This document shows positions 1 to 64,000 of a DNA stretch of 64,000 nucleotides, piece by piece. Below the pieces are notes generated by a model. The model was not told the origin of the DNA and did no database searches. It was given only the letters and a program-made list of their open reading frames with translations. The stretch comes from an uncultured Agathobaculum sp. (GTDB taxonomy: Bacteria > Bacillota > Clostridia > Oscillospirales > Butyricicoccaceae): NCBI RefSeq assembly GCF_934504345.1, contig NZ_CAKSVR010000006.1. One strand, given 5' to 3'. How positions within the stretch are numbered: position 1 is the stretch's first letter; the number at the start of each line of letters is the position of its first letter. Made by a program: the position numbers and the translations under genes.

Positions 1-472
1 CGAGTGCGTTTGCCGGTGTCATCCACAGGCCGAGGGAAAACACGCCGAGCACCGCGCCGCCGCACACGAGCGCGAGCGGGATGCCGTACAGCACGAGCAG
101 CACGGCGAAGATGACCGCGATAACGGCGATAAAAACACCGAACACCGTCGCGAACGCGCCGACGAGCAGCGGCCCGCCGATGGGGATGGCCAGCAGCACG
201 AGCACGAGCAGCAGCCACGGATTGATACCGCGCCAGCGGCGTTTCTCCTTGATGGGCCGGATGGGCGGTACGGCGGTCAGCTCGCGGTAGTCCGCGAGGA
301 TCTGCGCGGCCACCTTGGCCGGCTCGCCCAGCTCCTCGATGGCCTTGGCCTCGTTCTCCGGGCCGGCATCGTCGAAATATTCTTCGTAGTAAGACAGGGC
401 ACTGGCGCGTTCCTCTTCCGGCAGAACCGAAAGCGCACGCCGCAGTGCGGCCAGATATTCTGCTCTGTTCAT
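1..472 (-). CDS. DUF1700/HAAS-type membrane protein, partial (C-terminus beyond window start)
   Basis: Minus frame reads MNRAEYLAALRRALSVLPEEERASALSYYEEYFDDAGPENE... followed by hydrophobic segments. ATG at 472 overlaps the padR stop (ATGA). Typical PadR-DUF1700 pair. Confidence 0.75.
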   Translation of the reverse strand, partial: MNRAEYLAALRRALSVLPEEERASALSYYEEYFDDAGPENEAKAIEELGEPAKVAAQILADYRELTAVPPIRPIKEKRRWRGINPWLLLVLVLLAIPIGGPLLVGAFATVFGVFIAVIAVIFAVLLVLYGIPLALVCGGAVLGVFSLGLWMTPANAL

Positions 473-786
473 TGGTTCACCCCTCCAAAAAAGATCGTGT
501 CGATCCCGCTGCGGTAGTTCTGCCAGTCGATGCGGTGCTGCCGCAGTGCCGCCCGTCCGTGGTCGGTTATCTGGTAATAGCGGCGGTTGCGGCCTGCGTA
601 GGCCTGATCGTAGGTGGTCAGGCAGCCGTCCTTCATCAGCCTTCGCAGCACCGGATACAGCGTGGATTCGGAAATATCCAGCACTTTTTGTACGTCCTGC
701 GTGATGCGGTAGCCGTAGGTGCTCTCGCGTTCGACCACGGCCAGCACGATGCCGTCCAGCAGGGAGGACGAGATGGGATAGGACAT
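469..786 (-). CDS. PadR family transcriptional regulator
   Basis: 105 aa; the winged-helix signature YGYRI...STLYPVLRRLMKDG is typical of PadR. Confidence 0.9.
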   Translation of the reverse strand: MSYPISSSLLDGIVLAVVERESTYGYRITQDVQKVLDISESTLYPVLRRLMKDGCLTTYDQAYAGRNRRYYQITDHGRAALRQHRIDWQNYRSGIDTIFFGGVNQ

Positions 787-816
787 GATGCAGCCTCCTC
801 TCCTGTGTTTGTAATA

Positions 817-837
817 ATATTATATGGCATATAATAT
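817..837. promoter_or_regulatory. Perfect 9-bp inverted repeat ATATTATAT-GGC-ATATAATAT, candidate PadR operator
   Basis: The palindrome lies about 30 nt upstream of the padR start in the padR/ddl divergent intergenic region. Confidence 0.4.
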
Positions 838-922
838 AGTCCGTCAACAGGTATATCAAAAATAACTGTGAAGCATTTGTAAATTTTGTGGGATCAGTGC
901 GGGGAAAACGCCGTTTTCGCAT

Positions 923-950
923 TGTATTCACCGGAAAGATAGCGTATAAT
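923..950 (+). promoter_or_regulatory. Candidate sigma-A promoter of the ddl operon (TTGTAT-16-TATAAT)
   Basis: Hexamers at 923-928 and 945-950, about 55 nt upstream of the ddl ATG. Confidence 0.4.
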
Positions 951-1004
951 GGTATCCGTATAAGTATGAGTAAAGGAATCGAACGAAAGGGCGAATCTGA
1001 TAAA

Positions 1005-2075
1005 ATGAAACTGGCTGTATTGTTCGGCGGTATTTCCAGTGAGCACGATATTTCGTGCCTGTCCGCCGCCTCTATTCTCAGAAACCTGAATCGAGATAAA
1101 TATGAAGTATATCCGATCGGCATTACGCGCGAGGGCGAGTGGTTCTACTGTCCGGACTGTGATGCGGATCACGTAGAGTCCGGCGCGTGGGAGCGCATGA
1201 ACACCAAGGTCAAGGCCGTGCTCTCTCCGGACCGCGGCCTGCACGGCATGGTGCTGCTGCGCGAGGGCGAAACCGAGGCAATCCGTCTGGACTGCGTGTT
1301 CCCGGTGCTGCACGGTGTCGGCGGCGAGGACGGCACGATGCAGGGCCTGCTGGAGCTTGCGGGCATCCCGTATGTCGGCTGCGGCGTGGCGGCAAGCGCC
1401 AACACGATGGACAAGGCCCTGACGAAAAAGGTCGTTGAGGGCACGGGCGTGCGGCAGGCACGCTACTATCTGGCGCTGCGCTACGACTTTGAGCGCGATG
1501 CCGAGGGCGTTGTCCGCGCGGCGGCGGAGCAGCTGGGTTCGTTCCCGGTGTTCGTCAAGCCGTGCTCGCAGGGCTCGTCCGTGGGCGTTGCCAAGGCGAA
1601 CAACGTGCTCGAGCTGGCCGCGGGTCTGACCGAGGCGTTCCAGCTGGACAGCAAGGTGCTGGTCGAGGAGTTCATCGACGGCCACGAGGTCGAGTGCGCT
1701 GTGCTCGGCAATCTTGAGCCGCAGGCTTCCACGGTCGGCGAGATCGCACCGACACAGGAGTTCTACACCTTTGATGCCAAGTACAAGGACGAGAGCTCCC
1801 GTCTGTACATCCCGGCGCACATCACCGACGAGCAGCTCCAGACCGTTCGGCAGGATGCCATCCGCGTTTACACCGCGCTGGGCTGCCGCGGCCTGTCCCG
1901 CGTGGACTTTTTCGTCACCCACGACAGCGGCGAAGTCGTATTCAACGAGCTGAACTCCATCCCGGGCTTTACATCCATCAGTATGTACCCGAAGCTGTTC
2001 GATTACGAGGGCATCGGCTATTCCGAGCTGCTCGATCGGCTGATCTCTCTGGCACTGGAGGAGCATCATGGATAA
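1005..2075 (+). CDS. ddl: D-alanine--D-alanine ligase
   Basis: MKLAVLFGGISSEHDIS... ATP-grasp Ddl family. The internal ATG at 1005 is preferred over the ORF-track start at 888 because the family N-terminus begins there. Confidence 0.95.
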   Translation: MKLAVLFGGISSEHDISCLSAASILRNLNRDKYEVYPIGITREGEWFYCPDCDADHVESGAWERMNTKVKAVLSPDRGLHGMVLLREGETEAIRLDCVFPVLHGVGGEDGTMQGLLELAGIPYVGCGVAASANTMDKALTKKVVEGTGVRQARYYLALRYDFERDAEGVVRAAAEQLGSFPVFVKPCSQGSSVGVAKANNVLELAAGLTEAFQLDSKVLVEEFIDGHEVECAVLGNLEPQASTVGEIAPTQEFYTFDAKYKDESSRLYIPAHITDEQLQTVRQDAIRVYTALGCRGLSRVDFFVTHDSGEVVFNELNSIPGFTSISMYPKLFDYEGIGYSELLDRLISLALEEHHG

Positions 2076-2865
2076 GCGCGCCATCGGCGTATTTGACTCC
2101 GGTTTGGGCGGTCTGACCGCCGTGCGCCGTCTGCACGCCCTGATGCCGCAGGAGAATATCATTTATTTCGGCGATACCGGCCGAGTGCCCTACGGCAACC
2201 GCGGCCGCGACATCATTACCAAGTATGCCCGGCAGGATGTGGCGTTTCTGCGCCAGTTCGACCTGAAATCCATCATCATCGCGTGCAACACCGTGTCCGC
2301 CATCGCGCTGGATGTGCTCTCGCGTGAGAATGACATCCCGATCATCGGTACGGTCGAGCCAGCCTGCCGCCGCGCCATGACGATGACGAAAAACGGAAAA
2401 GTCGGCGTGATCGGCACCGCCGCGACCATCCGTTCGGGCGCTTACGAGAAATATCTGCACAAAAAGGACGGCACGCTCGACCTGTTCACGCAGGCGTGCC
2501 CGCTGTTTGTGCCGCTGGTCGAGAACGGCCGCGTGCATCGCGGCGATATTGTCATCGAAACCGTGGTAAAGGAGTACCTTACGCCGCTGAAAGAGGCGGG
2601 CGTGGATACGCTCATCCTCGGCTGCACGCATTATCCGCTGCTCGAGGAGGTCATCGGAGCCTTTATGGGCCCGGAGGTGACGCTCATCGACTCGGGCGCG
2701 GAGGCGGCAAACCTCGCCTCGACCCAGTTCGACCCGAACGAGGGACAGGGCACCACGCAGTATTTCGTTTCCGACGATCCACAAGGCTTCGACCAGCTCG
2801 CCGAGCTGTTTTTGCAGGAGAACGTTGATGTGGGCGCGGATCTGGTGGATATTTCCCGCTATTAA
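2068..2865 (+). CDS. murI: Glutamate racemase
   Basis: Motifs GVFDSGLGGLT, ACNTVSA and GCTHYPLL. Overlaps the ddl stop by 8 nt. Confidence 0.95.
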   Translation: MDKRAIGVFDSGLGGLTAVRRLHALMPQENIIYFGDTGRVPYGNRGRDIITKYARQDVAFLRQFDLKSIIIACNTVSAIALDVLSRENDIPIIGTVEPACRRAMTMTKNGKVGVIGTAATIRSGAYEKYLHKKDGTLDLFTQACPLFVPLVENGRVHRGDIVIETVVKEYLTPLKEAGVDTLILGCTHYPLLEEVIGAFMGPEVTLIDSGAEAANLASTQFDPNEGQGTTQYFVSDDPQGFDQLAELFLQENVDVGADLVDISRY

Positions 2866-2880
2866 GGAGCATAGAGATAT

Positions 2881-3324
2881 ATGAAGAAGGACGTTTGGCT
2901 GACGATCTCCTCGCAGCAGCAGTTTGCGGGCTGTGATGAGGAGAACATCAACCTGCAAACCGCTGCCACGCTGTACGAGCGCGGCGGAAAATACTACATC
3001 GCCTACGAGGAGAGCGAGCTGACCGGCCTCGAGGGCACCAAGACCACCGTCAAGCTGGACGGCAAGAGCGTTGCGCTCATCCGCACGGGCACGTTCCCCT
3101 CGCATATGCTGTTTTCGGAGGACGAACGCCATGTCGGCCTGTACCAGACACCGGTCGGCAGCGAAATGACCATCGCCACCCATACCTCGCGGGTACACAA
3201 CACCATCGGCGAGGACGGCGGCCACCTGATCATCGATTACACGGTCGAGGTGGATAATTCGCTCATGGGCGAGCACCATTTTGAGATGACGGTATCGACC
3301 AAACCGAATATTCAGGTCGTATAA
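2881..3324 (+). CDS. DUF1934 domain protein
   Basis: 147-aa protein immediately upstream of argS, the conserved Firmicutes position of DUF1934. Confidence 0.65.
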   Translation: MKKDVWLTISSQQQFAGCDEENINLQTAATLYERGGKYYIAYEESELTGLEGTKTTVKLDGKSVALIRTGTFPSHMLFSEDERHVGLYQTPVGSEMTIATHTSRVHNTIGEDGGHLIIDYTVEVDNSLMGEHHFEMTVSTKPNIQVV

Positions 3325-3363
3325 GATAGTGAAATAAGAGATTTTGATTATAGGAGTGTACAA

Positions 3364-5061
3364 ATGAACGCATATGAGATCGCACGCGCCGAAGCAACCC
3401 GCGTTGTTGAGGCGGCGTACCGCAAGGCCGTTGCCGCAGGCGAGCTGCCCGAAGGCACCATTCCTCCCGTTGCCGTAGAAACCCCGAAGGATGCCTCCAA
3501 CGGCGACTGGGCTTCCACCTTTGCCATGCAGTGTGCAAAGCCGCTGCACATGGCGCCGCGCAAGATCGCAGAGAGCATCGTGGCCAACCTCGACCTCGAG
3601 GGCAGCTGCTTTGATACCGTGACCATCGCGGGCCCGGGCTTTATGAACTTCACCCTGAATCAGGGCTGGTACGAGCAGGCGGTACGCGGCGTGTTCGCCA
3701 TGGGCGAGAATTACGGCCGCACCGAGAGCAAAAAGCCGGAAAAGGTGATGGTAGAGTTCGTTTCCGCCAATCCGACCGGCCCGATGCACATGGGCAACGC
3801 GCGCGGCGGCGTTCTGGGCGACTGCCTTTCCTCCGTGCTGGACTGGTCCGGCAACGATGTTACCCGTGAGTTCTATATCAACGATGCGGGCAATCAGGTA
3901 GACAAGTTCGCGCACTCTGTCGAGGGCCGCTACATTCAGGAGATCCGCGGCGAGGATGCTATCGAGTTTGATGCTTCGTGGTATCAGGGCGACGACATTA
4001 AGGCGCTGGCGCACGATCTGGTCGAGAAGTACGGCGACAGTCTGCTCGAAAAGACCGCCGAGGAGCGTTTCGCCATCATCGAGGGCTACGGTCTGCCGAC
4101 CAACATTGCCCGCATGGAGCGCGACCTCAAGCGCTACAAGATCGATTATGACGTATGGTTCCGCGAGTCCACCCTGCATGAGAGCGGCTATGTCAAGGAA
4201 ACCATCGATATGCTGACCGCCAAGGGCGCGACCTACGAAACCGAGGACGGCGCACTGTGGCTGCGCTCGACCGATTTCGGCTGCGACAAGGACGACGTTC
4301 TGCGCCGCGCAAACGGCTTTTACACCTACTTTGCGGCGGATATTGCCTACCATCGCAACAAATTCGAGAAGCGCGGCTTTGACCGTGTCATCAATATCTG
4401 GGGCGCGGACCATCACGGCCATGTAAAGCGCTTGCAGTGCGCGCTGGATGCGCTCGGTCTGGACGGCTCGCATCGTCTGGAGATCGTGTTGATGCAGCTC
4501 GTCCGCATGATGCAGGGCGGCGAGGTCGTTCGTATGTCCAAGCGCACCGGCAAGAGCCTGACCCTGACCGACCTGCTCGACGAGATCCCGGTCGATGCAG
4601 CGCGTTTCTTCTTCAACAGCCGCGCAGCGGAAACCCAGATGGAGTTCGACCTCGACCTTGCCATCAAGCAGGATTCCGACAACCCGCTGTATTACGTTCA
4701 GTACGCGCACGCGCGTATCTGCTCCGTGCTGCGGAACGCACAGGAGAGCGGCATCGCGCTGCCGGATACCGACAGGACCGACCTGTCCGTGCTGACCGGC
4801 GCAGACGAGCGTCAGCTCGTCAAGCAGATCGCGCTGCTGCCCGAGGAGATCGTGCAGGCTGCTGTCAGCCGCGACCCGTCGCGCCTTGACAAGTACGCCG
4901 TTGCACTGGCGCAGCAGTTCCACCACTTCTACAACGCCTGCCGCATCAAGGATGCCGAGCCGGCGGTCCGCGATGCCCGTCTTGCCCTGTGTCTGGCGGC
5001 AAAGCAGACCATCGAGAACGTGCTGAAGCTCATCGGCGTAGAAGCACCGGAGTCTATGTAA
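3364..5061 (+). CDS. argS: Arginine--tRNA ligase
   Basis: 565 aa with a class I HIGH-like motif (PTGPMHMGNARG) and a KMSK-like motif (RMSKRTGK). Confidence 0.97.
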   Translation: MNAYEIARAEATRVVEAAYRKAVAAGELPEGTIPPVAVETPKDASNGDWASTFAMQCAKPLHMAPRKIAESIVANLDLEGSCFDTVTIAGPGFMNFTLNQGWYEQAVRGVFAMGENYGRTESKKPEKVMVEFVSANPTGPMHMGNARGGVLGDCLSSVLDWSGNDVTREFYINDAGNQVDKFAHSVEGRYIQEIRGEDAIEFDASWYQGDDIKALAHDLVEKYGDSLLEKTAEERFAIIEGYGLPTNIARMERDLKRYKIDYDVWFRESTLHESGYVKETIDMLTAKGATYETEDGALWLRSTDFGCDKDDVLRRANGFYTYFAADIAYHRNKFEKRGFDRVINIWGADHHGHVKRLQCALDALGLDGSHRLEIVLMQLVRMMQGGEVVRMSKRTGKSLTLTDLLDEIPVDAARFFFNSRAAETQMEFDLDLAIKQDSDNPLYYVQYAHARICSVLRNAQESGIALPDTDRTDLSVLTGADERQLVKQIALLPEEIVQAAVSRDPSRLDKYAVALAQQFHHFYNACRIKDAEPAVRDARLALCLAAKQTIENVLKLIGVEAPESM

Positions 5062-5108
5062 CGCATTTTGCATCGAACCGCGCACCCTGCACGGAGGAGA
5101 GCCTCTGA

Positions 5109-6590
5109 ATGAAAAAATTAGCCAAAAGATTAGCGGCGCTGGCGATGACGGCGGCAATGATGACCGCCTCCGCCGGTGCGGTCACGCAGGACGGACAGAG
5201 CGAAACGTGGTTTGACGGTGTCTGGTCGCTCATCGATGCGTTCAGCATCAAGACCGAGCACGACCCTTACGTTCTGCAAAACTATATCAACAAATATCTG
5301 GAGAAGCATCCGGACGAGATATACGAGGTGCTCAATGACATCCTCTCCATGCTGGATACGCATTCCATGTACCTGTCCAGCGAGGAATACTCGCAGGGCT
5401 TCTCGACCTTAGAGGGCTTTGTCGGCATCGGTGTCGGCCTGACCGAAACCGAAAACGGTGTACAGATCGGTGAGGTGCTCAAATATTCCGCCGCCGAGGA
5501 GGCCGGATTGCAGATCGGCGACCTTATCGTCAAGATCGGCAAAGAGGATGCGACCAAGATGAACAACACCGAGGTCGCAGAGCGCTTGCGCGGCGAGGAG
5601 GGCACCTCGGTAACGCTGACCGTGCGCCGCTATGGCCGCGACATCACGGTCACCTGTGAGCGCCGTCAGGTCAACCGCGTATACGTTTCCAACAAGACCA
5701 TGGCGGATGGCGTGGAGTACATCAAGATCAGCGCTATCGGCTCGCAGAACGACTGGTCGGCGTTTTCCGAGATCTGGGACAGCCTGCCCGCAAAGAACAC
5801 CCGTGCGGTCATTCTCGATCTGCGCGGCAACGGCGGCGGCCTGATCGATGCGGCGCTCAAAATGGCGAACGCCATGACGCCCAAAGCCGATGCGGCGCTC
5901 GCCGGCGTGCGCTATCGCGATGATATGGGCGGTCTGGAGGAGAGCTATTCGACCGGCGGACTGCCGCTCAACAAGGTTGTCGTGCTGGTGGACGGCGGAA
6001 CGGCCTCTGCGGCTGAGCTGCTGGCCGGCAGCCTGCAGGACAACGGCGTGGCGACTCTGATCGGCAGCAAGACCTACGGCAAGGGTCAGGGTCAGTTCCA
6101 CATCGACCTTGTAAACGGCGACAAGCTGGTCATCACGACCTTAGAGCTCGAGCTGCCCAAGCAGGGCTGCTGGGAGGGTGTCGGCCTGACACCGGACATC
6201 CAGCTCGAGAACCGCAAAGTCACCGTCAACGCCGCAAGCCTCAAGCCGCTGGATACGAGCACGACTTTGCGCTTCGGCGACACCTCGGAGGCCGTTTACG
6301 CCATGACGGAACGGCTGGCGCTGCTCGGTCTTATCAGCGAGGCGACGAACACCTTTGACGGCGATGTGATGGATGCTGTCGCATCGTTCCGTTCGGCGTA
6401 TGAGCTGCCCGCCGCGCTGTACGCTTCGCCGGATATGCTGAATGCACTCGACGAGGCCATCACCACGCTGAACGGCCAGACGTATCTGCTGGATGAGCAG
6501 CTCCAAACTGCACTCGAGATGTGCAAAATGGCGGCCGCAAAGCCGCAGCAGTACACCGTGCAGTCCGACGGCAGCTGGAAAGCAAAATAA
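5109..6590 (+). CDS. S41 family C-terminal processing peptidase with PDZ and C-terminal peptidoglycan-binding-like domain
   Basis: Signal peptide, a PDZ segment (GDLIVKIG), the S41 core (DLRGNGGG, ASAAE, GSKTYGKG) and a PG_binding-like tail. Confidence 0.9.
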   Translation: MKKLAKRLAALAMTAAMMTASAGAVTQDGQSETWFDGVWSLIDAFSIKTEHDPYVLQNYINKYLEKHPDEIYEVLNDILSMLDTHSMYLSSEEYSQGFSTLEGFVGIGVGLTETENGVQIGEVLKYSAAEEAGLQIGDLIVKIGKEDATKMNNTEVAERLRGEEGTSVTLTVRRYGRDITVTCERRQVNRVYVSNKTMADGVEYIKISAIGSQNDWSAFSEIWDSLPAKNTRAVILDLRGNGGGLIDAALKMANAMTPKADAALAGVRYRDDMGGLEESYSTGGLPLNKVVVLVDGGTASAAELLAGSLQDNGVATLIGSKTYGKGQGQFHIDLVNGDKLVITTLELELPKQGCWEGVGLTPDIQLENRKVTVNAASLKPLDTSTTLRFGDTSEAVYAMTERLALLGLISEATNTFDGDVMDAVASFRSAYELPAALYASPDMLNALDEAITTLNGQTYLLDEQLQTALEMCKMAAAKPQQYTVQSDGSWKAK

Positions 6591-6639
6591 TCAACCAAAA
6601 TCACACAATATGATCATCTTCTTGGGAGGAAGAACGACC

Positions 6640-7668
6640 TTGGATATTCCTTTATGTCAGTCCGAGCATAAACCGCAGCTTTTGCTGAACGATCCGGCGG
6701 CGCTGCCGCTGTATCACCGCGCACCCGATCATTTCGCAGGCGCACTCGCGCCGGATGCCGCCGCCTGTGACGCATGGGCGGAGGAGCTTTCACCGCTGCC
6801 GGTGGGTCTGGCGCTGGACTGCCCGCCCGAACCGGATGCGGAGCACTGCGACCGGCCCATCACCATGCACTACATCGAGCAGTGCAAGGAGGCGTTCCGT
6901 CCGCAGCTGCACGAGGATGCCGCGTTCTATTATCTGCGTAAGGCGCCGACCTTTCCGGCGCTGCGCGCCGCTGTGCTCGCACTGGGCGACCTGTGCGGCC
7001 GCACGGTCATCGCAGAGCTGAATGTGGGGGATGATGAGGGCCGTTTGCACGACGGCACGGACGTTCGCGCCGCTATCGGCGTATTGCAGCGCATCGGCGT
7101 TACGACGGTGCTGCTCACCGCCCACGACCCGGAATCGCTGACACAGGCGCTCGAGATCGCCGCGCCCTATGCACGGCTGTCGCTCGGCGTGTGCATGAAT
7201 GCGGACTGGGTGCCGCAGACCACACTGTTCAACACCGAAGTCATCATGCCGGACGACACGGCGGCTTTCGTGCAGGCGATGGACAACGGTCTGCACTGCG
7301 AAACGCTGCCGCGTGACCACGACGACTTTATCTGCGCGCCGGACGGCACGCACGCGCACTTTATCGACCCGACCATCGACATTTCGGACGAGATCGAGTG
7401 CGGCCCGCATCTGGACGAGGACCTCATCGAGGCCGAGGACGATTCCGGCGCGTTCAAGCTGCTGCTGGAAACCGAGGACGACATTATCACGCTGGAGGAA
7501 TCCCGCTATATGATCTCGCGCCCGCTGTGCCTGTGCGCGGAGTCCGCCGACCTGCTCGAGCAGGGACTGCGGGTATTTCCGGGCCTTGCGCTCTATGACG
7601 GAACGTGGGAGCAGGAGGAGGCAGTCATCTCCTATTTCGAAACGAAATACGGCATGATACGACTGTAA
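6640..7668 (+). CDS. Hypothetical acidic protein (start uncertain: TTG 6640 with GGAGGA RBS, or ATG 6610)
   Basis: Long ORF in the coding frame between ctp and prmA. I recognise no motif. Confidence 0.5.
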   Translation: MDIPLCQSEHKPQLLLNDPAALPLYHRAPDHFAGALAPDAAACDAWAEELSPLPVGLALDCPPEPDAEHCDRPITMHYIEQCKEAFRPQLHEDAAFYYLRKAPTFPALRAAVLALGDLCGRTVIAELNVGDDEGRLHDGTDVRAAIGVLQRIGVTTVLLTAHDPESLTQALEIAAPYARLSLGVCMNADWVPQTTLFNTEVIMPDDTAAFVQAMDNGLHCETLPRDHDDFICAPDGTHAHFIDPTIDISDEIECGPHLDEDLIEAEDDSGAFKLLLETEDDIITLEESRYMISRPLCLCAESADLLEQGLRVFPGLALYDGTWEQEEAVISYFETKYGMIRL

Positions 7669-7725
7669 ATATCAGCGCTGGCCGTTCGTGTCAGCGGAAC
7701 ATTATAGAGAGGCAGGGTAGAACCT

Positions 7726-8688
7726 ATGGACTGGAGAGAAGTTACCATTTATACCACGACCGAGGGCATCGGGCCGGTGGAGGCGCTGCTGGAGGACAAC
7801 GGCGTTGAGGGCTATGTGCTCGAGGATGCGGCGGATTTTGAGGAATTTCTCAAGGACACCGAAATTTACTGGGATTATGTAGACGAGGATCTCGTGCGCG
7901 AGAAGCGCGCACAGGAAACCTGTCTGAAGATTTATCTGCCGGACAGCGAGGAAGGCGCAAAGCAGTACGCCGACATCCGCGCGGCGCTCGAAAACCTCAA
8001 AGCCCGCGACGAGGAGCACGCATGGGGCCGTCTGTGCACGGAAACCGCGCTGACCCGTCAGGAGGACTGGGAATGGGGCTGGAAGCAGTATTTCAAGCCG
8101 TTCCCCGTAGGCAAGGGCTTTATGATCAAGCCCTCGTGGGAAACGGTTGAGGATCCGCAGGGCCGCCGCATTCTGGAGATCGATCCGGCCTCCTCGTTCG
8201 GCACCGGCAGCCACGACACCACGCAGCTGTGCATGATGGCGCTCGAGGATGCGGTAAAGCCGGGCGACAAGCTGCTCGATATGGGAACGGGCTCGGGTAT
8301 CCTTGCTATCGCGGCGGCGATGCTGGGCGCGGATGTGCAGACCATCGTCGATATTGACGAGAACTGCCTGAAGACCGCGCACGAAAATGCGGAAAAGAAC
8401 CATGTTGTCATCGGCAAGGGCCTGTGCGGCGATGCGCTGCGCGACCCGAAGCTCGCGGAGGACATTGGCGGCGGCTATGACATCATCGTGGCGAACATCG
8501 TGGCTGATGTCATCATCGGCATGGCGCCCATGTTCGCGGAAAAGCTGAGAGAGGGCGGCAAGCTCATCTGCTCGGGCATCCTCAACGAGCGCGCTGAGGA
8601 AGTACGCGCAGCACTGGAGAAAAACGGTTTTACCGTTCTTTCGCACGAAAAGAGTGACGACTGGAGCGCATTTGCCGCGAAAAAGTGA
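7726..8688 (+). CDS. prmA: Ribosomal protein L11 methyltransferase
   Basis: PrmA family; SAM motif LDMGTGSGILAI. Confidence 0.93.
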   Translation: MDWREVTIYTTTEGIGPVEALLEDNGVEGYVLEDAADFEEFLKDTEIYWDYVDEDLVREKRAQETCLKIYLPDSEEGAKQYADIRAALENLKARDEEHAWGRLCTETALTRQEDWEWGWKQYFKPFPVGKGFMIKPSWETVEDPQGRRILEIDPASSFGTGSHDTTQLCMMALEDAVKPGDKLLDMGTGSGILAIAAAMLGADVQTIVDIDENCLKTAHENAEKNHVVIGKGLCGDALRDPKLAEDIGGGYDIIVANIVADVIIGMAPMFAEKLREGGKLICSGILNERAEEVRAALEKNGFTVLSHEKSDDWSAFAAKK

Positions 8689-8780
8689 TGCCGCCGGGAA
8701 TACGGTGAAAGGTTTCACGGAATGTTCACTTGCCAAACGGCTGTTTTTTTGCTAAAATAAGAAAGGTTATCGGATTTATT

Positions 8781-9506
8781 ATGCCTCGATTTTTTATCGA
8801 TCAGCAGCCGGAGGACGGCGTGCTGACGCTTACCGGTGAAAATGCACACCATGCAGGGCGCGTGCTGCGCCTGCGCCCGGGCGAAGCCGTAACGCTGTGC
8901 GACGGCGCGGGTACCGACTTCGACTGCACGGTCGAAACCGTGGAAAAGGATGCGGTGGTGTGCCGCGTTCTCACCAGCCACGCGGCGGAAACCGAGCCGA
9001 AACAGAGTATCACGCTGTTTATGGCGCTGCCCAAGGGCGATAAGATGGAGTTCATCGTGCAGAAGGCGGTGGAGCTGGGTGTCAGCCGCATCGTGCCGTA
9101 TCTGTCCAAGAACTGCGTTTCCCGGCCGGATAAGACCGACAAAAAGGTGGAGCGCTGGCGCAAGATCGCCTCGGAGGCCGCCAAGCAGTGCGGCAGAGGC
9201 CGTCTGCCCGAGGTAACGGCGGTCGTTCCCGTTCAGCAGGCCATCGAGCAGGCGGCGGAGAACGAAACGGCGCTGTTTTTCTACGAAAACGAGAAAAAGA
9301 CCGGTCTGCACGATGCGCTTTCGAGCGGTGTCGGCAGCACGGTGTCGCTTATGGTCGGGCCGGAGGGCGGCTTCGATCCGGCGGAGGCAGAGGCCGCTGT
9401 GAATGCGGGCCTGCGGAGCGTTTCGCTCGGCACGCGCATCCTGCGGTGTGAAACCGCGCCGATTGCGGCGCTGGCGGCCGTGCTCTATGCCGGCGGCAAT
9501 ATGTAA
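8781..9506 (+). CDS. rsmE: 16S rRNA (uracil1498-N3)-methyltransferase
   Basis: MPRFFIDQ... RsmE N-terminus and GPEGGF motif. The internal ATG at 8781 is preferred. prmA-rsmE synteny is conserved. Confidence 0.9.
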   Translation: MPRFFIDQQPEDGVLTLTGENAHHAGRVLRLRPGEAVTLCDGAGTDFDCTVETVEKDAVVCRVLTSHAAETEPKQSITLFMALPKGDKMEFIVQKAVELGVSRIVPYLSKNCVSRPDKTDKKVERWRKIASEAAKQCGRGRLPEVTAVVPVQQAIEQAAENETALFFYENEKKTGLHDALSSGVGSTVSLMVGPEGGFDPAEAEAAVNAGLRSVSLGTRILRCETAPIAALAAVLYAGGNM

Positions 9507-9551
9507 AGGCACTGCGACAGTGCAAGGAAGAAATAAAGGGAGTGTTAAACA

Positions 9552-10334
9552 TTGGCAAAAAATAATGTGGGTAAAAAGCCAATTTCTCAGGAAGAATATA
9601 CCACCAATAAGGTGCTCACCGTGTTCAGCGTATGTCTGCTCGGCGTGCTGATCCTTATGGTGCTCGAGCGCCTGCTGGGTTACAGTAGCACCTGGAGCAC
9701 GGGCATGATCGTCACCAAGGTACTGCTCGTTATCAGCGCTGCCGGCGCGGTATGTGGTCTGGTGCTGCTCGGACAGGAGCACGCAGGCAAGCGCAGCAGC
9801 GTGCGCCGCATCGTCTGCGGCCGCAATGTGCTCATCGCGAGCATCGTCGCCATCCTGTTCCTGACGGCCATCAATTACTACGGCACCATGCCCATCAAGG
9901 CGATGTACGTTATCCTGCCGGTGCTGGCGGTGTACTATCTGGTGTACCATTCCTATGCGCCGGAGTTTTTCCTCATCGCGCTGGATACCGGCGTGGGCGT
10001 TGCCGCGATGTGCGTGATCCATCGTGCGCTGAACTCGTCCAACCACGTTTCGCTGGCGTATGTGGCGCTGGGCGGCGCGGCTGTGCTGGCGGTCATCCAG
10101 ATCGTGTGCGCGGCTTCTCTGCGCGGCAAAAAGGGTAAATTCACCTTCCGCGGCAGAAAGATCGACACCCAGTTCAGCAAGAACGCCTATACCATGCTCA
10201 CCGTTACCCCGATCGTGATGGTCGTGCTGGCGGCAGCGGCGCTGTTCGCACCGACCCATGTGATGATCGAGCTGGGTGCGGCAGCAGCATATCTGTTCAT
10301 CACTGCGGTGTACTACACGGTAAAACTGATGTAA
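9552..10334 (+). CDS. Hypothetical polytopic membrane protein (TTG start)
   Basis: 260 aa with about 6 hydrophobic spans and a GGGAG RBS upstream. Confidence 0.6.
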   Translation: MAKNNVGKKPISQEEYTTNKVLTVFSVCLLGVLILMVLERLLGYSSTWSTGMIVTKVLLVISAAGAVCGLVLLGQEHAGKRSSVRRIVCGRNVLIASIVAILFLTAINYYGTMPIKAMYVILPVLAVYYLVYHSYAPEFFLIALDTGVGVAAMCVIHRALNSSNHVSLAYVALGGAAVLAVIQIVCAASLRGKKGKFTFRGRKIDTQFSKNAYTMLTVTPIVMVVLAAAALFAPTHVMIELGAAAAYLFITAVYYTVKLM

Positions 10335-10343
10335 TGGCCTGCC

Positions 10344-10485
10344 GTCCGAAAGCTCCCATGCGGGAACCTTCTCCCTCTCGGGGTATAAAGACCGGCGCTA
10401 TCCTTGCACGGCTTGTCGGCCGCGCTGCGCTGATGCACGCTCCCGGTTTTTATGGAATGCGCGCTGTCGCGCGGGATAATTTTGA
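10344..10485 (+). repeat. Repeat family C, copy 1
   Basis: About 140 nt highly similar to 26591-26756 (shared ...TTCTCCCTCTC.GGGTATAAA.ACCGGCGCTATCCTTGC.CGGCTT.TCGGCCGCGCTGCGCTG...). Confidence 0.6.
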
Positions 10486-10555
10486 ACCGTATGTATAGAC
10501 AAATATAAGCGGGCGGCGCAGCCGTCCGCTTTGTCATATCCACAGGAGGCGCGGG

Positions 10556-11332
10556 ATGAAACGTTTTTTGGGCTTTGTGCTGACGATGGCGCTGCTGGGC
10601 GGCGGCGTGTTCTGGCTGCCGTATGTGCAGGCTGTGCCGGCGGAGAGTGTCTATCAGGCGGCGGCGCTGCTCACGCAGGAGGCGGAAAACGGCGGCAGCG
10701 GCATGACATTCCGCGATGACGGGCTGGATGCGGATGAGGTATACCGGGCGCTGGAGGCACAGTATCCTTACGCCTTTGCGCTGCACGCGGTAACGCGGCC
10801 CAACCATACCATCGAGCTGACACCCGAGGTATCGAGGCAGGCGCGGCAGGAGCAGGCGCGGGAATACGCCAGAGTGCTGGCGGCGGGCTCGATCTCGCAG
10901 ACCATGACGGCCGAGGAAAAGCTGCGGGCGCTGCACGATATGCTCATCCGCCTGTGCGAATACGATGTGGATACGGCGGCGCTGGATACGCCGGACGGCG
11001 CGGCTGCACCGTTCGCGGCAGACGGTGCGCTGCTCGACCATAAGGCCGTGTGCGCGGGCTACGGCCGCGCATATGAGATGCTGTGCGAGGCGGCGGGCCT
11101 GAAAGTCATCTATGTGGCCTCTGAGGAGATGAACCACGGCTGGAACGCCGTGCGGCTGGGCGGCACGACGTATTACATCGACTGCACGTTTGACGATCCC
11201 ATCCCGGACAGAGGCGAGTATGTGACCGACCGGTATTTTCTGCTGACAGCGGAGGAGCTGGCCGAAACCCACACATGGGATAAGGCATTCTATGAGCAGC
11301 TGCTCGACAGCATGGAGCAGACCGGAAAATAG
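10556..11332 (+). CDS. Secreted transglutaminase-like (papain-fold) domain protein
   Basis: Signal peptide; AVCAGYGRAYEMLC...NHGWNAV...YIDCTFDD matches a Cys-His-Asp transglutaminase core. Confidence 0.8.
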   Translation: MKRFLGFVLTMALLGGGVFWLPYVQAVPAESVYQAAALLTQEAENGGSGMTFRDDGLDADEVYRALEAQYPYAFALHAVTRPNHTIELTPEVSRQARQEQAREYARVLAAGSISQTMTAEEKLRALHDMLIRLCEYDVDTAALDTPDGAAAPFAADGALLDHKAVCAGYGRAYEMLCEAAGLKVIYVASEEMNHGWNAVRLGGTTYYIDCTFDDPIPDRGEYVTDRYFLLTAEELAETHTWDKAFYEQLLDSMEQTGK

Positions 11333-11382
11333 CGGGAAAAACCGGCTCGAAAAATTTTTTTAAAAAAGTTTTGAGAAAAGTG

Positions 11383-11411
11383 TTGACATATCGGCGTTTA
11401 TCGACTATACT
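11383..11411 (+). promoter_or_regulatory. tRNA operon promoter TTGACA-17-TATACT with AT-rich UP-like tract
   Basis: Consensus hexamers 44 nt upstream of tRNA-Met, preceded by AAAAATTTTTTTAAAAAAG. Confidence 0.65.
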
Positions 11412-11454
11412 AAACAAGTCGCCAGCGAACGGGCGATGAAATGGAAAAGGATAT

Positions 11455-11531
11455 GGCGGTATAGCTTAGTTGGCTAGAGCGTCCGGTTCATACCCGGAAG
11501 GTCATTGGTTCAAGTCCAATTACCGCTACCA
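11455..11531 (+). tRNA. tRNA-Met (anticodon CAT, elongator-like; tRNA-Ile2 not excluded)
   Basis: Hand-folded cloverleaf: acceptor GGCGGTA/TACCGCT, anticodon arm TCCGG-TTCATAC-CCGGA, T loop TTCAAGT, encoded CCA. Confidence 0.9.
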
Positions 11532-11543
11532 CTTTTTTCTCTT

Positions 11544-11618
11544 GGCCCGTTGGTCAAGCGGTCAAGACACCGCCCTTTCACGGCGGTAACGGGGGTTCGA
11601 TTCCCCCACGGGTCACCA
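11544..11618 (+). tRNA. tRNA-Glu (anticodon TTC)
   Basis: Cloverleaf: acceptor GGCCCGT/ACGGGTC, anticodon arm CCGCC-CTTTCAC-GGCGG, T arm GGGGG-TTCGATT-CCCCC, CCA. Confidence 0.92.
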
Positions 11619-11621
11619 GAT

Positions 11622-11697
11622 GGAAGTTTAGCTCAGCTGGGAGAGCATCTGCCTTACAAGCAGAGGGTCACAGGTTCGAGCCCTGTAACTTCCACCA
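11622..11697 (+). tRNA. tRNA-Val (anticodon TAC)
   Basis: Cloverleaf: acceptor GGAAGTT/AACTTCC, anticodon loop CTTACAA, T arm ACAGG-TTCGAGC-CCTGT, CCA. Confidence 0.92.
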
Positions 11698-11704
11698 AGT
11701 TCAA

Positions 11705-11736
11705 GGCACTCACGAAAGTGAGTGCCTTTTCTTTTT
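11705..11736 (+). terminator. Intrinsic terminator of the tRNA operon
   Basis: GGCACTCAC-GAAA-GTGAGTGCC followed by TTTTCTTTTT. Confidence 0.85.
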
Positions 11737-11757
11737 GCCTGAGAGGAAATCAACCGC

Positions 11758-12506
11758 CTTTTCGGCACGCTGCTGTCCGGTGCACGCGAGGTGCGTGAGC
11801 GCTACGCCGTAACCGGGCGGCAGTCTTTTTCTCGGCACCCTTTTACTGGTGCACACGAGTTGCGTAAGCAATACGCCGTTGCCGGGCTGAGGATTTCGCC
11901 GCTTGCGAGCGGCGGGAGAACGGCGCTCCCGCGCGGGGCCTAAGAGGGCAGACAACCTACGGTTTTCCACCCTCTTAGGAAGCTCCCCTTTTCCCTTTTG
12001 GGATACCTCGGAGCGACGGAACGTTCCGTTCCTACTTAGAGGTGGGACCGAAAAAAGGAACGGCAGTACCGTTACCAGCTTGTAGGCCGCAAAGCGCCAT
12101 TCCTTTCACAGCTACGCTCAAGCCGCTAAAGCTCTGCTACACCCAGTTACGCAAAACCCGTGCAATCTGCCGCGATAACGCCGCAACAGCGCAGAAAACG
12201 TGAGCCGATACCGTTCCTTTATGCGAGTTACCTATGAAGTAGAGCCGTAAGGCTCGTTCGCGAGGTTGCCAAGGGAAAGGTAGGAGTTCAAAGAGGGAGG
12301 GAAACCGTAGGTGTTCCTCCCTTTTTGCGCCCGCCGCGCGAGCGGCCCGTTCCCGCCGTCCGCAGACGGCGAAACTCCCCAGCCCGGAAACGGCGTATCG
12401 CTAACGCAACTCGGTTGCACCACAAAACGGCTGCCGAGGAAAGGGCTGCCGCCCGGTTACGGCGTATTGCTTACGCAACTCGTGTGCACCGGAGAACGGG
12501 CTGCCG
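11758..12506 (+). repeat. Repeat family A, copy A1 (full-length, about 750 bp nested imperfect palindrome)
   Basis: Left arm 11758-12075 is the inverted repeat of right arm 12195-12506. The outer arms each carry two tandem ~66-nt units. The core is shared with 23064-23350, 29241-29706 and 41470-42147. Confidence 0.85.
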
Positions 12507-12548
12507 CTGGATTGCGGTTAAATCCCGCCTGCTTCACACAAACTACGT

Positions 12549-12577
12549 TTGCGTTACTCCCGCTTATACGGTATAAT
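12549..12577 (+). promoter_or_regulatory. Candidate promoter TTGCGT-17-TATAAT for the M16 peptidase pair
   Basis: Hexamers 40 nt upstream of the ATG at 12617. Confidence 0.5.
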
Positions 12578-12616
12578 ATTACCTATTGGACAATCTTTCC
12601 GGAATCGAGGGAAATT

Positions 12617-13900
12617 ATGCAACAAGTGACCCGAAAAAAGCTGGGTGCCGGGGTGAATCTCACCTGCATCACCACGCCGAAGTTCAAGCGGGCTGTGCTG
12701 CGCGCTATGCTGGTGCTGCCGCTCGGCGGCGAGGATGCCGCGCTGCGCGCGTGTCTGCCGCAGGTGCTGCGCCGCGGTACGGCCATGCTGCACGATATGC
12801 GGGCGTTCGGCACGGCGCTCGATGAGCTCTACGGCGCACGCATCGAGGCCGCTGTCCGCAAGGAGGGCGAAAACCTGTGCATCGGCTTTCTGTCGGACTG
12901 CATCGATGAAGCCTACGCACCGGGCGCGGACGGCCTGACCGCCGGTGTCATCGGTCTGCTGACCGACCTGCTGTGCGACCCGTATCTTCAGGACGGCCTG
13001 TTCTGTGCGGCCTATGTGGACGGCGAACGCGGCAACCTGATCGACCGCATCGCTTCGCTCAAAAACGACCCGCGCTCGTGGGCGCCGCGCCGTTTGAACG
13101 AAATTATGTGCGAGAATGAGGCCTATGGTCAGTCCGCGCTCGGCACGGCGGAGCAGGCGGCGCGCATCACGCCGGAAACGCTGTACGCGGCGTACCGCCG
13201 GGCGCTGCGCGAGGCGCAGGTGGAGTTGTTCTACTGCGGCACGATGCAGCCGGACGACATCGCGGCGCTGTTTGCGGCCACGCCGCTGGCTCAGCCGAGA
13301 GAGGGCACGCTGTATCAGCCGCACACAGTCGTGCAGGCACGGCCTGCCGGTCCGGTCCGCGAGGTCATCGAGGAGGCGCAGGTGACACAGGGCAAGCTGT
13401 CGCTCGGCTTCCGTACGGGCGGCGCGGCGCTCACCGAGGGCGATGCCCCGGCGTTCTGGCTGTTCCAGACCATCTACGGCGGTTCGACCAGCGCCAAGCT
13501 GTTCCTCAATGTGCGCGAGAAAAAATCGCTGTGCTACTATGCGAGTGCACAGTTCGTGGCTTCCAAGGGCCTGATGATCGTCAATTCCGGCATCGAGAAC
13601 AGAAATTTCGAGGTCGCACGCGACGAGATCCTGCACCAGCTGGAGGTCTGCCGCACGGGCGGCATCACCGAGAGCGAGCTCGAGAGCGCCCGCAAAACGC
13701 TGGTGAACAGCTGGCGCACCATGCTGGACGACCCGCTCACGCTCGAGCGCTACTGGCTGGGACAGGCGGCTGCGGGTACGCTCGTATCGCCCGAGGCGCG
13801 CATTGACCAGATGGCCGATGTGGATCTTGCGCGTGTCATCACTGCCGCGCAGAACACGGCGCTCGACACGGTATTCTTTATGAAAGGGGCGGCACAATGA
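12617..13900 (+). CDS. M16 (insulinase/pitrilysin) family protein, non-catalytic subunit type (no HxxEH)
   Basis: MQQVTRKKLGAGVNL...; M16 fold without the zinc motif. The ORF-track N-terminal extension (12311-12616) is translated repeat A1. Confidence 0.85.
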   Translation: MQQVTRKKLGAGVNLTCITTPKFKRAVLRAMLVLPLGGEDAALRACLPQVLRRGTAMLHDMRAFGTALDELYGARIEAAVRKEGENLCIGFLSDCIDEAYAPGADGLTAGVIGLLTDLLCDPYLQDGLFCAAYVDGERGNLIDRIASLKNDPRSWAPRRLNEIMCENEAYGQSALGTAEQAARITPETLYAAYRRALREAQVELFYCGTMQPDDIAALFAATPLAQPREGTLYQPHTVVQARPAGPVREVIEEAQVTQGKLSLGFRTGGAALTEGDAPAFWLFQTIYGGSTSAKLFLNVREKKSLCYYASAQFVASKGLMIVNSGIENRNFEVARDEILHQLEVCRTGGITESELESARKTLVNSWRTMLDDPLTLERYWLGQAAAGTLVSPEARIDQMADVDLARVITAAQNTALDTVFFMKGAAQ

Positions 13901-15159
13901 CGAAAAACTATTCCGCCCTGCACGAAAAGGTGCAGATGCACACGCTGGAAAACGGTCTGCGCGTATGTTATCTGCCCAAGGAGGGCTTCAGTAAGACGTT
14001 TGCCATCCTCGCGACCGATTTCGGCTCGGTGGATGCCTCATTCACCTTTGAGGGCAAACGATACGACACGCCGGCGGGCGTGGCGCACTTCCTCGAGCAC
14101 AAAATGTTCGAGGACGAGGACGGAAACGCGCTCCAGAAGTTCGCCCGCACGGGCGCGAGCCCGAATGCCTTCACCAGCCACACGATGACGGCGTATCACT
14201 TCTCCTGCACCGACCGGTTTGAGGAGAATCTGGAGATTTTGCTCAAATTCGTGTTCACGCCGTATTTTACGGATGAAAACGTGGAGAAAGAGCGCGGCAT
14301 CATCGGTCAGGAGATACGCATGGTGGAGGACACACCCGGCTGGGAGGTGTTCGTCGGCCTGTATGAGGCGCTGTACCGCAATCATCCGGTGCGCGTGTCC
14401 ATTCCGGGCAGCGAGGAGAGCATTTCGCACATCACGCCGGAGCTGCTGTATACCTGTCACCGCGCGTTTTACAGCCCGAAGAACATGGCGCTCGTGGTGT
14501 GCGGCACGGCGGATTTCGAGCAGGTCTGCCGCATGGCGGAGCAGCTTTCGCCGGGGGATGCGCCCGCGATCGGGCAGCGGCACTACGGCGAGCGCCGCAC
14601 GGCGGTCAACGAGTCGGTCGTGACACGAAAAATGCAGGTCGCACTGCCGCAGATGATGGTGGGCTTCAAGGACGAACCGCTCCGCGTGGGCGAGAGCCGT
14701 CTGCGCCGCAGCCTGATCGGGGATCTGGCCGTTCGTATCGTGTGCGGCGATACCGCGCCGCTGTACGCCGAGCTGTACGAGAAGCGCCTGATCGGACGCG
14801 ACTTTGATGTGGATTACAGCATCATCCCGGACGGCGCGTGCGCGATATTCAGCGGCGAGAGCCGCGACCCGGATGCCGTGCGTGCGGCCGTCGAGCGGGA
14901 GGTCGCGCGGCTGGCGAAGGAGGGCATCGAGCCCGCGCTGTTCACCCGCATGAAGAACGCGCTGTACGGAATGCGCCTGCGCGTGCTCGATGTGCCGGAC
15001 TCCTATGCCCGGCAGGAGATCGCCGCGATATTCGCAGGCGAGCATTATGCGGACTTTGCGGCGCAGTTCGACACCATCACACCGGAGGATGTGCAGGCGG
15101 CGTATGCCTGCTGGTCGCAGCCGGAGCGGTCGTGTATGTCGGTGGTAGAGCCGAAATAA
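13897..15159 (+). CDS. M16 family zinc peptidase (HFLEH motif)
   Basis: GVAHFLEHKMFED zinc motif. ATGA overlap with the preceding M16 gene (YmfF/YmfH-like pair). Confidence 0.88.
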   Translation: MTKNYSALHEKVQMHTLENGLRVCYLPKEGFSKTFAILATDFGSVDASFTFEGKRYDTPAGVAHFLEHKMFEDEDGNALQKFARTGASPNAFTSHTMTAYHFSCTDRFEENLEILLKFVFTPYFTDENVEKERGIIGQEIRMVEDTPGWEVFVGLYEALYRNHPVRVSIPGSEESISHITPELLYTCHRAFYSPKNMALVVCGTADFEQVCRMAEQLSPGDAPAIGQRHYGERRTAVNESVVTRKMQVALPQMMVGFKDEPLRVGESRLRRSLIGDLAVRIVCGDTAPLYAELYEKRLIGRDFDVDYSIIPDGACAIFSGESRDPDAVRAAVEREVARLAKEGIEPALFTRMKNALYGMRLRVLDVPDSYARQEIAAIFAGEHYADFAAQFDTITPEDVQAAYACWSQPERSCMSVVEPK

Positions 15160-15181
15160 GGACAACAAGAGGGAAATCATC

Positions 15182-16006
15182 ATGGAACACGCAATTTCAT
15201 TTCCGGCGCTCGGCCTGAGCTTTGACATCAACCGGGTGGCCGTCAACCTGTTCGGCAAGGATATTTACTGGTATGGCATCATCATCTGTGTCGGCTTCGT
15301 GCTGGCGGCGCTGTATGTCAACAGGCGCACCAGCGAGTTCGGCATGACCTCGGATAATCTGGTGGACTGCCTGATCATTTGTGTGCCGGTCGGTATCGTC
15401 TGCGCCCGTATCTACTATGTGGCGTTCGAATGGGGATATTACAGCCAGCATCCAAACGAGATCATCGCCATCTGGAAAGGCGGCATCGCCATTTACGGCG
15501 CGGTGCTCGGCGTTGTGGCCGCGCTGGCGATTTACAGCCGGGTCAAAAGGCTGTCGTTTGCCAGCCTGTGCGATCTGGCGGCATTCGGTCTGCTCATCGG
15601 CCAGTGCATTGGACGCTGGGGTAATTTCGTCAACGGAGAGGCGCACGGCGGCGAAACCTCTCTGCCGTGGGGCATGAGCATTGACGGTGCGAACCCGGTT
15701 CACCCGACGTTCCTGTACGAGTCGCTGTGGAATCTGGTGGGCTTTGCCGCGCTGCATATCTACTCGAAAAAGCGCAGATTCAAGGGCGAGATGGCGCTGC
15801 TGTATGTGGCGTGGTACGGTCTTGGCCGCGCGTGGATCGAGGGCCTGCGGACGGACAGCCTGTATCTGGGTCCGGTGCGCGTGTCGCAGCTGCTCGCGGC
15901 GGTGAGCTTCATCGCGGCGGTCGCCGTGCTGGTGCGCCGGTATAACCGCATCAAGGTTGAGAAGGCGTTCTATACAGCGGATAAAACAGAAGAAAAAGGC
16001 GAATGA
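15182..16006 (+). CDS. lgt: Prolipoprotein diacylglyceryl transferase
   Basis: Lgt motifs GRWGNFVNGEAHG and HPTFLYESLWN. Confidence 0.95.
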   Translation: MEHAISFPALGLSFDINRVAVNLFGKDIYWYGIIICVGFVLAALYVNRRTSEFGMTSDNLVDCLIICVPVGIVCARIYYVAFEWGYYSQHPNEIIAIWKGGIAIYGAVLGVVAALAIYSRVKRLSFASLCDLAAFGLLIGQCIGRWGNFVNGEAHGGETSLPWGMSIDGANPVHPTFLYESLWNLVGFAALHIYSKKRRFKGEMALLYVAWYGLGRAWIEGLRTDSLYLGPVRVSQLLAAVSFIAAVAVLVRRYNRIKVEKAFYTADKTEEKGE

Positions 16007-16033
16007 TCGCCGACACATAAGGAGAGGAACAAT

Positions 16034-16888
16034 ATGAGTGCAGTAAGAATGGACGGCAAGGCGCTGTCCGCCAAGGTGCGCGGCAGCATTCTGGCGGAAA
16101 CCGAGGCGCTGAAAAAGCAGGGCATCACGCCGGGTCTGGCGGTCATCATCGTCGGCAACGACCCCGCAAGTGAAATTTATGTCCGCAACAAGGAGCGCGC
16201 GTGCGAGCAGTGCGGCTTTTACAGCGAGAAGTACGCGCTGCCCGAGGAAACCACGCAGGAGGAGCTGCTCGGTCTGATCGCGCAGCTGAACGAGAGCCCG
16301 GCCATCTCGGGTATCCTGTGCCAGATGCCGGTGCCGAAGCACATCTCCGAGCAGGCCGTTATCGATGCCATTGACCCGAAAAAGGATGTTGATGCGTTCC
16401 ATCCGGTCAATGTCGGCAAGATCATGGTCGGCAATTTCGATTTCGTACCGTGTACGCCGGCGGGCGTGATGGAGCTGCTCGACGAGTACAGCATTGATCC
16501 CAAGGGCAAGGAATGCGTGGTCGTCGGCCGCTCGAACATCGTCGGCAAGCCGATGAGTATGCTGCTGCTGCACCGTCACGGCACGGTCACCATCTGCCAC
16601 AGCCGCACGCAGGATCTCGCGGAGGTCTGCCGCCGCGCGGATATTCTGGTCGCTGCTGTCGGCAAAGCGGGCTTCATCACGCCCGATATGGTCAAGGAGG
16701 GCGCGGTCGTTATCGATGTCGGCATCAACCGCAACGCCGAGGGCAAGGTCTGCGGCGATGTGGCTCCCGAGGTGATGGAGAAGGCCTCCTATATGACGCC
16801 GGTCCCGGGCGGCGCCGGCCCGATGACCATTACCATGCTGATGAAGAATACGCTCAAGGCGGCAAAGCTCCAGCACGGCATTCAGTAA
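16034..16888 (+). CDS. folD: Bifunctional methylenetetrahydrofolate dehydrogenase/cyclohydrolase
   Basis: FolD family: GKALS..., [12 protein letters not shown] and [11 protein letters not shown]. Confidence 0.96.
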
Positions 16889-16895
16889 ACAAAAA

Positions 16896-16932
16896 CCGCC
16901 CGTATCCGGGTTGACAATCCGGATACGGGCGG
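16896..16932. terminator. 14-bp perfect hairpin after folD, flanked by an A5 run (T5 on minus); its loop contains a -35 hexamer
   Basis: CCGCCCGTATCCGG-GTTGACAAT-CCGGATACGGGCGG. The T-run is on the minus side, so it is best placed to stop leftward toxin transcription; it may also stop folD. Confidence 0.6.
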
Positions 16933-16939
16933 GTATACT
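16911..16939 (+). promoter_or_regulatory. Consensus promoter TTGACA-17-TATACT (antitoxin-like RNA 1)
   Basis: Hexamers at 16911-16916 and 16934-16939. Confidence 0.65.
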
Positions 16940-16945
16940 AAAGAT

Positions 16946-17037
16946 AACGAAAGGTGCTGCCGGTAGACGGTCAGCCCCTAAAATTGTGGAAAGAAGTAAT
17001 CGCACATGTAGGAGTGTCGGCGGTTACTTCTTTTTTG
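16946..17037 (+). ncRNA. Candidate type I antitoxin sRNA 1 (about 90 nt; ends approximate)
   Basis: Runs from the consensus promoter to the terminator AAGAAGTAATCGC...GCGGTTACTTCTT+T6. No ORF with an RBS. Its 3' part is antisense to the end of toxin ORF 1. Confidence 0.5.
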
Positions 17038-17095
17038 TTCCTAAAATACGCTCAATGAGTACGAGTATCACTACAAGTATTACGAGATATTCCAT
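17024..17095 (-). CDS. Candidate type I toxin peptide, 23 aa: MEYLVILVVILVLIERILGTKKK
   Basis: ATG at 17095 preceded by GGGGGTGG 6 nt upstream. Hydrophobic helix plus a KKK tail. The TAA stop lies inside the terminator stem. Below the ORF-track size cutoff. Confidence 0.6.
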   Translation of the reverse strand: MEYLVILVVILVLIERILGTKKK

Positions 17096-17165
17096 AGAAC
17101 CACCCCCTTGCAGGGGCAAGACTTAACCGCCTACCGCAGGCGCGGCAGCACCTTTCTTAACGACA

Positions 17166-17194
17166 AGTATAACAGAGTTCGACAGAATACGCAA
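17166..17194 (-). promoter_or_regulatory. Minus-strand promoter TTGCGT-17-TATACT (toxin 1 mRNA)
   Basis: Reverse complement of 17189-17194 and 17166-17171. Confidence 0.55.
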
Positions 17195-17204
17195 TATGGC
17201 ATAC

Positions 17205-17233
17205 TTGACAATCAAGGTGCGGGCGGGTATACT
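17205..17233 (+). promoter_or_regulatory. Consensus promoter TTGACA-17-TATACT (antitoxin-like RNA 2)
   Basis: Hexamers at 17205-17210 and 17228-17233, divergent from the toxin 1 promoter. Confidence 0.65.
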
Positions 17234-17239
17234 AAAGAT

Positions 17240-24817: not shown

Positions 24818-25019
24818 TTAAGGCAACACCGCACAATTAAAGCTGCGGCTCCTTGCGCAGGCTCCGGTCGCGCTGCCGCGGCGCTTTGTGAAAATTTTAC
24901 GTCCTGACTTTGTTGCGATTTCACGGTAATACAGCAAGTATTACCGCAAAATCGCGCCTCGTCAGTACGCAAAATTTATGCACAAATCGCTCTTGTTCAA
25001 TTATGCGGTATTGCCTTAA
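24818..25019 (+). mobile_element. Repeat family B, copy B2 (202 bp, one internal 32-nt module)
   Basis: TTAAGGCAACACCGCACAATTAAAG ... TTCAATTATGCGGTATTGCCTTAA. Confidence 0.8.
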
Positions 25020-25040
25020 CACGAAAAAAGGGGAAAATCA

Positions 25041-26288
25041 ATGAAAAAGGACAATACGCCGGTCGATATTGACTTTGCGGAGGCGGCGGTGCCGCATTAT
25101 GCCCGCCGCGGCATCGTGACGATGTTCATGATCATGCTGGGCTTCACGTTCTTCTCGGCCAGTATGTGGGTCGGTCAGGAAATGGCCGATGGACTGGATT
25201 TTGGCGGCTTTATCACTTCCATGATCATCGGCGGCATTATTTTGAGCCTGTACACCGGCCTGCTGGGCTATGTCGGCGCGGAAACCGGCATGAGCCTTGA
25301 CCTGCTGGCACGCAAGGCGTTCGGCCTCAAGGGCTCGTACCTGCCGAGCGCGATGATCTCGTTCACGCAGATCGGCTGGTTCGGTGTCGGCATCGCCATG
25401 TTCGCGATCCCGGTCGCAAATGAACTGCTCGGCGGCAGCACGACGGCGGAGTGGGTGCTCGTTATCATCGCAGGTGCGTGCATGACGGCCTCGGCCTACT
25501 TCGGCATCAAGTCGCTGACGGCCATCAGCTACATTGCGGTGCCGCTGGTCGCTGTTCTGGGCACGGTGGCGATGGTAATGGCGGTCAAGCGCGGCGACGG
25601 CACGATGATCGACCAGTTCGCCAAGTCGAGCGGCACGCTGACGGTCATCGGCGGTGCGGGTCTGGTCATCGGCTCGTTCGTTTCGGGCGGTACGGCGACC
25701 CCGAACTTCTCCCGCTTCGCCCGCAATGGCAAGGTCGGCGCCATCACGACCGTTATCGCGTTCTTCATCGGCAACTCGCTGATGTTCTTCTTCGGCGGTA
25801 TTTCGTCGGTTTATGTCGGCGGCAACGACATTTTTGAGGTCATGATCAACCTCGGTCTGTTCTATCTGGCAATCCTGGTGCTCGGCCTCAATATCTGGAC
25901 CACCAACGACAACGCGCTGTATTCGGCGGGTCTGGGTCTGGCGAACATTTTCGGCCAGAAGAAAAAGACGATGGTGCTCATTTCCGGCATTGTCGGCACG
26001 GTGCTGTCGGTCTGGCTGTACTGGAATTTCACCGGCTGGCTGAATATCCTCAACTGCACGCTGCCGCCGGTCGGCATCATTCTGGTGCTCAGTTTCTTTA
26101 TGCACCGCGAGCAGTACAAGGACGTTGCGGTGACGGAAAATGTCAACTGGTTTGCCGTTCTCGGCGTTGTGGTCGGCGCGGTCGTGGCCAATATCGTACC
26201 GTGGGGTATCGCATCCATCAACGGCATGGTGGTCGCAGCGGTGTGCTATCTGCTTGGCAGCAAGGCCAAGGCAACACCGCACAATTAA
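25041..26288 (+). CDS. codB: Cytosine permease (NCS1 family)
   Basis: 415 aa, 12 TM spans, CodB-like throughout. The last 6 codons and the stop lie inside repeat B3. Confidence 0.9.
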   Translation: MKKDNTPVDIDFAEAAVPHYARRGIVTMFMIMLGFTFFSASMWVGQEMADGLDFGGFITSMIIGGIILSLYTGLLGYVGAETGMSLDLLARKAFGLKGSYLPSAMISFTQIGWFGVGIAMFAIPVANELLGGSTTAEWVLVIIAGACMTASAYFGIKSLTAISYIAVPLVAVLGTVAMVMAVKRGDGTMIDQFAKSSGTLTVIGGAGLVIGSFVSGGTATPNFSRFARNGKVGAITTVIAFFIGNSLMFFFGGISSVYVGGNDIFEVMINLGLFYLAILVLGLNIWTTNDNALYSAGLGLANIFGQKKKTMVLISGIVGTVLSVWLYWNFTGWLNILNCTLPPVGIILVLSFFMHREQYKDVAVTENVNWFAVLGVVVGAVVANIVPWGIASINGMVVAAVCYLLGSKAKATPHN

Positions 26289-26500
26289 AGCTGCGGCTCC
26301 TTGCGCAGGCTCCGGTCGCGCTGCCGCGGCGCTTTGTGGAAATTTTGTGCTCTGACTTTGGCTTCGGTTCCTTGCGCGAGTTCCGTCCGCGCTGCCGAGA
26401 TTTTTTGCAATACGTCAAGTATTGCTGCAAAACCGCGCCTCGTCAGTACGCAAAATTTACTCACAAATCGCTCTTGTTCAATTATGCGGTATTGCCTTAA
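26266..26500 (+). mobile_element. Repeat family B, copy B3 (235 bp, two internal 32-nt modules)
   Basis: CCAAGGCAACACCGC... ...GCGGTATTGCCTTAA. The central hairpin has compensatory changes (GCAATAC/GTATTGC). Confidence 0.8.
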
Positions 26501-26590
26501 AAAACTGAAAATGGTGAGAGAAAGGGCAGGCTGTCGCGAAACCACGGTTTCGCCGACAAGCAGGAACGGACCGTGGGCCGTTCCAAAGTC

Positions 26591-26756
26591 GTCCGAAAGT
26601 TCCTGTATAGAAACTTTCTCCCTCTCAGGGTATAAAAACCGGCGCTATCCTTGCGCGGCTTCTCGGCCGCGCTGCGCTGGTACACGCCCTGCCTTTTTAT
26701 GAATTTGCACGGCAAATTCTATTTCATGCGCGCTGCCGCGCGATAGGATAAAATTG
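26591..26756 (+). repeat. Repeat family C, copy 2
   Basis: Similar to 10344-10485, with an extra palindromic insert GAATTTGC-ACG-GCAAATTC. Confidence 0.6.
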
Positions 26757-26785
26757 GTTCAATACCGACTTTTTCGACAAACTGA

Positions 26786-26815
26786 AAGGGCGTTCCCGGC
26801 GGGAACGCCCTTTTT
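26786..26815 (+). terminator. Intrinsic terminator
   Basis: AAGGGCGTTCCC-GGC-GGGAACGCCCTT followed by TTT. Confidence 0.75.
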
Positions 26816-26997
26816 GCACAAAACTTGTACACAGGCTGGGGATAAGTTCTGTGCACAAGCCGATAAAAAAATCCACTGGTGTAATTTTCATATGCAGGAA
26901 CAGATTGTCCGGCCGGTTTTTCTACATGAATTGCACGGTTTCAGTAAATACTACCACTATCGCAACAGAAATTCCGAAAATGGGAGGCGGAAATACG

Positions 26998-27540
26998 ATG
27001 AAAGCAACCGGAATCGTGCGCCGGATCGACGACCTCGGCCGTGTCGTTATCCCGAAAGAGATCAGGCGGACACTGCGGATTCGAGAGGGTGACCCGTTAG
27101 AGATCTACACCGACCGGGACGGTGAAGTGATCTTCAAGAAATACTCTCCGATGGGAGAGATGGGCGCGCTGTCGGCCGAGCTGTCGGAGGCGCTGGCGCG
27201 CACGGCGGGCATGAGCTGTGCCATCTGCGACCGCGATGCGGTGATAGCGGCGGCGGGCGGCGCGAAAAAGGATGTGCTGGAGAAGAATATCTCGGCGGAG
27301 CTGGAGCAGCTGATGGAAAAGCGCCTGAACTACGAGCGCGAACCGTCGGATGCACCCGATGTGCTGCTCTGCGCGCAGGACAGCTATGCGGTGGTGACCG
27401 CGGCGCCTATCATCACGGACGGCGATGTGAGCGGCTGTGTGGCGTTCGTCAGCGAAAAGGAGGACGAGCACGCGGACGAGGTGCTGCTCAAGCTGTGCCA
27501 GTCGGCGGCGCAGTTTTTGTCCAAACGCATTGCAGTGTGA
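26998..27540 (+). CDS. spoVT: Stage V sporulation protein T (AbrB-type SpoVT)
   Basis: MKATGIVRRIDDLGRVVIPKEIRRTLRIREGDPLEI... SpoVT/AbrB swapped-hairpin N-domain plus a GAF-like C-domain. The internal ATG at 26998 has a GGGAGG RBS. Confidence 0.92.
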   Translation: MKATGIVRRIDDLGRVVIPKEIRRTLRIREGDPLEIYTDRDGEVIFKKYSPMGEMGALSAELSEALARTAGMSCAICDRDAVIAAAGGAKKDVLEKNISAELEQLMEKRLNYEREPSDAPDVLLCAQDSYAVVTAAPIITDGDVSGCVAFVSEKEDEHADEVLLKLCQSAAQFLSKRIAV

Positions 27541-27555
27541 AAGGAGAGTATCACC

Positions 27556-27729
27556 ATGCACAAGCATAAAGAACGTGAGCCCAAGGCATTCCCGCAGTAC
27601 GACGACGCGGCGCATATCGACTCGGCAGCGGTGGCCGAGCTGCCGCCATGGGAGCAGCGGCGTGAGCCCAAGGGCGACCCGTCTGCGACAGCGTATACGG
27701 AGAAATACTGTGAGGGTCAGCAGAAGTGA
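27556..27729 (+). CDS. Hypothetical small hydrophilic protein (57 aa)
   Basis: AAGGAGAG RBS 7 nt upstream of the ATG. MHKHKEREPKAFPQYDD...YCEGQQK. Followed by a strong terminator. Not in the ORF track. Confidence 0.45.
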   Translation: MHKHKEREPKAFPQYDDAAHIDSAAVAELPPWEQRREPKGDPSATAYTEKYCEGQQK

Positions 27730-27734
27730 AAAAT

Positions 27735-27766
27735 GGCGGAACGATATACTATCGTTCCGCCGTTTT
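27735..27766. terminator. Bidirectional terminator
   Basis: GGCGGAACGATA-TAC-TATCGTTCCGCC followed by GTTTT. Lies between convergent genes. Confidence 0.8.
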
Positions 27767-27774
27767 ATGTTCGG

Positions 27775-28398
27775 TCAAATCATGTATTCGATGGTATTTT
27801 CCGCGGTCAGCCGGGTCTGGTCATTGAACAGCAGGATGGCCTCGCGGGTGTCGATCTCACCGAGGGCGTATACCTCGTGGGTTTCGCGCTCGAAACAGGC
27901 GCGCGGCACGAGGCGGTTGTATTCGCACGGGTGTTTGTACACCATGCGGATGCCGTCTGTATCGAGCGGGCGATCGAGATAGTACGGGTCGAACACGCGC
28001 ACCATGTCGTTCTCATCGATGCCGGTGAGCGTGACATAGTGTTCGCCGTCAAAGTGCAGGCGCACCACGGCCGCGCCGCCGCAGCGGAGCGCATCGCGCA
28101 GACGGCTGTTCTGCCCGAAATTGACCGCCGGGCCGGAGAGATACTGCGTGGAGATGTGCAGGCGGCCGATCCTGCCGAAGCCGTTCAGCCAGTTGCTGAG
28201 GAACATCATCGCCGCACAGGAGGTGCCGCTCTTGCCGCTCACGCCGTCCGAGCCGTAGCAGTCCAGACAGTACAGCATGATGTTTCGCACGGCCTCGGGC
28301 GGGATGTCCTCGCGCTCGAACAGGAACGCAAGTGCATTGAGCATGGAGGTCGGGCCGCAGTCATATTCGGAAAGCTGGTAGCGCAGCGGATTTTTCAT
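27775..28398 (-). CDS. Papain-like cysteine peptidase, C39-like domain protein
   Basis: QLSEYDCGPTSMLNAL catalytic-Cys context typical of C39-like peptidases. Start taken at MKNPLRYQ (28398). Confidence 0.65.
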   Translation of the reverse strand: MKNPLRYQLSEYDCGPTSMLNALAFLFEREDIPPEAVRNIMLYCLDCYGSDGVSGKSGTSCAAMMFLSNWLNGFGRIGRLHISTQYLSGPAVNFGQNSRLRDALRCGGAAVVRLHFDGEHYVTLTGIDENDMVRVFDPYYLDRPLDTDGIRMVYKHPCEYNRLVPRACFERETHEVYALGEIDTREAILLFNDQTRLTAENTIEYMI

Positions 28399-28552
28399 GG
28401 AGTGGGCCTTCTTTCTCGGTATTCCTACTGAATTACTATATATAGTAAAGTCAATGCCGGCCAATGTCAATACAAATTTGCGAAAATGGTATATTCATGG
28501 TATGATAGAGGGACTTCCCACCCACAATAGAGGGGAAAGGGGAGAAACAGCA

Positions 28553-29221
28553 TTGCTAAAACTGGTTCATGCGAGTAAAATATATGGTAAGAGCGGCGTG
28601 TGTGCGCTGAATGCGGTCGAGTTGACCGTGCAGAGCGGCGAATATGTGTCGATAACCGGCGCCTCCGGCTCGGGAAAGAGCACGCTGATGCACATTCTCG
28701 GGCTGCTGGACAGCCTGACGGGCGGGGAATATCGACTCGACGGCGCGGAGGTTTCCGGGCTGCCGCCCAAAGCGCGGGCGCAGCTGCGCGGCGAGAAGAT
28801 TGGGTTCGTGTTCCAGCAGTTCCGGCTGCTGGCGGGCATGACGGCGCTGGAAAATGTTGCGCTGCCGCTGGCCTTGCAGGGTGTGCCGCGTGCCGAGCGC
28901 CTCGAGCGGGCCGAAGCGCTGCTGGCGCAGGTCGGACTGGCCGAGCGGGCGAACCACCGTCCGCATCAGCTTTCGGGAGGGCAGCAGCAGCGGACAGCCA
29001 TTGCGCGGGCGCTGGTGACAGAGCCGTGTGTGATTCTGGCGGACGAGCCCACAGCCGGGCTTGATCCTGCCGCCGCAGACAGCGTTCTGGCGCTGTTCGA
29101 CCGGCTGCACCGGGACGGGCACACGCTGGTGCTCATCACGCATGATGAGCGGGCGGCGGAGCGCGCCGCGAGGAGGCTGTTTTTGGAGAACGGGCGCCTT
29201 TTTGCAGCGAAACAGAACTGA
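28553..29221 (+). CDS. ABC transporter ATP-binding protein (MacB/LolD/FtsE-like), no adjacent permease
   Basis: Walker A GASGSGKST, signature LSGGQQQR, Walker B ILADEP. TTG start at 28553 after a GGGGAG RBS (alternative ATG at 28502). Confidence 0.88.
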   Translation: MLKLVHASKIYGKSGVCALNAVELTVQSGEYVSITGASGSGKSTLMHILGLLDSLTGGEYRLDGAEVSGLPPKARAQLRGEKIGFVFQQFRLLAGMTALENVALPLALQGVPRAERLERAEALLAQVGLAERANHRPHQLSGGQQQRTAIARALVTEPCVILADEPTAGLDPAAADSVLALFDRLHRDGHTLVLITHDERAAERAARRLFLENGRLFAAKQN

Positions 29222-29240
29222 GATTTGCAAATCCGTTTTA

Positions 29241-29706
29241 GGAAACGGGAACGTGCCGCACGCGTGGCGGGCGCACAAGAGGGTAGACAACCTACGGTTT
29301 TCCACCCTCTTGTGAATCACCCCTTTTCCCTTGATTCCTAAGCCGGCGCACGGAACGGCTACGCCGTTCCTATTTGAGCTCGGGACCGAAAAAAGAGAAC
29401 GGCAGTACCGTTACCGGCTGATAGGTTCGGCTTAACGCCGCCCATTCCTCTCTCGGCTGCGCTCAAGCCGTTAGAGGTCTGCTACACTGCCTTTACGCAA
29501 AACCCGTGAAATCTGCCGCGATAACGCCGCATCAACGCAGGAAACGTGAGCCGATACCCGTTCCTTTATGCGAGTTACCTATGAAGTAGGGTCGTAAGAC
29601 CCGTTCGCGAGGTCGCCGAGGGAAAAGGGGAGCTTCCTAAGAGGGTGGAAAACCGTAGGTTGTCTACCCTCTTAGGCCCCGCGCGGGAGCGCCGTTCCCC
29701 GTTTCC
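29241..29706 (+). repeat. Repeat family A, copy A3 (466 bp, core plus inner arms, no outer 66-nt units)
   Basis: Ends GGAAACGGGAACG / CGTTCCCCGTTTCC are inverted. The inner hairpins CACAAGAGGG..CCCTCTTGTG and CCTAAGAGGG..CCCTCTTAGG mirror each other. Confidence 0.85.
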
Positions 29707-29791
29707 CAAACGGTGTGTCAAACCGTACTCTGCAAACCGAAATCAAACAAACCCACCCGGGTTTTCCCATAAAAAAGAGGAGGAAACGAAA

Positions 29792-30280
29792 ATGGACCGT
29801 CGGGACAAAACAAACTACTACCTCGACATGGCGCAGGTCGCGCTCGAGCGCGGCACCTGTCTGCGCCGCAACTTCGGCGCGGTCATCGTCAAGAACGATG
29901 TCATCGTATCCACCGGCTACAACGGTGCGCCGCGCGGCCGCGCGAACTGCATCGACATCGGCACCTGCATCCGTCAGAAGATGGGCATTCCGCGCGGAGA
30001 ACGCTACGAGTTCTGCCGCTCGGTGCACGCGGAGATGAATGCCATCATCGCCGCACCGCGCGACCAGATGATCGGCGCAACGCTGTATCTGGTCGGCCGT
30101 GATATGTCCACGGGCGAGATCATGGCGGATGCCAACTCCTGCACAATGTGCAAGCGCCTTATCATCAACGCGGGCATCGAAAAGGTGGTCATCCGCCGCG
30201 ATGCCGATACATACGACATCGTAAACGTGCACGACTGGGTGGAGAACGACGACACCCTCGGCAGCAGCATGGCATACTAA
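29792..30280 (+). CDS. dCMP deaminase (ComEB-type cytidine/deoxycytidylate deaminase)
   Basis: HAEMNAI and CTMCKRLI zinc motifs. Start at the internal ATG 29792 with a GAGGAGG RBS; the upstream ORF part is translated repeat A3. Confidence 0.9.
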   Translation: MDRRDKTNYYLDMAQVALERGTCLRRNFGAVIVKNDVIVSTGYNGAPRGRANCIDIGTCIRQKMGIPRGERYEFCRSVHAEMNAIIAAPRDQMIGATLYLVGRDMSTGEIMADANSCTMCKRLIINAGIEKVVIRRDADTYDIVNVHDWVENDDTLGSSMAY

Positions 30281-30305
30281 ACAGACACCGGAGAGAGAAA
30301 AAACT

Positions 30306-30944
30306 ATGTCAGTATTCGATATTTTCAAGAAGTTGGATGAAGAAAAAGCCGCAAAAGCGGCGCAGCCCATTGAGTGGCTCGTGGTCGGTCTGGGCAATCC
30401 GGGCGCAAAGTATGACAACACCCGCCACAATGCGGGCTTCCGTGCGCTCGAGGGCTACTGCGCCCGCAGCGGCCAGAAGATCGACCGCATGAAGTTCAAG
30501 GCGCTGGCAGGCGAGGGGATGCTCGGCGGCAAGCGCGTGCTGTTCCTCAAGCCGCAGACGTTCATGAACCTGTCGGGTGAAGCGGTGCGCGATGCGGCCT
30601 CGTTCTATAAGATCCCGCCTGAGCACGTTATCGTGCTGTCGGATGATGTGTCGCTCGATGTGGGCACGCTGCGCGTACGCGCGAAGGGCTCGGCAGGCGG
30701 TCAGAACGGCCTGAAGAACATCATTTACCATCTTGGCAGCGAGGATTTCCCGCGCGTTAAGATCGGCGTGGGCAAAAAGCCGCGCCCGGATTACGACCTT
30801 GCGGCATGGGTGCTGGGCAAATTCCCGGCGGAGGACCAGAAAGCCATCGACAAGGCGTGCGAGGATGCGGTGAGCGCCGCTGCGTGCATCATCGCGGAGG
30901 ACTGCGCCGCCGCCGCACAGAAATTCAACGGAAAACGTATCTAA
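30306..30944 (+). CDS. pth: Peptidyl-tRNA hydrolase
   Basis: GLGNPGAKYDNTRHNAGF motif. Confidence 0.95.
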   Translation: MSVFDIFKKLDEEKAAKAAQPIEWLVVGLGNPGAKYDNTRHNAGFRALEGYCARSGQKIDRMKFKALAGEGMLGGKRVLFLKPQTFMNLSGEAVRDAASFYKIPPEHVIVLSDDVSLDVGTLRVRAKGSAGGQNGLKNIIYHLGSEDFPRVKIGVGKKPRPDYDLAAWVLGKFPAEDQKAIDKACEDAVSAAACIIAEDCAAAAQKFNGKRI

Positions 30945-30957
30945 GGAGCTGGTTTGG

Positions 30958-31374
30958 ATGAAAACCGCAGTAGTTTACTATTCGTTTGGCGGAACGACCC
31001 GGTCGTATGCCCGCGCGGAGGCCAAGGCGCGCGGCGCAGATCTGATCGAGCTCAAGCCGCGCCGTCCGTACAACCTGATGAGCGCATTCGTGCGCGGCTG
31101 TCCCGAGGCGATAAAGCAGAAAGGCGTTTCGCTGGACGGGATGCCGCTGTTCGTCGGCTACGACCGCGTGGTGCTGATGGCGCCGGTCTGGGCGGGCTAT
31201 CCCGCGCCGCCGTTCAACAGCGCGGTCGAGCTGCTGCCGCCCGGTACGGAGGTCGAGGTCGTGCTGGTTTCCGGCAGCGGCAGCAGTGAGAAGAGCAAGG
31301 CGAAAGTGCGTTTGCAGATCAAAAAACGCGGCTGTACGCTCACGGCGCAGCGTGACATCCGGGCCAGCCGATGA
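30958..31374 (+). CDS. Flavodoxin-like fold protein
   Basis: [15 protein letters not shown]... N-terminus is typical of flavodoxin-like proteins. Confidence 0.6.
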
Positions 31375-31390
31375 GCGGAAAGGATATGCG

Positions 31391-32233
31391 ATGAAAGGAT
31401 ATACCTATGTGCTCCGCTGTGCGGATGATACGCTGTACTGCGGCTGGACGAACGACCTCACGGCTCGGCTGGCGGCGCATAACAGCGGAAAAGGTGCGAA
31501 ATATACGCGCGGGCGCGGTCCGGTGACACTGGCGTACAGCGAAATGTACGACACACAGAGCGAGGCCATGCAGCGCGAGGCAGCCATCAAAAGGCTGACA
31601 AGGCCGCAGAAGCAAGCGCTCATCGACAGCCAGAGCGGCGGTGAGCTGCTCACGGTTTACGATGAGGACGGCCGCGCCTGCGGAGAACGCCCGCGGGCGG
31701 TCGTTCATGCACAGGGGCTGTTCCACCATGTGTGCCACCTGTGGGTGGTCGGTGTGCGGGACGGCGTGCGCGGCCTGTGGCTCCAGCAGCGGCAGTTCGA
31801 TCGGCCGCTGTTCCCGGGCGGCTTTGATCTGACCTCGACCGGCCATATCGATCCGGGCGAAACGCCGCTGACAGGCGTGCTGCGCGAAGCGCGGGAGGAG
31901 AGCGGCCTGCACCTGACGGAGGCTGATCTGACCGATGGCGGCAGTTACCGTCAGCGCTATGTGCGCGGCGAGGGAAACGGCTTTGACGATGAGCTGGCGT
32001 ATACATTTCTGGCGCGTATCGACGGCATTCCGCCGTTCCGGCCCGGCCCAGAGGTCGCGGAGATGCTGTTCGTGCCGCTGGCGGATTTTGCCGCCGCACA
32101 GGAGCAGGGCGCATCGCTCACCGGCCTGACACCGGACGGGCGCACGATGGAGATGCCGAACGAAGCCCTCTGCTGTCTGCACACCGAGGAGTGGCAGGGC
32201 GCGAAACCGCGCATCGAAGCACTTTTTGACTGA
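31391..32233 (+). CDS. GIY-YIG (UPF0213-type) domain fused to Nudix hydrolase
   Basis: N-terminus [41 protein letters not shown]. Nudix box [23 protein letters not shown]. Confidence 0.8.
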
Positions 32234-32239
32234 AAAGAA

Positions 32240-32273
32240 CAGCCGCCTCCCACTTGACAAGGGGAGGCGGCTG
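32240..32273. terminator. 12-bp hairpin after the GIY-YIG/Nudix gene with TTGACA in its loop
   Basis: CAGCCGCCTCCC-ACTTGACAAG-GGGAGGCGGCTG. T-rich on the minus side (TTCTTTTC). Confidence 0.55.
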
Positions 32274-32282
32274 CCTTATAAT
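32254..32282 (+). promoter_or_regulatory. Perfect consensus promoter TTGACA-17-TATAAT (antitoxin-like RNA 4)
   Basis: Hexamers at 32254-32259 and 32277-32282. Confidence 0.65.
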
Positions 32283-32288
32283 ATCAGT

Positions 32289-32385
32289 ATGATGACTGCT
32301 TGCTGCGAACAAGCGGTCGTTCCGATTCAAGTTTATAGCTTGTGGAAACGCCGCTTGGTTTACGCTGAGCGGTTATTTCTTTTTA
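32289..32385 (+). ncRNA. Candidate type I antitoxin sRNA 4 (ends approximate)
   Basis: Runs from the consensus promoter to the hairpin CCGCT..AGCGG + TTATTTCTTTTT. The 3' end is antisense to the end of toxin ORF 4. Confidence 0.45.
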
Positions 32386-32456
32386 TACTCGAGGCATAAT
32401 CCGATGATCCCAACGATCAACAACCCGAACTGAATAAGATCGGAATAAGTAACCAT
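32373..32456 (-). CDS. Candidate type I toxin, 27 aa, holin-like-toxin type: MVTYSDLIQFGLLIVGIIGLCLEYKKK
   Basis: RBS GGAGGTGA 4 nt before the ATG at 32456, sequestered in the hairpin CCUCCG-GAA-CGGAGG. Not in the ORF track. Confidence 0.7.
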   Translation of the reverse strand: MVTYSDLIQFGLLIVGIIGLCLEYKKK

Positions 32457-32506
32457 GGTATCACCTCCGTTCCGGAGGAACAACCTGTCATCTTACTGAT
32501 AAAAAT

Positions 32507-32535
32507 ATTCTATCAGTGTTTATGGAATCCGTCAA
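32507..32535 (-). promoter_or_regulatory. Minus-strand promoter TTGACG-17-TAGAAT (toxin 4 mRNA)
   Basis: Reverse complement of 32530-32535 and 32507-32512. Confidence 0.55.
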
Positions 32536-32546
32536 TAAAAAACAGA

Positions 32547-32573
32547 AAATCCGCTGCATAAGCAGCGGATTTT
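32547..32573. terminator. Bidirectional terminator (ends the secG operon on minus)
   Basis: AAAATCCGCTGC-ATAA-GCAGCGGATTTT flanked by A/T runs on both sides. Confidence 0.8.
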
Positions 32574-32580
32574 GCTTTTT

Positions 32581-32805
32581 TCACTTATTCAGTGCGCCGA
32601 TCACGATATTCACGACCAGACAGACCGCCGCAGCGACGGCATAGATCGTGGCCTGCTGGCGGCAGGACTTGGCCTTAGGATCGTCCTGCTTGTTCTCGTA
32701 CTCACTGCGTCCGCAGATGCGGCCGTAGCGGATCTGCTGGAGAACGTTCAGCGCGGCGAACGCGGCGAACAGCAGCAGGAGCAGGCGCTGGATGGTCAGT
32801 ACCAT
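32581..32805 (-). CDS. Hypothetical small membrane protein (2 TM)
   Basis: 74 aa, directly downstream of secG (1-nt gap). Confidence 0.5.
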   Translation of the reverse strand: MVLTIQRLLLLLFAAFAALNVLQQIRYGRICGRSEYENKQDDPKAKSCRQQATIYAVAAAVCLVVNIVIGALNK

Positions 32806-32806
32806 A

Positions 32807-33043
32807 TTAGTGAACGAGGTTCAGGATGATGGCAGCGATGACGAAAACAACGCCGACGATCGAGGTCAGGCGGGCAAAGATGCGGTCGGATGCGCTGGCC
32901 TTGCCGGAGCCGTAGAAAGTATCGGCCGAGCCGGAAACAGCGCCCAGACCCTGCTGTGCACCGTGCTGGAGCAGAACAACAACGATCAGGAACAGGCTTG
33001 CAACGATCATCAGGACCGAAAGAGCGATTTGTGCGGTAGTCAT
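32807..33043 (-). CDS. secG: Preprotein translocase subunit SecG
   Basis: 78 aa, two TM spans with the G-rich loop QQGLGAVSGSADTFYG. Confidence 0.88.
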   Translation of the reverse strand: MTTAQIALSVLMIVASLFLIVVVLLQHGAQQGLGAVSGSADTFYGSGKASASDRIFARLTSIVGVVFVIAAIILNLVH

Positions 33044-33118
33044 AGGGTAAATTCCTCCACTGATTCAAATTTTCCGGGATCGCGCATGGATTGGATGCGC
33101 GCAATATGCGTACATGAT

Positions 33119-33147
33119 ACTATATCATATTAAATGCGGTTTTTCAA
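33119..33147 (-). promoter_or_regulatory. secG promoter TTGAAA-17-TATAGT
   Basis: Reverse complement of 33142-33147 and 33119-33124. Confidence 0.5.
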
Positions 33148-33181
33148 GAGGTATTCCGCAAATTGCGGGCGAAAATCTGCA

Positions 33182-33691
33182 TCAGAGAAGCGGCTGAACG
33201 ATATTTTTCAGCGCATCGCCCATGCGGTTGGTGTGTACCTTGTGTGTGCCGAGATCGATGACCGCCATGCGGACGGACGACCAGCCGTGCTTGCCGCCCT
33301 CGAATCGGCGTTCATCGGACAGCTTTTTGAGCTTTTTGAGCGCATTTCTGTCGATCTCACCGGCGGCGAGCAGCACGGAGATGAGCGAAAAGTCGTGTTC
33401 CTTGTCCGGCTGCACCAGCTCGTCCGCGACCTTGCAGGCGTACTGCCACCAGTCCGCGAGCGCGGCTTCATCGAGCGAGGGCACGGCGAACAGCAGACGG
33501 TACTCGTGCGCGTGTCCCGAGCCGCCGGTCGGCATCAGGCCGAGGATCTTGCGCGTGCTGCGGGATTCGTAGGTACTCAGCAGCGCGGCCATGCGGCCGG
33601 AAACCTCGGCATTCTGCTGCGAGCGGAAGTGCTTGTCCTGTCCGTTCATCAATGTGTCGCGCAGCGCGACAAATTCGGTAGAAAAGTCCAT
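33182..33691 (-). CDS. Hypothetical protein
   Basis: 169-aa ORF 16 nt downstream of the nucleotidyltransferase gene. No motif recognised. Confidence 0.55.
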   Translation of the reverse strand: MDFSTEFVALRDTLMNGQDKHFRSQQNAEVSGRMAALLSTYESRSTRKILGLMPTGGSGHAHEYRLLFAVPSLDEAALADWWQYACKVADELVQPDKEHDFSLISVLLAAGEIDRNALKKLKKLSDERRFEGGKHGWSSVRMAVIDLGTHKVHTNRMGDALKNIVQPLL

Positions 33692-33707
33692 GAAACTGCC
33701 TCGATTC

Positions 33708-34628
33708 TTACAGATCGGCAGGATAATCGCCGTTTTTCGTCATGGCGGCGACTGCGGCGCAGATGGTCGGCTTGTCCTCGCGGTAGGTCACGCCGTACCA
33801 GCGGGAGTCGGTGGTGAGCACCTTTGCGGTGGCCTTGCCGTCCTTGATGAGCGCATCGACCGCAAACGGGAGATAATACTCGGCCTTCATCGGGTTTTCG
33901 GGCAGCTTGTTCGCGAAGAACGCGCGCAGGCCGTCATCCAGCGAGGGCAGGAACGACGGCGTGAAGCCCCAGAGATTGAGCGACACCGGCGTGCCGGGTG
34001 CGATCTCACCGGCGGGTGCATCGCCGTCTGCATCGTAGCGGATGATGCCGTCCGCATCGCGGTGGATGGAGGTGCGCTCGATGATGTGCGCGAGCAGGCC
34101 GTGCTCGTCCGCCGTACACACGCCGCGGGACACGGTGCCGTTCTCGGTGAGCGTGTTCTCGACCTGATAGCCCACCATGCAGTAGCGGAACTTGTCGTCA
34201 TCCTGCGCGGAGGCGAGGTAATCGTACATCTTGCGGAACGCATCCGCGCCGTAGAAGTCGTCCGCATTGATAACGGCAATGGGACAGCCGGCGGTCAGCT
34301 CCTTGGCGCACCAGACGGCGTGTGCGGTGCCGAGCGGCTTCTCGCGGCCCTCGGGTGCGGTCAGGCCGTCCGGCAGATTGTCGAGGGTCTGGTAGGCATA
34401 GTCCACCTGCATGAAGCGGCGGGCCTTTTTGCCGATGGCCTCCTCGAACGCCTCGTGCAGCTCGGGACGGATGATGAATACTACCCGTTCAAAGCCTGCG
34501 CGGTGTGCATCGTAGATGGAATAATCGAGCAGGATCTGTCCGTCCGGGCCGATAGGATCGATCTGCTTGAGTCCGCCGTAGCGCGAGCCCATGCCCGCTG
34601 CCATGATAACCAAAACCGGGTTTGCCAT
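33708..34628 (-). CDS. Sugar-phosphate nucleotidyltransferase family protein
   Basis: N-terminal LVIMAAGMGSRYGGLKQ (GxGxR NTP_transferase signature). Confidence 0.8.
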   Translation of the reverse strand: MANPVLVIMAAGMGSRYGGLKQIDPIGPDGQILLDYSIYDAHRAGFERVVFIIRPELHEAFEEAIGKKARRFMQVDYAYQTLDNLPDGLTAPEGREKPLGTAHAVWCAKELTAGCPIAVINADDFYGADAFRKMYDYLASAQDDDKFRYCMVGYQVENTLTENGTVSRGVCTADEHGLLAHIIERTSIHRDADGIIRYDADGDAPAGEIAPGTPVSLNLWGFTPSFLPSLDDGLRAFFANKLPENPMKAEYYLPFAVDALIKDGKATAKVLTTDSRWYGVTYREDKPTICAAVAAMTKNGDYPADL

Positions 34629-34999
34629 TGCTGTATGTCCTCCTAAAGAGCGCCGCGCCGAAAAGCGGCGCCGGTATGCTTTGCCGCAGCCTTGCGCGGC
34701 GTTTTTTGTATGTTTTGTGCATTCGTAAACGGGAATACTTCTTTATTATACAAGAGCGCGGCATAAAACACAAGATGTTTGCGGTACGGCTGGGCTTTTT
34801 TGTAGAAAAACATGAAAATCCGAACGGTGTCCGGGTGGTGATTGCAAAATGACGGGAAAACTGCTAAAATAGGTCTGATATAGTGTAGGCAGTTCTGTGC
34901 GATTATACAACGGTCGGCAGCACTGCGGCAAGAGATTTTCAGAGATCATACACGAGGAAGCTTTGATAAACAATTTGTAATAGAGAGGAATATGTTTCG

Positions 35000-36454
35000 A
35001 TGCGTAAAACGAAGATTATCTGCACGCTTGGCCCTGCAACCGATGCTGTACTGACCGATATGATCAAGGCAGGCATGAACGTTGCCCGTATGAACTTCAG
35101 CCACGGCTCTCACGAGGAGCACAAGGCCCGCATGGATGCGGTAAAGGCAGCCCGCAAGGAGCTGGGTATGCCGGTCGGCATCATGCTGGACACCAAGGGC
35201 CCCGAGATCCGCACCAAGACCTACAAGGAAGGCAAGATCGAGATCGTTGAGGGTCAGGAGTTCACCCTGACCACCCGCGACATCGAGGGCGACAACACCA
35301 TCGTTTCCATCACCTACGAAGGCCTGCCGAACGACGTTCAGCCGGGCACCCGCATCCTGATCGACGACGGTCTGGTCGCATTCGAGGTCAAGGAGATCAA
35401 GGACGGCACCGACATCGTGTGCAAGGCGCTCAACGGCGGCCCGCTCTCCAACCGCAAGTCCATCAACGTACCGGGCATCAAGCTGAATATGCAGTTCGTT
35501 TCCCAGAAGGACCGCGAGGACATCGAGTTCGGTCTTTCGCAGGACATCGACTTCATCGCCGCTTCCTTTACCCGCTCCGCACAGGACGTTCGCGACATCA
35601 AGGCCATCCTCAAGGCAAACGGCAAGGAAGATGTTGAGATCATCTGCAAGATCGAGAACATGGAAGGCGTAAACAACGTTCAGGAGATCCTGGACGAGGC
35701 AAACGGCATCATGGTAGCCCGCGGCGACCTCGGTGTTGAGGTTCCGTTCGAGGAGCTGCCGGAGATCCAGAAGTCCATCATCAAGACCTGCATCTCCCGC
35801 GGCAAGCGCGTTGTCACCGCTACCCAGATGCTCGAGTCCATGGCAAAGAACCCGCGCCCGACCCGTGCCGAGGTTTCCGACGTTGCAAACGCTGTTTATG
35901 ACGGCACCTCTGCTATCATGCTGTCCGGCGAAACCTCTGTCGGCAAGTATCCGGTAGAAACCGTCCGCACCATGAGCCGCATCGCGGAGAACGCAGAAAA
36001 GACCATCCACTATGACCGCCGCCGCGTGACCCGCCTCGAGTTCCAGAACATGAACGTTGACGGCGACATGAAGACCCTCGCGATCGCACACGCTACCTGC
36101 TCCACCTCCGCTGATCTGGGCGTTAAGAGCATCGTTGCGTTCACCGAGTCCGGCTCCACCGCGCGTGCCGTTTCCACCTACCGTCCGGGCGCACCGATCA
36201 TCGCGGCTACCCCGAGCGAAAAGACCTTCAACCGCCTGACCATGTCCTGGGGCGTTAAGCCGATGCTGGTCGCAAAGCATCCGGAGTCCGGCACCGAGCT
36301 GTACCATCTGTCCGAGAAGGCTGCTGTTTCTGCTATGGATCTGCACGTTGGCGACATCATCACCATCACCGCCGGTATGCCGGTAGGCGAGGTCTACTAC
36401 ACCAACACCCTGCGCGTACACGAGCTGACTGAGAAGTCGTTCGCACAGGACTAA
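35000..36454 (+). CDS. pyk: Pyruvate kinase
   Basis: MRKTKIICTLGPA..., MVARGDLGVE motif. Confidence 0.97.
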   Translation: MRKTKIICTLGPATDAVLTDMIKAGMNVARMNFSHGSHEEHKARMDAVKAARKELGMPVGIMLDTKGPEIRTKTYKEGKIEIVEGQEFTLTTRDIEGDNTIVSITYEGLPNDVQPGTRILIDDGLVAFEVKEIKDGTDIVCKALNGGPLSNRKSINVPGIKLNMQFVSQKDREDIEFGLSQDIDFIAASFTRSAQDVRDIKAILKANGKEDVEIICKIENMEGVNNVQEILDEANGIMVARGDLGVEVPFEELPEIQKSIIKTCISRGKRVVTATQMLESMAKNPRPTRAEVSDVANAVYDGTSAIMLSGETSVGKYPVETVRTMSRIAENAEKTIHYDRRRVTRLEFQNMNVDGDMKTLAIAHATCSTSADLGVKSIVAFTESGSTARAVSTYRPGAPIIAATPSEKTFNRLTMSWGVKPMLVAKHPESGTELYHLSEKAAVSAMDLHVGDIITITAGMPVGEVYYTNTLRVHELTEKSFAQD

Positions 36455-36458
36455 GGCA

Positions 36459-37637
36459 ATGTCTTTCAAACGCCTGCAGCGTGCGCTTTTCCGCACGATG
36501 GCGCTCGTTGTAGCGCTGGCGGTGCTGTTCTGCATCGGCCTGTACGGCTACCGCACGATTTTCGGCTACACCTATGACTCGTCGCTCTCCGACGATGACC
36601 TGGCAGCCAGCGTTACGCCGGACGAAAATATCACCAATATCGCGCTGTTCGGTCTGGACACCCGCAAGGGTGACAAGCAGAGCCATTCGGACTGCATGAT
36701 GATCGTCACCATCGACAACACGCGCGGCAAGATCAAGCTGACCAGCCTGATGCGCGACTCGCTGGTGGAGATCGACGGTTACGGCGAGGACAAGCTGAAC
36801 GCGGCGTACTTCCGCGGCGGCCCGAGCCTTGCCATCCGCACCATCAACGAGAACTTCGGCACGGACATCAAGGACTACGTTGCCGTGGATTTTGAGCAGC
36901 TGGTCGAGATCATCGATGCGCTCGGCGGCGTGGAGATCAACGTGCAGAACGACAACGAGCTGACCGAGCTCAACCGTGTCATCAAGGATTACGGCACGGA
37001 ACAGAACAAAACGTTCTCCGGCGTGGAGAGCACCGGCCTGCAAACGCTGGACGGCGTGCAGGCGCTGTGCTATGGCCGTATCCGCAAGGGCAACACCGGC
37101 GATGACTGGGCGCGCGTGGAGCGGCAGGGCGTGGTGCTGAACGCCATTTTCACCAAGCTGCAAAACCTCGGCGCAAGCGAGCTCATCGGCACGATGCGTA
37201 AGCTGATCCCGTATGCGACGACCTCGCTCTCTCCGACCGAGATCGCACCGCTCATCGTCGGCGCGGTGAAGAACGGCGTGCCGACACTGGAGCACACCCG
37301 CGTGCCGCTGGACGGCGAGTGGACGTATTCCGGCGCTTCGAGCGAGTTTATCACCTATGATCTGGATGTTGCGGCGGATCACATCCACGCATACATCTAC
37401 GACGATGCCGACATCAGCAGCGGCACGACCGATGACAATACCACGGCGCAGCCGTCGGATGACAACTCCGGCAACACCGCGCAGACCGGCCCGGACTCGG
37501 ACAAGAGCACCGAGGCGGTCGATCCCGAATCCTTTGTGGAGGAGGGCGGCTGGTACGATGCCGACACCGGCGACTATTATGACTGCGACGGCGACAGATA
37601 TTCTCTGGACGAAAACGGTAATAAGGTGTATTATTAA
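36459..37637 (+). CDS. LCP (LytR-CpsA-Psr) family protein with low-complexity D/T/S-rich C-terminus
   Basis: N-terminal TM; NIALFGLDTR...SDCMMIVTID...RDSLVEIDGYGEDKLNAAY LCP core. Confidence 0.88.
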   Translation: MSFKRLQRALFRTMALVVALAVLFCIGLYGYRTIFGYTYDSSLSDDDLAASVTPDENITNIALFGLDTRKGDKQSHSDCMMIVTIDNTRGKIKLTSLMRDSLVEIDGYGEDKLNAAYFRGGPSLAIRTINENFGTDIKDYVAVDFEQLVEIIDALGGVEINVQNDNELTELNRVIKDYGTEQNKTFSGVESTGLQTLDGVQALCYGRIRKGNTGDDWARVERQGVVLNAIFTKLQNLGASELIGTMRKLIPYATTSLSPTEIAPLIVGAVKNGVPTLEHTRVPLDGEWTYSGASSEFITYDLDVAADHIHAYIYDDADISSGTTDDNTTAQPSDDNSGNTAQTGPDSDKSTEAVDPESFVEEGGWYDADTGDYYDCDGDRYSLDENGNKVYY

Positions 37638-37758
37638 CGTGTGATCGTTAGTTGAACGAAACAGGGGACATGACGAGATCATGTCCCCTGTTTTTATACA
37701 GCAGCTATGAGAAATAGAGAGAAAGAGTAATCAAATAAACAGAAAGCAGGAAAAGTTT

Positions 37759-39006
37759 ATGTATGTAAAGCGTGTTCTCCCGAACGGTGTGCGCCTTATC
37801 ACCGAGCGCATCAATAATATGCGTACGGTGTCGGTCGGTATCTGGGTCGGCAACGGCAGCCGCTACGAGCCCGCCGAGCTCGGCGGCGTTTCGCATTTCA
37901 TTGAGCATATGATCTTCAAGGGCACGGAAAAACGCTCTGCCCGCCACATTGCGATCGCGATCGATGCGCTGGGCGGGCAGGCGAATGCATTCACGGATAA
38001 GGAATGCACCTGTTACTATATGAAAGTGCTGGACAGCCGCCTGAAGAACGCCGTCGCGCTGCTGGCGGATATGTTCCTGCACTCGCGCTTTGCACAGGAG
38101 GATCTGGAGCTCGAGCGCGGCGTTGTGCTCGAGGAGATCGATATGTACGAGGACTCCCCGGAGGACGTAGCAGTGGACAAGCTGTTCGAGAGCTGCTACG
38201 ACGGCTGTTCGCTCGGCCGTCCCATCCTCGGCACGGAGGAAACGCTCGACCCGATGACCTCGGAAACCCTGCACAAGTATATGCGCGAGTATTACCGTCC
38301 GGAGGACACCGTTGTCGCGATCTCCGGTCACTTTACCGATGAGGATCTGGATTACATCGCCGAGCTGTTCATGGAGATGCAGGGCACGGGCCGCAATGTC
38401 ATCACGCCGGCCACCTACAAGCCCAGTCTCGTGCTGCGCGGCAAGGAGATCGAGCAGAACCACCTGTGCCTGTCGTTCCCGGGCGTGTCGCTCGTCAGCG
38501 AGGATCGTTTCGCGATGAACCTGCTCAGCTCCATCCTCGGCGGCGGTATGTCGTCCCGCCTGTTCCAGAGCGTGCGCGAGCAGAACGGCCTGTGCTACTC
38601 CATCTACACGTTCACCACGCCGCATCTGGATACCGGCCTGCTGTCCATCTACACCGGTCTGGGACAGGAAACCGAGCGAAAGGCGCTCGATCTCATCCTG
38701 CGTGAGCTGGACGAGTTCTGCCAGAACGGCCCGGCGCCGGATGAACTGTCGCGCTGCCGTGAGCAGGTCAAGACAACGCTGCTCATGGGTCTGGAGAACA
38801 CCGGCAACCGCATGATGACCATCGGCCGCAGCGAGCTGCTGCGCGGCGAGGTATCCAAGATCGAGGAAGTGCTCGATTCCTACGACAGCGTGACCGCAGA
38901 CGATATTCTGAATCTGGCCCGCCGCGTGTTCGACCGCAGCAAAATGTCGCTGTCGGTGGTCGGTGAGCCGGACAGCGAGGACACCTACCGCGCACTCATG
39001 CGCTGA
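37759..39006 (+). CDS. M16 family zinc peptidase (HFIEH motif)
   Basis: GVSHFIEHMIFKGT. The third M16 gene in the window. Confidence 0.9.
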   Translation: MYVKRVLPNGVRLITERINNMRTVSVGIWVGNGSRYEPAELGGVSHFIEHMIFKGTEKRSARHIAIAIDALGGQANAFTDKECTCYYMKVLDSRLKNAVALLADMFLHSRFAQEDLELERGVVLEEIDMYEDSPEDVAVDKLFESCYDGCSLGRPILGTEETLDPMTSETLHKYMREYYRPEDTVVAISGHFTDEDLDYIAELFMEMQGTGRNVITPATYKPSLVLRGKEIEQNHLCLSFPGVSLVSEDRFAMNLLSSILGGGMSSRLFQSVREQNGLCYSIYTFTTPHLDTGLLSIYTGLGQETERKALDLILRELDEFCQNGPAPDELSRCREQVKTTLLMGLENTGNRMMTIGRSELLRGEVSKIEEVLDSYDSVTADDILNLARRVFDRSKMSLSVVGEPDSEDTYRALMR

Positions 39007-39007
39007 G

Positions 39008-39403
39008 CTACTGCTTTACCTGCTCACACAGATAGGTGATGACATCCCGGCGGGTGACGATGCCGCAGAACATCCCGCGGCCATCGACCACGGGCACAAA
39101 GTTCTGCTCGGTGACGCGCTCGACCATGTCCTCGAGTTTAGCATCGATGCTGACCGAACGGTGGTGTACGCGCAGCTCGACCTGACCGACGGTGAGCTGT
39201 TCGAGCTTCTCTCTGGGATAGTGCAGCACAAGGCGCAGGAAATCACCCTCGGTGATCGTGCCGACGTACGTTCCCTTGGCATTTACCACCGGAATGGCCG
39301 TAAAGCCGCTGCGAAGCATATCCTGCATGGCCTGCTGCACCGGGCAGCTCTCTGTTAAGTAGGAAACCTCGACCTTTGGCTTGAGGAAAAAGAAAATATT
39401 CAT
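39008..39403 (-). CDS. CBS domain pair protein
   Basis: 131 aa with two CBS-like repeats (AIPVVN..., FVPVVDGRGMFCGIVTRRD). Confidence 0.8.
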   Translation of the reverse strand: MNIFFFLKPKVEVSYLTESCPVQQAMQDMLRSGFTAIPVVNAKGTYVGTITEGDFLRLVLHYPREKLEQLTVGQVELRVHHRSVSIDAKLEDMVERVTEQNFVPVVDGRGMFCGIVTRRDVITYLCEQVKQ

Positions 39404-39691
39404 TTGATCCGCTCCTTTAAGACAGCACCACGAGGAACCCCTCCGTCGGTGCTGCTTTTGTTATCCTTATTGTACGATGGAAAAGAGAAAGGGTCAACCG
39501 ATATTTGACATTCCTTACAGATTGTTAACAAATCAAAACGCGGTTATTGTAAAAAATGACGGAAGATAAATTATCACAATAAGAAAATACGGGCATTTAC
39601 TTGACTTATACTCTTTTCACTGCTAAAATGTTGAAGTAACAGAACGGAAAGGTTCCGTTTGATGCAAACTTTGAACAAAGAAGGGTTTTCC

Positions 39692-40705
39692 ATGAAGAAG
39701 AGATTACTTGCAGCGCTGATGGCCGGCGCCATGGCACTCACGATGACTGCCTGCGGCGGCAGCAGCTCGAGCACGGACAGCAGCACCGATTCCACCGGTG
39801 ATTCCACCGGCGCAGCGGGCAGCTACAAGGTAGGCATCGTTCAGCTGGTTCAGCACGAGGCACTGGATGCGGCTACGCAGGGCTTTCAGGATAAGCTGAA
39901 GGAGCTGGTTGAGGCAGACGGCGGCGAGGTCAAGTTTGACCCGCAGAACGCCTCCGGTGAGTCTGCAAACTGCACCACCATCGTAAACGGCTTTGTTTCC
40001 GCGGGTGTGGACCTCATTATGGCGAACGCTACCGCGGCTCTGCAGGCTGCACAGGCCGGCACTGCTGATATTCCGATCCTCGGCACCTCTGTAACCGACT
40101 ACGGCACTGCACTGGGCGTTTCCGACTGGACCGGCAAGACCGGCACCAACATCTCCGGCACCACCGACCTTGCACCGCTCGACGGTCAGGCTGATATGCT
40201 CAAGGAGCTGTTCCCGGATGCGAAGAACGTTGGCCTGCTGTACTGCTCGGCCGAGCCGAACTCTAAGTACCAGATCGACACCATCAAGCCGCTGCTCGAG
40301 AAGCTGGGCTACACCTGCACCGAGTTCGCTTTCACCGACTCCAACGACGTTGCTTCCGTAGCACAGAGCGCTGCGGCTGCAAGCGACGTTATGTACATCC
40401 CGACCGATAACACCGCTGCTTCCTGCACCGAGGCGATCGCAAACGTTGTTATCCCGGCCAAGGTTCCGGTAATCGCAGGCGAGCAGGGCATCTGCAACGG
40501 CTGCGGCGTGGCTACCCTGTCCATCGACTACTACGAGCTGGGCGAGAAGACCGGCGAGATGGCGTATGACATCCTCGTAAACGGCGCAAACCCGGGCGAC
40601 ATGGAAGTACAGGCCGCACCGAACTTCACCAAGATGTACAACGCTGCAAACTGTGAAGCGCTGGGCATCACCGTTCCGGACGATTACACCGCTATCGAGG
40701 GCTAA
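39692..40705 (+). CDS. ABC transporter substrate-binding lipoprotein (PBP1/ABC_sub_bind type), no adjacent permease/ATPase
   Basis: Lipobox LTMTAC, S-rich linker, YKVGIVQLVQHEALD... core. Confidence 0.8.
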   Translation: MKKRLLAALMAGAMALTMTACGGSSSSTDSSTDSTGDSTGAAGSYKVGIVQLVQHEALDAATQGFQDKLKELVEADGGEVKFDPQNASGESANCTTIVNGFVSAGVDLIMANATAALQAAQAGTADIPILGTSVTDYGTALGVSDWTGKTGTNISGTTDLAPLDGQADMLKELFPDAKNVGLLYCSAEPNSKYQIDTIKPLLEKLGYTCTEFAFTDSNDVASVAQSAAAASDVMYIPTDNTAASCTEAIANVVIPAKVPVIAGEQGICNGCGVATLSIDYYELGEKTGEMAYDILVNGANPGDMEVQAAPNFTKMYNAANCEALGITVPDDYTAIEG

Positions 40706-40719
40706 GACCTGAAACCAAA

Positions 40720-40750
40720 ACACCGTGCATACTGCACGGTGTTTTTCTTT
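40720..40750 (+). terminator. Intrinsic terminator
   Basis: ACACCGTGCA-TAC-TGCACGGTGT followed by TTTTCTTTT. Confidence 0.85.
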
Positions 40751-40936
40751 TGGAATGGAGCAGGAAAGGCTTTTTTGTGCACGAGCAGGCCGAAAAATAC
40801 GGCAAGATTACGTCAAATTGCCGAAAAAACGGGAAAACAGCAAAACAAACTTACATTTTCACGAAAAATGTGCTATAATTGTGATAGAAAAGTGGATATA
40901 CGGAAAAATCGGAACGCGATGTGAGGAGGCATCTTG

Positions 40937-41434
40937 ATGTATCAGGCAGGAGAGTTCATTGTGTACGGAACCAGCAATGTATGCCGGGTGGAATCGATCG
41001 GAAAGCCGCCGTTTGAGGATGAAGAGGGAAAGGACTACTACACGCTGGTGCCCGTAACAGGCGCGGAGACCATCTATGTCCCGACCGACTCGCCGGTGTT
41101 CATGCGCCCGGTCATCTCGAGAGAAAAGGCGGAGGAGCTTATCGACTCCATTCCGAACATCGAGGAGGATACCTTCACCTGTCACAGCGTCCGCATGGCG
41201 AACGAGCACTATCAGGAAACGCTGAAAACGCACGACTGCGAGGCGCTCGTGCAGCTCATCAAGACCGTGTACGCTAAGGCGCGCCGTCACGGCCGCCGTG
41301 TCAGTCAGGTCGATCAGCGCTACCGCAAGCGTGCCGAGGAGCTGCTGCACAGCGAGCTTTCCGTGGCGCTCGGCATTCCGGTCAAGGAAGTGCCGGGATA
41401 CATCAGCGAGAGAATCGGCAAAGCGAAGAAATGA
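40937..41434 (+). CDS. CarD/CdnL-like (CarD_CdnL_TRCF domain) transcription factor
   Basis: YQAGEFIVYGTSNVCRVESIG... Tudor-like N-domain. GAGGAGG RBS. Confidence 0.8.
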   Translation: MYQAGEFIVYGTSNVCRVESIGKPPFEDEEGKDYYTLVPVTGAETIYVPTDSPVFMRPVISREKAEELIDSIPNIEEDTFTCHSVRMANEHYQETLKTHDCEALVQLIKTVYAKARRHGRRVSQVDQRYRKRAEELLHSELSVALGIPVKEVPGYISERIGKAKK

Positions 41435-41438
41435 TAAA

Positions 41439-41463
41439 AGAGAGGCGAAAGCCTCTCTTTTTT
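41439..41463 (+). terminator. Intrinsic terminator
   Basis: AGAGAGGC-GAAA-GCCTCTCT followed by TTTTT. Confidence 0.85.
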
Positions 41464-41469
41464 GCGTTT

Positions 41470-42147
41470 TCGGCAGCAGCCCGTTTCCCGGCAGTCGTTC
41501 TCCGGTGCATACGAGGCGCGTGAGCGCTGCGCCGCAGCCGGGCAGCAGCCCTTTCCTCGGCAGCCGTTCTCTGGTGCATACGAGTCGCGTAAGCGATACG
41601 CCGTTGCCGGGCGGGGGATTTCGCGCTCTGCGGAGCGCGGGAACGGTTTCCAAAAGGATAGACACCCCCTACGGTGGTTTCTATCCTCTTGGGACTCCAT
41701 CTTCCGCCCTTTTGGGATACCTCGGAGCGACGGAACGCAAGCGTTCCTACTTAGAGGTGGGACCGAAAAAAGGAACGGCAGTACCGTTACCAGCTCGTAG
41801 GCCGCAAAGCGCCATTCCTTTCACAGCTGCGCTCAAGCCGTTAACGGTCTGCGACAGTATTTACGCAAAACCCGTGCAATCTGCCGCGATAACGCCGCGA
41901 CAGCGCGGAAAACGTGAGCCGATACCGTTCCTTTATGCGAGTTACTTATGAAGTAGGGCCGCAGGCCCGTTCGCGAGGTTGCTGAGGGAAAGATAGGAGT
42001 TCAAAGAGGAAAGGAAACCGTAGGTGTCCTTTCCTTTTTGCGCTCGCGCCGCGTAGGCGCGCCCGTTCCCGCGCTCCGCAGAGCGCGAAACTCCCCAGCC
42101 CGGAAACGGCGTATTGCTTCGCAACTCGTGTGCACCGGAGAACGGCA
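41470..42147 (+). repeat. Repeat family A, copy A4 (678 bp; two 66-nt units on the left arm, one on the right)
   Basis: Aligns with A1 along its full length. Ends 2 nt from the ppk1 stop codon. Confidence 0.85.
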
Positions 42148-42148
42148 G

Positions 42149-44284
42149 TCAACGTTTCTCGAGCCACCCGCGGAGCTTCGCGAAAAACCCGCCCGCCTGC
42201 GGCGTATGCGCTGCCGCAGCCTGATTTTTCGCACTCTCGATGGCCTGCTGCATCAGCAGATCCTGCGCGCAGATGGGATCCTGAACGGCGGGCTTTTTCG
42301 TATACGAGCCGTCCGGCTGGAGCACCCGCGCCTTGACGGTGTCGTGCTGCATGGCGTAAAGGATGTCGTGCAGACGGGCGCGTACCTCGGCGCTGTCGAT
42401 CGGGCAGGCGACCTCCACGCGGTGCTCGGTGTTGCGCGTCATCAGGTCGGCGGAGGCGATATACATCTTCTCCTCCTCGCCGCGCCCGAACACATAGATG
42501 CGCGAATGCTCGAGGAAACGTCCGACAATGCTCGTCACCGTGATGTTGTCGGTGTGGCCCGGCACACCGGGCAGCAGACAGCAGATGCCGCGCACGATGA
42601 GCTCGATCTTCACGCCCGCGCACGAGGCTTCGCGCAGCTTGGCGATGATGTCGATGTCGGTCAGCGAGTTGAATTTGAGCAGGATATAGCCCGCACTGCC
42701 TTTGGAAATCTGCTCGTCCATCAGGGACAGGATGTTGTTCTTCAGGCTGTGCGGCGCGACGAGCAGACGGTCATACCGGCCATGCAGGTTGCTGAGCGCC
42801 ATATTGTTGAAGAACGCGCCCGCATCCGCGCCGATGCGCTCGTCCGAGGTGATGAGCGACACATCGGTGTACTGCCTGGCGGTTTTTTCGTTGTAGTTGC
42901 CCGTGCCGACCTGCGTGATGTGCCGCACGCCGCCGCGCTCCCGGCGGGTGATGAGGCACAGCTTGGAGTGGACCTTATAATCCTCAAAGCCGTAAATGAT
43001 CTTGCAGCCAGCCTCCTCCATGCGCTCGGACCAGTCGATGTTGTTCTGCTCATCAAAACGGGCGCGCAGCTCGATGAGCGCAGTGACGTCCTTGCCGTTC
43101 TCGGCGGCGGCGCACAGGTATTCCACCAGCTTGGCCTTGCTCGCCAGCCGGTAGATGGTGATGCGGATGGACAGCACAGCCGGGTCGTTGGCCGCCTCGC
43201 GTATCATTTGCAGGAACGGCTCCATGCTCTCATACGGGTAGGAGAGCAGGATGTCGCGCTGGAGCGCGGTCTTGAGCAGGCTCTGTCCGGCGGGCAGCAT
43301 GGCGGGCTGCTGCGGTGTGAACGGCGGGTCGCTGAGGAACGCCCGTTTTTTATCCGGCAGGGACTCGCCTAGCGAGAACGCATAGCCCATTTTGAGCGGC
43401 GCCGTGCGCGACAGGAAGATCTGTGCATCGCTGACCTCAAAGCGGCTGCGGAAGTGCGCCTGAAAGTGGTCGCTGATCGGGCGGGTGAGCTCAACGCGCA
43501 CGACCGCCAGACGGCGGCGCTGGCGCAGCAGGTGCTCCATCTTTTGGCGGATGTCGCCGCCGTCCACGCCGAACGTTTCGTCATCCGGCTGAATATCCGC
43601 GTTACGGGTGACACAGAACACGGTCTTTTCGAGCACATCGTACATCTCGAACACATGGTCGGCGTAAGCGAGCAGAATATCCTCGGTGAGGATATAGCGC
43701 CGCCCGTCCTCCGGCAGAAAGACCAGCGGCGGCAGCGAGGCCGGAATGGGCAGCAGGCCGAGGCGCTCGGTCTTTTTGCGGCTGAGCAGTGCCGCGATAT
43801 GCAGCACCTTGCCCTCCAGATGCGGGAACGGATGGTGCGAGTCCACGATCTGCGGGGACAGCACCGGCGCGATGATGCGCTTGAAATACTGTTTGACGAA
43901 TTTCTGCTCGTCCGGCGTGAGTGTGTTCATCGTCAGGCGGCGCAGACCGAGCGCACCGAGGCGGCTGTCCACATCCGCGAATGCGGCATCGCGGCGGGCA
44001 TAGAGCGGCTCGACCGCCCTGTAAATGCGGTGCAGCTGCTCCTTTGCCGTCAGGCCGGATTTGTTGTCCGTGTGGGTCGGGTCGAGTGCGGCCATGTCGC
44101 ACAGGCTGCCGACACGGATCATGAAAAATTCATCCAGATTGCTGGTGAAGATGGCGAGGAACTTGAAGCGCTCGAGCAGCGGCACGGTTTCGTCCTCGGC
44201 CTCAGCCAGCACGCGGGCGTTGAACTGAAGCCATGAAAGCTCACGGTTTTGTGTATATCCCTGCTCCCAGATGGCCTGTGTCAT
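42149..44284 (-). CDS. ppk1: Polyphosphate kinase 1
   Basis: 711 aa: NRELSWLQFNARVL N-terminus, and two PLD-like HKD regions. Confidence 0.96.
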   Translation of the reverse strand: MTQAIWEQGYTQNRELSWLQFNARVLAEAEDETVPLLERFKFLAIFTSNLDEFFMIRVGSLCDMAALDPTHTDNKSGLTAKEQLHRIYRAVEPLYARRDAAFADVDSRLGALGLRRLTMNTLTPDEQKFVKQYFKRIIAPVLSPQIVDSHHPFPHLEGKVLHIAALLSRKKTERLGLLPIPASLPPLVFLPEDGRRYILTEDILLAYADHVFEMYDVLEKTVFCVTRNADIQPDDETFGVDGGDIRQKMEHLLRQRRRLAVVRVELTRPISDHFQAHFRSRFEVSDAQIFLSRTAPLKMGYAFSLGESLPDKKRAFLSDPPFTPQQPAMLPAGQSLLKTALQRDILLSYPYESMEPFLQMIREAANDPAVLSIRITIYRLASKAKLVEYLCAAAENGKDVTALIELRARFDEQNNIDWSERMEEAGCKIIYGFEDYKVHSKLCLITRRERGGVRHITQVGTGNYNEKTARQYTDVSLITSDERIGADAGAFFNNMALSNLHGRYDRLLVAPHSLKNNILSLMDEQISKGSAGYILLKFNSLTDIDIIAKLREASCAGVKIELIVRGICCLLPGVPGHTDNITVTSIVGRFLEHSRIYVFGRGEEEKMYIASADLMTRNTEHRVEVACPIDSAEVRARLHDILYAMQHDTVKARVLQPDGSYTKKPAVQDPICAQDLLMQQAIESAKNQAAAAHTPQAGGFFAKLRGWLEKR

Positions 44285-44505
44285 ATCGGTTTACCCCCTG
44301 TAAGATGGCATAAGGATGCATCATAATAACTGTATAGAGATATTATACTTGATTTCCGTAAGGGAACAACGCGGTTTGTGTAAATTCCGCGTAAAGTTTT
44401 ATATGCAGGACAGCGCGGGCGGTCTTGCATGGGTGAGAAATTTCTGTTATACTGAGAAAGTAAAGAGAAAAGAGCAGAAAACCCGAAAAAGGAGGAAAAT
44501 GCGCT

Positions 44506-45138
44506 ATGATAAACATTTGGCATGACATTGACCCGAGCCGTGTCACTCCGGAGAGCTTCACGGCGGTGATCGAGATCTCGGCGGGCAGCAAGAAGAAATA
44601 CGAGCTGGACAAGCAGACGGGCCTGCTGCGGCTGGACCGCATCCTGTACACCTCGACGCATTATCCGGCCAACTACGGCTTCATCCCGCGCACCTATGCG
44701 TATGACGGCGATCCGCTGGATGTTCTGGTGCTGTGCAGCGAAACGCTCGACCCAATGGTCGAGGTGGACTGCTATCCCATCGGTGTCATCCGCATGATCG
44801 ATGATGACGAGATCGACGATAAGATCATCGCCATCCCGTTCGAGGACCCGAACTGGAACTATTATCACGACATTGACCAGCTCCCGCCGCACCACGGCAA
44901 CGAGATCGCGCACTTTTTCGAGATCTACAAGAGCCTCGAGCACAAGTTCACCGCCACCTCGGATGCGCTGGCACGCTCGACGGCGGTCAAGGTCATCAAG
45001 GACTGCATCGAGCGGTATGAGGTACATTACTGCGGCAAGTGCCCGTCAAAGTCGGATTCTCCTAAAAAACGCGAAAAAGAGGAGAAAAAAGAGGCTAAAG
45101 AGAAAGAAAAGATCGTTAAGAGCATCACGAAAAACTGA
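44506..45138 (+). CDS. ppa: Inorganic pyrophosphatase, family I, with K/E-rich C-terminal extension
   Basis: KYELDKQTGLLRLDR...YPANYGFIP...DGDPLDVLVL core. The tail is CGKCPSKSDSPKKREKEEKKEAKEKEKIVKSITKN. Confidence 0.93.
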   Translation: MINIWHDIDPSRVTPESFTAVIEISAGSKKKYELDKQTGLLRLDRILYTSTHYPANYGFIPRTYAYDGDPLDVLVLCSETLDPMVEVDCYPIGVIRMIDDDEIDDKIIAIPFEDPNWNYYHDIDQLPPHHGNEIAHFFEIYKSLEHKFTATSDALARSTAVKVIKDCIERYEVHYCGKCPSKSDSPKKREKEEKKEAKEKEKIVKSITKN

Positions 45139-45146
45139 GATATAAC

Positions 45147-45177
45147 AAAAAGGAACCTGCCCGGCAGGTTCCTTTTT
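45147..45177. terminator. Bidirectional terminator between ppa and the MATE gene
   Basis: AAAAAGGAACCTGC-CCG-GCAGGTTCCTTTTT. Confidence 0.85.
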
Positions 45178-45178
45178 G

Positions 45179-46528
45179 TTATGCGGCGTTTTTCAGGTCT
45201 TGTTTGAGCTGGTGTACGGCGAAAACCAGCGTATACACCGCCATAATGCCGGAAACGGTCGGCGCAACGCAGCCGAGCGTTCGCAGGCTGTCCGCGAAGT
45301 GCGTCTGCACCAGATACAGCAGCGGAACGCGCAGGAACAGCGCACCGAAGCAGCTCGAGCACATGGTGAACAGGGTCAGACCGCGCCCGTTGAGATAGCC
45401 GTTCAGGCCGAATACGAACGCCACGGCGATGTAGTCGAACGAGCAGGTGCGGAAGAACGGTGCGCCCACGCGGATGATGTCGGCATCCTGCGAGAAAATG
45501 CGGATCATGCTCTCCGGCGAGAGCTGCGCCCAAAGCAGGAAACAGCCGCCCGCGAGAAAGGCGAACGTCACGCCGGCATATACGGCCGTGCGGATGCGTT
45601 CCGGGCGTTTTGCGCCCCAGTTCTGCGCGGTGAACGCCGCCAGCGCGGAGGCGACCGAGGTCGCGGGCAGCATGGCGAATACGTCGTACTTGCTGGCAAT
45701 GCCTGCCGCCGAGGAGGCGGCTGCGCCCAGCGAGTTGACAACGGCGGTGAGGTACAGAAATGAAATTCGGATCATCAGTTCCTGCAAAGAGATGGGAATG
45801 CCCGCGCGGAGCAGCTCTTTCATGCGGCTGCGGTCGATGCGGAGATTGTGCAGCGTGAACCGGAAGATGAACGTACTGCGGTTCAGATATACGATGGCGC
45901 AGACCATGCTGACGGCCTGTGCCGTGATGGTCGCGATGGCGACACCGGCTACGCCCATGCCGAGTACGCCGGTCAGCAGCAGGTCGCCCGCGATGTTGAG
46001 CACGCACGCGAGCGCGATGAACAGCATCGGCCGGCGGGAATCGCCGCAGCCGCGCAGGATGGCGCTGATGGCGTTGTAGCCGCAGGTGAACGGGATTCCC
46101 CAGCCACAGATGGTGACGTAGGTTTTCGCGAGGTCGAACGCCTCCTCCGGCGTTTGCAGCAGATACAGGATGGGCGCGGCAAAGCCGATGACGAGTATCA
46201 TCAGGAGCACGGAGAAAATGCCGAACAGCGACAGCGTGGTGCCGATGGAGCGGCGGGTTTTCTCCTCCTCGCGCATACCGGTATATTTGCCGACAAGGAT
46301 GGTGCCGCCGAGTGTCAGGCCGGTGATCAGGCTGGTGATGATCTGCGTGACCTGTGTGCCGGTGGACACTGCCGCTACGCTGTCCGCGCCCGCAAAGCGG
46401 CCCACCACAGCCAGATCGACCGCGCCGTACAGCGCCTGAATGATGTTCGCGATGAGAAAGGGTATCGTGAACCGCAGCAGCACGGGCAGAACGCGGCCTT
46501 CGGTCAGCAGGTGGTCGTTATTTTCCAT
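45179..46528 (-). CDS. MATE family efflux transporter
   Basis: 12 TM spans; the N-terminus LLRFTIPFLIANIIQALYGAVD is typical of MATE. Start at MENNDH (46528) with a GAGGGGGA RBS. Confidence 0.9.
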   Translation of the reverse strand: MENNDHLLTEGRVLPVLLRFTIPFLIANIIQALYGAVDLAVVGRFAGADSVAAVSTGTQVTQIITSLITGLTLGGTILVGKYTGMREEEKTRRSIGTTLSLFGIFSVLLMILVIGFAAPILYLLQTPEEAFDLAKTYVTICGWGIPFTCGYNAISAILRGCGDSRRPMLFIALACVLNIAGDLLLTGVLGMGVAGVAIATITAQAVSMVCAIVYLNRSTFIFRFTLHNLRIDRSRMKELLRAGIPISLQELMIRISFLYLTAVVNSLGAAASSAAGIASKYDVFAMLPATSVASALAAFTAQNWGAKRPERIRTAVYAGVTFAFLAGGCFLLWAQLSPESMIRIFSQDADIIRVGAPFFRTCSFDYIAVAFVFGLNGYLNGRGLTLFTMCSSCFGALFLRVPLLYLVQTHFADSLRTLGCVAPTVSGIMAVYTLVFAVHQLKQDLKNAA

Positions 46529-46606
46529 AGAAAGTCCCCCTCGGATTTGTCTGTCTTTCACAAGCAATGATAAACCCTCCATCTACTGGAGGGTCAAGGG
46601 ATTTTT

Positions 46607-46842
46607 CTAAGGCAACACCGCACAATTAAAGCGGCGGCTCCTTGTGCAGGCTCCGGTCGCACTGCCGCGGTGCTTTGCGGAAATTTTGTGTCCTGACTTT
46701 GGCTTCGGTTCCTTGCGCGAGTTCCGTCCGCGCTGCCGAAGTTTCACGGTAATACATCAAGTATTACCGCAAAACTGTGCCTCGTCAGTACGCAAAATTT
46801 ACTCGCAAATCACTCTTGTTCAATTATGCGGTATTGCCCTAA
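46607..46842 (+). mobile_element. Repeat family B, copy B4 (236 bp, two internal modules)
   Basis: CTAAGGCAACACCGC... ...GCGGTATTGCCCTAA. Lies between merR and the MATE gene. The merR stop codon is inside its last 4 nt. Confidence 0.8.
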
Positions 46843-47654
46843 AATTTCACCGGAATTTGCAGCTCGGTGAGGTATTGTCCCTCATCCGAGGTGAAGCCGC
46901 CGTCGATGTGCGTCACCTCGACCGAATCGCCGGTGACGGCGCCGCCAAGCCGTTCGGCCTCATCGAGCAGGTGCGTGTAGCCCTCCGCCGAGCGGGTGTG
47001 CGTGCCGCGGAAGCACAGGCTCAGCCAGTCACCGGCGGGCAGGGAGGCCGACGGACCGGTGTGGCGCTCCTCCGGCTCCACGAACACGAAGATGCCCGAG
47101 AACCGGTCAAATCTGCGCTCCAGCAGCTTTTCGCGGGCGATGGATACACCGACCTTGCCGAGGAACATCATGGGCTCCAGCCCGTGCTCACGCTCGAGGT
47201 CACGGATGGGAAATTCGAGGTTCGCATCCTGCGGGATGTCCTGCCGGAGGAATACGATCTCACGGGCGGGCAGCGTGATGCGGCGCACGGTATCGAGCAC
47301 GGCGGTGCGGGCACGCTGTAAATCGGTCAGGCGGCGCTCGATGCGGCGCTCGATGCGATGCAGCTCGTCCAGCTGACGGCGCGTGTCGTCCAGCTGCTCG
47401 CGCAGGAGCGACTCGATCACAGCCGTGTCGCGGTTCTCGAAAAAGCCGCGTATCCTGTCCAGCGACACACCCAGCGCCCGCAGATACTTGATGGTGTTCA
47501 GCCGCTCGAACTGCGCGGCGGAGTAGTAGCGGTAGCCCGTGCGCGGATGGACCCGTTCGGGATGCAGGATGCCGATGTCATCGTAAAACCGCAGTGTCCG
47601 CACCGGAATGGAGAATAATCGCTGCATTTCACCGATGGTGAACAGGTTTTTCAT
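46839..47654 (-). CDS. MerR family regulator with GyrI-like effector-binding domain (BmrR-type)
   Basis: FTIGEMQRLFSIPVRTLRFYDDIGIL HTH, a coiled-coil and a C-terminal GyrI-like domain. Confidence 0.88.
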   Translation of the reverse strand: MKNLFTIGEMQRLFSIPVRTLRFYDDIGILHPERVHPRTGYRYYSAAQFERLNTIKYLRALGVSLDRIRGFFENRDTAVIESLLREQLDDTRRQLDELHRIERRIERRLTDLQRARTAVLDTVRRITLPAREIVFLRQDIPQDANLEFPIRDLEREHGLEPMMFLGKVGVSIAREKLLERRFDRFSGIFVFVEPEERHTGPSASLPAGDWLSLCFRGTHTRSAEGYTHLLDEAERLGGAVTGDSVEVTHIDGGFTSDEGQYLTELQIPVKF

Positions 47655-47744
47655 GGCGGAACACCTCCTTTTCTGTTACCAGTATAGCATAAAAGCGCGA
47701 AAAACGGTATAATGGAAAAAAACCACGAAAGGAAGTGTCCGCCC

Positions 47745-48626
47745 ATGCACACCATCCCCGCAAAAACGCTGCTGACACGGCAGAAAAGCCCGGAGCACTG
47801 GTTCGGCGCGGACTGGAACATGAATCTGTACCGCGGCTGCCCGCACGGCTGCATTTACTGCGACAGCCGCTCGGAGTGCTACGGAAACGACGATTTCGAC
47901 CATGTTTACGCCAAGGAGAACGCGCTCCTGCTGCTGCGGGACGAGCTGCGCCGAAAGCAGCACACCGGCATTGTCAGCACCGGCGCGATGAGCGATCCGT
48001 ATAATCCGCACGAGCGCACCGAGCGGCTGACACGCGGCGCACTCGCGCTGTTTGCGGAATACGGCTTCGGCGTGACGGTCATCACGAAAAGCGGCCTCAT
48101 CTGCCGCGATATTGACGTTCTGTGCGCGGTAAAGCAGCACGCGCCCGTGCTGTGCAAGCTGACCGTCACCACCGCAGACGATGCGCTGGCGCGCAGGCTC
48201 GAGCCGCACGCGCCGCTGCCCTCGGCACGGCTGGAGGCGCTCGCGCGGCTGTCCGAGGCGGGTCTGCCGACCTGTATCCTGCTCATGCCGGTGCTGCCGT
48301 GGCTGACCGACAGCGCGGACAGCATCCGCACGCTGGTGCGCCGTGCGAAAGAGGCGGGCGTGCATTCCATCTATCCGATGTGGGGACTGACCCTGCGCGA
48401 CAGACAGCGGGCATACTTCTATCAGCAGCTTGACCGGACGTTCCCGGGGCTCAAGCGGCGGTATATCGAGCGCTACGGTACGGCGTATCAGTGTGCTGTG
48501 CCGAATGCACGAAAGCTCGAGCGAATTTTTGTGCAGGAATGCGAAAATAACGGCATCCTCTACAAAATGCAGGACATTATTTCGAACTATCAAGCAGAAC
48601 AGGGAGGACAGCTCTCGCTATTTTGA
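47745..48626 (+). CDS. Radical SAM protein (SplB / DNA-photolyase-like group)
   Basis: CPHGCIYCDS CxxxCxxC cluster motif. Start at MHTIPAKT (47745), which has a GAAAGGAAG RBS (the track start at 47712 lacks one). Confidence 0.8.
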   Translation: MHTIPAKTLLTRQKSPEHWFGADWNMNLYRGCPHGCIYCDSRSECYGNDDFDHVYAKENALLLLRDELRRKQHTGIVSTGAMSDPYNPHERTERLTRGALALFAEYGFGVTVITKSGLICRDIDVLCAVKQHAPVLCKLTVTTADDALARRLEPHAPLPSARLEALARLSEAGLPTCILLMPVLPWLTDSADSIRTLVRRAKEAGVHSIYPMWGLTLRDRQRAYFYQQLDRTFPGLKRRYIERYGTAYQCAVPNARKLERIFVQECENNGILYKMQDIISNYQAEQGGQLSLF

Positions 48627-48729
48627 AAGAGTGGAGAGCGCTTTTACTCTTCACTCTCCACTCCCCACTCTTAGAAAAAACCGGCACATACAGAGGAAAA
48701 CTTCTCGGTAGTGCCGGTTTTGCTGTGTG

Positions 48730-49071
48730 CTATGAAATTCTGCTGTGCGGGAGCTCGAGATTATACGCCAGCAGGGTACGCAGCCGCCGCTTGCCGCGTG
48801 TCAGGTGGCGGGACACCGCCGAGGGACTGATGCCCAGCTTTCCGGCGATCTCCTTGCCGGAGAGGCCCTTGACCTCGTACATCCACAGCACCTCGAACTG
48901 CCGATCGGTCAACTGGTCGTGCAGCGCGCGGAGAAACGCCTCGCGGAACGCCTGACGGAAGCGGTCGTCGTGTTCTCCGGCGAGCGTGCCGAGGTACTGC
49001 TCGTAGGCGGCGTGCGTTGCGGCTTTATCAGACAGCGCGGTGATGTACACTGGCCTCGCCTCCCTTGTCAT
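48730..49071 (-). CDS. Small sigma-70 region-4-like HTH protein
   Basis: LTDRQFEVLWMYEVKGLSGKEIAGKLGISPSAVSRHLTRGKRRL. The start is uncertain (possible GTG at 49050). Confidence 0.6.
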   Translation of the reverse strand: MTREARPVYITALSDKAATHAAYEQYLGTLAGEHDDRFRQAFREAFLRALHDQLTDRQFEVLWMYEVKGLSGKEIAGKLGISPSAVSRHLTRGKRRLRTLLAYNLELPHSRIS

Positions 49072-49264
49072 AGTAGTGCTCCAGCTCGAACGCCGTCAGA
49101 CGGCTTTCGTTTATCAGCGCCCGCAGACGGTTGATGCGCTGCTTGAGCCGCAGCTTGACCTCTTTCTGCCGTGTACGCCGCTGCGCCAGCTGAAGCTGCT
49201 TGATGCGGAGCTCCAGCAGAGCAGTATTTGCACGGTATTCCTGCGCCATCTCACACAGTTGCAT
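49028..49264 (-). CDS. Hypothetical coiled-coil protein
   Basis: 78 aa, heptad-rich (LELRIKQLQLAQRRTRQKEVKLRLKQRINRLRAL). Overlaps the downstream HTH gene. Confidence 0.5.
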   Translation of the reverse strand: MQLCEMAQEYRANTALLELRIKQLQLAQRRTRQKEVKLRLKQRINRLRALINESRLTAFELEHYYDKGGEASVHHRAV

Positions 49265-49417
49265 GGCGTTCCCTCCTCACATGATACGAACAAATGTTCG
49301 ATTTACTATGTCTTAATAATACAACATGATGCGGAATATGTCAATGGAAAACTATATTTTGTGTACTGTCAACTAATTGACCTGCATATGCTGGATAGAG
49401 GGAAGGAGGGGAGCGCC

Positions 49418-50371
49418 ATGCGGAAACTGCTGCTGACCGGCGGTTTGCTGGTGCTTGTGCTGTATGCGCTGCCGATGGTGTACCCATCGGAACCGACATC
49501 GGACACGCCCGCAGAGAGCACTGCGGCGGCTGTTCCGGCAGGTGACAGGACGATCACTGTGCTGGTGGATGGCAAGGCCGAGGAGCTGCCGCTCGAAACC
49601 TATGTGGAGGGCGTGACGGCGGCGGAGATCGCGGATGATTTTCCGGTCGAGGCGATACGGGCACAGGCGGTCGCGGCACGGACGTATGCGGTGTATAAGC
49701 AGTCGCGCGGCCGTCCGGCGGAGCACCCGGAGGCCGATGTCTGCGACGATTACACGCACTGTGCGGCGTATGAACCGGCGGCGGTCAAGACGTTCAGCAC
49801 CGGCTATGCGCGGGTGCGGCAGGCGGTGAAAGACACGGCGGGCCAGATACTCGTGTACGACGGTGCGCCGGTCGCGGCGGTGTTCCACTGCGTGAGCGGC
49901 CCAAAGACCGAATCCGCCGCCGATGTGTGGGGAGAGGATATTCCGTACCTGCAAAGCGTGGTCAGCCCGGGCGGCACGCAGTACCCGGAATACGAGAGCG
50001 CGGTGACGTTTACGGCGGACGAGTTCCGCGAGAAGGCCGCGCAGGCATTGCCGTCAGCCGATGTGAGCGGCGCGCCGGACCGCTGGTTTGCCTCGTCGGT
50101 GCGCTCGGCGGCGGGCGGCGTGAAAACCGTCAAGCTCGGCGGCGTGACGGTCGATGGAACGGCCGTGCGGGCGCTGTTCGGGCTGAGATCGACCAACTTC
50201 ACCATCACCACGACCGAGGACAGCATCACGTTCCACACCATCGGCTACGGACACGGCGTTGGGCTGTCGCAGTACGGCGCGAAGTATATGGCAGAGCAGG
50301 GAAGCGACTATACAGAGATTTTAGCGCACTACTATCCGGGCACAGAGTTGAGAGTTGAGAGTGGAGAGTGA
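49418..50371 (+). CDS. spoIID: Stage II sporulation protein D (SpoIID/LytB lytic transglycosylase)
   Basis: AQAVAARTYAV, FHCVSGPKTES and GHGVGLSQYGA motifs. Start at MRKLLL (49418) with a GGAAGGAGGGG RBS. Confidence 0.9.
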   Translation: MRKLLLTGGLLVLVLYALPMVYPSEPTSDTPAESTAAAVPAGDRTITVLVDGKAEELPLETYVEGVTAAEIADDFPVEAIRAQAVAARTYAVYKQSRGRPAEHPEADVCDDYTHCAAYEPAAVKTFSTGYARVRQAVKDTAGQILVYDGAPVAAVFHCVSGPKTESAADVWGEDIPYLQSVVSPGGTQYPEYESAVTFTADEFREKAAQALPSADVSGAPDRWFASSVRSAAGGVKTVKLGGVTVDGTAVRALFGLRSTNFTITTTEDSITFHTIGYGHGVGLSQYGAKYMAEQGSDYTEILAHYYPGTELRVESGE

Positions 50372-50413
50372 AGAGCGGAGAGTGAAGAGAATGGATAGCG
50401 GAAAATACATGAG

Positions 50414-50448
50414 AAAAGTCCCCGGAATCATCGATTCCGGGGACTTTT
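50414..50448. terminator. Bidirectional terminator between spoIID and glgP
   Basis: AAAAGTCCCCGGAAT-CATCG-ATTCCGGGGACTTTT. Confidence 0.85.
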
Positions 50449-50464
50449 GCTGATTGGTTTGCAG

Positions 50465-52912
50465 TTAGAATGCGAAATTCGTTTTTACGCGCCAGATATT
50501 CTGTGCGTACTCAGCGATGGAGCGGTCGGCTGCGAAGCGGCCGGAGTTTGCGATATTGATAAGCGCCATGCGGTTCCACTTATCCTGATCGCGGTAAACC
50601 TCGCTCACGCGCTCCTGCGCTGCGGCGTAGGAGGCGAAGTCCTTGAGGCTCATATAGCGGTCAGCCGGGCCGCCGTTGCCGCCGTGCAGCAGCAGGTTGG
50701 CAATATCGGTGTAGTCCACGCCGTCACCGAAGCCGTGGATGATCTGATCGAGCACACGGCGGATGACCGGATCGTTCTGGTAAATGACCATCGGCTCGTA
50801 GCTGCCGGAAGCGGCCAGCGCTTCCGCCTCGGGCGTTTCCATACCGAAGATGAAGATGTTGTCGCGGCCAACAGCCTCACAGATCTCGACGTTCGCACCG
50901 TCCATCGTGCCGATGGTGAGCGCGCCGTTCATCATGAACTTCATGTTGCCGGTGCCGGAAGCCTCCTTGCCGGCGATGGAGATCTGCTCGGAAACCTCGG
51001 CAGCGGGCATGATGATCTCAGCCAGCGATACCTTGTAGTCCTCGAGGAATACGACCTTCAGCTTGTCGCGTACTGCCGGATCGTTGTCGATCATGCGGGA
51101 GATGGAGTTGATGAGCTGGATGGTCTTTTTCGCAACTGCGTAGCCCGGTGCGGCCTTGGAGCCGAAAATGAACGTGCGCGGTACGAAATCCATATCCGGG
51201 TTGTCTTTCAGCTTGTGGTACAGGCTGATGATGTGCAGGATGTTGAGCATCTGGCGCTTGTACTCGTGCAGGCGCTTTACCTGAACATCAAAGATGGAGT
51301 CCATGTTGACCTCGATGCCGTTGTGCTCCTTGATATAGTCAGCCAGACGCTGCTTGTTGTGGCGCTTGATCTCGCCCAGCTTGTTGAGCAGCTCCTTGTC
51401 GTCCGCATAGTTGTTCAGAACCTGAAGCTCGGACGGATGGGTGCGGTAGCCGGTGCCGATCTTGCTCTCGATGAGCTCTGCCAGCTCCGGGTTGGCCTCG
51501 CACAGCCAGCGGCGGTGCGCGATGCCGTTGGTAACGTTGCAGAACTTGGAGGAGTAGATCTTGTAGAAGTCGGTGAATACGCGCTCCTTGAGGATCTCAG
51601 AGTGCAGCGCGGATACGCCGTTGATGGAGAACGAGCCTGCGATCGCCAGATGGGCCATGCGGACGGTATCGTCAGCAACGATAGCCAGCTTGGAGATCTT
51701 CTGGAAGTCGTTCGGGAAGTAGTTCCACAGCTCGGTGCAGAAGCGCTCGTTGATCTCGTAGATGATCTGCATGATGCGCGGCATGAGCTCCTGAACGAGC
51801 GATACCGGCCAGCACTCGAGTGCCTCGGGCATAACGGTGTGGTTGGTGTAAGCGACGGACTGGCTGGTGATGTTCCATGCCTGCTCCCAGCTCATGTCGT
51901 TCTCGTCCATCAGGATACGCATCAGCTCCGGGATAACGAGGGTCGGGTGCGTATCGTTGATGTGCAGAACGTGCTTGTGCGCGAAGTTCTCGAGCGTGCC
52001 GTACTTGACCTTGTGCTTGGCGCAGATGTCCTGCAGGGTTGCGGAAACGAGGAAATACTGCTGCTTCAGGCGCAGGGACTGACCCTCGCGGTGGTTATCC
52101 TCCGGATAGAGGACCATCGAGATGGTTTCCGCCAGTGCGTGCTTCTCCAGCGCCTTCAGGTACTCGCCGGAGGAGAACAGCTTCATGTCCAGCGCGATCG
52201 GGCTCTGTGCCTTCCACAGGCGCAGGCGGGCGATGTTGTTGGTGTCGTAGCCGGAGATGGGCATATCATACGGCACCGCGAGGACCGGCGTGTAATCGTG
52301 GTAGTTGACGACCAGCTTGCCGTTCTCGTCAAAGTAGGTGTCTACCGAGCCGCCGATCTTAACCTCACGGGTTTCGTCCATCGCAGGGATCTGCCAAACC
52401 TCGCCGGTAGCGAGCCACGAATCCGGCAGCTCGACCTGCTGGCCCTCAACGATCTTCTGCTTGAAAATGCCGTGCTCGTAGCGGATGGAGTAGCCGGTGC
52501 CGCGCACGCCGTCGGTCGCCATGCCGTCCATGTAGCAGGCAGCCAGACGGCCGAGGCCGCCGTTGCCCAGACCGGGATCGGCTTCTTCCTCGAAGATGTC
52601 TGCCATCTCGAAGCCCATATCCTTGAGGGCTGCGGTCAGTGCATCCAGCATACCGAGGTTGTAGGCGTTGTTGCGCAGGCTGCGGCCGACAAGAAATTCC
52701 ATGCACAGATAATGCACCTGACGCTCTCCGTCGCGCTCTACCTCATTCTGGGTTTCGATCATGTGCTCAGTCAGTGCATCGCGCACTACGAGGGCACAAG
52801 CCTCGTATACCTGATCCTTGGTAGCGTCCTCTACCTCGCAGGCGAAATGTCTTTGCAGCTTACCTGCAATGGCTTCTTTCAAAGCGGTCTTTGTGTACTG
52901 GGTCTTTGGCAT
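50465..52912 (-). CDS. glgP: Glycogen/alpha-glucan phosphorylase (GT35)
   Basis: 815 aa from MPKTQYTK, with the EASGTGNMKFMMNGA PLP-site motif. The upstream part of the track ORF is translated repeat B5. Confidence 0.95.
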   Translation of the reverse strand: MPKTQYTKTALKEAIAGKLQRHFACEVEDATKDQVYEACALVVRDALTEHMIETQNEVERDGERQVHYLCMEFLVGRSLRNNAYNLGMLDALTAALKDMGFEMADIFEEEADPGLGNGGLGRLAACYMDGMATDGVRGTGYSIRYEHGIFKQKIVEGQQVELPDSWLATGEVWQIPAMDETREVKIGGSVDTYFDENGKLVVNYHDYTPVLAVPYDMPISGYDTNNIARLRLWKAQSPIALDMKLFSSGEYLKALEKHALAETISMVLYPEDNHREGQSLRLKQQYFLVSATLQDICAKHKVKYGTLENFAHKHVLHINDTHPTLVIPELMRILMDENDMSWEQAWNITSQSVAYTNHTVMPEALECWPVSLVQELMPRIMQIIYEINERFCTELWNYFPNDFQKISKLAIVADDTVRMAHLAIAGSFSINGVSALHSEILKERVFTDFYKIYSSKFCNVTNGIAHRRWLCEANPELAELIESKIGTGYRTHPSELQVLNNYADDKELLNKLGEIKRHNKQRLADYIKEHNGIEVNMDSIFDVQVKRLHEYKRQMLNILHIISLYHKLKDNPDMDFVPRTFIFGSKAAPGYAVAKKTIQLINSISRMIDNDPAVRDKLKVVFLEDYKVSLAEIIMPAAEVSEQISIAGKEASGTGNMKFMMNGALTIGTMDGANVEICEAVGRDNIFIFGMETPEAEALAASGSYEPMVIYQNDPVIRRVLDQIIHGFGDGVDYTDIANLLLHGGNGGPADRYMSLKDFASYAAAQERVSEVYRDQDKWNRMALINIANSGRFAADRSIAEYAQNIWRVKTNFAF

Positions 52913-52961
52913 GGTCTTTCTTATCTCCTCACATAGTTGTTTGGAGGTACTGCCGAGCGAT

Positions 52962-53090
52962 ACGGCGGCGGTGCTTTGCGGAAATTTTGTGCTCTGGCAT
53001 CGTTGCGCTTCCTTGCAATACACAAAGTATTGCTGCGGAACCGCGCCTCGCCAGAACGCAAACTTTACTCGCAAATCACTCTTGCCGCAT
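52962..53090 (+). repeat. Repeat family B, degenerate internal fragment B5 (no terminal repeats)
   Basis: GGTGCTTTGCGGAAATTTTGTGCTCTG...TGCAATACACAAAGTATTGCTGCGG...CGCAAACTTTACTCGCAAATCACTCTTG aligns to the B interior. Confidence 0.65.
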
Positions 53091-53213
53091 CACTCGTCAG
53101 CACCTCTGATGGTGCCGCGGATTATACGGAAACACCTGACGATATTGCAGCAATATCGTCGTTTGCCGCCGCTGCATTTCCCTCAAACGCAGCGGCGGGT
53201 CGGGTCGATGGAC

Positions 53214-54650
53214 TTACTGGCCCATCGCGGTCTTATAGACCTCGATATATTTATCGGCAGAGCTGCCCCAGCTGAAGTCGCTCTGCATACCCTGCATAAC
53301 CAGCTTGTTCCACGCGGGCTTGTTGAAGCGGAACACGCCGCAGGCCTCACGGATAACGTGCAACATATCGTGCGCGTTATAGCTTGCAAAGGTAAAGCCG
53401 TTGCCTATGCCGGCGTAATCGACAAAGGCGTGAACGGTGTCCTTGAGGCCGCCGGTTTCGCGGACGATCGGAATGGTGCCGTAGCGCAGCGCGATCATCT
53501 GTGCAAGGCCGCACGGCTCGAACTTGGACGGCATCAGGAACATATCCGCACCGGCATAGATGCGGTTTGCGAGGTCGCCCGAGAACATGATGGATGCGGA
53601 AACCTTATCCGGCCAGCGGCGCTTTGCCTCGATGAACATCTGCTCATAGCGGTAATCGCCGGTGCCGAGCACGATCAGGCGAACGTCATCCGCCAGAATA
53701 TCCGGCAGGACAGCCTCGACCAGATCAAGGCCCTTTTGATCGACAAAGCGGGTAACGATGCCGATGACAGGCGTGTTTGCATCGCCCTCAAGACCGCAGA
53801 GCTTCAAAAGCTCGGTCTTGTTGACCAGCTTATCCTGCGGGTTGTTCGGGCCGTAGTTCTTGAAGATCTTGCTGTCGGTTTCCGGATTGAACGCATCCAT
53901 GTTGATGCCGTTCAGGATGCCGTGCAGCTTGTAGCTGTTCATGCGGAGCACGGAATCCAGACGGTAGCCGTAGTATTCGGTCTGGATCTCGTTCGCGTAG
54001 GTCGGGGATACCGTGGTAACGGCGGTGGAAGCCACGATAGCGGCCTTCATCAGGTTGACGTCGCCGTCCATCGCCATAAAGCCGGAGCGGAAATGCGCGT
54101 CGTCGATGCCGAGCACATACTCCAGGATCTCTCGGCCGTAGCGGCCCTGATACTGGATGTTGTGGATGGTGAACACGGTCTTGATGTTCTCGTAGAACGG
54201 GCGGGAGGCGAACATCAGGTTGTAGTAGACCGGCACGAGCGCGGTCTGCCAGTCGTTGCAGTTGATGACATCCGGCTTCCACTCCAGATCGGGCAGTACC
54301 TCGAGCACGGCCTTGGAGTAGTACGCGAAGCGCTCTGCATCGTCGTACTCGCCGTAGATCTGGCCGCGGGCGAAATAATACTCGTTGTCGATAAAGTAAT
54401 AGGTCACGCCGTCCGCTTCATAGCGGAAGATGCCGCAATACTGGTTGCGCCAGCCCAGACGGACATAGGCGTTCTTGATGTAATAGAACTTTTCGCGCAT
54501 ACTCTGGTCGATCGCGGAATACAGCGGACAGAATACACGCACATCATGTCCCTTGGCCGCCAGCGCCTGCGGCAGGGAACCTGCGACATCGCCCAGTCCG
54601 CCGGTCTTGATGAACGGAGCGCATTCGCTGGTAACGTACATTATTTTCAT
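53214..54650 (-). CDS. glgA: Glycogen synthase (ADP-glucose type, GT5)
   Basis: MKIMYVTSECAPFIKTGGLGDV N-terminus. Confidence 0.96.
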   Translation of the reverse strand: MKIMYVTSECAPFIKTGGLGDVAGSLPQALAAKGHDVRVFCPLYSAIDQSMREKFYYIKNAYVRLGWRNQYCGIFRYEADGVTYYFIDNEYYFARGQIYGEYDDAERFAYYSKAVLEVLPDLEWKPDVINCNDWQTALVPVYYNLMFASRPFYENIKTVFTIHNIQYQGRYGREILEYVLGIDDAHFRSGFMAMDGDVNLMKAAIVASTAVTTVSPTYANEIQTEYYGYRLDSVLRMNSYKLHGILNGINMDAFNPETDSKIFKNYGPNNPQDKLVNKTELLKLCGLEGDANTPVIGIVTRFVDQKGLDLVEAVLPDILADDVRLIVLGTGDYRYEQMFIEAKRRWPDKVSASIMFSGDLANRIYAGADMFLMPSKFEPCGLAQMIALRYGTIPIVRETGGLKDTVHAFVDYAGIGNGFTFASYNAHDMLHVIREACGVFRFNKPAWNKLVMQGMQSDFSWGSSADKYIEVYKTAMGQ

Positions 54651-54827
54651 AAAAGCCGAGCCTCCTCAGCATTGGGTGCGGGAAAACGGCAACTGCCTCC
54701 TCCCGCACCCGCTGTAATTTCATTATACTCGTTTCTGCTTCGGTTCAATATAGCAATGTTTCACGAACATTTGCACGGTTTGCGGAACATTTTTTGTGGC
54801 TGTATCGAACCTTTTACAAAAAATTCA

Positions 54828-55955
54828 TCAAACGGTCGCATTTTTGGCGATGGTGATGGGATAATCCTCGTGGCCCATCATCGTGCGGCCGTTGCGGATG
54901 ATAACGTTGCGGTCGGTGATAACGTGCTGGAGCGAAGCATCGTTCAGGATGCGGCCGCCCTCCGTGATGATGCAGTTCTTGACCTCTGCACCCTTTTCCA
55001 CAACAACATCGCGGAACAGGACGGAGTTCTGCACCTTGCCCTCGATGCGGCAGCCGTCCGCGATCAGGCAGTCCTCAACATCGGCCTCGTCGCCGTAGTA
55101 GGTGGGCGCCTCGTCCTGGATGCGGGTGAGGATGGGACGGGTGCGCTTGAATACCTCGCTGCGGACATCCTTGTCCAGCATATCCATGTTGGAGCGGAAG
55201 TAATCGAATGTATCCTCGATCTTGACGGCGTACTCGTTGAACAGATAGCCGGCAACCGTGCCGTCCATCAGGGCACGGGTCAGGAACTCGCGCTCGAAGT
55301 GGATGCAGTTGTGCGTTACGCAGTCCGAGAGCATATGGATGAGGTACTGACGGCTCATCACATAGATGCCGAGCGAAGCGTGCTTGCACTTGCCCTCGTT
55401 GCAGTCGCCCACGCGGATGTCAACGGCTTCCTTCTTGCGGTTGAGCTCGACATAGGTGGTGAACGGGGAGTCCTTGTGCTTCTTGGTGCAGACCATGGTC
55501 AGGTCCGCGCCGGACTTGATATGGCGGTCGAGCACATCGTCGAGCGGCACGTTGGCAACAATATCGCCGTCCGCTACGACAACATAGTCCGCGCGGTTCT
55601 TCTGGAGGAAGTCCACCGCACCGGCCAGTGCATCGATCTTGCCGCGGTATTCGCCGGTAACGAGCGGCGAAGCCTTCTTGGAGTACGAATACGGCGGGAG
55701 GATAGTAACGCCGCCGTTCTTGCGGGACAGATCCCAGTCCTTGGCATTGCCGATGTGGTCGATCAGGGACTGATACTTGTCCTTCATCAGCACGCCTACG
55801 CGGTAAATGCCGCTGTTTACCATATTGGAAAGCATAAAGTCGATAACGCGGTAACGGCCGCCCCACTGTACGGCGCCGACGGTGCGGTGCTCGGTCAGCT
55901 CACGGAGATCGTTGTCCGTATCGAATGCAATAATCATACCTAAAACGCTGTTCAT
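54828..55955 (-). CDS. glgD: Glucose-1-phosphate adenylyltransferase subunit GlgD
   Basis: GlgC paralog lacking the GGxGxRL motif (GAVQWGGRYRVIDFMLSNMVNSGI), in the glgC-glgD-glgA order. Confidence 0.9.
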   Translation of the reverse strand: MNSVLGMIIAFDTDNDLRELTEHRTVGAVQWGGRYRVIDFMLSNMVNSGIYRVGVLMKDKYQSLIDHIGNAKDWDLSRKNGGVTILPPYSYSKKASPLVTGEYRGKIDALAGAVDFLQKNRADYVVVADGDIVANVPLDDVLDRHIKSGADLTMVCTKKHKDSPFTTYVELNRKKEAVDIRVGDCNEGKCKHASLGIYVMSRQYLIHMLSDCVTHNCIHFEREFLTRALMDGTVAGYLFNEYAVKIEDTFDYFRSNMDMLDKDVRSEVFKRTRPILTRIQDEAPTYYGDEADVEDCLIADGCRIEGKVQNSVLFRDVVVEKGAEVKNCIITEGGRILNDASLQHVITDRNVIIRNGRTMMGHEDYPITIAKNATV

Positions 55956-55969
55956 TATGTGCCGCCCCC

Positions 55970-57178
55970 TTACTCTGCGTCCGGCAGATCCTTGTCTGCC
56001 ATTTCCTTTGCGGCCAGCTTTGCGCCGCTGCCGATGCGGACGCCCTCGGCTACTACCGCAACGCCCCAGCTGTCAACATCGCAGTCCGCCGGGCTGTCGC
56101 CAACGTGTGCGTTCTTTGCGATAACGGCGTTCTCTGCTACGATGGAGTAGCGCACGACAGCGCCCTCCTCGATGACAGCGCCCGGCATGAGGATGGAATA
56201 CTCAACCTTGGCGCCCTTGCCGATCCGGACATCCGAGAACAGGACGGATTCGGAAACATCGCCGTAGATCTCGCAGCCCTCGGAGAGCAGCGTGTGCGTT
56301 ACCTTGGCCTGCTTGGAGGTGAAGTGCGGAGGCGAACCGGTGGTGCGGCCGTAGATCTTCCAGTTGTCGTTGGACAGGTCCAGGCCGGAGGTCGGGGAGA
56401 GCAGATCCATGTTTGCTTCCCACAGGCTTTCGATGGTTCCTACATCCTTCCAGTAGCCCTTGAAGCGGTAGGAAACCAGCTTTTCGCCGTTGTTCAGCAT
56501 CGCCGGGATGATGTCCTTGCCGAAGTCGTTGGAGGACTGCTCGTTGGCCTCATCGTCTACGAGGTACTGCTTGAGCTTCTTCCAGCTGAAGATGTAAATG
56601 CCCATGGAGGCGAGGGTGGACTTGGGCTCCTTGGGCTTCTCCTCGAACTCGTAGATCGTGCCGTCCGGATTGCAGTTCATGATGCCGAAGCGGGAAGCCT
56701 CGGAAAGCGGCACATCGAGCACGGCGATGGTCGCATCCGCGCCGGTTTCCTTGTGCTGCTGGAGCATCTTGTTGTAGTCCATCTTGTAGATGTGGTCGCC
56801 CGAGAGGATGAGGACGTATTCCGGGTCGTAATCCTCGAGGAACTGGATGTTCTGGTAGATAGCGTTCGCCGTGCCCTTGTACCACTCGGTCTTTTTGCTC
56901 TCGTACGGCGGCAGAACGTAAACGCCGCCGCGCAGACGGTCGAGATCCCAGGTCTGGCCTGCACCGATGTAGGCATTCAGAACGTGCGGCTCGTACTGGG
57001 TCAGGATGCCGACAGTATCGATGCCGGAGTTGACACAGTTGGAAAGCGGGAAGTCGATGATGCGGTACTTGCCGCCGAACGGTACGGCGGGCTTTGCGAC
57101 CTTATTGGTCAGCACATACAAACGGCTGCCTCGGCCGCCTGCGAGCAGCATGGCTACGCATTCTTTTTTCCGATACAT
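55970..57178 (-). CDS. glgC: Glucose-1-phosphate adenylyltransferase
   Basis: [43 protein letters not shown]. Confidence 0.96.
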
Positions 57179-57270
57179 TAGTAATTCTCCTTTTTCACAG
57201 TCTGCATTGCTGCAAGTTGTACGCCGCCGGGCGGCGTATCCCCTCTGTGCTTATATGAACTGTCTGGCAG

Positions 57271-59463
57271 TTATTCGCTGTCGGATACAGTTACAGCCTT
57301 TTCCGTGGTCTTTGCGACCGCTTTTTCCGTGGCTTTCGTCACAGCCTTGGTTCCGGTGCGGGCTACCGCCTTTTCACCGGTCTTGGCTACGGCCTTGGAG
57401 GTCGTTTTTGCAACGGCCTTCTCCGTGGTCTTTGCAACGGCCTTGGTGCCGGTCTTTGCGACGGCTTTGGTGCCGGTCTTGGTCACGGCCTTGGTCGAGC
57501 GGGTGCGCTTTGCGGGCTTGTCGGCCGCCTCGGCCTTTGCCGCTTCGATCTCGGCCTTGGTGCGGCGCTTGGCTCTCGCCTTGCCCTTGAGGAACAGCAC
57601 GCCGAAGCGCGGGATCTTGAGCGCGATGGACTGCTCCTGCCCGTGCATGGGCTTGCTGTCGGTCTTGACCTTGCCGTTGGCTATGCCGCTGCCGCCGAAC
57701 TCGGTCTTGTCCGAGGTGAATATTTCTTCGTAGGTGCCGGTGATCGGTACGCCGATGCGGTATTCCTGCTGCTCCTCCGGGGAGAAGTTGACAACGACCA
57801 CGATGTCCGAGCCGTCCTTGGCGACACGGCGGAACGCGATGATGTTGTTGCGGTTATCCTCGTGGCTGATCCACTCGAAGCCGCGCCAGTCGGTATCCTG
57901 CTCCCACAGCTGCGGAGTCGCAAGATAGAAATGGTTGAGTGCCTTGACATAGCTCTGCATCTGCTTGTGCGCCGGATAGTCCAGCAGCATCCAGTCCAGA
58001 CCGCGCTGGTACGCCCATTCGGAGAACTGGGCGAACTCGCCGCCCATGAACAGCATCTTCTTGCCCGGATGTGCGGCCATGTAGCCGTACAGTGCGCGCA
58101 GACCGCCGAACTGGTTCTCATACGGAGGCGGCATCTTGCCGATGAGCGAGCACTTGCCGTGTACGACCTCATCGTGCGAGAGCGGCAGGATGTAATTCTC
58201 GGAAAAGGCATACATGAACGAGAACGTGATCTTGTCATGCATATCCTTGCGGAAGAACGGGTCGGCCGAGCAGTAGCACAGCATATCGTTCATCCAGCCC
58301 ATGTTCCACTTGAAGTTGAAGCCCAGACCGCCGTCATAGCCAGGTTTCGTGACCATCGGCCACGCGGTGGACTCCTCCGCGATCATCAGGACGTCCGGAT
58401 GATCGGTCAGTATGTACTCGTTGAGCAGGCGCAGGAAGTCGACCGCTTCGAGATTCTCGCGTCCGCCGTGGATGTTCGGCCGCCATTCATTCTGGCGGTT
58501 GTAGTCCAGATACAGCATGGACGCGACCGCGTCTACGCGCAGGCCGTCCATGTGGAACTTCTCGATCCAGAACATTGCGGACGAGAACAGCAGGTTTCGC
58601 GTCGAGGTCTTGCCATAGTCGAACACGCGCGTGCCCCATTCCTTGTGCTCCATCTTGAGCGGATCGGCGTACTCATACAGATGCGAGCCGTCGAACTCGA
58701 CCAGACCGCAGCCGTCCTTCGGGAAGTGAGCCGGAACCCAGTCCATGATGACGCCGAGGCCGGCCTGATGCGCCTTGTCGATCAGGTACATGAGATCCTT
58801 CGGCGTGCCGTAGCGGCTGGTCGCGGCGAAATAGCCGATGACCTGATAGCCCCACGAGCCGTCGAACGGATACTCGGTCAGCGGCATGAACTCGATATGC
58901 GTGTAGCCCATTTCCTTGACATAGGGAACGAGCTCGTCCGCGAGCTGGCGGTAGGAATAAAAATTACCGTCCTCGTGCATCTTCCACGAGCCGAGATGGC
59001 ACTCGTAGATGTTGACCGGACTGGAATACGGCAAGTGGTTTTTGCGCCACTGGAGCCAGCTGTCGTCGCCCCATTCGTAGCCGCTGATATCATACGCCTT
59101 GGTGGCGTTGCCCGGGCGGGTCTCGAAGTGGAAGCCATACGGGTCGGACTTGTCGAATACATCGCCCGATTTGGCCCATACGCTGTACTTGTACGCGGTA
59201 TATTCCGCGATATTCGGAATAAATTTCTCCCAGATGCCCTGCTCGTCGCGGGTCATGTAATCGGCTTCCCGGTCCCAGCCGTTGAACTCACCCATGACCG
59301 ACACGTTCGCCGCCTCCGGCGCGTACACGCGGAACAGATATCCCTGCTCGCCGTCCTGCACGAAGGGGTGTGCGCCCATGTAGTCATAAGCTCGGCAATC
59401 CCTGCCCGAGTAGAAAAGCTCGCTGCGCTTTTCTACGGCCGGGGATGCGGATTTCTTCCTCAT
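57271..59463 (-). CDS. glgB: 1,4-alpha-glucan branching enzyme with repetitive K/A/T-rich C-terminal tail
   Basis: GH13 branching enzyme core (DWVPAHF, GLRVDAVASMLY, EESTAWP). The last ~80 aa are 8-aa repeats of KAVAKTGT type. Confidence 0.95.
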   Translation of the reverse strand: MRKKSASPAVEKRSELFYSGRDCRAYDYMGAHPFVQDGEQGYLFRVYAPEAANVSVMGEFNGWDREADYMTRDEQGIWEKFIPNIAEYTAYKYSVWAKSGDVFDKSDPYGFHFETRPGNATKAYDISGYEWGDDSWLQWRKNHLPYSSPVNIYECHLGSWKMHEDGNFYSYRQLADELVPYVKEMGYTHIEFMPLTEYPFDGSWGYQVIGYFAATSRYGTPKDLMYLIDKAHQAGLGVIMDWVPAHFPKDGCGLVEFDGSHLYEYADPLKMEHKEWGTRVFDYGKTSTRNLLFSSAMFWIEKFHMDGLRVDAVASMLYLDYNRQNEWRPNIHGGRENLEAVDFLRLLNEYILTDHPDVLMIAEESTAWPMVTKPGYDGGLGFNFKWNMGWMNDMLCYCSADPFFRKDMHDKITFSFMYAFSENYILPLSHDEVVHGKCSLIGKMPPPYENQFGGLRALYGYMAAHPGKKMLFMGGEFAQFSEWAYQRGLDWMLLDYPAHKQMQSYVKALNHFYLATPQLWEQDTDWRGFEWISHEDNRNNIIAFRRVAKDGSDIVVVVNFSPEEQQEYRIGVPITGTYEEIFTSDKTEFGGSGIANGKVKTDSKPMHGQEQSIALKIPRFGVLFLKGKARAKRRTKAEIEAAKAEAADKPAKRTRSTKAVTKTGTKAVAKTGTKAVAKTTEKAVAKTTSKAVAKTGEKAVARTGTKAVTKATEKAVAKTTEKAVTVSDSE

Positions 59464-59701
59464 ACTGCATCTCTCCCTTATTTTCTCTGCCGGAAACAGT
59501 GCATTTCGGAAACATTTTCCGTTTTTTCCAATTTCTCAGCAGTTCCCTTTTCCTCTTTAGACATATCCAGTATAACGCAATAAAAAAGAAAAGTCCAGCA
59601 ATTTTACACAATCGCCGGACTTTTCTTTTTTATTTTTTGTTCGCTTTACACAGTGTTTGCCGGGAAATGTCGAGAAAATGTACAAATTACCGGCAAAGTG
59701 T

Positions 59702-60931
59702 TTATAAAATATGACGGCGGATCAGATCGAGCGCCGTGCTCGCCGCCTGCATTCTGACGCGGTCGCGGCCGAAGGAGGAATTGGTCTTGCGCGTGAAGAA
59801 CTTTCCGTTGTACCACACGCTGATATAGACCAGACCGGTCGGCTTGTCCTCGGTGCCGCCGCCCGGGCCCGCGATACCCGTGATGCCCACGCCGATATCC
59901 GCGCCGAGCGCCTTCGCCACGCCCGCCGCCATCTGCTCTGCGGTCTCTGCGGAGACTGCGCCGACCGTGTCGAGCGTTTCCTTTCTGACGCCGAGCACGT
60001 TCATCTTGACCTCGTTGGCGTAGGAGCACACGCCGCCCAGATAATAGTCCGAGCAGCCGGGAACATCCGTGATGCGCTTGGAGAGCAGGCCGCCCGTGCA
60101 GCTTTCCGCGACAGCGAGCTTGAGACCCTTTGCGCGCAGGCCGTCGCCGACGACCTGTTCGAGCGAGTCGACATCCACGCCGTATACGTCGTCGCCAAGC
60201 AGCTCGACGATCTCCCTGACCACCGGCTCGAGCAGCTTCTCGCACTCCTCGGTCGTGTCCGCCTTGGCGGTGACGCGCGCGAAGCACTCGGAGGTCTTTG
60301 CGTAAGGCGCGATGGTCGGGTTCTTGCTCTTCTCCATCATGTCGTGCAGGATGTGCTCCATGCTGCTCTCGCCCAGACCGAATACACGGATGTTGTGCGA
60401 AACGATGCAGCCGCCCGCCAGCTTGTACAGATACGGCATCGCGCATTCCTTCCACATCGGGTTGCACTCGCGCGGAGGGCCGGGCAGCATGAGAACGTGC
60501 TTGCCGTCGGCCTCGAATGCACAGCCGGGCGCGGTGCCCCAGAGATTGGTGAACACCGTGCAGCCCTCGGGCAGCCATGCCTGCTTTTCGTTGTTCTTGG
60601 TCATTTCGCGGCCGATGGTCTTGAAAAAGTCGGTCAGACGGTCCATCGACGGCTGATGCAGCGCCATTTTCTTGCCGAAAACGGTCGCGAGTGTTTCCTT
60701 GGTCAGGTCGTCGAGGGTTGGGCCGAGGCCGCCGGTGGTGATGATGATGTCGGCGCGGTCCTTTGCCTCGCGGACAACGCGCTCGAGGCGGGCCGGATTG
60801 TCACCGACAACGGTCTGGTAAAATACGTTGATGCCGAGCTCGGAAAGACCCTGCGAGATGAGCTGTGCATCGGTGTTCACGATGTCGCCCAGCAGGATCT
60901 CCGTGCCGACTGCGATAAGTTCTGCGTTCAA
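59702..60931 (-). CDS. cinA: Competence/damage-inducible protein CinA (MoCF-binding + nicotinamide-nucleotide amidase domains)
   Basis: MNAELIAVGTEILLGDIVNTD... N-terminus plus the CinA C-terminal domain. Confidence 0.93.
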   Translation of the reverse strand: MNAELIAVGTEILLGDIVNTDAQLISQGLSELGINVFYQTVVGDNPARLERVVREAKDRADIIITTGGLGPTLDDLTKETLATVFGKKMALHQPSMDRLTDFFKTIGREMTKNNEKQAWLPEGCTVFTNLWGTAPGCAFEADGKHVLMLPGPPRECNPMWKECAMPYLYKLAGGCIVSHNIRVFGLGESSMEHILHDMMEKSKNPTIAPYAKTSECFARVTAKADTTEECEKLLEPVVREIVELLGDDVYGVDVDSLEQVVGDGLRAKGLKLAVAESCTGGLLSKRITDVPGCSDYYLGGVCSYANEVKMNVLGVRKETLDTVGAVSAETAEQMAAGVAKALGADIGVGITGIAGPGGGTEDKPTGLVYISVWYNGKFFTRKTNSSFGRDRVRMQAASTALDLIRRHIL

Positions 60932-60971
60932 TGGATTTTCCTCCTTTGGAAAATGAGATAAGGGTTATATT

Positions 60972-61114
60972 GTAGGGCGGGATGACCTCATCCCGCCGCA
61001 TTTAACGATATGCACCCGATTTACAACGGTGGGGTGGGGTCACCCCGCCCTACATGACAGTTCGCAGATGGATGCAGCCGGTATATGCGGCGCGCCGAGG
61101 TTGTCGCGCCCTAC
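60972..61114. repeat. Cluster of three REP-like units (GTAG/CTAC tetranucleotide adjoining a GC-rich hairpin)
   Basis: GTAG+GGCGGGATGA-CC-TCATCCCGCC (60972-60997, +). GGGG-TCA-CCCC..GCC+CTAC (61031-61053, inverted). GGCGCG..CGCGCC+CTAC (61089-61114, inverted). Confidence 0.6.
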
Positions 61115-61133
61115 GGGACAATGCGTGCTGAAA

Positions 61134-62303
61134 TTACGGCAGGTGGATAATCTCCACGCCCTTAACCGCCTCGTCTACGAGCGCTTCGACATCGAGGTGG
61201 CTCTCCGCCTCGAGGATCTTCGGCATCTTGGGCTTGGTATTCGGGTGCTTGGGAGTGAATACAGTGCAGCAGTCCTCATAGGGGAGGATGGAGGTTTCGA
61301 AGGTGTCGATCTTACGGGCGATCGTGACGATTTCCTCCTTATCCATGCCGATGCACGGACGGAATACGGGCAGCTCGCACACTGCGCCGGTAACGGCCAT
61401 GGCGGGCATGGTCTGGCTGGCCACCTGACCGAGCGACTCGCCGGTGATGAGCGCACCGCAGCCGTACTCAACGGCTACACGCTCGGCAATACGCATCATA
61501 AAGCGGCGCATGATGAGCGTGAACAGCTCCTCGTGGCACTTGTCGCGGATCTCCTCCTGAATGTGGGTGAACGGCACGACCATGACGCTCATGCGGCCGC
61601 ACCATGCGGTCAGCTTGCGGCCGAGCTCGAGCACTTTCTCTTTTGCGCGCTCGGAGGTGTACGGATAGCTGAAAAAGTGGATGCCGCACAGCTCGAGGCC
61701 GCGCTTTGCCATCATCCAGCCCGCAACAGGCGAGTCGATGCCGCCGGAGAGCAGCAGCGCCGCGCGGCCGTTCGAGCCGATGGGCATACCGCCCGCACCG
61801 GGAACCGGACCGGCGTGAACGAAGGCGTACTTTTCGCGCATCTCAACGTGCACGGTCAGGTCGGGATGGTGCATATCCGGACGGACCTCCGGGAACAGGT
61901 CGGCCAGCTCGCCGCCAACGTGCTGGCTGATCTCGGTGGAGGTCATCGGGAATTTCTTGTCGCCGCGCTTGCTTTCGACCTTAAAGGTCTTTGCCGCCGC
62001 GAAATTGGGCGCAAGGTAGTCCTTTGCGGTCGCGATGATGCTCTCGAGGGTCTTTTCCGGGCACACCGCCGCGCGGGAGATGGTCGCGAAGCCGAATACG
62101 CGGCTTGCACACTCCATAACGGCATCGGCATCCGCATCATCCGGGATTTCAACATAAACGACCGACTGGCGCATGGTGATCTCACAGTCGGCAACGTGCG
62201 CCATGCGGCGCTTGAGGTTTTTCAGCAGACGGTCCTCAAAGGTCTTGCGGTTGAGTCCTTTCAGGACGATTTCGCCGCACTTGAGCAGTAATACTTCTTT
62301 CAT
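61134..62303 (-). CDS. thiI: tRNA 4-thiouridine(8) synthase ThiI (no rhodanese domain)
   Basis: THUMP N-domain and PP-loop LLLSGGIDSPVA. Confidence 0.94.
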   Translation of the reverse strand: MKEVLLLKCGEIVLKGLNRKTFEDRLLKNLKRRMAHVADCEITMRQSVVYVEIPDDADADAVMECASRVFGFATISRAAVCPEKTLESIIATAKDYLAPNFAAAKTFKVESKRGDKKFPMTSTEISQHVGGELADLFPEVRPDMHHPDLTVHVEMREKYAFVHAGPVPGAGGMPIGSNGRAALLLSGGIDSPVAGWMMAKRGLELCGIHFFSYPYTSERAKEKVLELGRKLTAWCGRMSVMVVPFTHIQEEIRDKCHEELFTLIMRRFMMRIAERVAVEYGCGALITGESLGQVASQTMPAMAVTGAVCELPVFRPCIGMDKEEIVTIARKIDTFETSILPYEDCCTVFTPKHPNTKPKMPKILEAESHLDVEALVDEAVKGVEIIHLP

Positions 62304-62321
62304 ATCGTTTCTCCTTGGTGG

Positions 62322-62708
62322 TTAGTTATTTATTTTGATAAATTCCTGTTCCTCGGCAGTCATCAGCGCGTCATGCTCGGCGCTGTCAGAGCCGAACGAG
62401 AGCCGGGTCTTGACAAAGCCGTCATCCGGCAGGATGAACACCTGCGCCAGATAGTTTAAGTAAACGTCCGCCATCATTTCCAGCCTGCTGTAATCGGTGT
62501 CCCACGGTACGAGCGACTGCGTGCCGACACTGACCGTGCCGTCCGCGCGGCGGTCGATCTTGACCGGCAGACTGCGCTCTTCCGCGCGTTTCTCGGCATT
62601 TTCCGGCAGGCCGTCGTAGAGGCCCTCCATCCAGAAGCGGCATTTGCCGTCATAGACGGCGAGCTTGTGCTCCGAGCCGTCCGGTTTTACGATAGTTTTG
62701 TATTCCAT
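62322..62708 (-). CDS. Hypothetical protein
   Basis: 128-aa ORF between the membrane protein and thiI. No motif recognised. Confidence 0.5.
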   Translation of the reverse strand: MEYKTIVKPDGSEHKLAVYDGKCRFWMEGLYDGLPENAEKRAEERSLPVKIDRRADGTVSVGTQSLVPWDTDYSRLEMMADVYLNYLAQVFILPDDGFVKTRLSFGSDSAEHDALMTAEEQEFIKINN

Positions 62709-62714
62709 GTAAGA

Positions 62715-63395
62715 TTAAACTCCTTGTTTTTCCTGTACTTCGATCTGTCCGCGTGCCGCAGAGACGATCACGCAGTATTTTTCGCTGTTCTTGTATGCGC
62801 GGAAGCCATAATATCCGAGCGGGTCTTTTTCTTCTGGCATGGTGCAGCCGATGCCGGTGTCGTCCGGCAGCGTAGTCCAAAAGGTGCCGCTAAACTCCAT
62901 TTTGAAGCGATACAGGTCGGTGTATCCGGCCTGTTCGACCAGCTTTTCTGCATTGGATGCGCTGATCGGATGAACAACCAGCAGAAAAGCACCTATCGTA
63001 ATCAGCATAGTTACCATAACTGTGACAGATACAGCAGGAACGGTTTTCAAAGGCAGTTTGGAGATGAGAACGATTACCGCAATACAGGTCAGCGCAAACC
63101 AGTATTCAAAGTGATACGGTTCTGTGATGAGAATAACCGGTATGCTGACTGCAATCACACAGCATAAAAGCTGATACAGCCGTATCCGCAGAAAGGCTGT
63201 CGGGTAGTTCCATTGAATTGCATAGTTCTGGTTATCAATGCTGGAACGAAGTGCAAATATGATATATACCGCACATATGGAACCGATAAAGAACGGATCT
63301 TGCAGCAGCATTCCATCATATACGGCAAAGTGCAGATAGAAGATTATCGCTGTACATACCAGACAAATCAACGTGTTTATAACCACTTTTCTCAT
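62715..63395 (-). CDS. Hypothetical membrane protein (about 5 TM + extracytoplasmic C-domain)
   Basis: Start at MRKVVINT (63395) with GGAGGT 6 nt upstream. Confidence 0.55.
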   Translation of the reverse strand: MRKVVINTLICLVCTAIIFYLHFAVYDGMLLQDPFFIGSICAVYIIFALRSSIDNQNYAIQWNYPTAFLRIRLYQLLCCVIAVSIPVILITEPYHFEYWFALTCIAVIVLISKLPLKTVPAVSVTVMVTMLITIGAFLLVVHPISASNAEKLVEQAGYTDLYRFKMEFSGTFWTTLPDDTGIGCTMPEEKDPLGYYGFRAYKNSEKYCVIVSAARGQIEVQEKQGV

Positions 63396-63442
63396 AACCC
63401 TACCTCCTCGCAATAATTCCTAACTACTAATTACTAATTAGT

Positions 63443-64000
63443 TTATCGACGGAACATTTTCGCGCCCTTTTTAACCGCTGCAACAAAGGCATCCACATCT
63501 TCCGTGGTGTTGAACGGTGCGAACGAAACGCGCAGTGCGCTGTCCGTGCGGGCTTTCGGCAGACCGAGCGCCTTGAGCACGCCGCTCTGCTTGCCCTTGG
63601 AGCACGCCGAGCCGCTGGAAATGTACACCTCGTCCCCCTCGAGAACGTGCAGCATGACCTCGCTCTTGCAGCCGGGCATGGAAAGATTGATAACGTGCGG
63701 AATATCGCCCGCGCCGTTTATCACCGCATCGGGCAGCTCGGCGGCCACCTGCCGGCGGAGATAGTCGGCCAGCGCCTGCACATGGGTGTAATCCTCGTCA
63801 AAGTGCGCCATGCGGATCTCGCACGCCTTGGCGAACGCCGCGATGTTCGGTACGGCCTCAGTGCCCGGGCGCATCCCGCGCTCCTGACCGCCGCCGAACG
63901 TCAGCGGAGGCAGGCGCAGGCCCTTTTTCACATACAGCGCGCCGATTCCCTTGGGTGCGCCGATCTTATGACCGGAAACGCTCATCAGGTCGCAGTTCCA
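63443..64000 (-). CDS. nifS: Cysteine desulfurase (NifS/IscS class), partial (N-terminus beyond window end)
   Basis: SVSGHKIGAPKGIGALYVKKG contains the PLP-lysine motif SxHK. The frame remains open to the window edge. Classic nifS-thiI neighbourhood. Confidence 0.88.
   Translation of the reverse strand, partial: WNCDLMSVSGHKIGAPKGIGALYVKKGLRLPPLTFGGGQERGMRPGTEAVPNIAAFAKACEIRMAHFDEDYTHVQALADYLRRQVAAELPDAVINGAGDIPHVINLSMPGCKSEVMLHVLEGDEVYISSGSACSKGKQSGVLKALGLPKARTDSALRVSFAPFNTTEDVDAFVAAVKKGAKMFRR

Follow-up and report, generated by a model that had tools for sequence, protein, structure and literature searches.

A quasi-palindrome behind a tRNA operon of an uncultured Agathobaculum consists of two head-to-head copies of a hairpin-module intergenic repeat

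What is the palindrome of about 750 nt that lies directly behind a tRNA operon in an uncultured Agathobaculum sp., and is it the palindrome itself that matters? Structured intergenic repeats have been well studied in Proteobacteria (REP, BIME, REPIN) and in pneumococci (BOX), but hardly in gut Clostridia. A preliminary description of the analysed stretch of DNA (64,000 nt, hereafter the window) presented this locus, A1, as one giant inverted repeat with three related copies, A2, A3 and A4, which together are called family A.

The inverted repeat was confirmed. In a BLASTN search against the window, A1 matched its reverse complement with 70.6% identity across 773 columns (E 2.7e-98). It starts about 25 nt after the end of the tRNA operon; its right boundary was set by comparison with two related species. 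The arms pair in three blocks, namely 11763-11896 with 12373-12506 (134 nt, 82% complementary), 11933-11994 with 12273-12334 (62 nt, 71%) and 12049-12063 with 12211-12225. The folding energy is -447.0 kcal/mol for the plus strand and -446.3 kcal/mol for the minus strand, with shuffle means of -291 and -304 and z values of about -24 and -21, respectively. The centre, previously given as roughly 120 nt, is indeed unpaired but spans about 147 nt (12064-12210). It consists of the 5' regions of both half-units, which are mutually unrelated. No promoter was found inside A1 using the promoter scan. The features of A1 and the other copies in the window are listed in Table 1.

Table 1. Coordinates of A1, its parts and context, and of the other family A copies in the window.
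Feature	Position	Strand	Basis
tRNA-Met, tRNA-Glu, tRNA-Val operon (context)	11455..11728	+	ARAGORN, Rfam
Intrinsic terminator of tRNA operon	11703-11728		Terminator scan
A1, full head-to-head dimer	11753..12518, ends approximate	both	Self-alignment, inverted repeats, folding
A1 L-type unit	12146 down to about 11753	-	
A1 R-type unit	12147 to about 12518	+	
L unit, two tandem S subrepeats (left outer arm)	11763..11896	-	Repeat analysis
L unit, X hairpin module (stem CGCCGCT, loop CGCA, stem AGCGGCG)	11897..11934	-	Sequence reading
L unit, T hairpin	11935..11982	-	Inverted repeat; apical AAACCGTAGGT at 11955-11965
L unit, core hairpin	11983..12063	-	nhmmer E 3.5e-19, alignment
L-specific 5' region, half of non-palindromic centre	12064..12146	-	Alignment; unrelated to R 5' region
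R-specific 5' region (TTACGCAAAACCCGTGCAATCTGCCGCGATAACGCCG...)	12147..12210	+	Comparison of copies
R core, long irregular hairpin	12211..12280	+	RNAalifold, pair counts
R unit, T hairpin	12289..12327	+	Repeat analysis, pair counts
R unit, X module, stem-loop 12354-12371 (CGCCGTC-CGCA-GACGGCG)	12328..12385	+	Comparison of copies
R unit, two tandem S subrepeats (right outer arm)	12386..12510	+	Repeat analysis
A2, single R unit	23064..23369	+	BLASTN, nhmmer
A3, L(-)/R(+) dimer without S subrepeats	29232..29735	both	BLASTN, nhmmer
A4, L(-)/R(+) dimer; S subrepeats 2 left, 1 right	41470..42147	both	BLASTN, TRF

The giant palindrome, however, is not the entity that recurs. The recurring unit is one half of it, and such units also occur alone. 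A1 consists of two diverged copies of a non-coding repeat that is made of hairpin modules, and these copies are placed head to head. The family A unit (~200-350 nt) is a chain of hairpins comprising a 5' region, a core, the T and X modules and zero to three tandem S subrepeats. Since the L and R units are joined 5'-to-5' in inverted orientation, a quasi-palindrome of 650-770 bp arises automatically. Its outer arms are the S subrepeats, which are about 62-75 nt long (TRF period of 69 in A4).

The R 5' region is near-invariant among copies and species, and its 5' boundary is sharp. Homology between the L and R cores begins at CCGTTCCTTT (nhmmer, alignment), and the L core contains GTAG followed by the palindrome GGAACG-GAA-CGTTCC. 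In the R core of A1, the apex includes GTAG (12239-12242) and a GAGCC-GTAA-GGCTC stem-loop (12242-12255). GTAG followed by a GC-rich stem-loop of 5-6 bp was invariant in 13 R and 3 L units. The R-type T hairpin has an invariant apex, AAACC-GTA-GGT (12302-12312), on a stem that varies with compensation, and a T5 run comes next. The stem variants of the X stem-loop in other copies are also compensated in full. The T-loop motif AAACCGTAGGT was found in the window as six exact matches, every one within family A copies, and outside the family as a single match with one mismatch (17919-17929); at up to one mismatch, seven matches were found versus 0.4 expected.

BLASTN of A1 against the window returned the three copies where they had been described, all on the plus strand, namely A4 (41489-42146, 83.7%), A3 (29246-29713, 79.7%) and A2 (23134-23349, 75.3%, right half only). 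In A2, a hairpin H (23089-23110) lies upstream, the 5' region is enlarged by an inserted hairpin of 28 nt, and the core and T are followed by a short X but by no S subrepeats. A4 is located between the bidirectional terminator of a carD-like gene and ppk. Two further copies, A5 and A6, lie within 8 kb past the window end. The uniform orientation that had been reported holds inside the window but not for A5, which is reversed and located 2 kb past the window end. The dimer architecture was found at A1, A3, A4 and A5 and, partially, at A6. Single R-type units were found at A2, L019/L011, the L012 group and L013, and most copies outside the window hold the R half only (nhmmer, BLAST).

A high genomic copy number had been expected, and six loci in about 72 kb of this strain agree with that in part; in public data, however, only about 10-15 distinct loci came up. 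Many assemblies break inside A1 and A4. Six of nine contigs with ppk end inside A4, and five of ten with the M16 gene end inside A1, two more being joined to other copies. The host of family A is an uncultured human-gut Agathobaculum species together with close relatives, so far a few gut Agathobaculum species to which the family is confined.

Searches for genes and known families were consistent with the preliminary description. No credible ORF was found, as the six-frame translations differ between copies and are not conserved. When the translated "repeat ORFs" were used as protein queries for copies mis-called as genes, just six proteins were retrieved, one of which led to a new fragmentary copy, L042. 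Using Rfam at gathering thresholds over the 64 kb, three tRNAs passed and nothing else. At E<=10 over 11650-12650, Rfam 15 gave no match to A1 and no score above 22 bits except tRNA; five whole loci carrying other copies gave no match at E<=1. The Rfam families without a match take in ROOL, GOLLD, OLE, raiA, group I/II introns and ribozymes, and would presumably include IS605-orfB and HEARO-type families. Pfam domains of transposases, integrases and reverse transcriptases were absent from the 64 kb, as had been claimed for the neighbourhood, and also from about 18 kb of adjoining sequence and beside the copies in other loci; the Y1 transposase domain was likewise missing from the window and from every flank examined. 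When 185,579 species-representative genomes were scanned for exact matches to the invariant core 25-mer, the one match was AT-rich, lay in a Bacteroidia MAG and was rejected as due to chance. The core, T and 5'-region motifs had no match in viral contigs, and no match was found in PLSDB plasmids and INPHARED phages (BLASTN, distant mode). Family A did not match any described transposon family, and no description of it was found in the literature.

Comparison of orthologous sites allowed us to follow the turnover of the copies. All of them are extragenic, as had been proposed, except that A4 reaches into the ppk tail. A4 does adjoin the 3' end of this gene, but it also supplies the ppk stop codon and replaces the last eight codons. 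In a species with 90% identical PPK, the ppk-carD spacer is empty and 74 nt long. Between the empty allele (L046) and the filled allele of the window, about 65 bp of ancestral spacer, including those codons, was replaced with no duplication. A 10-nt identity between the A4 end and the empty site (GTTCTCCGGT) is probably due to chance, the adjoining 11 nt between GTTCTCCGGT and the conserved flank differing at 10 positions. The same spot of the A. butyriciproducens ppk-carD spacer is occupied by an unrelated MITE.

The element is absent from the pfk-purA spacer of a relative that is 85-91% identical to the same-strain contig L053 and 85-92% identical to the window. At the A1 site, upstream of the M16 peptidase gene, S-type repeats with strongly diverged S sequences were found in three species, and in the pflA-pflB spacer a T-X module is common to three lineages. 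At the A3 locus, the sister species (flanks 84-89% identical) has one R unit on the opposite strand. Judging by these alignments, sites have been gained over species-level time and copies are nonetheless long-lived at orthologous sites. Orthologous A5 copies are 92-94% identical versus 97.8% for the surrounding 8 kb, and copies diverge about three times faster than their flanks. Single modules switch affinity from copy to copy, and the copies are mosaics of each other. At the A6 locus, the R core is located on opposite strands in two strains (L053, L054). A clean inversion switch (inverton) at A6 was considered and rejected; the two alleles differ in content and show no clean flip.

Our preferred reading, to which we assign a probability of about one half, is that family A is a lineage-specific, non-coding, non-autonomous structured intergenic repeat of the BIME/BOX kind, its spread and remodelling included. 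L and R are two diverged unit types, often joined 5'-to-5' in inverted orientation. The element would occasionally be copied into new spacers just past stop codons; the responsible enzyme, with its gene at some other place in the genome, would recognise folded single-stranded hairpins and may act as HUH/Y1 transposases do (RAYT, IS200/IS605 TnpA). After insertion, recombination and gene conversion among copies would remodel them. Since family A is located in 3' untranslated or inter-operon spacers, its incidental role is probably that of a transcription barrier or 3'-end stabiliser, by analogy with REP, BIME and BOX elements. Counting against this reading, no mobilising gene was found in the window or the examined flanks, neither a terminal inverted repeat nor a target duplication is consistently present, the interior of the unit is better conserved than its ends, and GTAG with its palindrome is far shorter than published REPs and lies inside a far larger conserved unit. 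In its favour, RAYTs of group 1 are present in Clostridia (PMC5581495).

Family A shares several traits with REP, BIME and REPIN elements. Both are extragenic, non-coding and species-specific; they are built of hairpins that compensatory mutation preserves; and they occur as single units, inverted doublets and mosaics with tandem amplification. Both also change faster than the neighbouring genes and vary between strains, yet are kept at orthologous sites across species. BIMEs alternate in orientation, are hybrid in composition, preserve their palindromes, undergo fast substitution and vary between strains (PMC2817692). Family A likewise has alternating or inverted units, doublets, tandem S subrepeats and modules exchanged between copies. 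REPs are short imperfect palindromes headed by GT[AG]G, number more than 100 per genome and have a cognate single-copy rayt gene with the repeats on its flanks. GTAG stands directly before a GC-rich palindrome in every family A unit, but the stem of this palindrome (5-6 bp) is shorter than in published REPs (PMC2817692). The family A unit is also about ten times larger (200-350 nt vs. 20-40 nt), its dimer is about 750 nt long compared with about 100 nt for a REP-type doublet, and, unlike REP, it includes at least five hairpin types and long invariant non-palindromic stretches. The preliminary description was right that classical REP, ERIC and Correia elements are smaller and less modular than family A.

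The BOX elements of Streptococcus pneumoniae are Gram-positive intergenic repeats of about 100-400 nt with the fixed order A-B(n)-C (boxA, zero to eight tandem boxB, boxC). They fold strongly, are transcribed with neighbouring genes, are non-coding and are not known to pair two diverged kinds of unit in inverted dimers. Family A resembles them as a modular, strongly folding, non-coding intergenic repeat of Gram-positive bacteria, but no sequence relationship is apparent and family A does form inverted dimers. IS200/IS605-derived PATEs lack TIRs and TSDs and insert 3' of a fixed tetra- or pentanucleotide. Their asymmetric LE/RE hairpins are subterminal, strand-specific and recognised in single-stranded form, with a strand bias linked to replication, and a structured RNA scaffold (omega/reRNA) may be part of the element. 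Family A differs from PATEs in having no conserved flanking tetranucleotide, no tnpA or tnpB nearby and variable ends. By GC skew, the R sense strand is the G-rich (leading) strand in five of six loci, a set too small for a verdict on strand bias. In the eukaryotic Foldback (FB) transposons, tandem subrepeats build up very long inverted arms on either side of a non-repeated centre; many of their copies are non-coding, and the transposons are mobilised by a known transposase family. Family A resembles them by analogy only, as they belong to another domain of life and no homology is implied.

Another reading, less likely than the preferred one, is that in family A Clostridia have a structured nucleic-acid element of a new class, either a multicopy ncRNA or a hairpin-mobilised substrate. 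The former could be an RNA of ~200-350 nt with a conserved core and an ornate hairpin periphery, and the latter could depend on an undescribed HUH-type or other hairpin-recognising system. If the mobilised form is true, BIME-like mosaics exist that are ten times larger than known, and quasi-palindromes of >700 bp are tolerated by the host.

A narrower proposal, which we consider unlikely, is that the unit is the gene or the processed 3'-UTR product of a new multicopy structured RNA of ~200-350 nt, read from the sense strand; the dimers would then be two divergently oriented RNA genes. The constraint on the hairpins counts for the preferred reading, and part of it bears on this proposal too. 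Local hairpins have been kept through compensatory changes. The T hairpins have six different stems, each compensated around the invariant apex (G:T vs. A:C = 7:0 in a strand-neutral alignment). The X stems GCGCTC/GAGCGC, GCCGCC/GGCGGC and GCCGTC/GACGGC are completely compensated. The apical core stem is GGGCC/GGCCC in the R unit and GGAACG/CGTTCC in the L unit, mostly with a loop of GNRA type. Paired cells make up 97.7% of the consensus structure and the covariation score exceeded those of all 500 shuffles, but double changes were found at just four pairs among 13 closely related copies. In favour of an RNA, long invariant interior stretches lie between the covarying stems, and the unit takes up variable hairpins at set positions (28 nt in A2; about 55 nt, in the T stem, in L012, L013 and the L054 A6 copy). 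The same applies to the sharp 5' boundary, to the T5 run after the R-type T hairpin in A1, A4, A5, L020 and L013, and to the L012 group, where the unit follows a stop codon and, on the same strand, precedes an intrinsic terminator.

The strand-specific signals are divided. Single-sequence minimum free energy favours the sense strand in seven of eight units, and in fixed-register hairpins sense-strand G:T exceeds A:C in both R and L units, modestly so and among non-independent copies (38:18). With free folding of each strand, however, this excess disappears and the G-U counts are similar; the alifold energy is also near-equal on the two strands (-41.7 vs. -38.5). Furthermore, no sigma-70-type promoter was found upstream of any unit (promoter scan and, for single units, reading of the upstream sequence), orientation relative to the flanking genes varies, the 3' extent is ragged (zero to three S subrepeats) with truncated fragments such as L042, and repeats typically are multicopy, mosaic and dimeric, as this family is. 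ROOL, GOLLD, OLE and raiA RNAs are similar to family A in size range and rich predicted structure, and one copy of family A lies beside tRNA genes. But this adjacency concerns one of at least six loci, and family A has no covariance-model match at any threshold used and is multicopy, dimeric, mosaic and orientation-free.

It is improbable that family A is an ordinary MITE, that is, a deletion derivative of an IS located elsewhere in the genome, with the arms as TIRs and cut-and-paste movement. The long inverted arms suit such an origin, and classical MITEs (Correia/NEMIS, ERIC, family B) are likewise multicopy, intergenic and non-autonomous, with filled and empty sites. Family B in the same window is a textbook MITE, with AGGCAAYACCGCA at its ends and a duplicated TA, which means that active DNA transposases are or once were present in this lineage. 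A possible 6-bp TIR, AACCGC...GCGGTT, flanked by a direct AAATC repeat was read at A1, but this pattern is absent at A4 and A5. In MITEs the terminal inverted repeats are well defined and the target is duplicated, whereas the ends of family A are ragged. Copies end at differing points of the S, X or T modules (A1-A5, L042, L012 group), with truncation in the middle of a subrepeat at gene stops (L042). No target duplication was found at ppk-carD, the single site with a clean empty allele, and half-units equal dimers in frequency. In addition, the most conserved part is the unit interior (R 5' region, core) and the least conserved parts are the ends, which reverses the pattern of ordinary MITEs and is what functional RNAs or protein-binding sites typically show.

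Also improbable, in our estimation, is a function of the whole 750-nt hairpin, whether as a DNA cruciform or as a long dsRNA, for example one that is cut by RNase III or acts as an insulator or bidirectional terminator. Its predicted stability is extreme, the dimers recur and sit between transcription units, and at ppk a native gene-proximal hairpin was replaced by A4. Nevertheless, arm complementarity is just 65-82% and falls toward the centre, both strands fold with equal energy, single units are equally conserved without a partner arm, and the A3 dimer corresponds to a monomer in the sister species. The mismatches of the long arms are strand-symmetric (G:T vs. A:C = 17:18, 17:19, 22:23 and 11:8), which indicates two diverged inverted copies and not a selected long hairpin; selection on the giant hairpin itself was rejected on these grounds. 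Long-range arm pairing thus lacks the compensatory signature of the local hairpins. An assembly artefact, i.e., a chimeric palindrome produced by the assembler or by amplification, is refuted because, despite several short contigs that are chimeric at repeats (L026, L027), complete A1/A4 with both flanks are present at 99.4-100% identity in L002, L003, L006, L022, L023 and L030, which are independent assemblies from different studies and assemblers.

The uncultured Agathobaculum is therefore densely populated by several repeat families, with family A at six loci in 72 kb and a classical MITE. These repeats break short-read assemblies and rewrite 3' gene ends, as in the ppk tail; they mark strain-variable spacers and outlast speciation. 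Should a cognate enzyme or an RNA function exist, the large family A unit, with its invariant core and covarying hairpins, would provide a tractable model for the recognition of hairpin-based elements and could show how long quasi-palindromes survive in a Firmicute genome. Otherwise, family A is a marker for strain typing and assembly quality, of limited general interest. As a separate observation, a perfect TTGACA-18-TATAAT promoter for the next gene is located just after A2, at 23370-23399.

A1 was confirmed to be a large inverted repeat. The inverted-repeat finder returned three arm pairs, and in a BLASTN search against the window A1 matched its reverse complement along 773 columns (70.6% identity, E 2.7e-98). 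That search also recovered the other described copies, A2, A3 and A4, on the plus strand. The 753-nt A1 stretch had folding energies of −447.0 (plus strand) and −446.3 kcal/mol (minus strand), with shuffle means of −291 and −304 and z values of −24 and −21, respectively. The T-loop motif AAACCGTAGGT had six exact matches in the window, all within family A copies; at no more than one mismatch there were seven matches (0.4 expected), including one outside the family (17919–17929). An assembly artefact was rejected, as complete A1 and A4 with both flanks recur at 99.4–100% identity in independent metagenome assemblies (L002, L003, L006, L022, L023 and L030).

A scan of metagenomes with an invariant 25-mer led to 11 loci, most of which contained only the part of A1 from ~12147 to 12440. 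Alignment of the metagenomic copies defined an R-type unit whose 5′ boundary is sharp (TTACGCAAAACC...). The left half of A1 is a diverged homologue of this unit on the minus strand (L type; nhmmer E 3.5e-19); the homology is recognisable from CCGTTCCTTT onward, and the 5′ region of L is unrelated to that of R. Because of this, A1, A3, A4 and A5 are L(−)/R(+) units joined 5′ to 5′, and the A1 "centre" (12064–12210) is no more than the two differing 5′ regions of L and R. Sequence comparison thus indicates that the repeat unit of family A is half of the palindrome. The preliminary description had considered A1 a giant nested imperfect palindrome that fits no recognised RNA family; the family is indeed new and uncharacterised, but its unit is the half-element and the giant hairpin is secondary.

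Features of families A and B (window coordinates unless a contig is named)
Feature	Position	Strand or orientation	Description
A1 outer arms	11763-11896 with 12373-12506		134 nt, 82% complementary
A1 second arm pair	11933-11994 with 12273-12334		62 nt, 71% complementary
A1 innermost arm pair	12049-12063 with 12211-12225		15 nt
R 5′ region	12147-12210		nearly invariant (in A1)
R core	12211-12280		long irregular hairpin; apex GTAG then GAGCC-GTAA-GGCTC (in A1)
R T hairpin	12289-12327		variable, compensated stem; invariant apex AAACC-GTA-GGT (in A1)
R X module, stem-loop	12354-12371		stem-loop of the module (in A1)
S subrepeats			0-3 in tandem, ~62-75 nt each; TRF period 69 in A4
A2 match to A1	23134-23349	+	75.3%, right half only (BLASTN)
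A3 match to A1	29246-29713	+	79.7% (BLASTN)
A4 match to A1	41489-42146	+	83.7% (BLASTN)
A5	L053:5416-6156	reversed	full dimer, pfk-purA spacer, 90% identical to A1
A6	L053:1244-1704		rearranged dimer, pflA-pflB spacer; allele strongly different in L054, a strain 95-97% identical
Family B copies	24820-25019, 26268-26500, 46609-46842, L043 ~12135-12375
Family B, partial	52962-53108

Lone R units were found in A2, L013 and L019/L011, each preceded by a common hairpin, GGGCGG-N10-CCGCCC. The L012 group (six contigs, one locus) also contains a lone R unit, with a stop codon on one side and an intrinsic terminator on the other. In the contig L021 (7125–7685, minus strand), the gene upstream of an L012-group copy combines a TAT signal peptide with the C-terminal two-thirds of an XRE-type HTH domain, a fusion that suggests a rearrangement at the 5′ side of the element. 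The contig L042 carries only a fragment, in which the 3′ half of T is followed by X and by roughly three S subrepeats (two complete, one truncated); it breaks off within a subrepeat, where a HEPN gene has its stop codon. In L020 (186–1190), an FGGY carbohydrate-kinase ORF with the N-terminal domain only continues into family A sequence, which may reflect an insertion into the gene or a chimeric contig.

Unlike the long arms, the local hairpins show signs of constraint. The T hairpin occurs with six different stems, all fully compensated, under one apex, and in a fixed-register, strand-neutral alignment its ratio of G:T to A:C was 7:0 on the unit sense strand, covering R units (plus strand) and L units (minus strand). 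The X stems GCGCTC/GAGCGC, GCCGCC/GGCGGC and GCCGTC/GACGGC all have the loop CGCA. In the apical core stem, R units have GGGCC/GGCCC, GAGCC/GGCTC or GGGTC/GACCC, and L units have GGAACG/CGTTCC. A YWAC loop is retained by the S hairpins in three species, on the stems TTGC/GCAA, GCGC/GCGC and CCGC/GCGG. In the consensus structure of 13 R units, 97.7% of cells pair; double changes occurred at four pairs and the covariation score exceeded all 500 shuffles, a signal that is modest because the copies are closely related. Structure prediction and pair counts give weak evidence as to which strand matters. In the core hairpin, the ratio of G:T to A:C was 31:18, and the single-sequence minimum free energy was better for the sense strand in seven of eight units, but free alifold predictions were about equally good for both strands.

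The main rival explanation takes each unit to be a structured RNA, and the conserved interior, the hairpin insertions at fixed points, the sharpness of the 5′ end and the T-run behind the T hairpin agree with it; however, the orientation is not fixed and a promoter scan revealed no sigma-70-type promoter for family A, although the organism has canonical ones nearby (for example, TTGCGT-17-TATAAT ahead of the M16 gene and TTGACA-18-TATAAT behind A2). An Rfam search ruled out a known RNA family and family A is non-coding, frames not being conserved and copies being separated by 1-nt indels, both as previously supposed. It seems rather unlikely that the unit represents a novel class of RNA or is acted on by a mobilisation system not yet described. 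A classical MITE was rejected, since family A has ragged ends and no target duplication at its one clean filled/empty site; in contrast, family B in the same window is a classical MITE, 195–230 nt long, with terminal inverted repeats AGGCAAYACCGCA...TGCGGTRTTGCCT and a TA duplication. This duplication is visible between A. butyriciproducens (filled) and the contig L046 (empty), exactly at the spot behind ppk that family A takes up in the window species. A selected 350-bp helix was rejected, since the plus-strand G:T to A:C mismatches of the long arms (17:18, 17:19, 22:23 and 11:8 in A1, A4, A5 and A3, respectively) are strand-symmetric and the folding energy is equal on both strands, which fits drifting inverted copies. 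A specific linkage to tRNA genes was rejected, as these adjoin one locus only.

In anatomy and behaviour, family A is closest to the BIMEs/REPINs of Proteobacteria, with BIMEs taken as described in PMC2817692. Both are built of hairpin modules in which the loops are conserved and the stems compensated, and both have two inversely oriented types of unit, subrepeats in tandem and hybrid copies; both evolve faster than their flanks, vary between strains and persist vertically at orthologous sites. The BOX elements of pneumococci are modular, and family A resembles them in this respect. On these likenesses, family A is read as a non-autonomous structured repeat, the hairpins of which would be recognition features of an enzyme encoded elsewhere; group 1 RAYTs occur in Clostridia (PMC5581495). 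Recombination between copies would reshape the family afterwards, the inverted dimer is a by-product of its organisation, as a REPIN is, and the family may influence transcription termination or mRNA 3′ ends. On this reading, family A would belong to a kind already known, namely structured non-autonomous intergenic repeats.

A4 occupies the ppk–carD spacer of the window species, where it replaced ~65 bp of ancestral sequence including the ppk-proximal hairpin and the last eight ppk codons, with no target duplication; the PPK tail ...FLEKIRKWFSGS* is now ...WLEKR*. The rewritten C-terminus (42149–42175, minus strand) reads ...GWLEKR* versus ...GFLEKIRKWFSGS* in two related species. The spacer is element-free and 74 nt long in a species with 90% identical PPK, and in A. 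butyriciproducens (88%) an unrelated 230-nt MITE is found at this spot. Two more family A loci, A5 and A6, lie ≤8 kb past the window in the same strain (L053, 2–7 kb beyond position 64000). A5 is absent from the pfk–purA spacer of a relative contig that is 85–91% identical to L053 and 85–92% to the window. Between strains, orthologous A5 copies are 92–94% identical versus 97.8% for the surrounding 8 kb, and individual modules match different paralogues. At the A6 locus, the R core lies on opposite strands in two strains and allele content differs too; a T–X module in the pflA–pflB spacer is common to three lineages. Upstream of the M16 gene, the window species and two relatives (M16 protein 85% and 87% identical) all have S-type repeats abutting one common flank, TTGCGGTTAA...; the repeats are strongly diverged between species and contain contig breaks. 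Of the nine ppk contigs, six stop within A4; of the ten M16 contigs, five stop within A1 and two more are joined to other copies.

The distribution of family A is narrow: species-representative genomes gave only one chance-type match, the viral contigs, plasmids and phages searched gave none, and only six mis-called "proteins" were present in a 5.8-billion-protein collection. The polyphosphate kinase adjoining A4 is identical to WP_318360955.1 ("uncultured Agathobaculum sp."), and contigs matching the window came from Hadza and other human-gut metagenomes. The surroundings are ordinary chromosome, with a tRNA-Met/Glu/Val operon with its own terminator, M16 peptidases, lgt, folD, rpiA, L21/L27, obg, an EamA transporter, spoVT, an ABC ATPase, a tadA-like deaminase, pth, pyruvate kinase, a carD-like gene, ppk, glycogen genes, cinA and thiI. 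Transposase, integrase and reverse transcriptase domains were absent from the window, in accordance with the preliminary description, as well as from the 8 kb past its right end and from the vicinity of copies at other loci. The plus strand is G-rich over most of the window and is thus the leading strand; the skew is about zero in the last ~10 kb.

One strain, represented by the contig L032, departs wholly from the window just past a family B copy (~26774; L032:14702), with an Endonuclease_NS_2 gene, an aminotransferase and an SLH-domain giant protein in place of spoVT and subsequent genes; this is a strain-specific island boundary at a repeat. The 1-kb folD–rpiA spacer (16890–17950) contains three to four tandem modules, each with a small hydrophobic minus-strand ORF (MEYLVILVVILVLIERILGTKKK within 17024–17119, a paralogue within 17649–17744 and MVHYSELFQLLSFLVAFASLIIQICKRK at 17320–17406), a plus-strand TTGACA-17-TATACT promoter and a 29-nt inverted repeat CGGCAGCACCTTTCTTAACGACAAGTATA; the modules look like tandem type I toxin–antitoxin loci. 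The toxin–antitoxin-like repeat begins with CGGCAGCACCTTTC (17143–17171), close to the S-junction consensus of family A, CGGCAGCAGCCCTTTCC (e.g., 41472–41490), which may be chance or a common recognition motif. A 12/24-nt periodic repeat GGTCTTTGCGACGGCCTTGGTG... was found at 57307–57495 in the 3′ part of a glgB-like ORF (minus strand), and its predicted product is a low-complexity K/A/T-rich tail.

Follow-up and report, generated by a model that had tools for sequence, protein, structure and literature searches.

Intergenic hairpin repeats of mosaic build, resembling REP and BIME elements, in an Agathobaculum-like gut bacterium

Composition and distribution of family A

The window, which is the whole 64-kb stretch of DNA analyzed here, contains four copies of a repeat that we call family A (A1 to A4), all of them intergenic and on the + strand. 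A1 lies between the terminator of a tRNA-Val gene (11703-11735) and the promoter of a gene for an M16 peptidase. A2 is directly followed by a consensus promoter (TTGACA-18-TATAAT, 23370-23399), and heptamer repeats lie near it (23001-23030). A3 has an ABC ATPase gene and a dCMP deaminase gene as neighbors, and A4 lies between convergent CarD-like and ppk genes, touching the ppk stop codon (42149-42151). The spacers that the copies occupy run from a terminator to the next promoter; the promoters of the downstream genes are located just outside the element, and the neighboring genes are unrelated in function. No promoter of the sigma-70 type was found inside the element or just upstream of its unit. 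Placed directly between a terminator and a promoter, or adjoining the end of a gene such as ppk, the elements may affect expression and genome rearrangement. They also break short-read assemblies of this species, and many assemblies end inside A1.

Family A is composed of hairpin modules (Table 1). The smallest unit kept across loci is a right half of ~180-190 nt, running from a 5' domain through the 64-nt hairpin H2, with its GAAGTAG hairpin tip, and a purine tract to the 39-nt hairpin P; in the basic unit the H2 tip has the form GTA-GGGCC-GTAA-GGCCC. Further hairpin modules usually follow, namely X', H1' and U', the last present once or twice. Units stand alone (singlets) or form inverted doublets of 480-780 nt about a unique 147-nt centre, the left arm being a diverged inverted copy of the right. 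A1, A3, A4 and L045-L047 are doublets; A2, L003 and L004 are singlets with one arm. Around the units, outer hairpin layers vary in number and makeup from copy to copy, and single modules vary as well: the variable tip of the 5' domain holds an extra 20-nt hairpin in A2, and the P hairpin of L003/L004 carries a 55-nt insertion. In A1, the left H1 and X (11897-11937) mirror 12333-12370, and the left P, with 17/18 pairs formed on the minus strand, shares 97.6% identity with the right P region of A3. A T-run follows the right P of A1 and the P of several subtypes and is missing in others. The same arms are found around no fewer than three distinct cores (those of family A, of L028 and of L039/L040), and the purine tract is also kept in the L039/L040 elements. 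Mosaic or chimeric copies are present, and arm joining differs between strains (L011, L017 and L018). The density of GTAGG in the elements is ~9-fold that of the remaining window, while GTAG adjoins hairpins at three core sites and lies in the loop of both P hairpins.

Table 1 Positions and composition of the family A copies in the window
Feature	Position	Strand	Description
A1, whole element	11745-12526	+	782 nt; 12000-12300, the subject of the earlier note, is its core
A1, outer inverted repeats	11763-11896 / 12373-12506		134 nt, 82%
A1, inner inverted repeats	11933-11994 / 12273-12334		62 nt, 71%
A1, outermost arms			GGAAATCAACCGC / GCGGTTAAATCCC
A1, left outer layer	11779-11887	+	Two tandem U units, ~70 nt each
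A1, left U unit hairpins			4-bp stem, loop GTGA or GTAA: GTGC-GTGA-GCGC, TTGC-GTAA-GCAA
A1, left H1 hairpin	11897-11914	+	CGCCGCT-TGCG-AGCGGCG
A1, left X palindrome	11928-11937	+	CCCGCGCGGG
A1, left P hairpin	11939-11979	-	Inverted copy; sense strand is the minus strand: AAGAGGGTGGAAAACCGTAGGTTGTCTGCCCTCTT
A1, left arm H2L	12009-12063	-	Diverged inverted counterpart of H2
A1, H2L tip hairpin	12018-12032		GGAACG-TTC-CGTTCC, then TAC (CTAC at 12032-12035)
A1, H2L arm end	12054-12063		AAAGGAACGG
A1, unique centre, left part	12064-12146	+	In full-length copies only
A1, centre features	12082-12086; 12085-12098		GTAGG; hairpin C1
A1, 5' domain of right half	12147-12213	+	TTACGCAAAACCCGTGCAATCTGCC, hairpin GCG-ATAA-CGC, variable tip, GAAAACGTGAGCCGATACCG
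A1, H2	12214-12277	+	64-nt imperfect hairpin, 22 pairs (RNAalifold consensus, 11 and 15 copies): TTCCTTT..GCG..CCT.TGAA-GTA-[GAGCC-GTAA-GGCTC]-G-TTCG..AGG..TGC..AAGGGAA
A1, H2 landmarks	12239-12242; 12242-12255		GTAG; tip hairpin
A1, purine-rich linker, H2 to P	12278-12288	+	AGGTAGGAGTT
A1, purine tract	12271-12289		AAGGGAAAGGTAGGAGTTC; H2 3' strand AAGGGAA (12271-12277) plus linker
A1, right P hairpin	12289-12327	+	Base AAGAGG/CCTYTT conserved, middle variable, tip AAACC-GTA-GGT invariant
A1, right X' hairpin	12333-12346	+	GCCGC-GCGA-GCGGC
A1, right H1' hairpin	12355-12370	+	GCCGTC-CGCA-GACGGC
A1, right outer layer	12382-12500	-	Two inverted U units (U')
A2	23089-23352	+	Singlet, without left arm
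A2, upstream hairpin	23089-23110		GGGCGACAC-GGTT-GTGCCGCCC
A2, right half and P	23131-23334		Followed by X'
A3	29234-29713	+	Doublet, single outer layer
A3, its own terminal inverted repeat			CGTTTTAGGAAACGGGAACG / CGTTCCCCGTTTCCCAAACG
A4	41467-42148	+	Doublet; two U units left, one U' right

In all, 10 distinct family A loci were found, four in the window and at least six in human-gut metagenomes, where the flanks are not present in the window. The Agathobaculum-like species itself occurs in the Hadza sample ERZ4568022. A 25-nt core pattern occurs four times in the window versus zero times in 100 shuffles. Within the collections searched, family A was restricted to a single Agathobaculum-like bacterium of the gut and the relatives nearest to it. 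No member turned up among plasmids, phages or viruses, nor in the syntenic stretches (21 kb) of Agathobaculum species whose pyruvate kinase identity is 87-90%. An exact-pattern scan of species-representative genomes returned a single match, in a coding region of Bacteroidia, which we attribute to chance; among viral contigs, pattern one had no match and pattern two had one, likewise a chance match in coding sequence. At gathering score, no Rfam 15 family covers the element, the matches in the window being three tRNAs only, and nothing meaningful appeared at 11700-12600 up to E = 10. A coding role was set aside, as open reading frames occur across the copies in frames that are not conserved. 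So was a riboswitch or leader RNA, given that the downstream genes are unrelated and that their promoters fall between element and gene. Mobile-element genes were sought beside the copies, where L007 and other loci showed housekeeping genes only, and neither a Y1/RAYT (Y1_Tnp) gene nor any other transposase gene was seen in the window or in the fetched family A loci.

Relatives offer empty sites for comparison. At the A4 site, L028 and L029 have a spacer of 73-75 nt versus 715 nt here. The A3 site is also empty in L029, two of the four loci having empty sites in sister species; elsewhere the A3 locus holds an inverted singlet (L002/L010) or a diverged relative (L028). In these empty-site relatives (pyruvate kinase identity 92-96%), spacers are too diverged to fix junctions or exclude a short target duplication; with this limit, no duplication is visible at A3 or A4, and A1 has GCCTG near both ends, though not flush. 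No recent precise insertion or excision was caught among near-identical strains.

Stem covariation, strand polarity and local pairing

The earlier note had described core hairpins that differ between copies yet always pair. Those of the right arm read as quoted there: GAGCC-GTAA-GGCTC in A1 (12242-12255), GGGCC-GTCA-GGCCC in A2, GGGTC-GTAA-GACCC in A3 and GGGCC-GCA-GGCCC in A4. In the left arm, ACGGAACGTTCCGT at 12016-12029 and CTAC at 12032-12035 are present in A1, as is GGAACGC-AA-GCGTTCC in A4, but comparison with homologues shifts the A1 hairpin to GGAACG-TTC-CGTTCC (12018-12032), the 3' arm of which overlaps CTAC. The A3 hairpin exists with a loop of TAC instead of TA (GGAACGGC-TAC-GCCGTTCC) and is followed by TATT, not by CTAC. 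Aligned in this manner, the H2L tip varies yet always pairs, with TTC in A1, C-AA-G in A4, L045, L046 and L047 and GC-TAC-GC in A3. The long-range 10-bp pair between 12054-12063 and 12211-12220, reported as kept, is perfect in A1 and A4 only; in A3, L045, L046 and L047 it is mismatched without compensation.

Covariation was confirmed for the tip hairpin, the right half and P in comparisons that comprised ~15 distinct copies, several of them close kin. In the tip hairpin (15 distinct copies), two pairs changed on both sides, from G-C to A-T in six copies and from C-G to T-A in one, and L046 holds a half-compensated intermediate; because the A-T variant belongs to one subfamily (A1, L045, L047 and strain variants), these changes represent only about two independent events. 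The right half is 97.8% paired across 11 copies, with H2 helices 4-7 at 97-100%, and its covariation score was reached by 0/500 shuffles. P is 93.7% paired across 15 distinct copies and has 8 of its 18 pairs changed on both sides, a covariation score again matched by 0/500 shuffles. The other modules behave similarly: U stems covary across copies (TTGC/GCAA, TCGC/GCGA, GCGC/GCGC), X' stems read GCCGC/GCGGC, GCGCC/GGCGC or CCCGC/GCGGG, and H1' stems read GCCGTC/GACGGC, GCGCTC/GAGCGC or GCCGCC/GGCGGC around a constant CGCA loop. In C1, the base is constant (GG..CC) and the upper stem is CGC/GCG or TCGGC/GCCGA. Each module keeps its loop and flanks conserved while its stem covaries. Two candidate stems were discarded: GCAATCT/AGGTTGC, taken from a single-sequence fold, has a 3' strand that varies uncompensated, and the variable-tip hairpin of the 5' domain pairs in the A4 type (CCGCG/CGCGG) but has two uncompensated G-to-A changes in A1 and A3. 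Folded alone as single-stranded DNA, 12000-12300 is no more stable than its shuffles (z = +0.53); as one long hairpin, the whole core gives z = -6.25. That covariation demonstrates selection, as had been argued, does not follow from the covariation alone in a DNA quasi-palindrome, since template switching can also restore complementarity (PMC7202029).

A check of whether the covariation is symmetric on both strands, which the earlier note had proposed, revealed many G·U or G·T pairs that are valid on one strand only; one-sided changes in H2 leave G·U pairs, which keep the stem paired only on the + strand. The consensus fold reaches -48.2 kcal/mol on the + strand versus -41.3 kcal/mol on the minus strand, and the right half of A1 gives z = -3.35 and z = -0.83, respectively. 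In 5/5 doublets, the right arm favors the + strand by 11-13 kcal/mol, whereas the left arm favors the minus strand by 5-12 kcal/mol. Every unit has its best fold on the strand that is sense for it, and this flip of the favored strand between arms counts against one RNA read through the whole element. For P, local pairing amounts to 17/18 pairs versus 26-33 of 36 from arm to arm (counted in A1, A3 and A4), and in 4/5 doublets the P stems of the two arms are different subtypes. What is maintained is local hairpins, not arm-to-arm pairing. The one-strand G·T bias may derive from a master copy instead of selection in place. GC skew is positive over 0-52 kb, which makes the + strand the sequence of the lagging-strand template. 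The shared + orientation, which coincides with the direction of transcription, is an observation on four copies only.

Competing explanations and a possible mechanism

Conserved loops and junctions beside covarying stems are also what a structured RNA would leave behind, and a second reading is that the right half is such an RNA (~190 nt), be it a small RNA gene or a cis-acting module of the 3'-UTR, terminator or stabilizer kind, copied around the genome and showing covariation through selection on its fold; the unit could then be a new structured RNA spreading as mobile DNA. The many G·U pairs valid on the + strand only, the better folding of that strand, the GNRA-type loops (GTAA at the H2 tip, GCGA in X'), the resemblance of P plus T-run to an intrinsic terminator in several subtypes and the co-orientation of most copies with flanking genes agree with this. 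However, some P subtypes lack the T-run, neither the unit nor the sequence just upstream of it holds a promoter, and A1 is preceded by a strong tRNA terminator and followed by the next promoter. One read-through transcript does not explain why left arms favor the minus strand in all five doublets, and the inverted unit of L002/L010 at the A3 locus, the functionally unrelated neighbors and the failure to match Rfam even at E = 10 also speak against an RNA. We consider this origin unlikely.

A different challenge comes from mutation itself. Quasi-palindromes are mutational hotspots at which template switching rewrites one arm on the model of its partner (PMC7202029), so that the compensated stems might be unselected products of template switching or gene conversion between arms, in repeats spread by recombination only and served by no dedicated enzyme or function. 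The H2L tip variants (TTC, C-AA-G, GC-TAC-GC) do look like palindromic insertions, and the mosaic copies, with arms joined differently by strain (L011, L017 and L018), are in keeping with recombination. Template switching yields perfect Watson-Crick arms, though, and leaves unexplained why, in arms of either orientation, most mismatches read as G·T on the unit-sense strand and why invariant loops and flanks adjoin varying stems; nor does it account for units reaching at least 10 unrelated spacers. We consider it quite improbable. More improbable still is a classical MITE, that is, a deletion derivative of an insertion sequence with a DDE transposase, moved as double-stranded DNA through terminal inverted repeats. 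Small size, non-coding content, long inverted repeats at the ends (134 nt, 82% in A1), intergenic location, confinement to one lineage and empty sites in relatives would suit it, but termini are not shared, the element ending in GGAAATCAACCGC in A1, in CGTTTTAGGAAACGG in A3 and inside a U unit in A4. Moreover, the singlets A2, L003 and L004 have one arm only, A1, A3 and A4 show no visible target-site duplication (the A1 GCCTG copies again not being flush), the same arms enclose at least three cores (family A, L028 and L039/L040), and hairpin polarity plays no part in the recognition of double-stranded terminal repeats.

We favor, with a probability of roughly 55%, the reading of family A as a non-coding, non-autonomous, lineage-specific mosaic DNA repeat of hairpin modules, similar to REP and BIME elements and acting as single-stranded hairpins. 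Its active form would be single-stranded DNA, for example on the lagging-strand template, which corresponds to the + strand sequence for the four copies of the window. The hairpins would be recognized by an enzyme encoded elsewhere, for which the GTAG at the hairpin foot or in loops suggests, as best candidate, a hairpin-specific transposase of the HUH/Y1 class (RAYT or IS200 type). Copies would then be spread and reshuffled by the candidate enzyme and by recombination between modules. On read-through transcription, P and H2 might in addition serve as terminator or RNA-stabilizing hairpins, as has been proposed for REPs. More speculatively, and rather doubtfully, the modules could be substrates of a hairpin-recognizing single-strand enzyme not yet tied to repeats in Clostridia, be it a RAYT-like Y1 protein of new specificity or another class, that would read conserved loops (AAACC-GTA-GGT, CGCA), tolerate any stem and build palindromes that reach up to ~800 bp in length and are nested about exchangeable cores. 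If true, this would constitute a REPIN-type system of new architecture in gut Firmicutes.

Relation to known repeat systems

To our knowledge, nearly all GTAG-tagged hairpin repeats and their domesticated transposases have been described in Proteobacteria or in one of a few further phyla. REP-type biology would be extended by a strand-polar mosaic family with several hairpins in butyrate-producing gut Clostridia, a common group, and family A would provide a tractable case for asking whether spacer hairpins are maintained by selection on single-stranded DNA, by selection on RNA or by templated mutation. A survey of tagged REPs in eight phyla does not mention Clostridia or Firmicutes (PMC3733652). 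Clostridia are reported to carry RAYT group 1 genes and Y1 genes of the IS200 type (PMC5581495, PMC6006769), and Y1 genes of the IS200/IS605 class are common in them (PMC6006769). Our literature search found nothing specific on such repeats in Agathobaculum or on RAYT/REPIN in Firmicutes.

The earlier note had read the core as a REPIN, that is, two inverted GTAG-tagged REPs, embedded in further palindromic layers. Inverted arms and layers are indeed present, as are GTAG beside hairpins and the occurrence of singlets and inverted doublets; stem length, the ~190-nt unit and the unmaintained arm-to-arm pairing do not fit. REPs are described by GTAG or GTGG located 0-2 nt 5' of a hairpin with a fully paired basal stem of 7-20, a loop of 2-5 and a G+C-rich stem base (PMC6006769). 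In family A, GAAGTAG precedes the H2 tip hairpin in 15/15 distinct copies, its last G opening the stem except in the A1 subfamily, and GTAGG or ATAGG precedes C1 and, on the minus strand, the H2L tip (ATAG in A3). Stems are shorter than in the descriptor, with 5 bp in the H2 tip (4 bp in L004) and 3-5 bp plus a bulge in C1; the H2L tip has 6-8 bp, yet only 2/4 G/C in its base GGAA. The short units of 20-40 nt and high copy numbers of REPs contrast with ~180-190 nt and the ten loci found here, and in place of the conserved long hairpin that two inverted REPs form in a REPIN, the arms carry differing P subtypes and the uncompensated 10-bp pair.

By analogy, family A would nonetheless correspond in kind to intergenic repeats of the REP/BIME (and ERIC or BOX) type. 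With the REP, BIME and REPIN elements of Escherichia, Pseudomonas and Stenotrophomonas (SMAG) it shares intergenic hairpins with GTAG at the hairpin foot, units that stand singly or as inverted doublets, mosaic clusters in which modules alternate in orientation, a location mostly between co-directional or convergent genes, non-coding content and the lack of a visible target duplication. It differs from REPs in its long unit of several hairpins, its doublets of 480-780 nt, its GTAG-adjacent stems of 3-8 bp and the GTAG in the loop of P, and from REPINs in its unmaintained arm-to-arm pairing. In REP/REPIN-RAYT systems, the genome also encodes a single-copy RAYT (Y1 HUH), typically with repeats on either side of the gene, whereas the host of family A is a clostridium and no RAYT gene was seen in the window or the fetched loci.

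ERIC (IRU) of enterobacteria is an imperfect palindrome of ~127 nt, and BOX of Streptococcus pneumoniae has a modular boxA-boxB-boxC structure; both are intergenic, have internal-insertion variants and exert RNA-stability effects if co-transcribed, and we know of no dedicated transposase for either. Family A is similarly large or modular and intergenic, and the 55-nt P insertion of L003/L004 compares with their insertion variants, but it has no sequence similarity to them and adds nested inverted layers, a unique centre and strand-polar units. PATEs are non-autonomous IS200/IS605 derivatives, the strand-specific hairpins of which are recognized as single-stranded DNA on the lagging-strand template; they show no target duplication and an orientation bias, with one left-end and one right-end hairpin on the same strand, constant cleavage sites marked by conserved tetranucleotides, and a TnpA partner encoded in the genome. 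Strand polarity and the lack of a visible duplication recur in family A, as does, over the four copies of the window, a common orientation; its arms, however, are inverted, its ends vary and its hairpins are of many types. Integron attC sites, recognized as folded single strands with one active strand and with structure conserved over stem sequence, stand in cassette arrays beside an integrase and have the core sites RYYYAAC/GTTRRRY. Family A has none of these three attributes (cassette array, integrase or core sites), but it shares with attC the conservation of structure rather than stem sequence and the favoring of one strand.

Anatomy and pairing of family A

The segment 12000-12300, described in the earlier note as REPIN-like with compensatory base changes, proved to be the inner portion of a 782-nt element, A1, one of four copies in the window of a non-coding hairpin repeat, family A. 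All four are intergenic and lie on the plus strand, and their density of GTAGG is about nine times that of the remainder of the window. The hairpins quoted in the note were all located at their positions; in A3, the left hairpin has a TAC rather than a TA loop and is followed by TATT, not CTAC.

Positions of family A copies, modules of A1 and other features in the window
Feature	Position	Strand	Description
A1	11745-12526	+	intergenic; 782 nt
A2	~23089-23352	+	intergenic; right half only
A3	29234-29713	+	intergenic
A4	41467-42148	+	intergenic
Right half of A1	12147-12327		portion conserved in all loci
H2	12214-12277		64-nt imperfect hairpin; tip is the GAAGTAG hairpin of the earlier note
P	12289-12327		39-nt hairpin; base AAGAGG/CCTYTT conserved, middle variable, tip AAACC-GTA-GGT invariant
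tRNA-Met/Glu/Val cluster	11455-11697		tRNAs; terminator hairpin and T-run at 11703-11735
AGAGTGA/AGAGTGG heptamers	21947-21960, 23001-23030, 48640-48670, 50351-50400		tandem, in spacers; 48640-48670 on the minus strand
D1/D2 repeats	24820-25019, 26268-26500, 46609-46842, 53008-53108		intergenic, 100-240 nt
FolD-RpiA spacer	16846-17820		1 kb; 130-nt units at 16846, 17140, 17469; 177-nt units at 17019, 17644
Glycogen branching enzyme gene	57271-59463	-	internal repeats at 57307-57495, 12/24-nt period

The right half comprises, in order, a 5' domain, H2, a purine tract and P, and is usually followed by the hairpins X' and H1' (whose CGCA loop is constant) and by one or two U' units. Doublets carry, ahead of a 147-nt centre, a diverged and inverted counterpart with the order U, U, H1, X, P, pyrimidine tract, H2L. 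Singlets without a left arm are A2 and, among contigs fetched for comparison (L-numbers), L002, the L003 group and L004; L007 and L011 are truncated on the 5' side, each at a different point. The outermost ends vary among copies, leaving no common terminal repeat. At the unrelated loci L003 (2855-2910) and L004 (425-480), a 55-nt insertion interrupts the 5' arm of P; it contains its own hairpin, CCGCGC-ACG-GCGCGG, and bears CCTACGG, complementary to the invariant P-loop CCGTAGG.

The proposed compensation of stem changes was borne out. RNAalifold returned an identical structure for 11 and 15 distinct right halves, a sample of only ~15 distinct copies that includes several close relatives. In the 11-copy alignment, 97.8% of cells were paired, eight pairs had changed on both sides, the covariation score was reached by none of 500 column shuffles, and sliding the partners lowered pairing to 43-60%. 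For P, 15 distinct unit-sense copies were 93.7% paired, with 8/18 pairs altered on both sides and a covariation score of 0.437 versus 0.163 in shuffles. The H2 tip has two compensated positions, with L046 as a half-step intermediate, and the stems of X', H1', U, C1 and the H2L tip differ among copies yet remain complementary. The 10-bp long-range pair, described in the note as also kept, is perfect in A1 and A4 only; elsewhere it is broken and uncompensated.

Pairs valid on one strand only, which the note had put forward as a test of strand, are numerous (G·U/G·T), and nearly all one-sided changes in H2 retain pairing on the plus strand. Consensus energies were -48.2 kcal/mol on the plus and -41.3 kcal/mol on the minus strand, and the A1 right half gave z-scores of -3.35 and -0.83, respectively. 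The right arm folded better on the plus strand (by 11-13 kcal/mol) and the left arm on the minus strand (by 5-12 kcal/mol) in each of the five doublets tested, so each unit has its own polarity. Although the whole core can fold into a single long hairpin (z = -6.25), P pairs locally at 17/18 positions versus 26-33/36 from arm to arm, and the P hairpins of one element are usually of differing stem subtypes. It is the local hairpins, not the long one, that evolution has preserved.

Genomic setting

A1 has the terminator of the tRNA cluster on one side and an M16 peptidase gene's promoter on the other. No promoter-like sites were found inside family A elements; promoters of downstream genes lie immediately past their right ends. 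The adjoining genes are housekeeping and mutually unrelated, and the window contains no transposase domains. GC skew is positive across 0-52 kb, which makes the plus strand, on which right halves fold, the lagging-strand template sequence. Gene orientation flips exactly at A4 (~41.4-42.2 kb), from nearly all plus (0-41 kb) to nearly all minus (42-64 kb), and the positive skew persists beyond this switch to ~52 kb. Directly at the right border of A4 (42100-42160), PPK terminates in LEKR*. In element-free relatives the protein is longer by eight residues (..IRKWFSGS*), and 10 nt of their ppk tail (ACCGGAGAAC) recur at the end of the U' unit, which suggests that insertion or recombination at this microhomology truncated ppk.

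Other repeats also occupy the spacers. The AGAGTGA/AGAGTGG heptamers, also found at L004:190-225, directly precede the short-form copies A2 and L004; in L002 (reverse strand) the corresponding position is taken by AATTAGT heptamers. Two copies of D1/D2, a second intergenic repeat family, flank a cytosine/purine permease gene (25041-26288), and their shared motif AAGAGTGATTTGCGAGTAAATTTTGCG recurs at 23519, downstream of A2. The FolD-RpiA spacer is full of tandem repeats. The repeats in the glycogen branching enzyme gene probably encode a repetitive C-terminal peptide tail.

Distribution

The G+C content of the window is 58%. Its pyruvate kinase shares 87-89% identity with Agathobaculum-labelled (Butyricicoccaceae) proteins, and contigs identical to the window come from human-gut metagenomes (for example, Hadza sample ERZ4568022). 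A 21-base core pattern matched 11 gut-metagenome contigs and no true copy in species-representative genomes. A search of a protein collection for spurious ORFs on other copies, using one translated minus-strand reading frame from the right arm, gave 11 additional matches. The contigs behind these matches contributed three new full-length loci (L045-L047) and a related family (L039/L040) whose core differs but which shares the purine tract, the P hairpin and the outer layers. In total, the right half occurs at ten distinct loci, and the flanks of the new ones are absent from the window. The range is narrow: Agathobaculum species loci at 87-90% pyruvate kinase identity lack family A, and in closer relatives the spacers are short and empty at A3 (L029) and A4 (L028, L029), with 73-85 nt versus 562 and 715 nt, respectively, in the window. 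The A3 locus exists in four states: empty (L029), a full doublet (window), an inverted singlet with the same left junction as the doublet (L002/L010), and a diverged relative whose P hairpins and outer layers are the same but whose core can barely be aligned (L028). Assemblies of this species often break within A1 (contig starts of L016, L018-L022), L017 (1180-1330) joins another upstream gene inside the U units, and L018 (1-110) fuses the right arm of A1 to an arm resembling the left one of A4, reflecting either repeat-induced misassembly or genuine inter-copy recombination.

Interpretation and relation to known repeats

Family A is best read as a mosaic of hairpin modules specific to one lineage and comparable in kind to REP/BIME (or ERIC/BOX) repeats. 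Its modules would have spread into many spacers, with reshuffling continuing. Per-unit strand polarity, opposite polarity of the two arms, absent promoters, variable ends and the absence of any visible duplication suggest that the active form is a hairpin of single-stranded DNA, acted on by an enzyme encoded elsewhere. A Y1/HUH protein is the leading candidate, an inference drawn from GTA-G recurring at the feet of hairpins and within the loops of P.

There are three rival readings. One, a structured RNA, is favoured by the covariation and the G·U pairs and opposed by the missing promoter and the flipped arm polarity. Another, a DDE-type MITE, sits poorly with termini that are not common to copies. 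Palindromes could also be maintained unselected, by template switching (PMC7202029), which leaves the G·T excess on one strand and the invariant loops hard to account for.

By the published descriptor, family A is not a REP, because its stems lack the required length and its unit is much larger than the descriptor allows. Nor is it a REPIN, to which the earlier note had likened the core, if that term implies that a long hairpin is maintained. Family A places hairpin modules of this general kind in a phylum with hardly any record of tagged hairpin repeats (PMC3733652, PMC6006769, PMC5581495).

Follow-up and report, generated by a model that had tools for sequence, protein, structure and literature searches.

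The window, by which we mean the whole stretch of 64,000 nucleotides analysed here, has a G+C content of ~58%, encodes Obg, an EamA transporter, SpoVT and others, and is 82-88% identical over several kb to a contig of Agathobaculum butyriciproducens DSM 100391 and to a MAG contig. On this basis we take it to belong to an Agathobaculum-like organism of the Butyricicoccaceae. Five stretches within it, B1 to B5, had been predicted to form one repeat family, family B. All five were found at the coordinates originally given and can be aligned with one another along their whole length. They are listed below, together with one site that is empty in the window and filled elsewhere.

23493..23661, minus strand: B1, a 161-bp module-free element at 23497-23657 (GGTAAC...GTTACC) with TTAA duplications at 23493-23496 and 23658-23661; lies upstream of the gene for a 365-aa protein, with a short leader ORF on one side and a terminator-like hairpin on the other
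24818..25019, plus strand: B2, a 194-bp element at 24822-25015 with one module (~24842-24881) and TTAA/TTAA flanks; begins 4 nt past the stop codon (TAA) of the 365-aa gene, with 21 nt between its end and the start codon of the permease
26266..26500, plus strand: B3, a 227-bp element at 26270-26496 with module 1 (~26290-26329) and module 2 (~26361-26399); located within the 3' end of the cytosine/purine permease gene, with flanks CCAA/TTAA, so that the duplication is not clean
46607..46842, plus strand: B4, a 228-bp element at 46611-46838 with module 1 (~46632-46670), module 2 (~46702-46741) and CTAA/CTAA flanks
52941..53109, plus strand: B5, a hairpin of ~169 nt with the family core at 52965-53084 and outer arms GGAGGTACTGCCGAGCGATACGGC and GCCGCATCACTCGTCAGCACCTC
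37720..37745, no strand: empty target (…GAGAAAGAGTAATCAAATAAACAG…), filled in the syntenic MAG contig L051

The left-end 23-mer occurs four times in the window and the right-end 24-mer five times, one of the latter being the B2 left end on the opposite strand, and neither was found in 100 shuffles. As originally claimed, the element has no coding capacity: no ORF lies inside it, and it adds only stop codons or a few C-terminal residues to adjoining genes. The last residues and stop codon (AAT TAA) of the permease come from B3, for example, and the TAG stop of a minus-strand MerR-family gene (46839-47654) is provided by the right-hand duplication of B4. In one metagenome contig (L093:3316-3661, compared with window 46560-46610) a different locus lies beyond the far end of B4; either recombination between copies has rearranged the region, or the contig is a chimera created at the repeat during assembly. 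Family B copies are also where many of the strain contigs terminate.

Several other features of the window deserve mention in their own right. The leader of the 365-aa gene (23370-23716) has three parts: at 23370-23399 a promoter-like site that is a perfect TTGACA-18-TATAAT, at 23431-23490 what may be a 19-codon ORF, with a good ribosome-binding site (MLWKNRPCGVFADPSLQLV), and at ~23664-23702 a terminator-like hairpin with a T-run. B1 sits exactly between the 19-codon ORF and the terminator-like hairpin, which are joined directly in the empty allele of another strain (L082), and this leader could be an attenuator disrupted or tolerated by B1. A second, unrelated dispersed repeat family is found at 11763-12506, 29267-29700 and 41496-42118, with a piece at 23200-23342; its sub-blocks of 45-140 nt occur in direct and inverted orientation, one of them as a conserved hairpin (AAGAGGGnnGAnAACCGTAGGTnnTCnnCCCTCTT), and strain contig L076 lacks part of the piece (23265-23330). 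This second family probably represents a further mobile or structured intergenic element, and a three-tRNA cluster (11455-11694) lies directly upstream of one of its copies. Two tandem-repeat regions, at 57307-57495 (57.3-57.5 kb; 12/24-nt periodic, GGTCTTTGCGACGGCcTTGGT-like) and at 16846-17820 (16.8-17.8 kb; units of ~130-177 nt spaced ~300 nt), are both probably repetitive coding sequence.

Dispersal, target sites and recent movement

Dispersal was examined by scanning one genome per species with a degenerate terminal-repeat pattern and retrieving 8-kb stretches around exact matches. The pattern matches 74 loci, which come mostly from A. butyriciproducens DSM 100391 (many contigs), A. hominis M2 and the MAG 'Butyricicoccus sp. 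UMGS682', with a few from other MAGs. Some MAG titles (Bulleidia, Eggerthellaceae, Bacteroides faecis) are doubtful, and L051, labelled Bulleidia, is syntenic with the window. When the 74 loci and the window were searched with a profile of B1-B4, 72 non-overlapping matches were obtained, 52 of them full length and 51 with sufficient flanking sequence for analysis. The window holds four full-length copies, A. butyriciproducens DSM 100391 at least 15, A. hominis M2 at least 11 and MAG UMGS682 at least 13, all per-genome counts being lower bounds that derive from the 8-kb stretches around exact matches. Two full copies were also found on predicted viral contigs, with no transposase on those contigs. 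The confinement to one region that the original prediction had named as the case against mobility is thus not what we see, the family being spread over many contigs in several Agathobaculum genomes.

The element proper runs from GGCAAC to GTTGCC, with imperfect terminal inverted repeats (TIRs) of 17-21 bp (GGCAACACCGCACAATTAAAG at one end, GTTCAATTATGCGGTATTGCC at the other) that are conserved across the 51 copies, in keeping with the inverted-repeat ends first described. It measures 161-228 bp in the window and up to ~265 bp elsewhere. TTAA had been counted as part of these ends, a view that the flanks do not bear out. The 4-mers on either side are identical in 30 of the 51 copies, compared with 10.9 expected from random left/right pairing and a shuffle maximum of 19, and not one of the 51 matches over 5 bp. 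In 28 copies the left 4-mer is other than TTAA, and in 12 of these the right 4-mer is nevertheless identical to it (1.9 expected, p<0.0002). Matching pairs comprise TTAA (18), CTAA (5), TAAA, ATAA and TTTA (2 each) and TTAC (1), and base counts over the four target positions of all 51 copies are T31/C13/A7, T45, A48 and A48. Since the flanks match even where they are not TTAA, TTAA is a 4-bp target-site duplication lying outside the element. The target duplication for which a test (TTAA or TA) had been proposed does exist, but it is 4 bp of YTAA rather than TA, and TTAA is only its commonest form. Both a mariner-like TA duplication and a piggyBac-like fixed TTAA are excluded by the pairs TTTA, TAAA, TTAC, CTAA, ATAA, TGAA and CAAG, the last two of which come from related miniature elements described below.

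Empty sites in near-identical strains give a direct view of insertion. On 22 further contigs there is a gene for a protein identical in sequence to the 365-aa one encoded between B1 and B2, and in the empty-site contigs the genes flanking B1-B3 show 98.5-98.7% DNA identity to the window. B1 is missing in L082, where the empty site is GTGTAATTTAAGGACC and the allele reads GTGTAATTTAAGGACCTCC; the filled site reads TTTAA, then GGTAAT...GTTACC, then TTAA, then GGACC, so that the TTAA duplication is clean. B2 is missing in L076, L080 and L084, with an intergenic gap of 27-28 nt compared with 226 nt when filled; this comparison is not clean, the empty site being TTAT and both B2 duplications TTAA. 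B3 is missing in L076 and L080, where the permease ends ...GSKAKKN* (412 aa) rather than ...GSKAKATPHN* (415 aa) as in the window, and its flanks CCAA/TTAA (CTAA in L084) are not simply derivable from the empty allele CCAAGAAAAAC. Presence and absence at B1-B3 occur in at least four combinations and the sites are independent: L076 has B1 alone, L084 has B3 without B2, and L082 has B2 without B1. In the other direction, L051 (84-88% identical) holds a family copy between TAAA/TAAA at a position, ~37728, that is empty in the window. The empty alleles that the original prediction proposed to look for were therefore found for B1, B2 and B3, and their presence in strains ~98.5% identical indicates that movement is recent.

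One of these contigs differs further: upstream of the EamA gene, in place of the window's Obg side, L076:1-840 carries a piece of another transposase (DUF772 N-terminal domain, IS1182-like), which is a strain-specific insertion or rearrangement. It was considered as a partner for family B and rejected, as it lacks the family ends and does not resemble the IS5-type transposase described below; it belongs to a different element.

Copies are strongly associated with the 3' ends of genes. An ORF of at least 100 aa ends between -30 and +35 nt from the element end in 41 of the 51 copies (80%), against 21% for random positions and 39% for unoccupied YTAA sites of the same loci judged in the same way (odds ratio 6.5, p=2e-8). 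In 21 of the 51 the stop codon falls within the duplicated 4-mer, compared with only 21% of unoccupied sites (p=0.002). Among 50 gene ends reading into copies, the stop lies within the duplication in 23, within the element in 11 and just upstream in 16, and these genes enter without preference at the left end (28) or the right (22). YTAR sites are scarce in the window, at 1.7 per kb over both strands. No promoter-like or terminator-like signals above chance were found in or beside the copies. The bias probably reflects a combination of target choice and loss of harmful insertions, with the duplication restoring the stop.

IS5-type relatives and internal modules

Elements with the same ends as family B, and with a transposase between them, occur in other Clostridia. 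In three contigs of rumen Clostridiales MAGs (L003, L005, L025) the terminal repeat is followed by a promoter-like stretch and then by an ORF beginning MNRQMTLAEM. The one at L003:208-1282 is a 1.07-kb unit, GGCAACACCGCACAATTG...GCGGTGTTGCC between TTAA on both sides, with a frameshifted IS5-family transposase. When its ORFs are read through, they match NF033581 'IS5 family transposase' (NCBIfam) at 268.6 bits with a cutoff of 140, and in Pfam they match DDE_Tnp_1 (PF01609, 107.6 bits) and DUF772. Intact 325-aa relatives of this protein are very numerous in metagenomes. Eight contigs that encode one of them, P0056 (L085-L092), carry the right end ...ATATGCGGTGTTGCC followed by TTAA or TTAG, and over 1.5 kb upstream a left terminal repeat was sought but not found. 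In all eight the transposase is preceded by one and the same gene, of the Exo_endo_phos type and 361 aa long, and the downstream flanks differ; the P0056 mobile unit may be longer, with the Exo_endo_phos gene as passenger. A decayed copy in a Ruthenibacterium MAG (L054) has the right end GTTCAATTATGCGGTGTTGCC, identical to the family B right end at 20 of 21 positions. Insertion sequences with family ends were thus found in other gut and rumen Clostridia in L003, L005, L025, L054 and L085-L092.

Judged by sequence, family B shares its ends with a clade of insertion sequences of the IS5 family (IS5 group) that is common in gut and rumen Clostridia. The original prediction could not assign the family to any described one; its ends can now be assigned to IS5-family insertion sequences over the 17-21 bp that they share, and it remains correct that the family itself was not found described. 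A match of the termini to a known insertion sequence had also been thought to count against a MITE. The termini do match those of the IS5 family, but the MITE reading stands and the match supplies its assignment. Similarity to these insertion sequences ends after 17-21 bp at each end and the core resembles no insertion sequence, which excludes an origin of family B by internal deletion of one of them.

The search for a partner with matching ends, suggested from the outset, turned up such insertion sequences in these other Clostridia. In the window and the 8-kb Agathobaculum loci no transposase with family ends was found by a scan for exact end matches, which slightly different ends would escape. 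A partner insertion sequence in the genus would be expected to have ends GGCAAYACCGCA... and YTAR flanks. Were it absent from the genus, the family could possibly now be immobile or only occasionally mobilised.

In other gut Clostridia the same terminal repeat also bounds further miniature elements, 34 to 161 bp long, with unrelated cores and with matching 4-mers in each case, including TGAA/TGAA and CAAG/CAAG. They were seen in L009, L012, L016, L022, L026, L028, L032, L039, L064 and L068, the shortest being 'ends-only' palindromes of 34-35 bp and the longest 161 bp. With family B included, the miniature elements of gut Clostridia that share this single IS5-type terminal repeat range in length from 34 to ~265 bp.

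Within family B, length varies through modules in one arm. In the window the 32-nt module lies only inside B2, B3 and B4, and the predicted counts of 0, 1, 2 and 2 for B1 to B4 were confirmed by alignment. Across the loci, module 1 is a G+C-rich tandem unit of 33 nt in 0, 1, 2 or 3 copies (2 in L048, 3 in L063, with three module matches in L031 too). Module 2, ~75% similar to module 1, occupies another point of the same arm in 0 or 1 copies and is present alone in L046. The 33-nt unit was never found outside family members in the loci and the window, so that an independent repeat is excluded. At the B4 site L095 has module 1 without module 2, which indicates that module number changes in place; the unit behaves as an internal minisatellite, gaining and losing copies where it stands. 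In L019 a 71-bp derivative combines the left end with a single module and the tip of the right end.

Conservation of the hairpin

As predicted, the whole element is a long hairpin. Each copy folds as a single one, in which the modules form small side hairpins, all of them on the left arm, and z-scores are -6 to -11.6 throughout: as RNA, B1 reaches -75 kcal/mol (z -11.6), B2 -87.8 (z -8.0) and B3 -96.5 (z -6.0), and as DNA B4 has z -6.5. Covariation was assessed by mapping the B1 fold onto the 51-copy alignment. Standard pairs fill 93.1% of the cells of the 68-pair hairpin over 50 distinct copies, compared with 36-42% when the pairing is slid by 1-3 columns, a percentage that is inflated by taking the structure from one member and by the relatedness of the copies, the number of changed pairs being the more robust measure. 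By that measure, changes on both sides are seen at 17 of the 68 pairs (65 cells), where shuffles give 8.8 +/- 1.7 with 0 of 500 reaching 17, and slid pairings give 3-8; the covarying stem that had been claimed is therefore real. RNAalifold alone gives 8 such pairs of 41. The double changes fall in ~8-10 different copy sets. The apical T-A to C-G swap first noted in the window (columns 144/160) is likewise genuine and common to 9 of the 51 family members, and C-G to T-A changes are seen at columns 65/207 in 12 copies and at 91/178 in 7. B1 and L023 carry a swap inside the terminal repeat (7/231), and B2 alone has several private complementary changes.

B5 had been described as a degenerate internal fragment, which it is not. 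It is a complete hairpin of ~169 nt (52941-53109; -81 kcal/mol, z -7.0) that has the family core and other outer arms. These arms, GGAGGTACTGCCGAGCGATACGGC and GCCGCATCACTCGTCAGCACCTC, pair at 19 of 24 positions, differ from the IS5-type terminal repeat, have no TTAA duplication and, besides their own locus, were unique among the sequences examined. A metagenome scan for them returned 39 human-gut contigs, all with the same single locus, where B5 is fixed, and this excludes the arms as ends of a second dispersed family (39/39 matches). In two of the 39, L104 and L126, the B5 arms close on themselves as a 48-nt palindrome. Adjoining it in L104 is a core with a third arm type, 17 of 27 positions identical to the IS5-type end, whose partner arm has changed in step; L126 stops before the position of this core. 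B5 and the L104 variant could be old immobilised copies with arms kept complementary, or products of a different process.

Plain DDE cut-and-paste needs only the ends and does not account for covariation in the core. One tentative explanation, to which we would give perhaps a minority chance, is that the functional unit is the long hairpin itself, beyond the IS5-type ends, with the complementarity of the arms actively maintained; its main support comes from the paired arms of B5 and L104. The fold might be needed for mobilisation in trans, joining both ends on extruded or single-stranded DNA, or alternatively one arm might be mended from the other by templated repair. Either cause, if true, would leave the hairpin open to the host as an RNA-level signal between cistrons.

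It should also be considered that the element may be primarily a functional structured RNA or DNA module, spread and kept for its function, with transposition as no more than the vehicle. It could, for instance, act as operon 'punctuation', a long double-stranded RNA hairpin in the 3' UTR or between cistrons that stabilises the upstream mRNA or is cut by RNase III. This idea is compatible with a MITE and draws on the extent of pairing (93% over the 50 distinct copies), on the 17 two-sided pairs spread over several copy sets, on the position of copies just past stop codons and within operons, and on the complementary arms, not of IS5 type, that B5 and the L104 variant have kept. We nevertheless regard it as unlikely. 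There is no orientation bias relative to the incoming gene, polymorphism between near-identical strains means that copies are not needed at those sites, and promoter-like or terminator-like signals do not exceed chance. Rfam has no family at the family B coordinates, with only three tRNAs in the window passing the gathering score. Compensatory changes, moreover, are common across the hairpins of REPINs, which are selfish (PMC3116915).

The REPIN comparison invites a further alternative, that of a single-strand hairpin element recognised through its folded DNA and moved by a tyrosine (HUH/Y1) transposase, like REPIN/RAYT or IS200/IS605 derivatives. A long hairpin with compensatory changes is what such elements would show, but they duplicate no target and insert beside a fixed short motif, whereas here there is an exact 4-bp duplication of variable sequence and the ends belong to DDE-type IS5 elements, which make the same duplication; we consider this very improbable. 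A local, non-mobile duplication confined to this region, as the three copies within 3 kb (23.5-26.5 kb) might suggest, can be dismissed almost entirely, since one reference genome has copies on 14 or more contigs, several species carry them, each copy has distinct flanks with a separate 4-bp duplication, and the three clustered copies differ independently among strains.

Interpretation and known systems

We conclude, with a probability of about 85%, that family B is a non-autonomous type II MITE with IS5-type ends and a 4-bp YTAA duplication. Dispersal, empty sites and target duplication all support the MITE originally proposed. In the mechanism we favour, an IS5-type DDE transposase supplied in trans would bind both ends and excise the element, and insertion through a 4-bp staggered cut at YTAA, mostly TTAA, would give the 4-bp duplication. 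YTAA includes a stop codon and is rare in this genome of 58% G+C, and insertions elsewhere in genes are presumably lost. Survivors would pile up at or just past gene stops, where the stop is restored by the duplication or replaced by one from the element. The data show the ends, the duplication, dispersal, differences in presence among strains, the match of the ends to IS5-type insertion sequences and covariation in the hairpin; mobilisation in trans by an IS5-type transposase, selection behind the 3'-end bias and any effect on host mRNA are inferences.

Agathobaculum is a common butyrate-producing genus of the human gut, and a recently mobile repeat landing on stop codons has practical consequences there. 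It breaks short-read assemblies, contigs ending inside copies; insertion alters protein C-termini, as in the permease (412 to 415 aa), and widens the B2 gap from 28 to 226 nt; and presence or absence of copies gives strain-typing markers. Family B is also a tractable system in which to ask why MITEs that are palindromic throughout conserve their fold. Our literature search found no paper linking Agathobaculum with MITEs or containing the end sequence. The family is specific to Agathobaculum and close relatives, and it is of a known kind and not a new kind of system.

Among known systems, small intergenic palindromic or modular repeats that are co-transcribed with their neighbours include Correia elements (Neisseria), ERIC (enterobacteria), and BOX and RUP (Streptococcus pneumoniae). 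BOX varies in its number of internal modules, and effects on the processing and stability of mRNA have been reported for the hairpins of Correia and ERIC. Correia elements duplicate TA and not 4 bp, and all four are unrelated to family B in sequence and occur in different hosts.

Closer in mechanism are the IS5-family elements (IS5 group) and their MITE derivatives, in which the TIR likewise begins with GG and a 4-bp duplication arises at a YTAR-type site, as in the YTAR duplications of E. coli IS5 (PMC5009759). Elements of this family with DDE_Tnp_1/DUF772 transposases have ends identical over 17-21 bp to those of family B. Unlike the IS5 group, family B has no transposase and no internal similarity beyond the ends, and its fourth target base is nearly always A (48/51) rather than A or G as for IS5. 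The transposase clade with the family ends is itself only ~46% identical to the named IS5-group elements, which are proteobacterial. REPINs of Pseudomonas and others (PMC3116915) are likewise extragenic, hairpin-forming mobile DNA with frequent compensatory changes, but they are tied to RAYT tyrosine transposases and make no target duplication, in contrast to the IS5-type ends and 4-bp duplication here. The closest described parallel for the modules is BrickBuilt, a minisatellite-bearing MITE of Porphyromonas gingivalis, which has IS5-family-like TIRs and an internal tandem repeat of variable copy number (PMC4596501). BrickBuilt consists mostly of its 23-nt repeat and makes irregular duplications (PMC4596501), whereas the repeat of family B forms only a small side branch, on one arm of its long hairpin, and the 4-bp duplication is regular.
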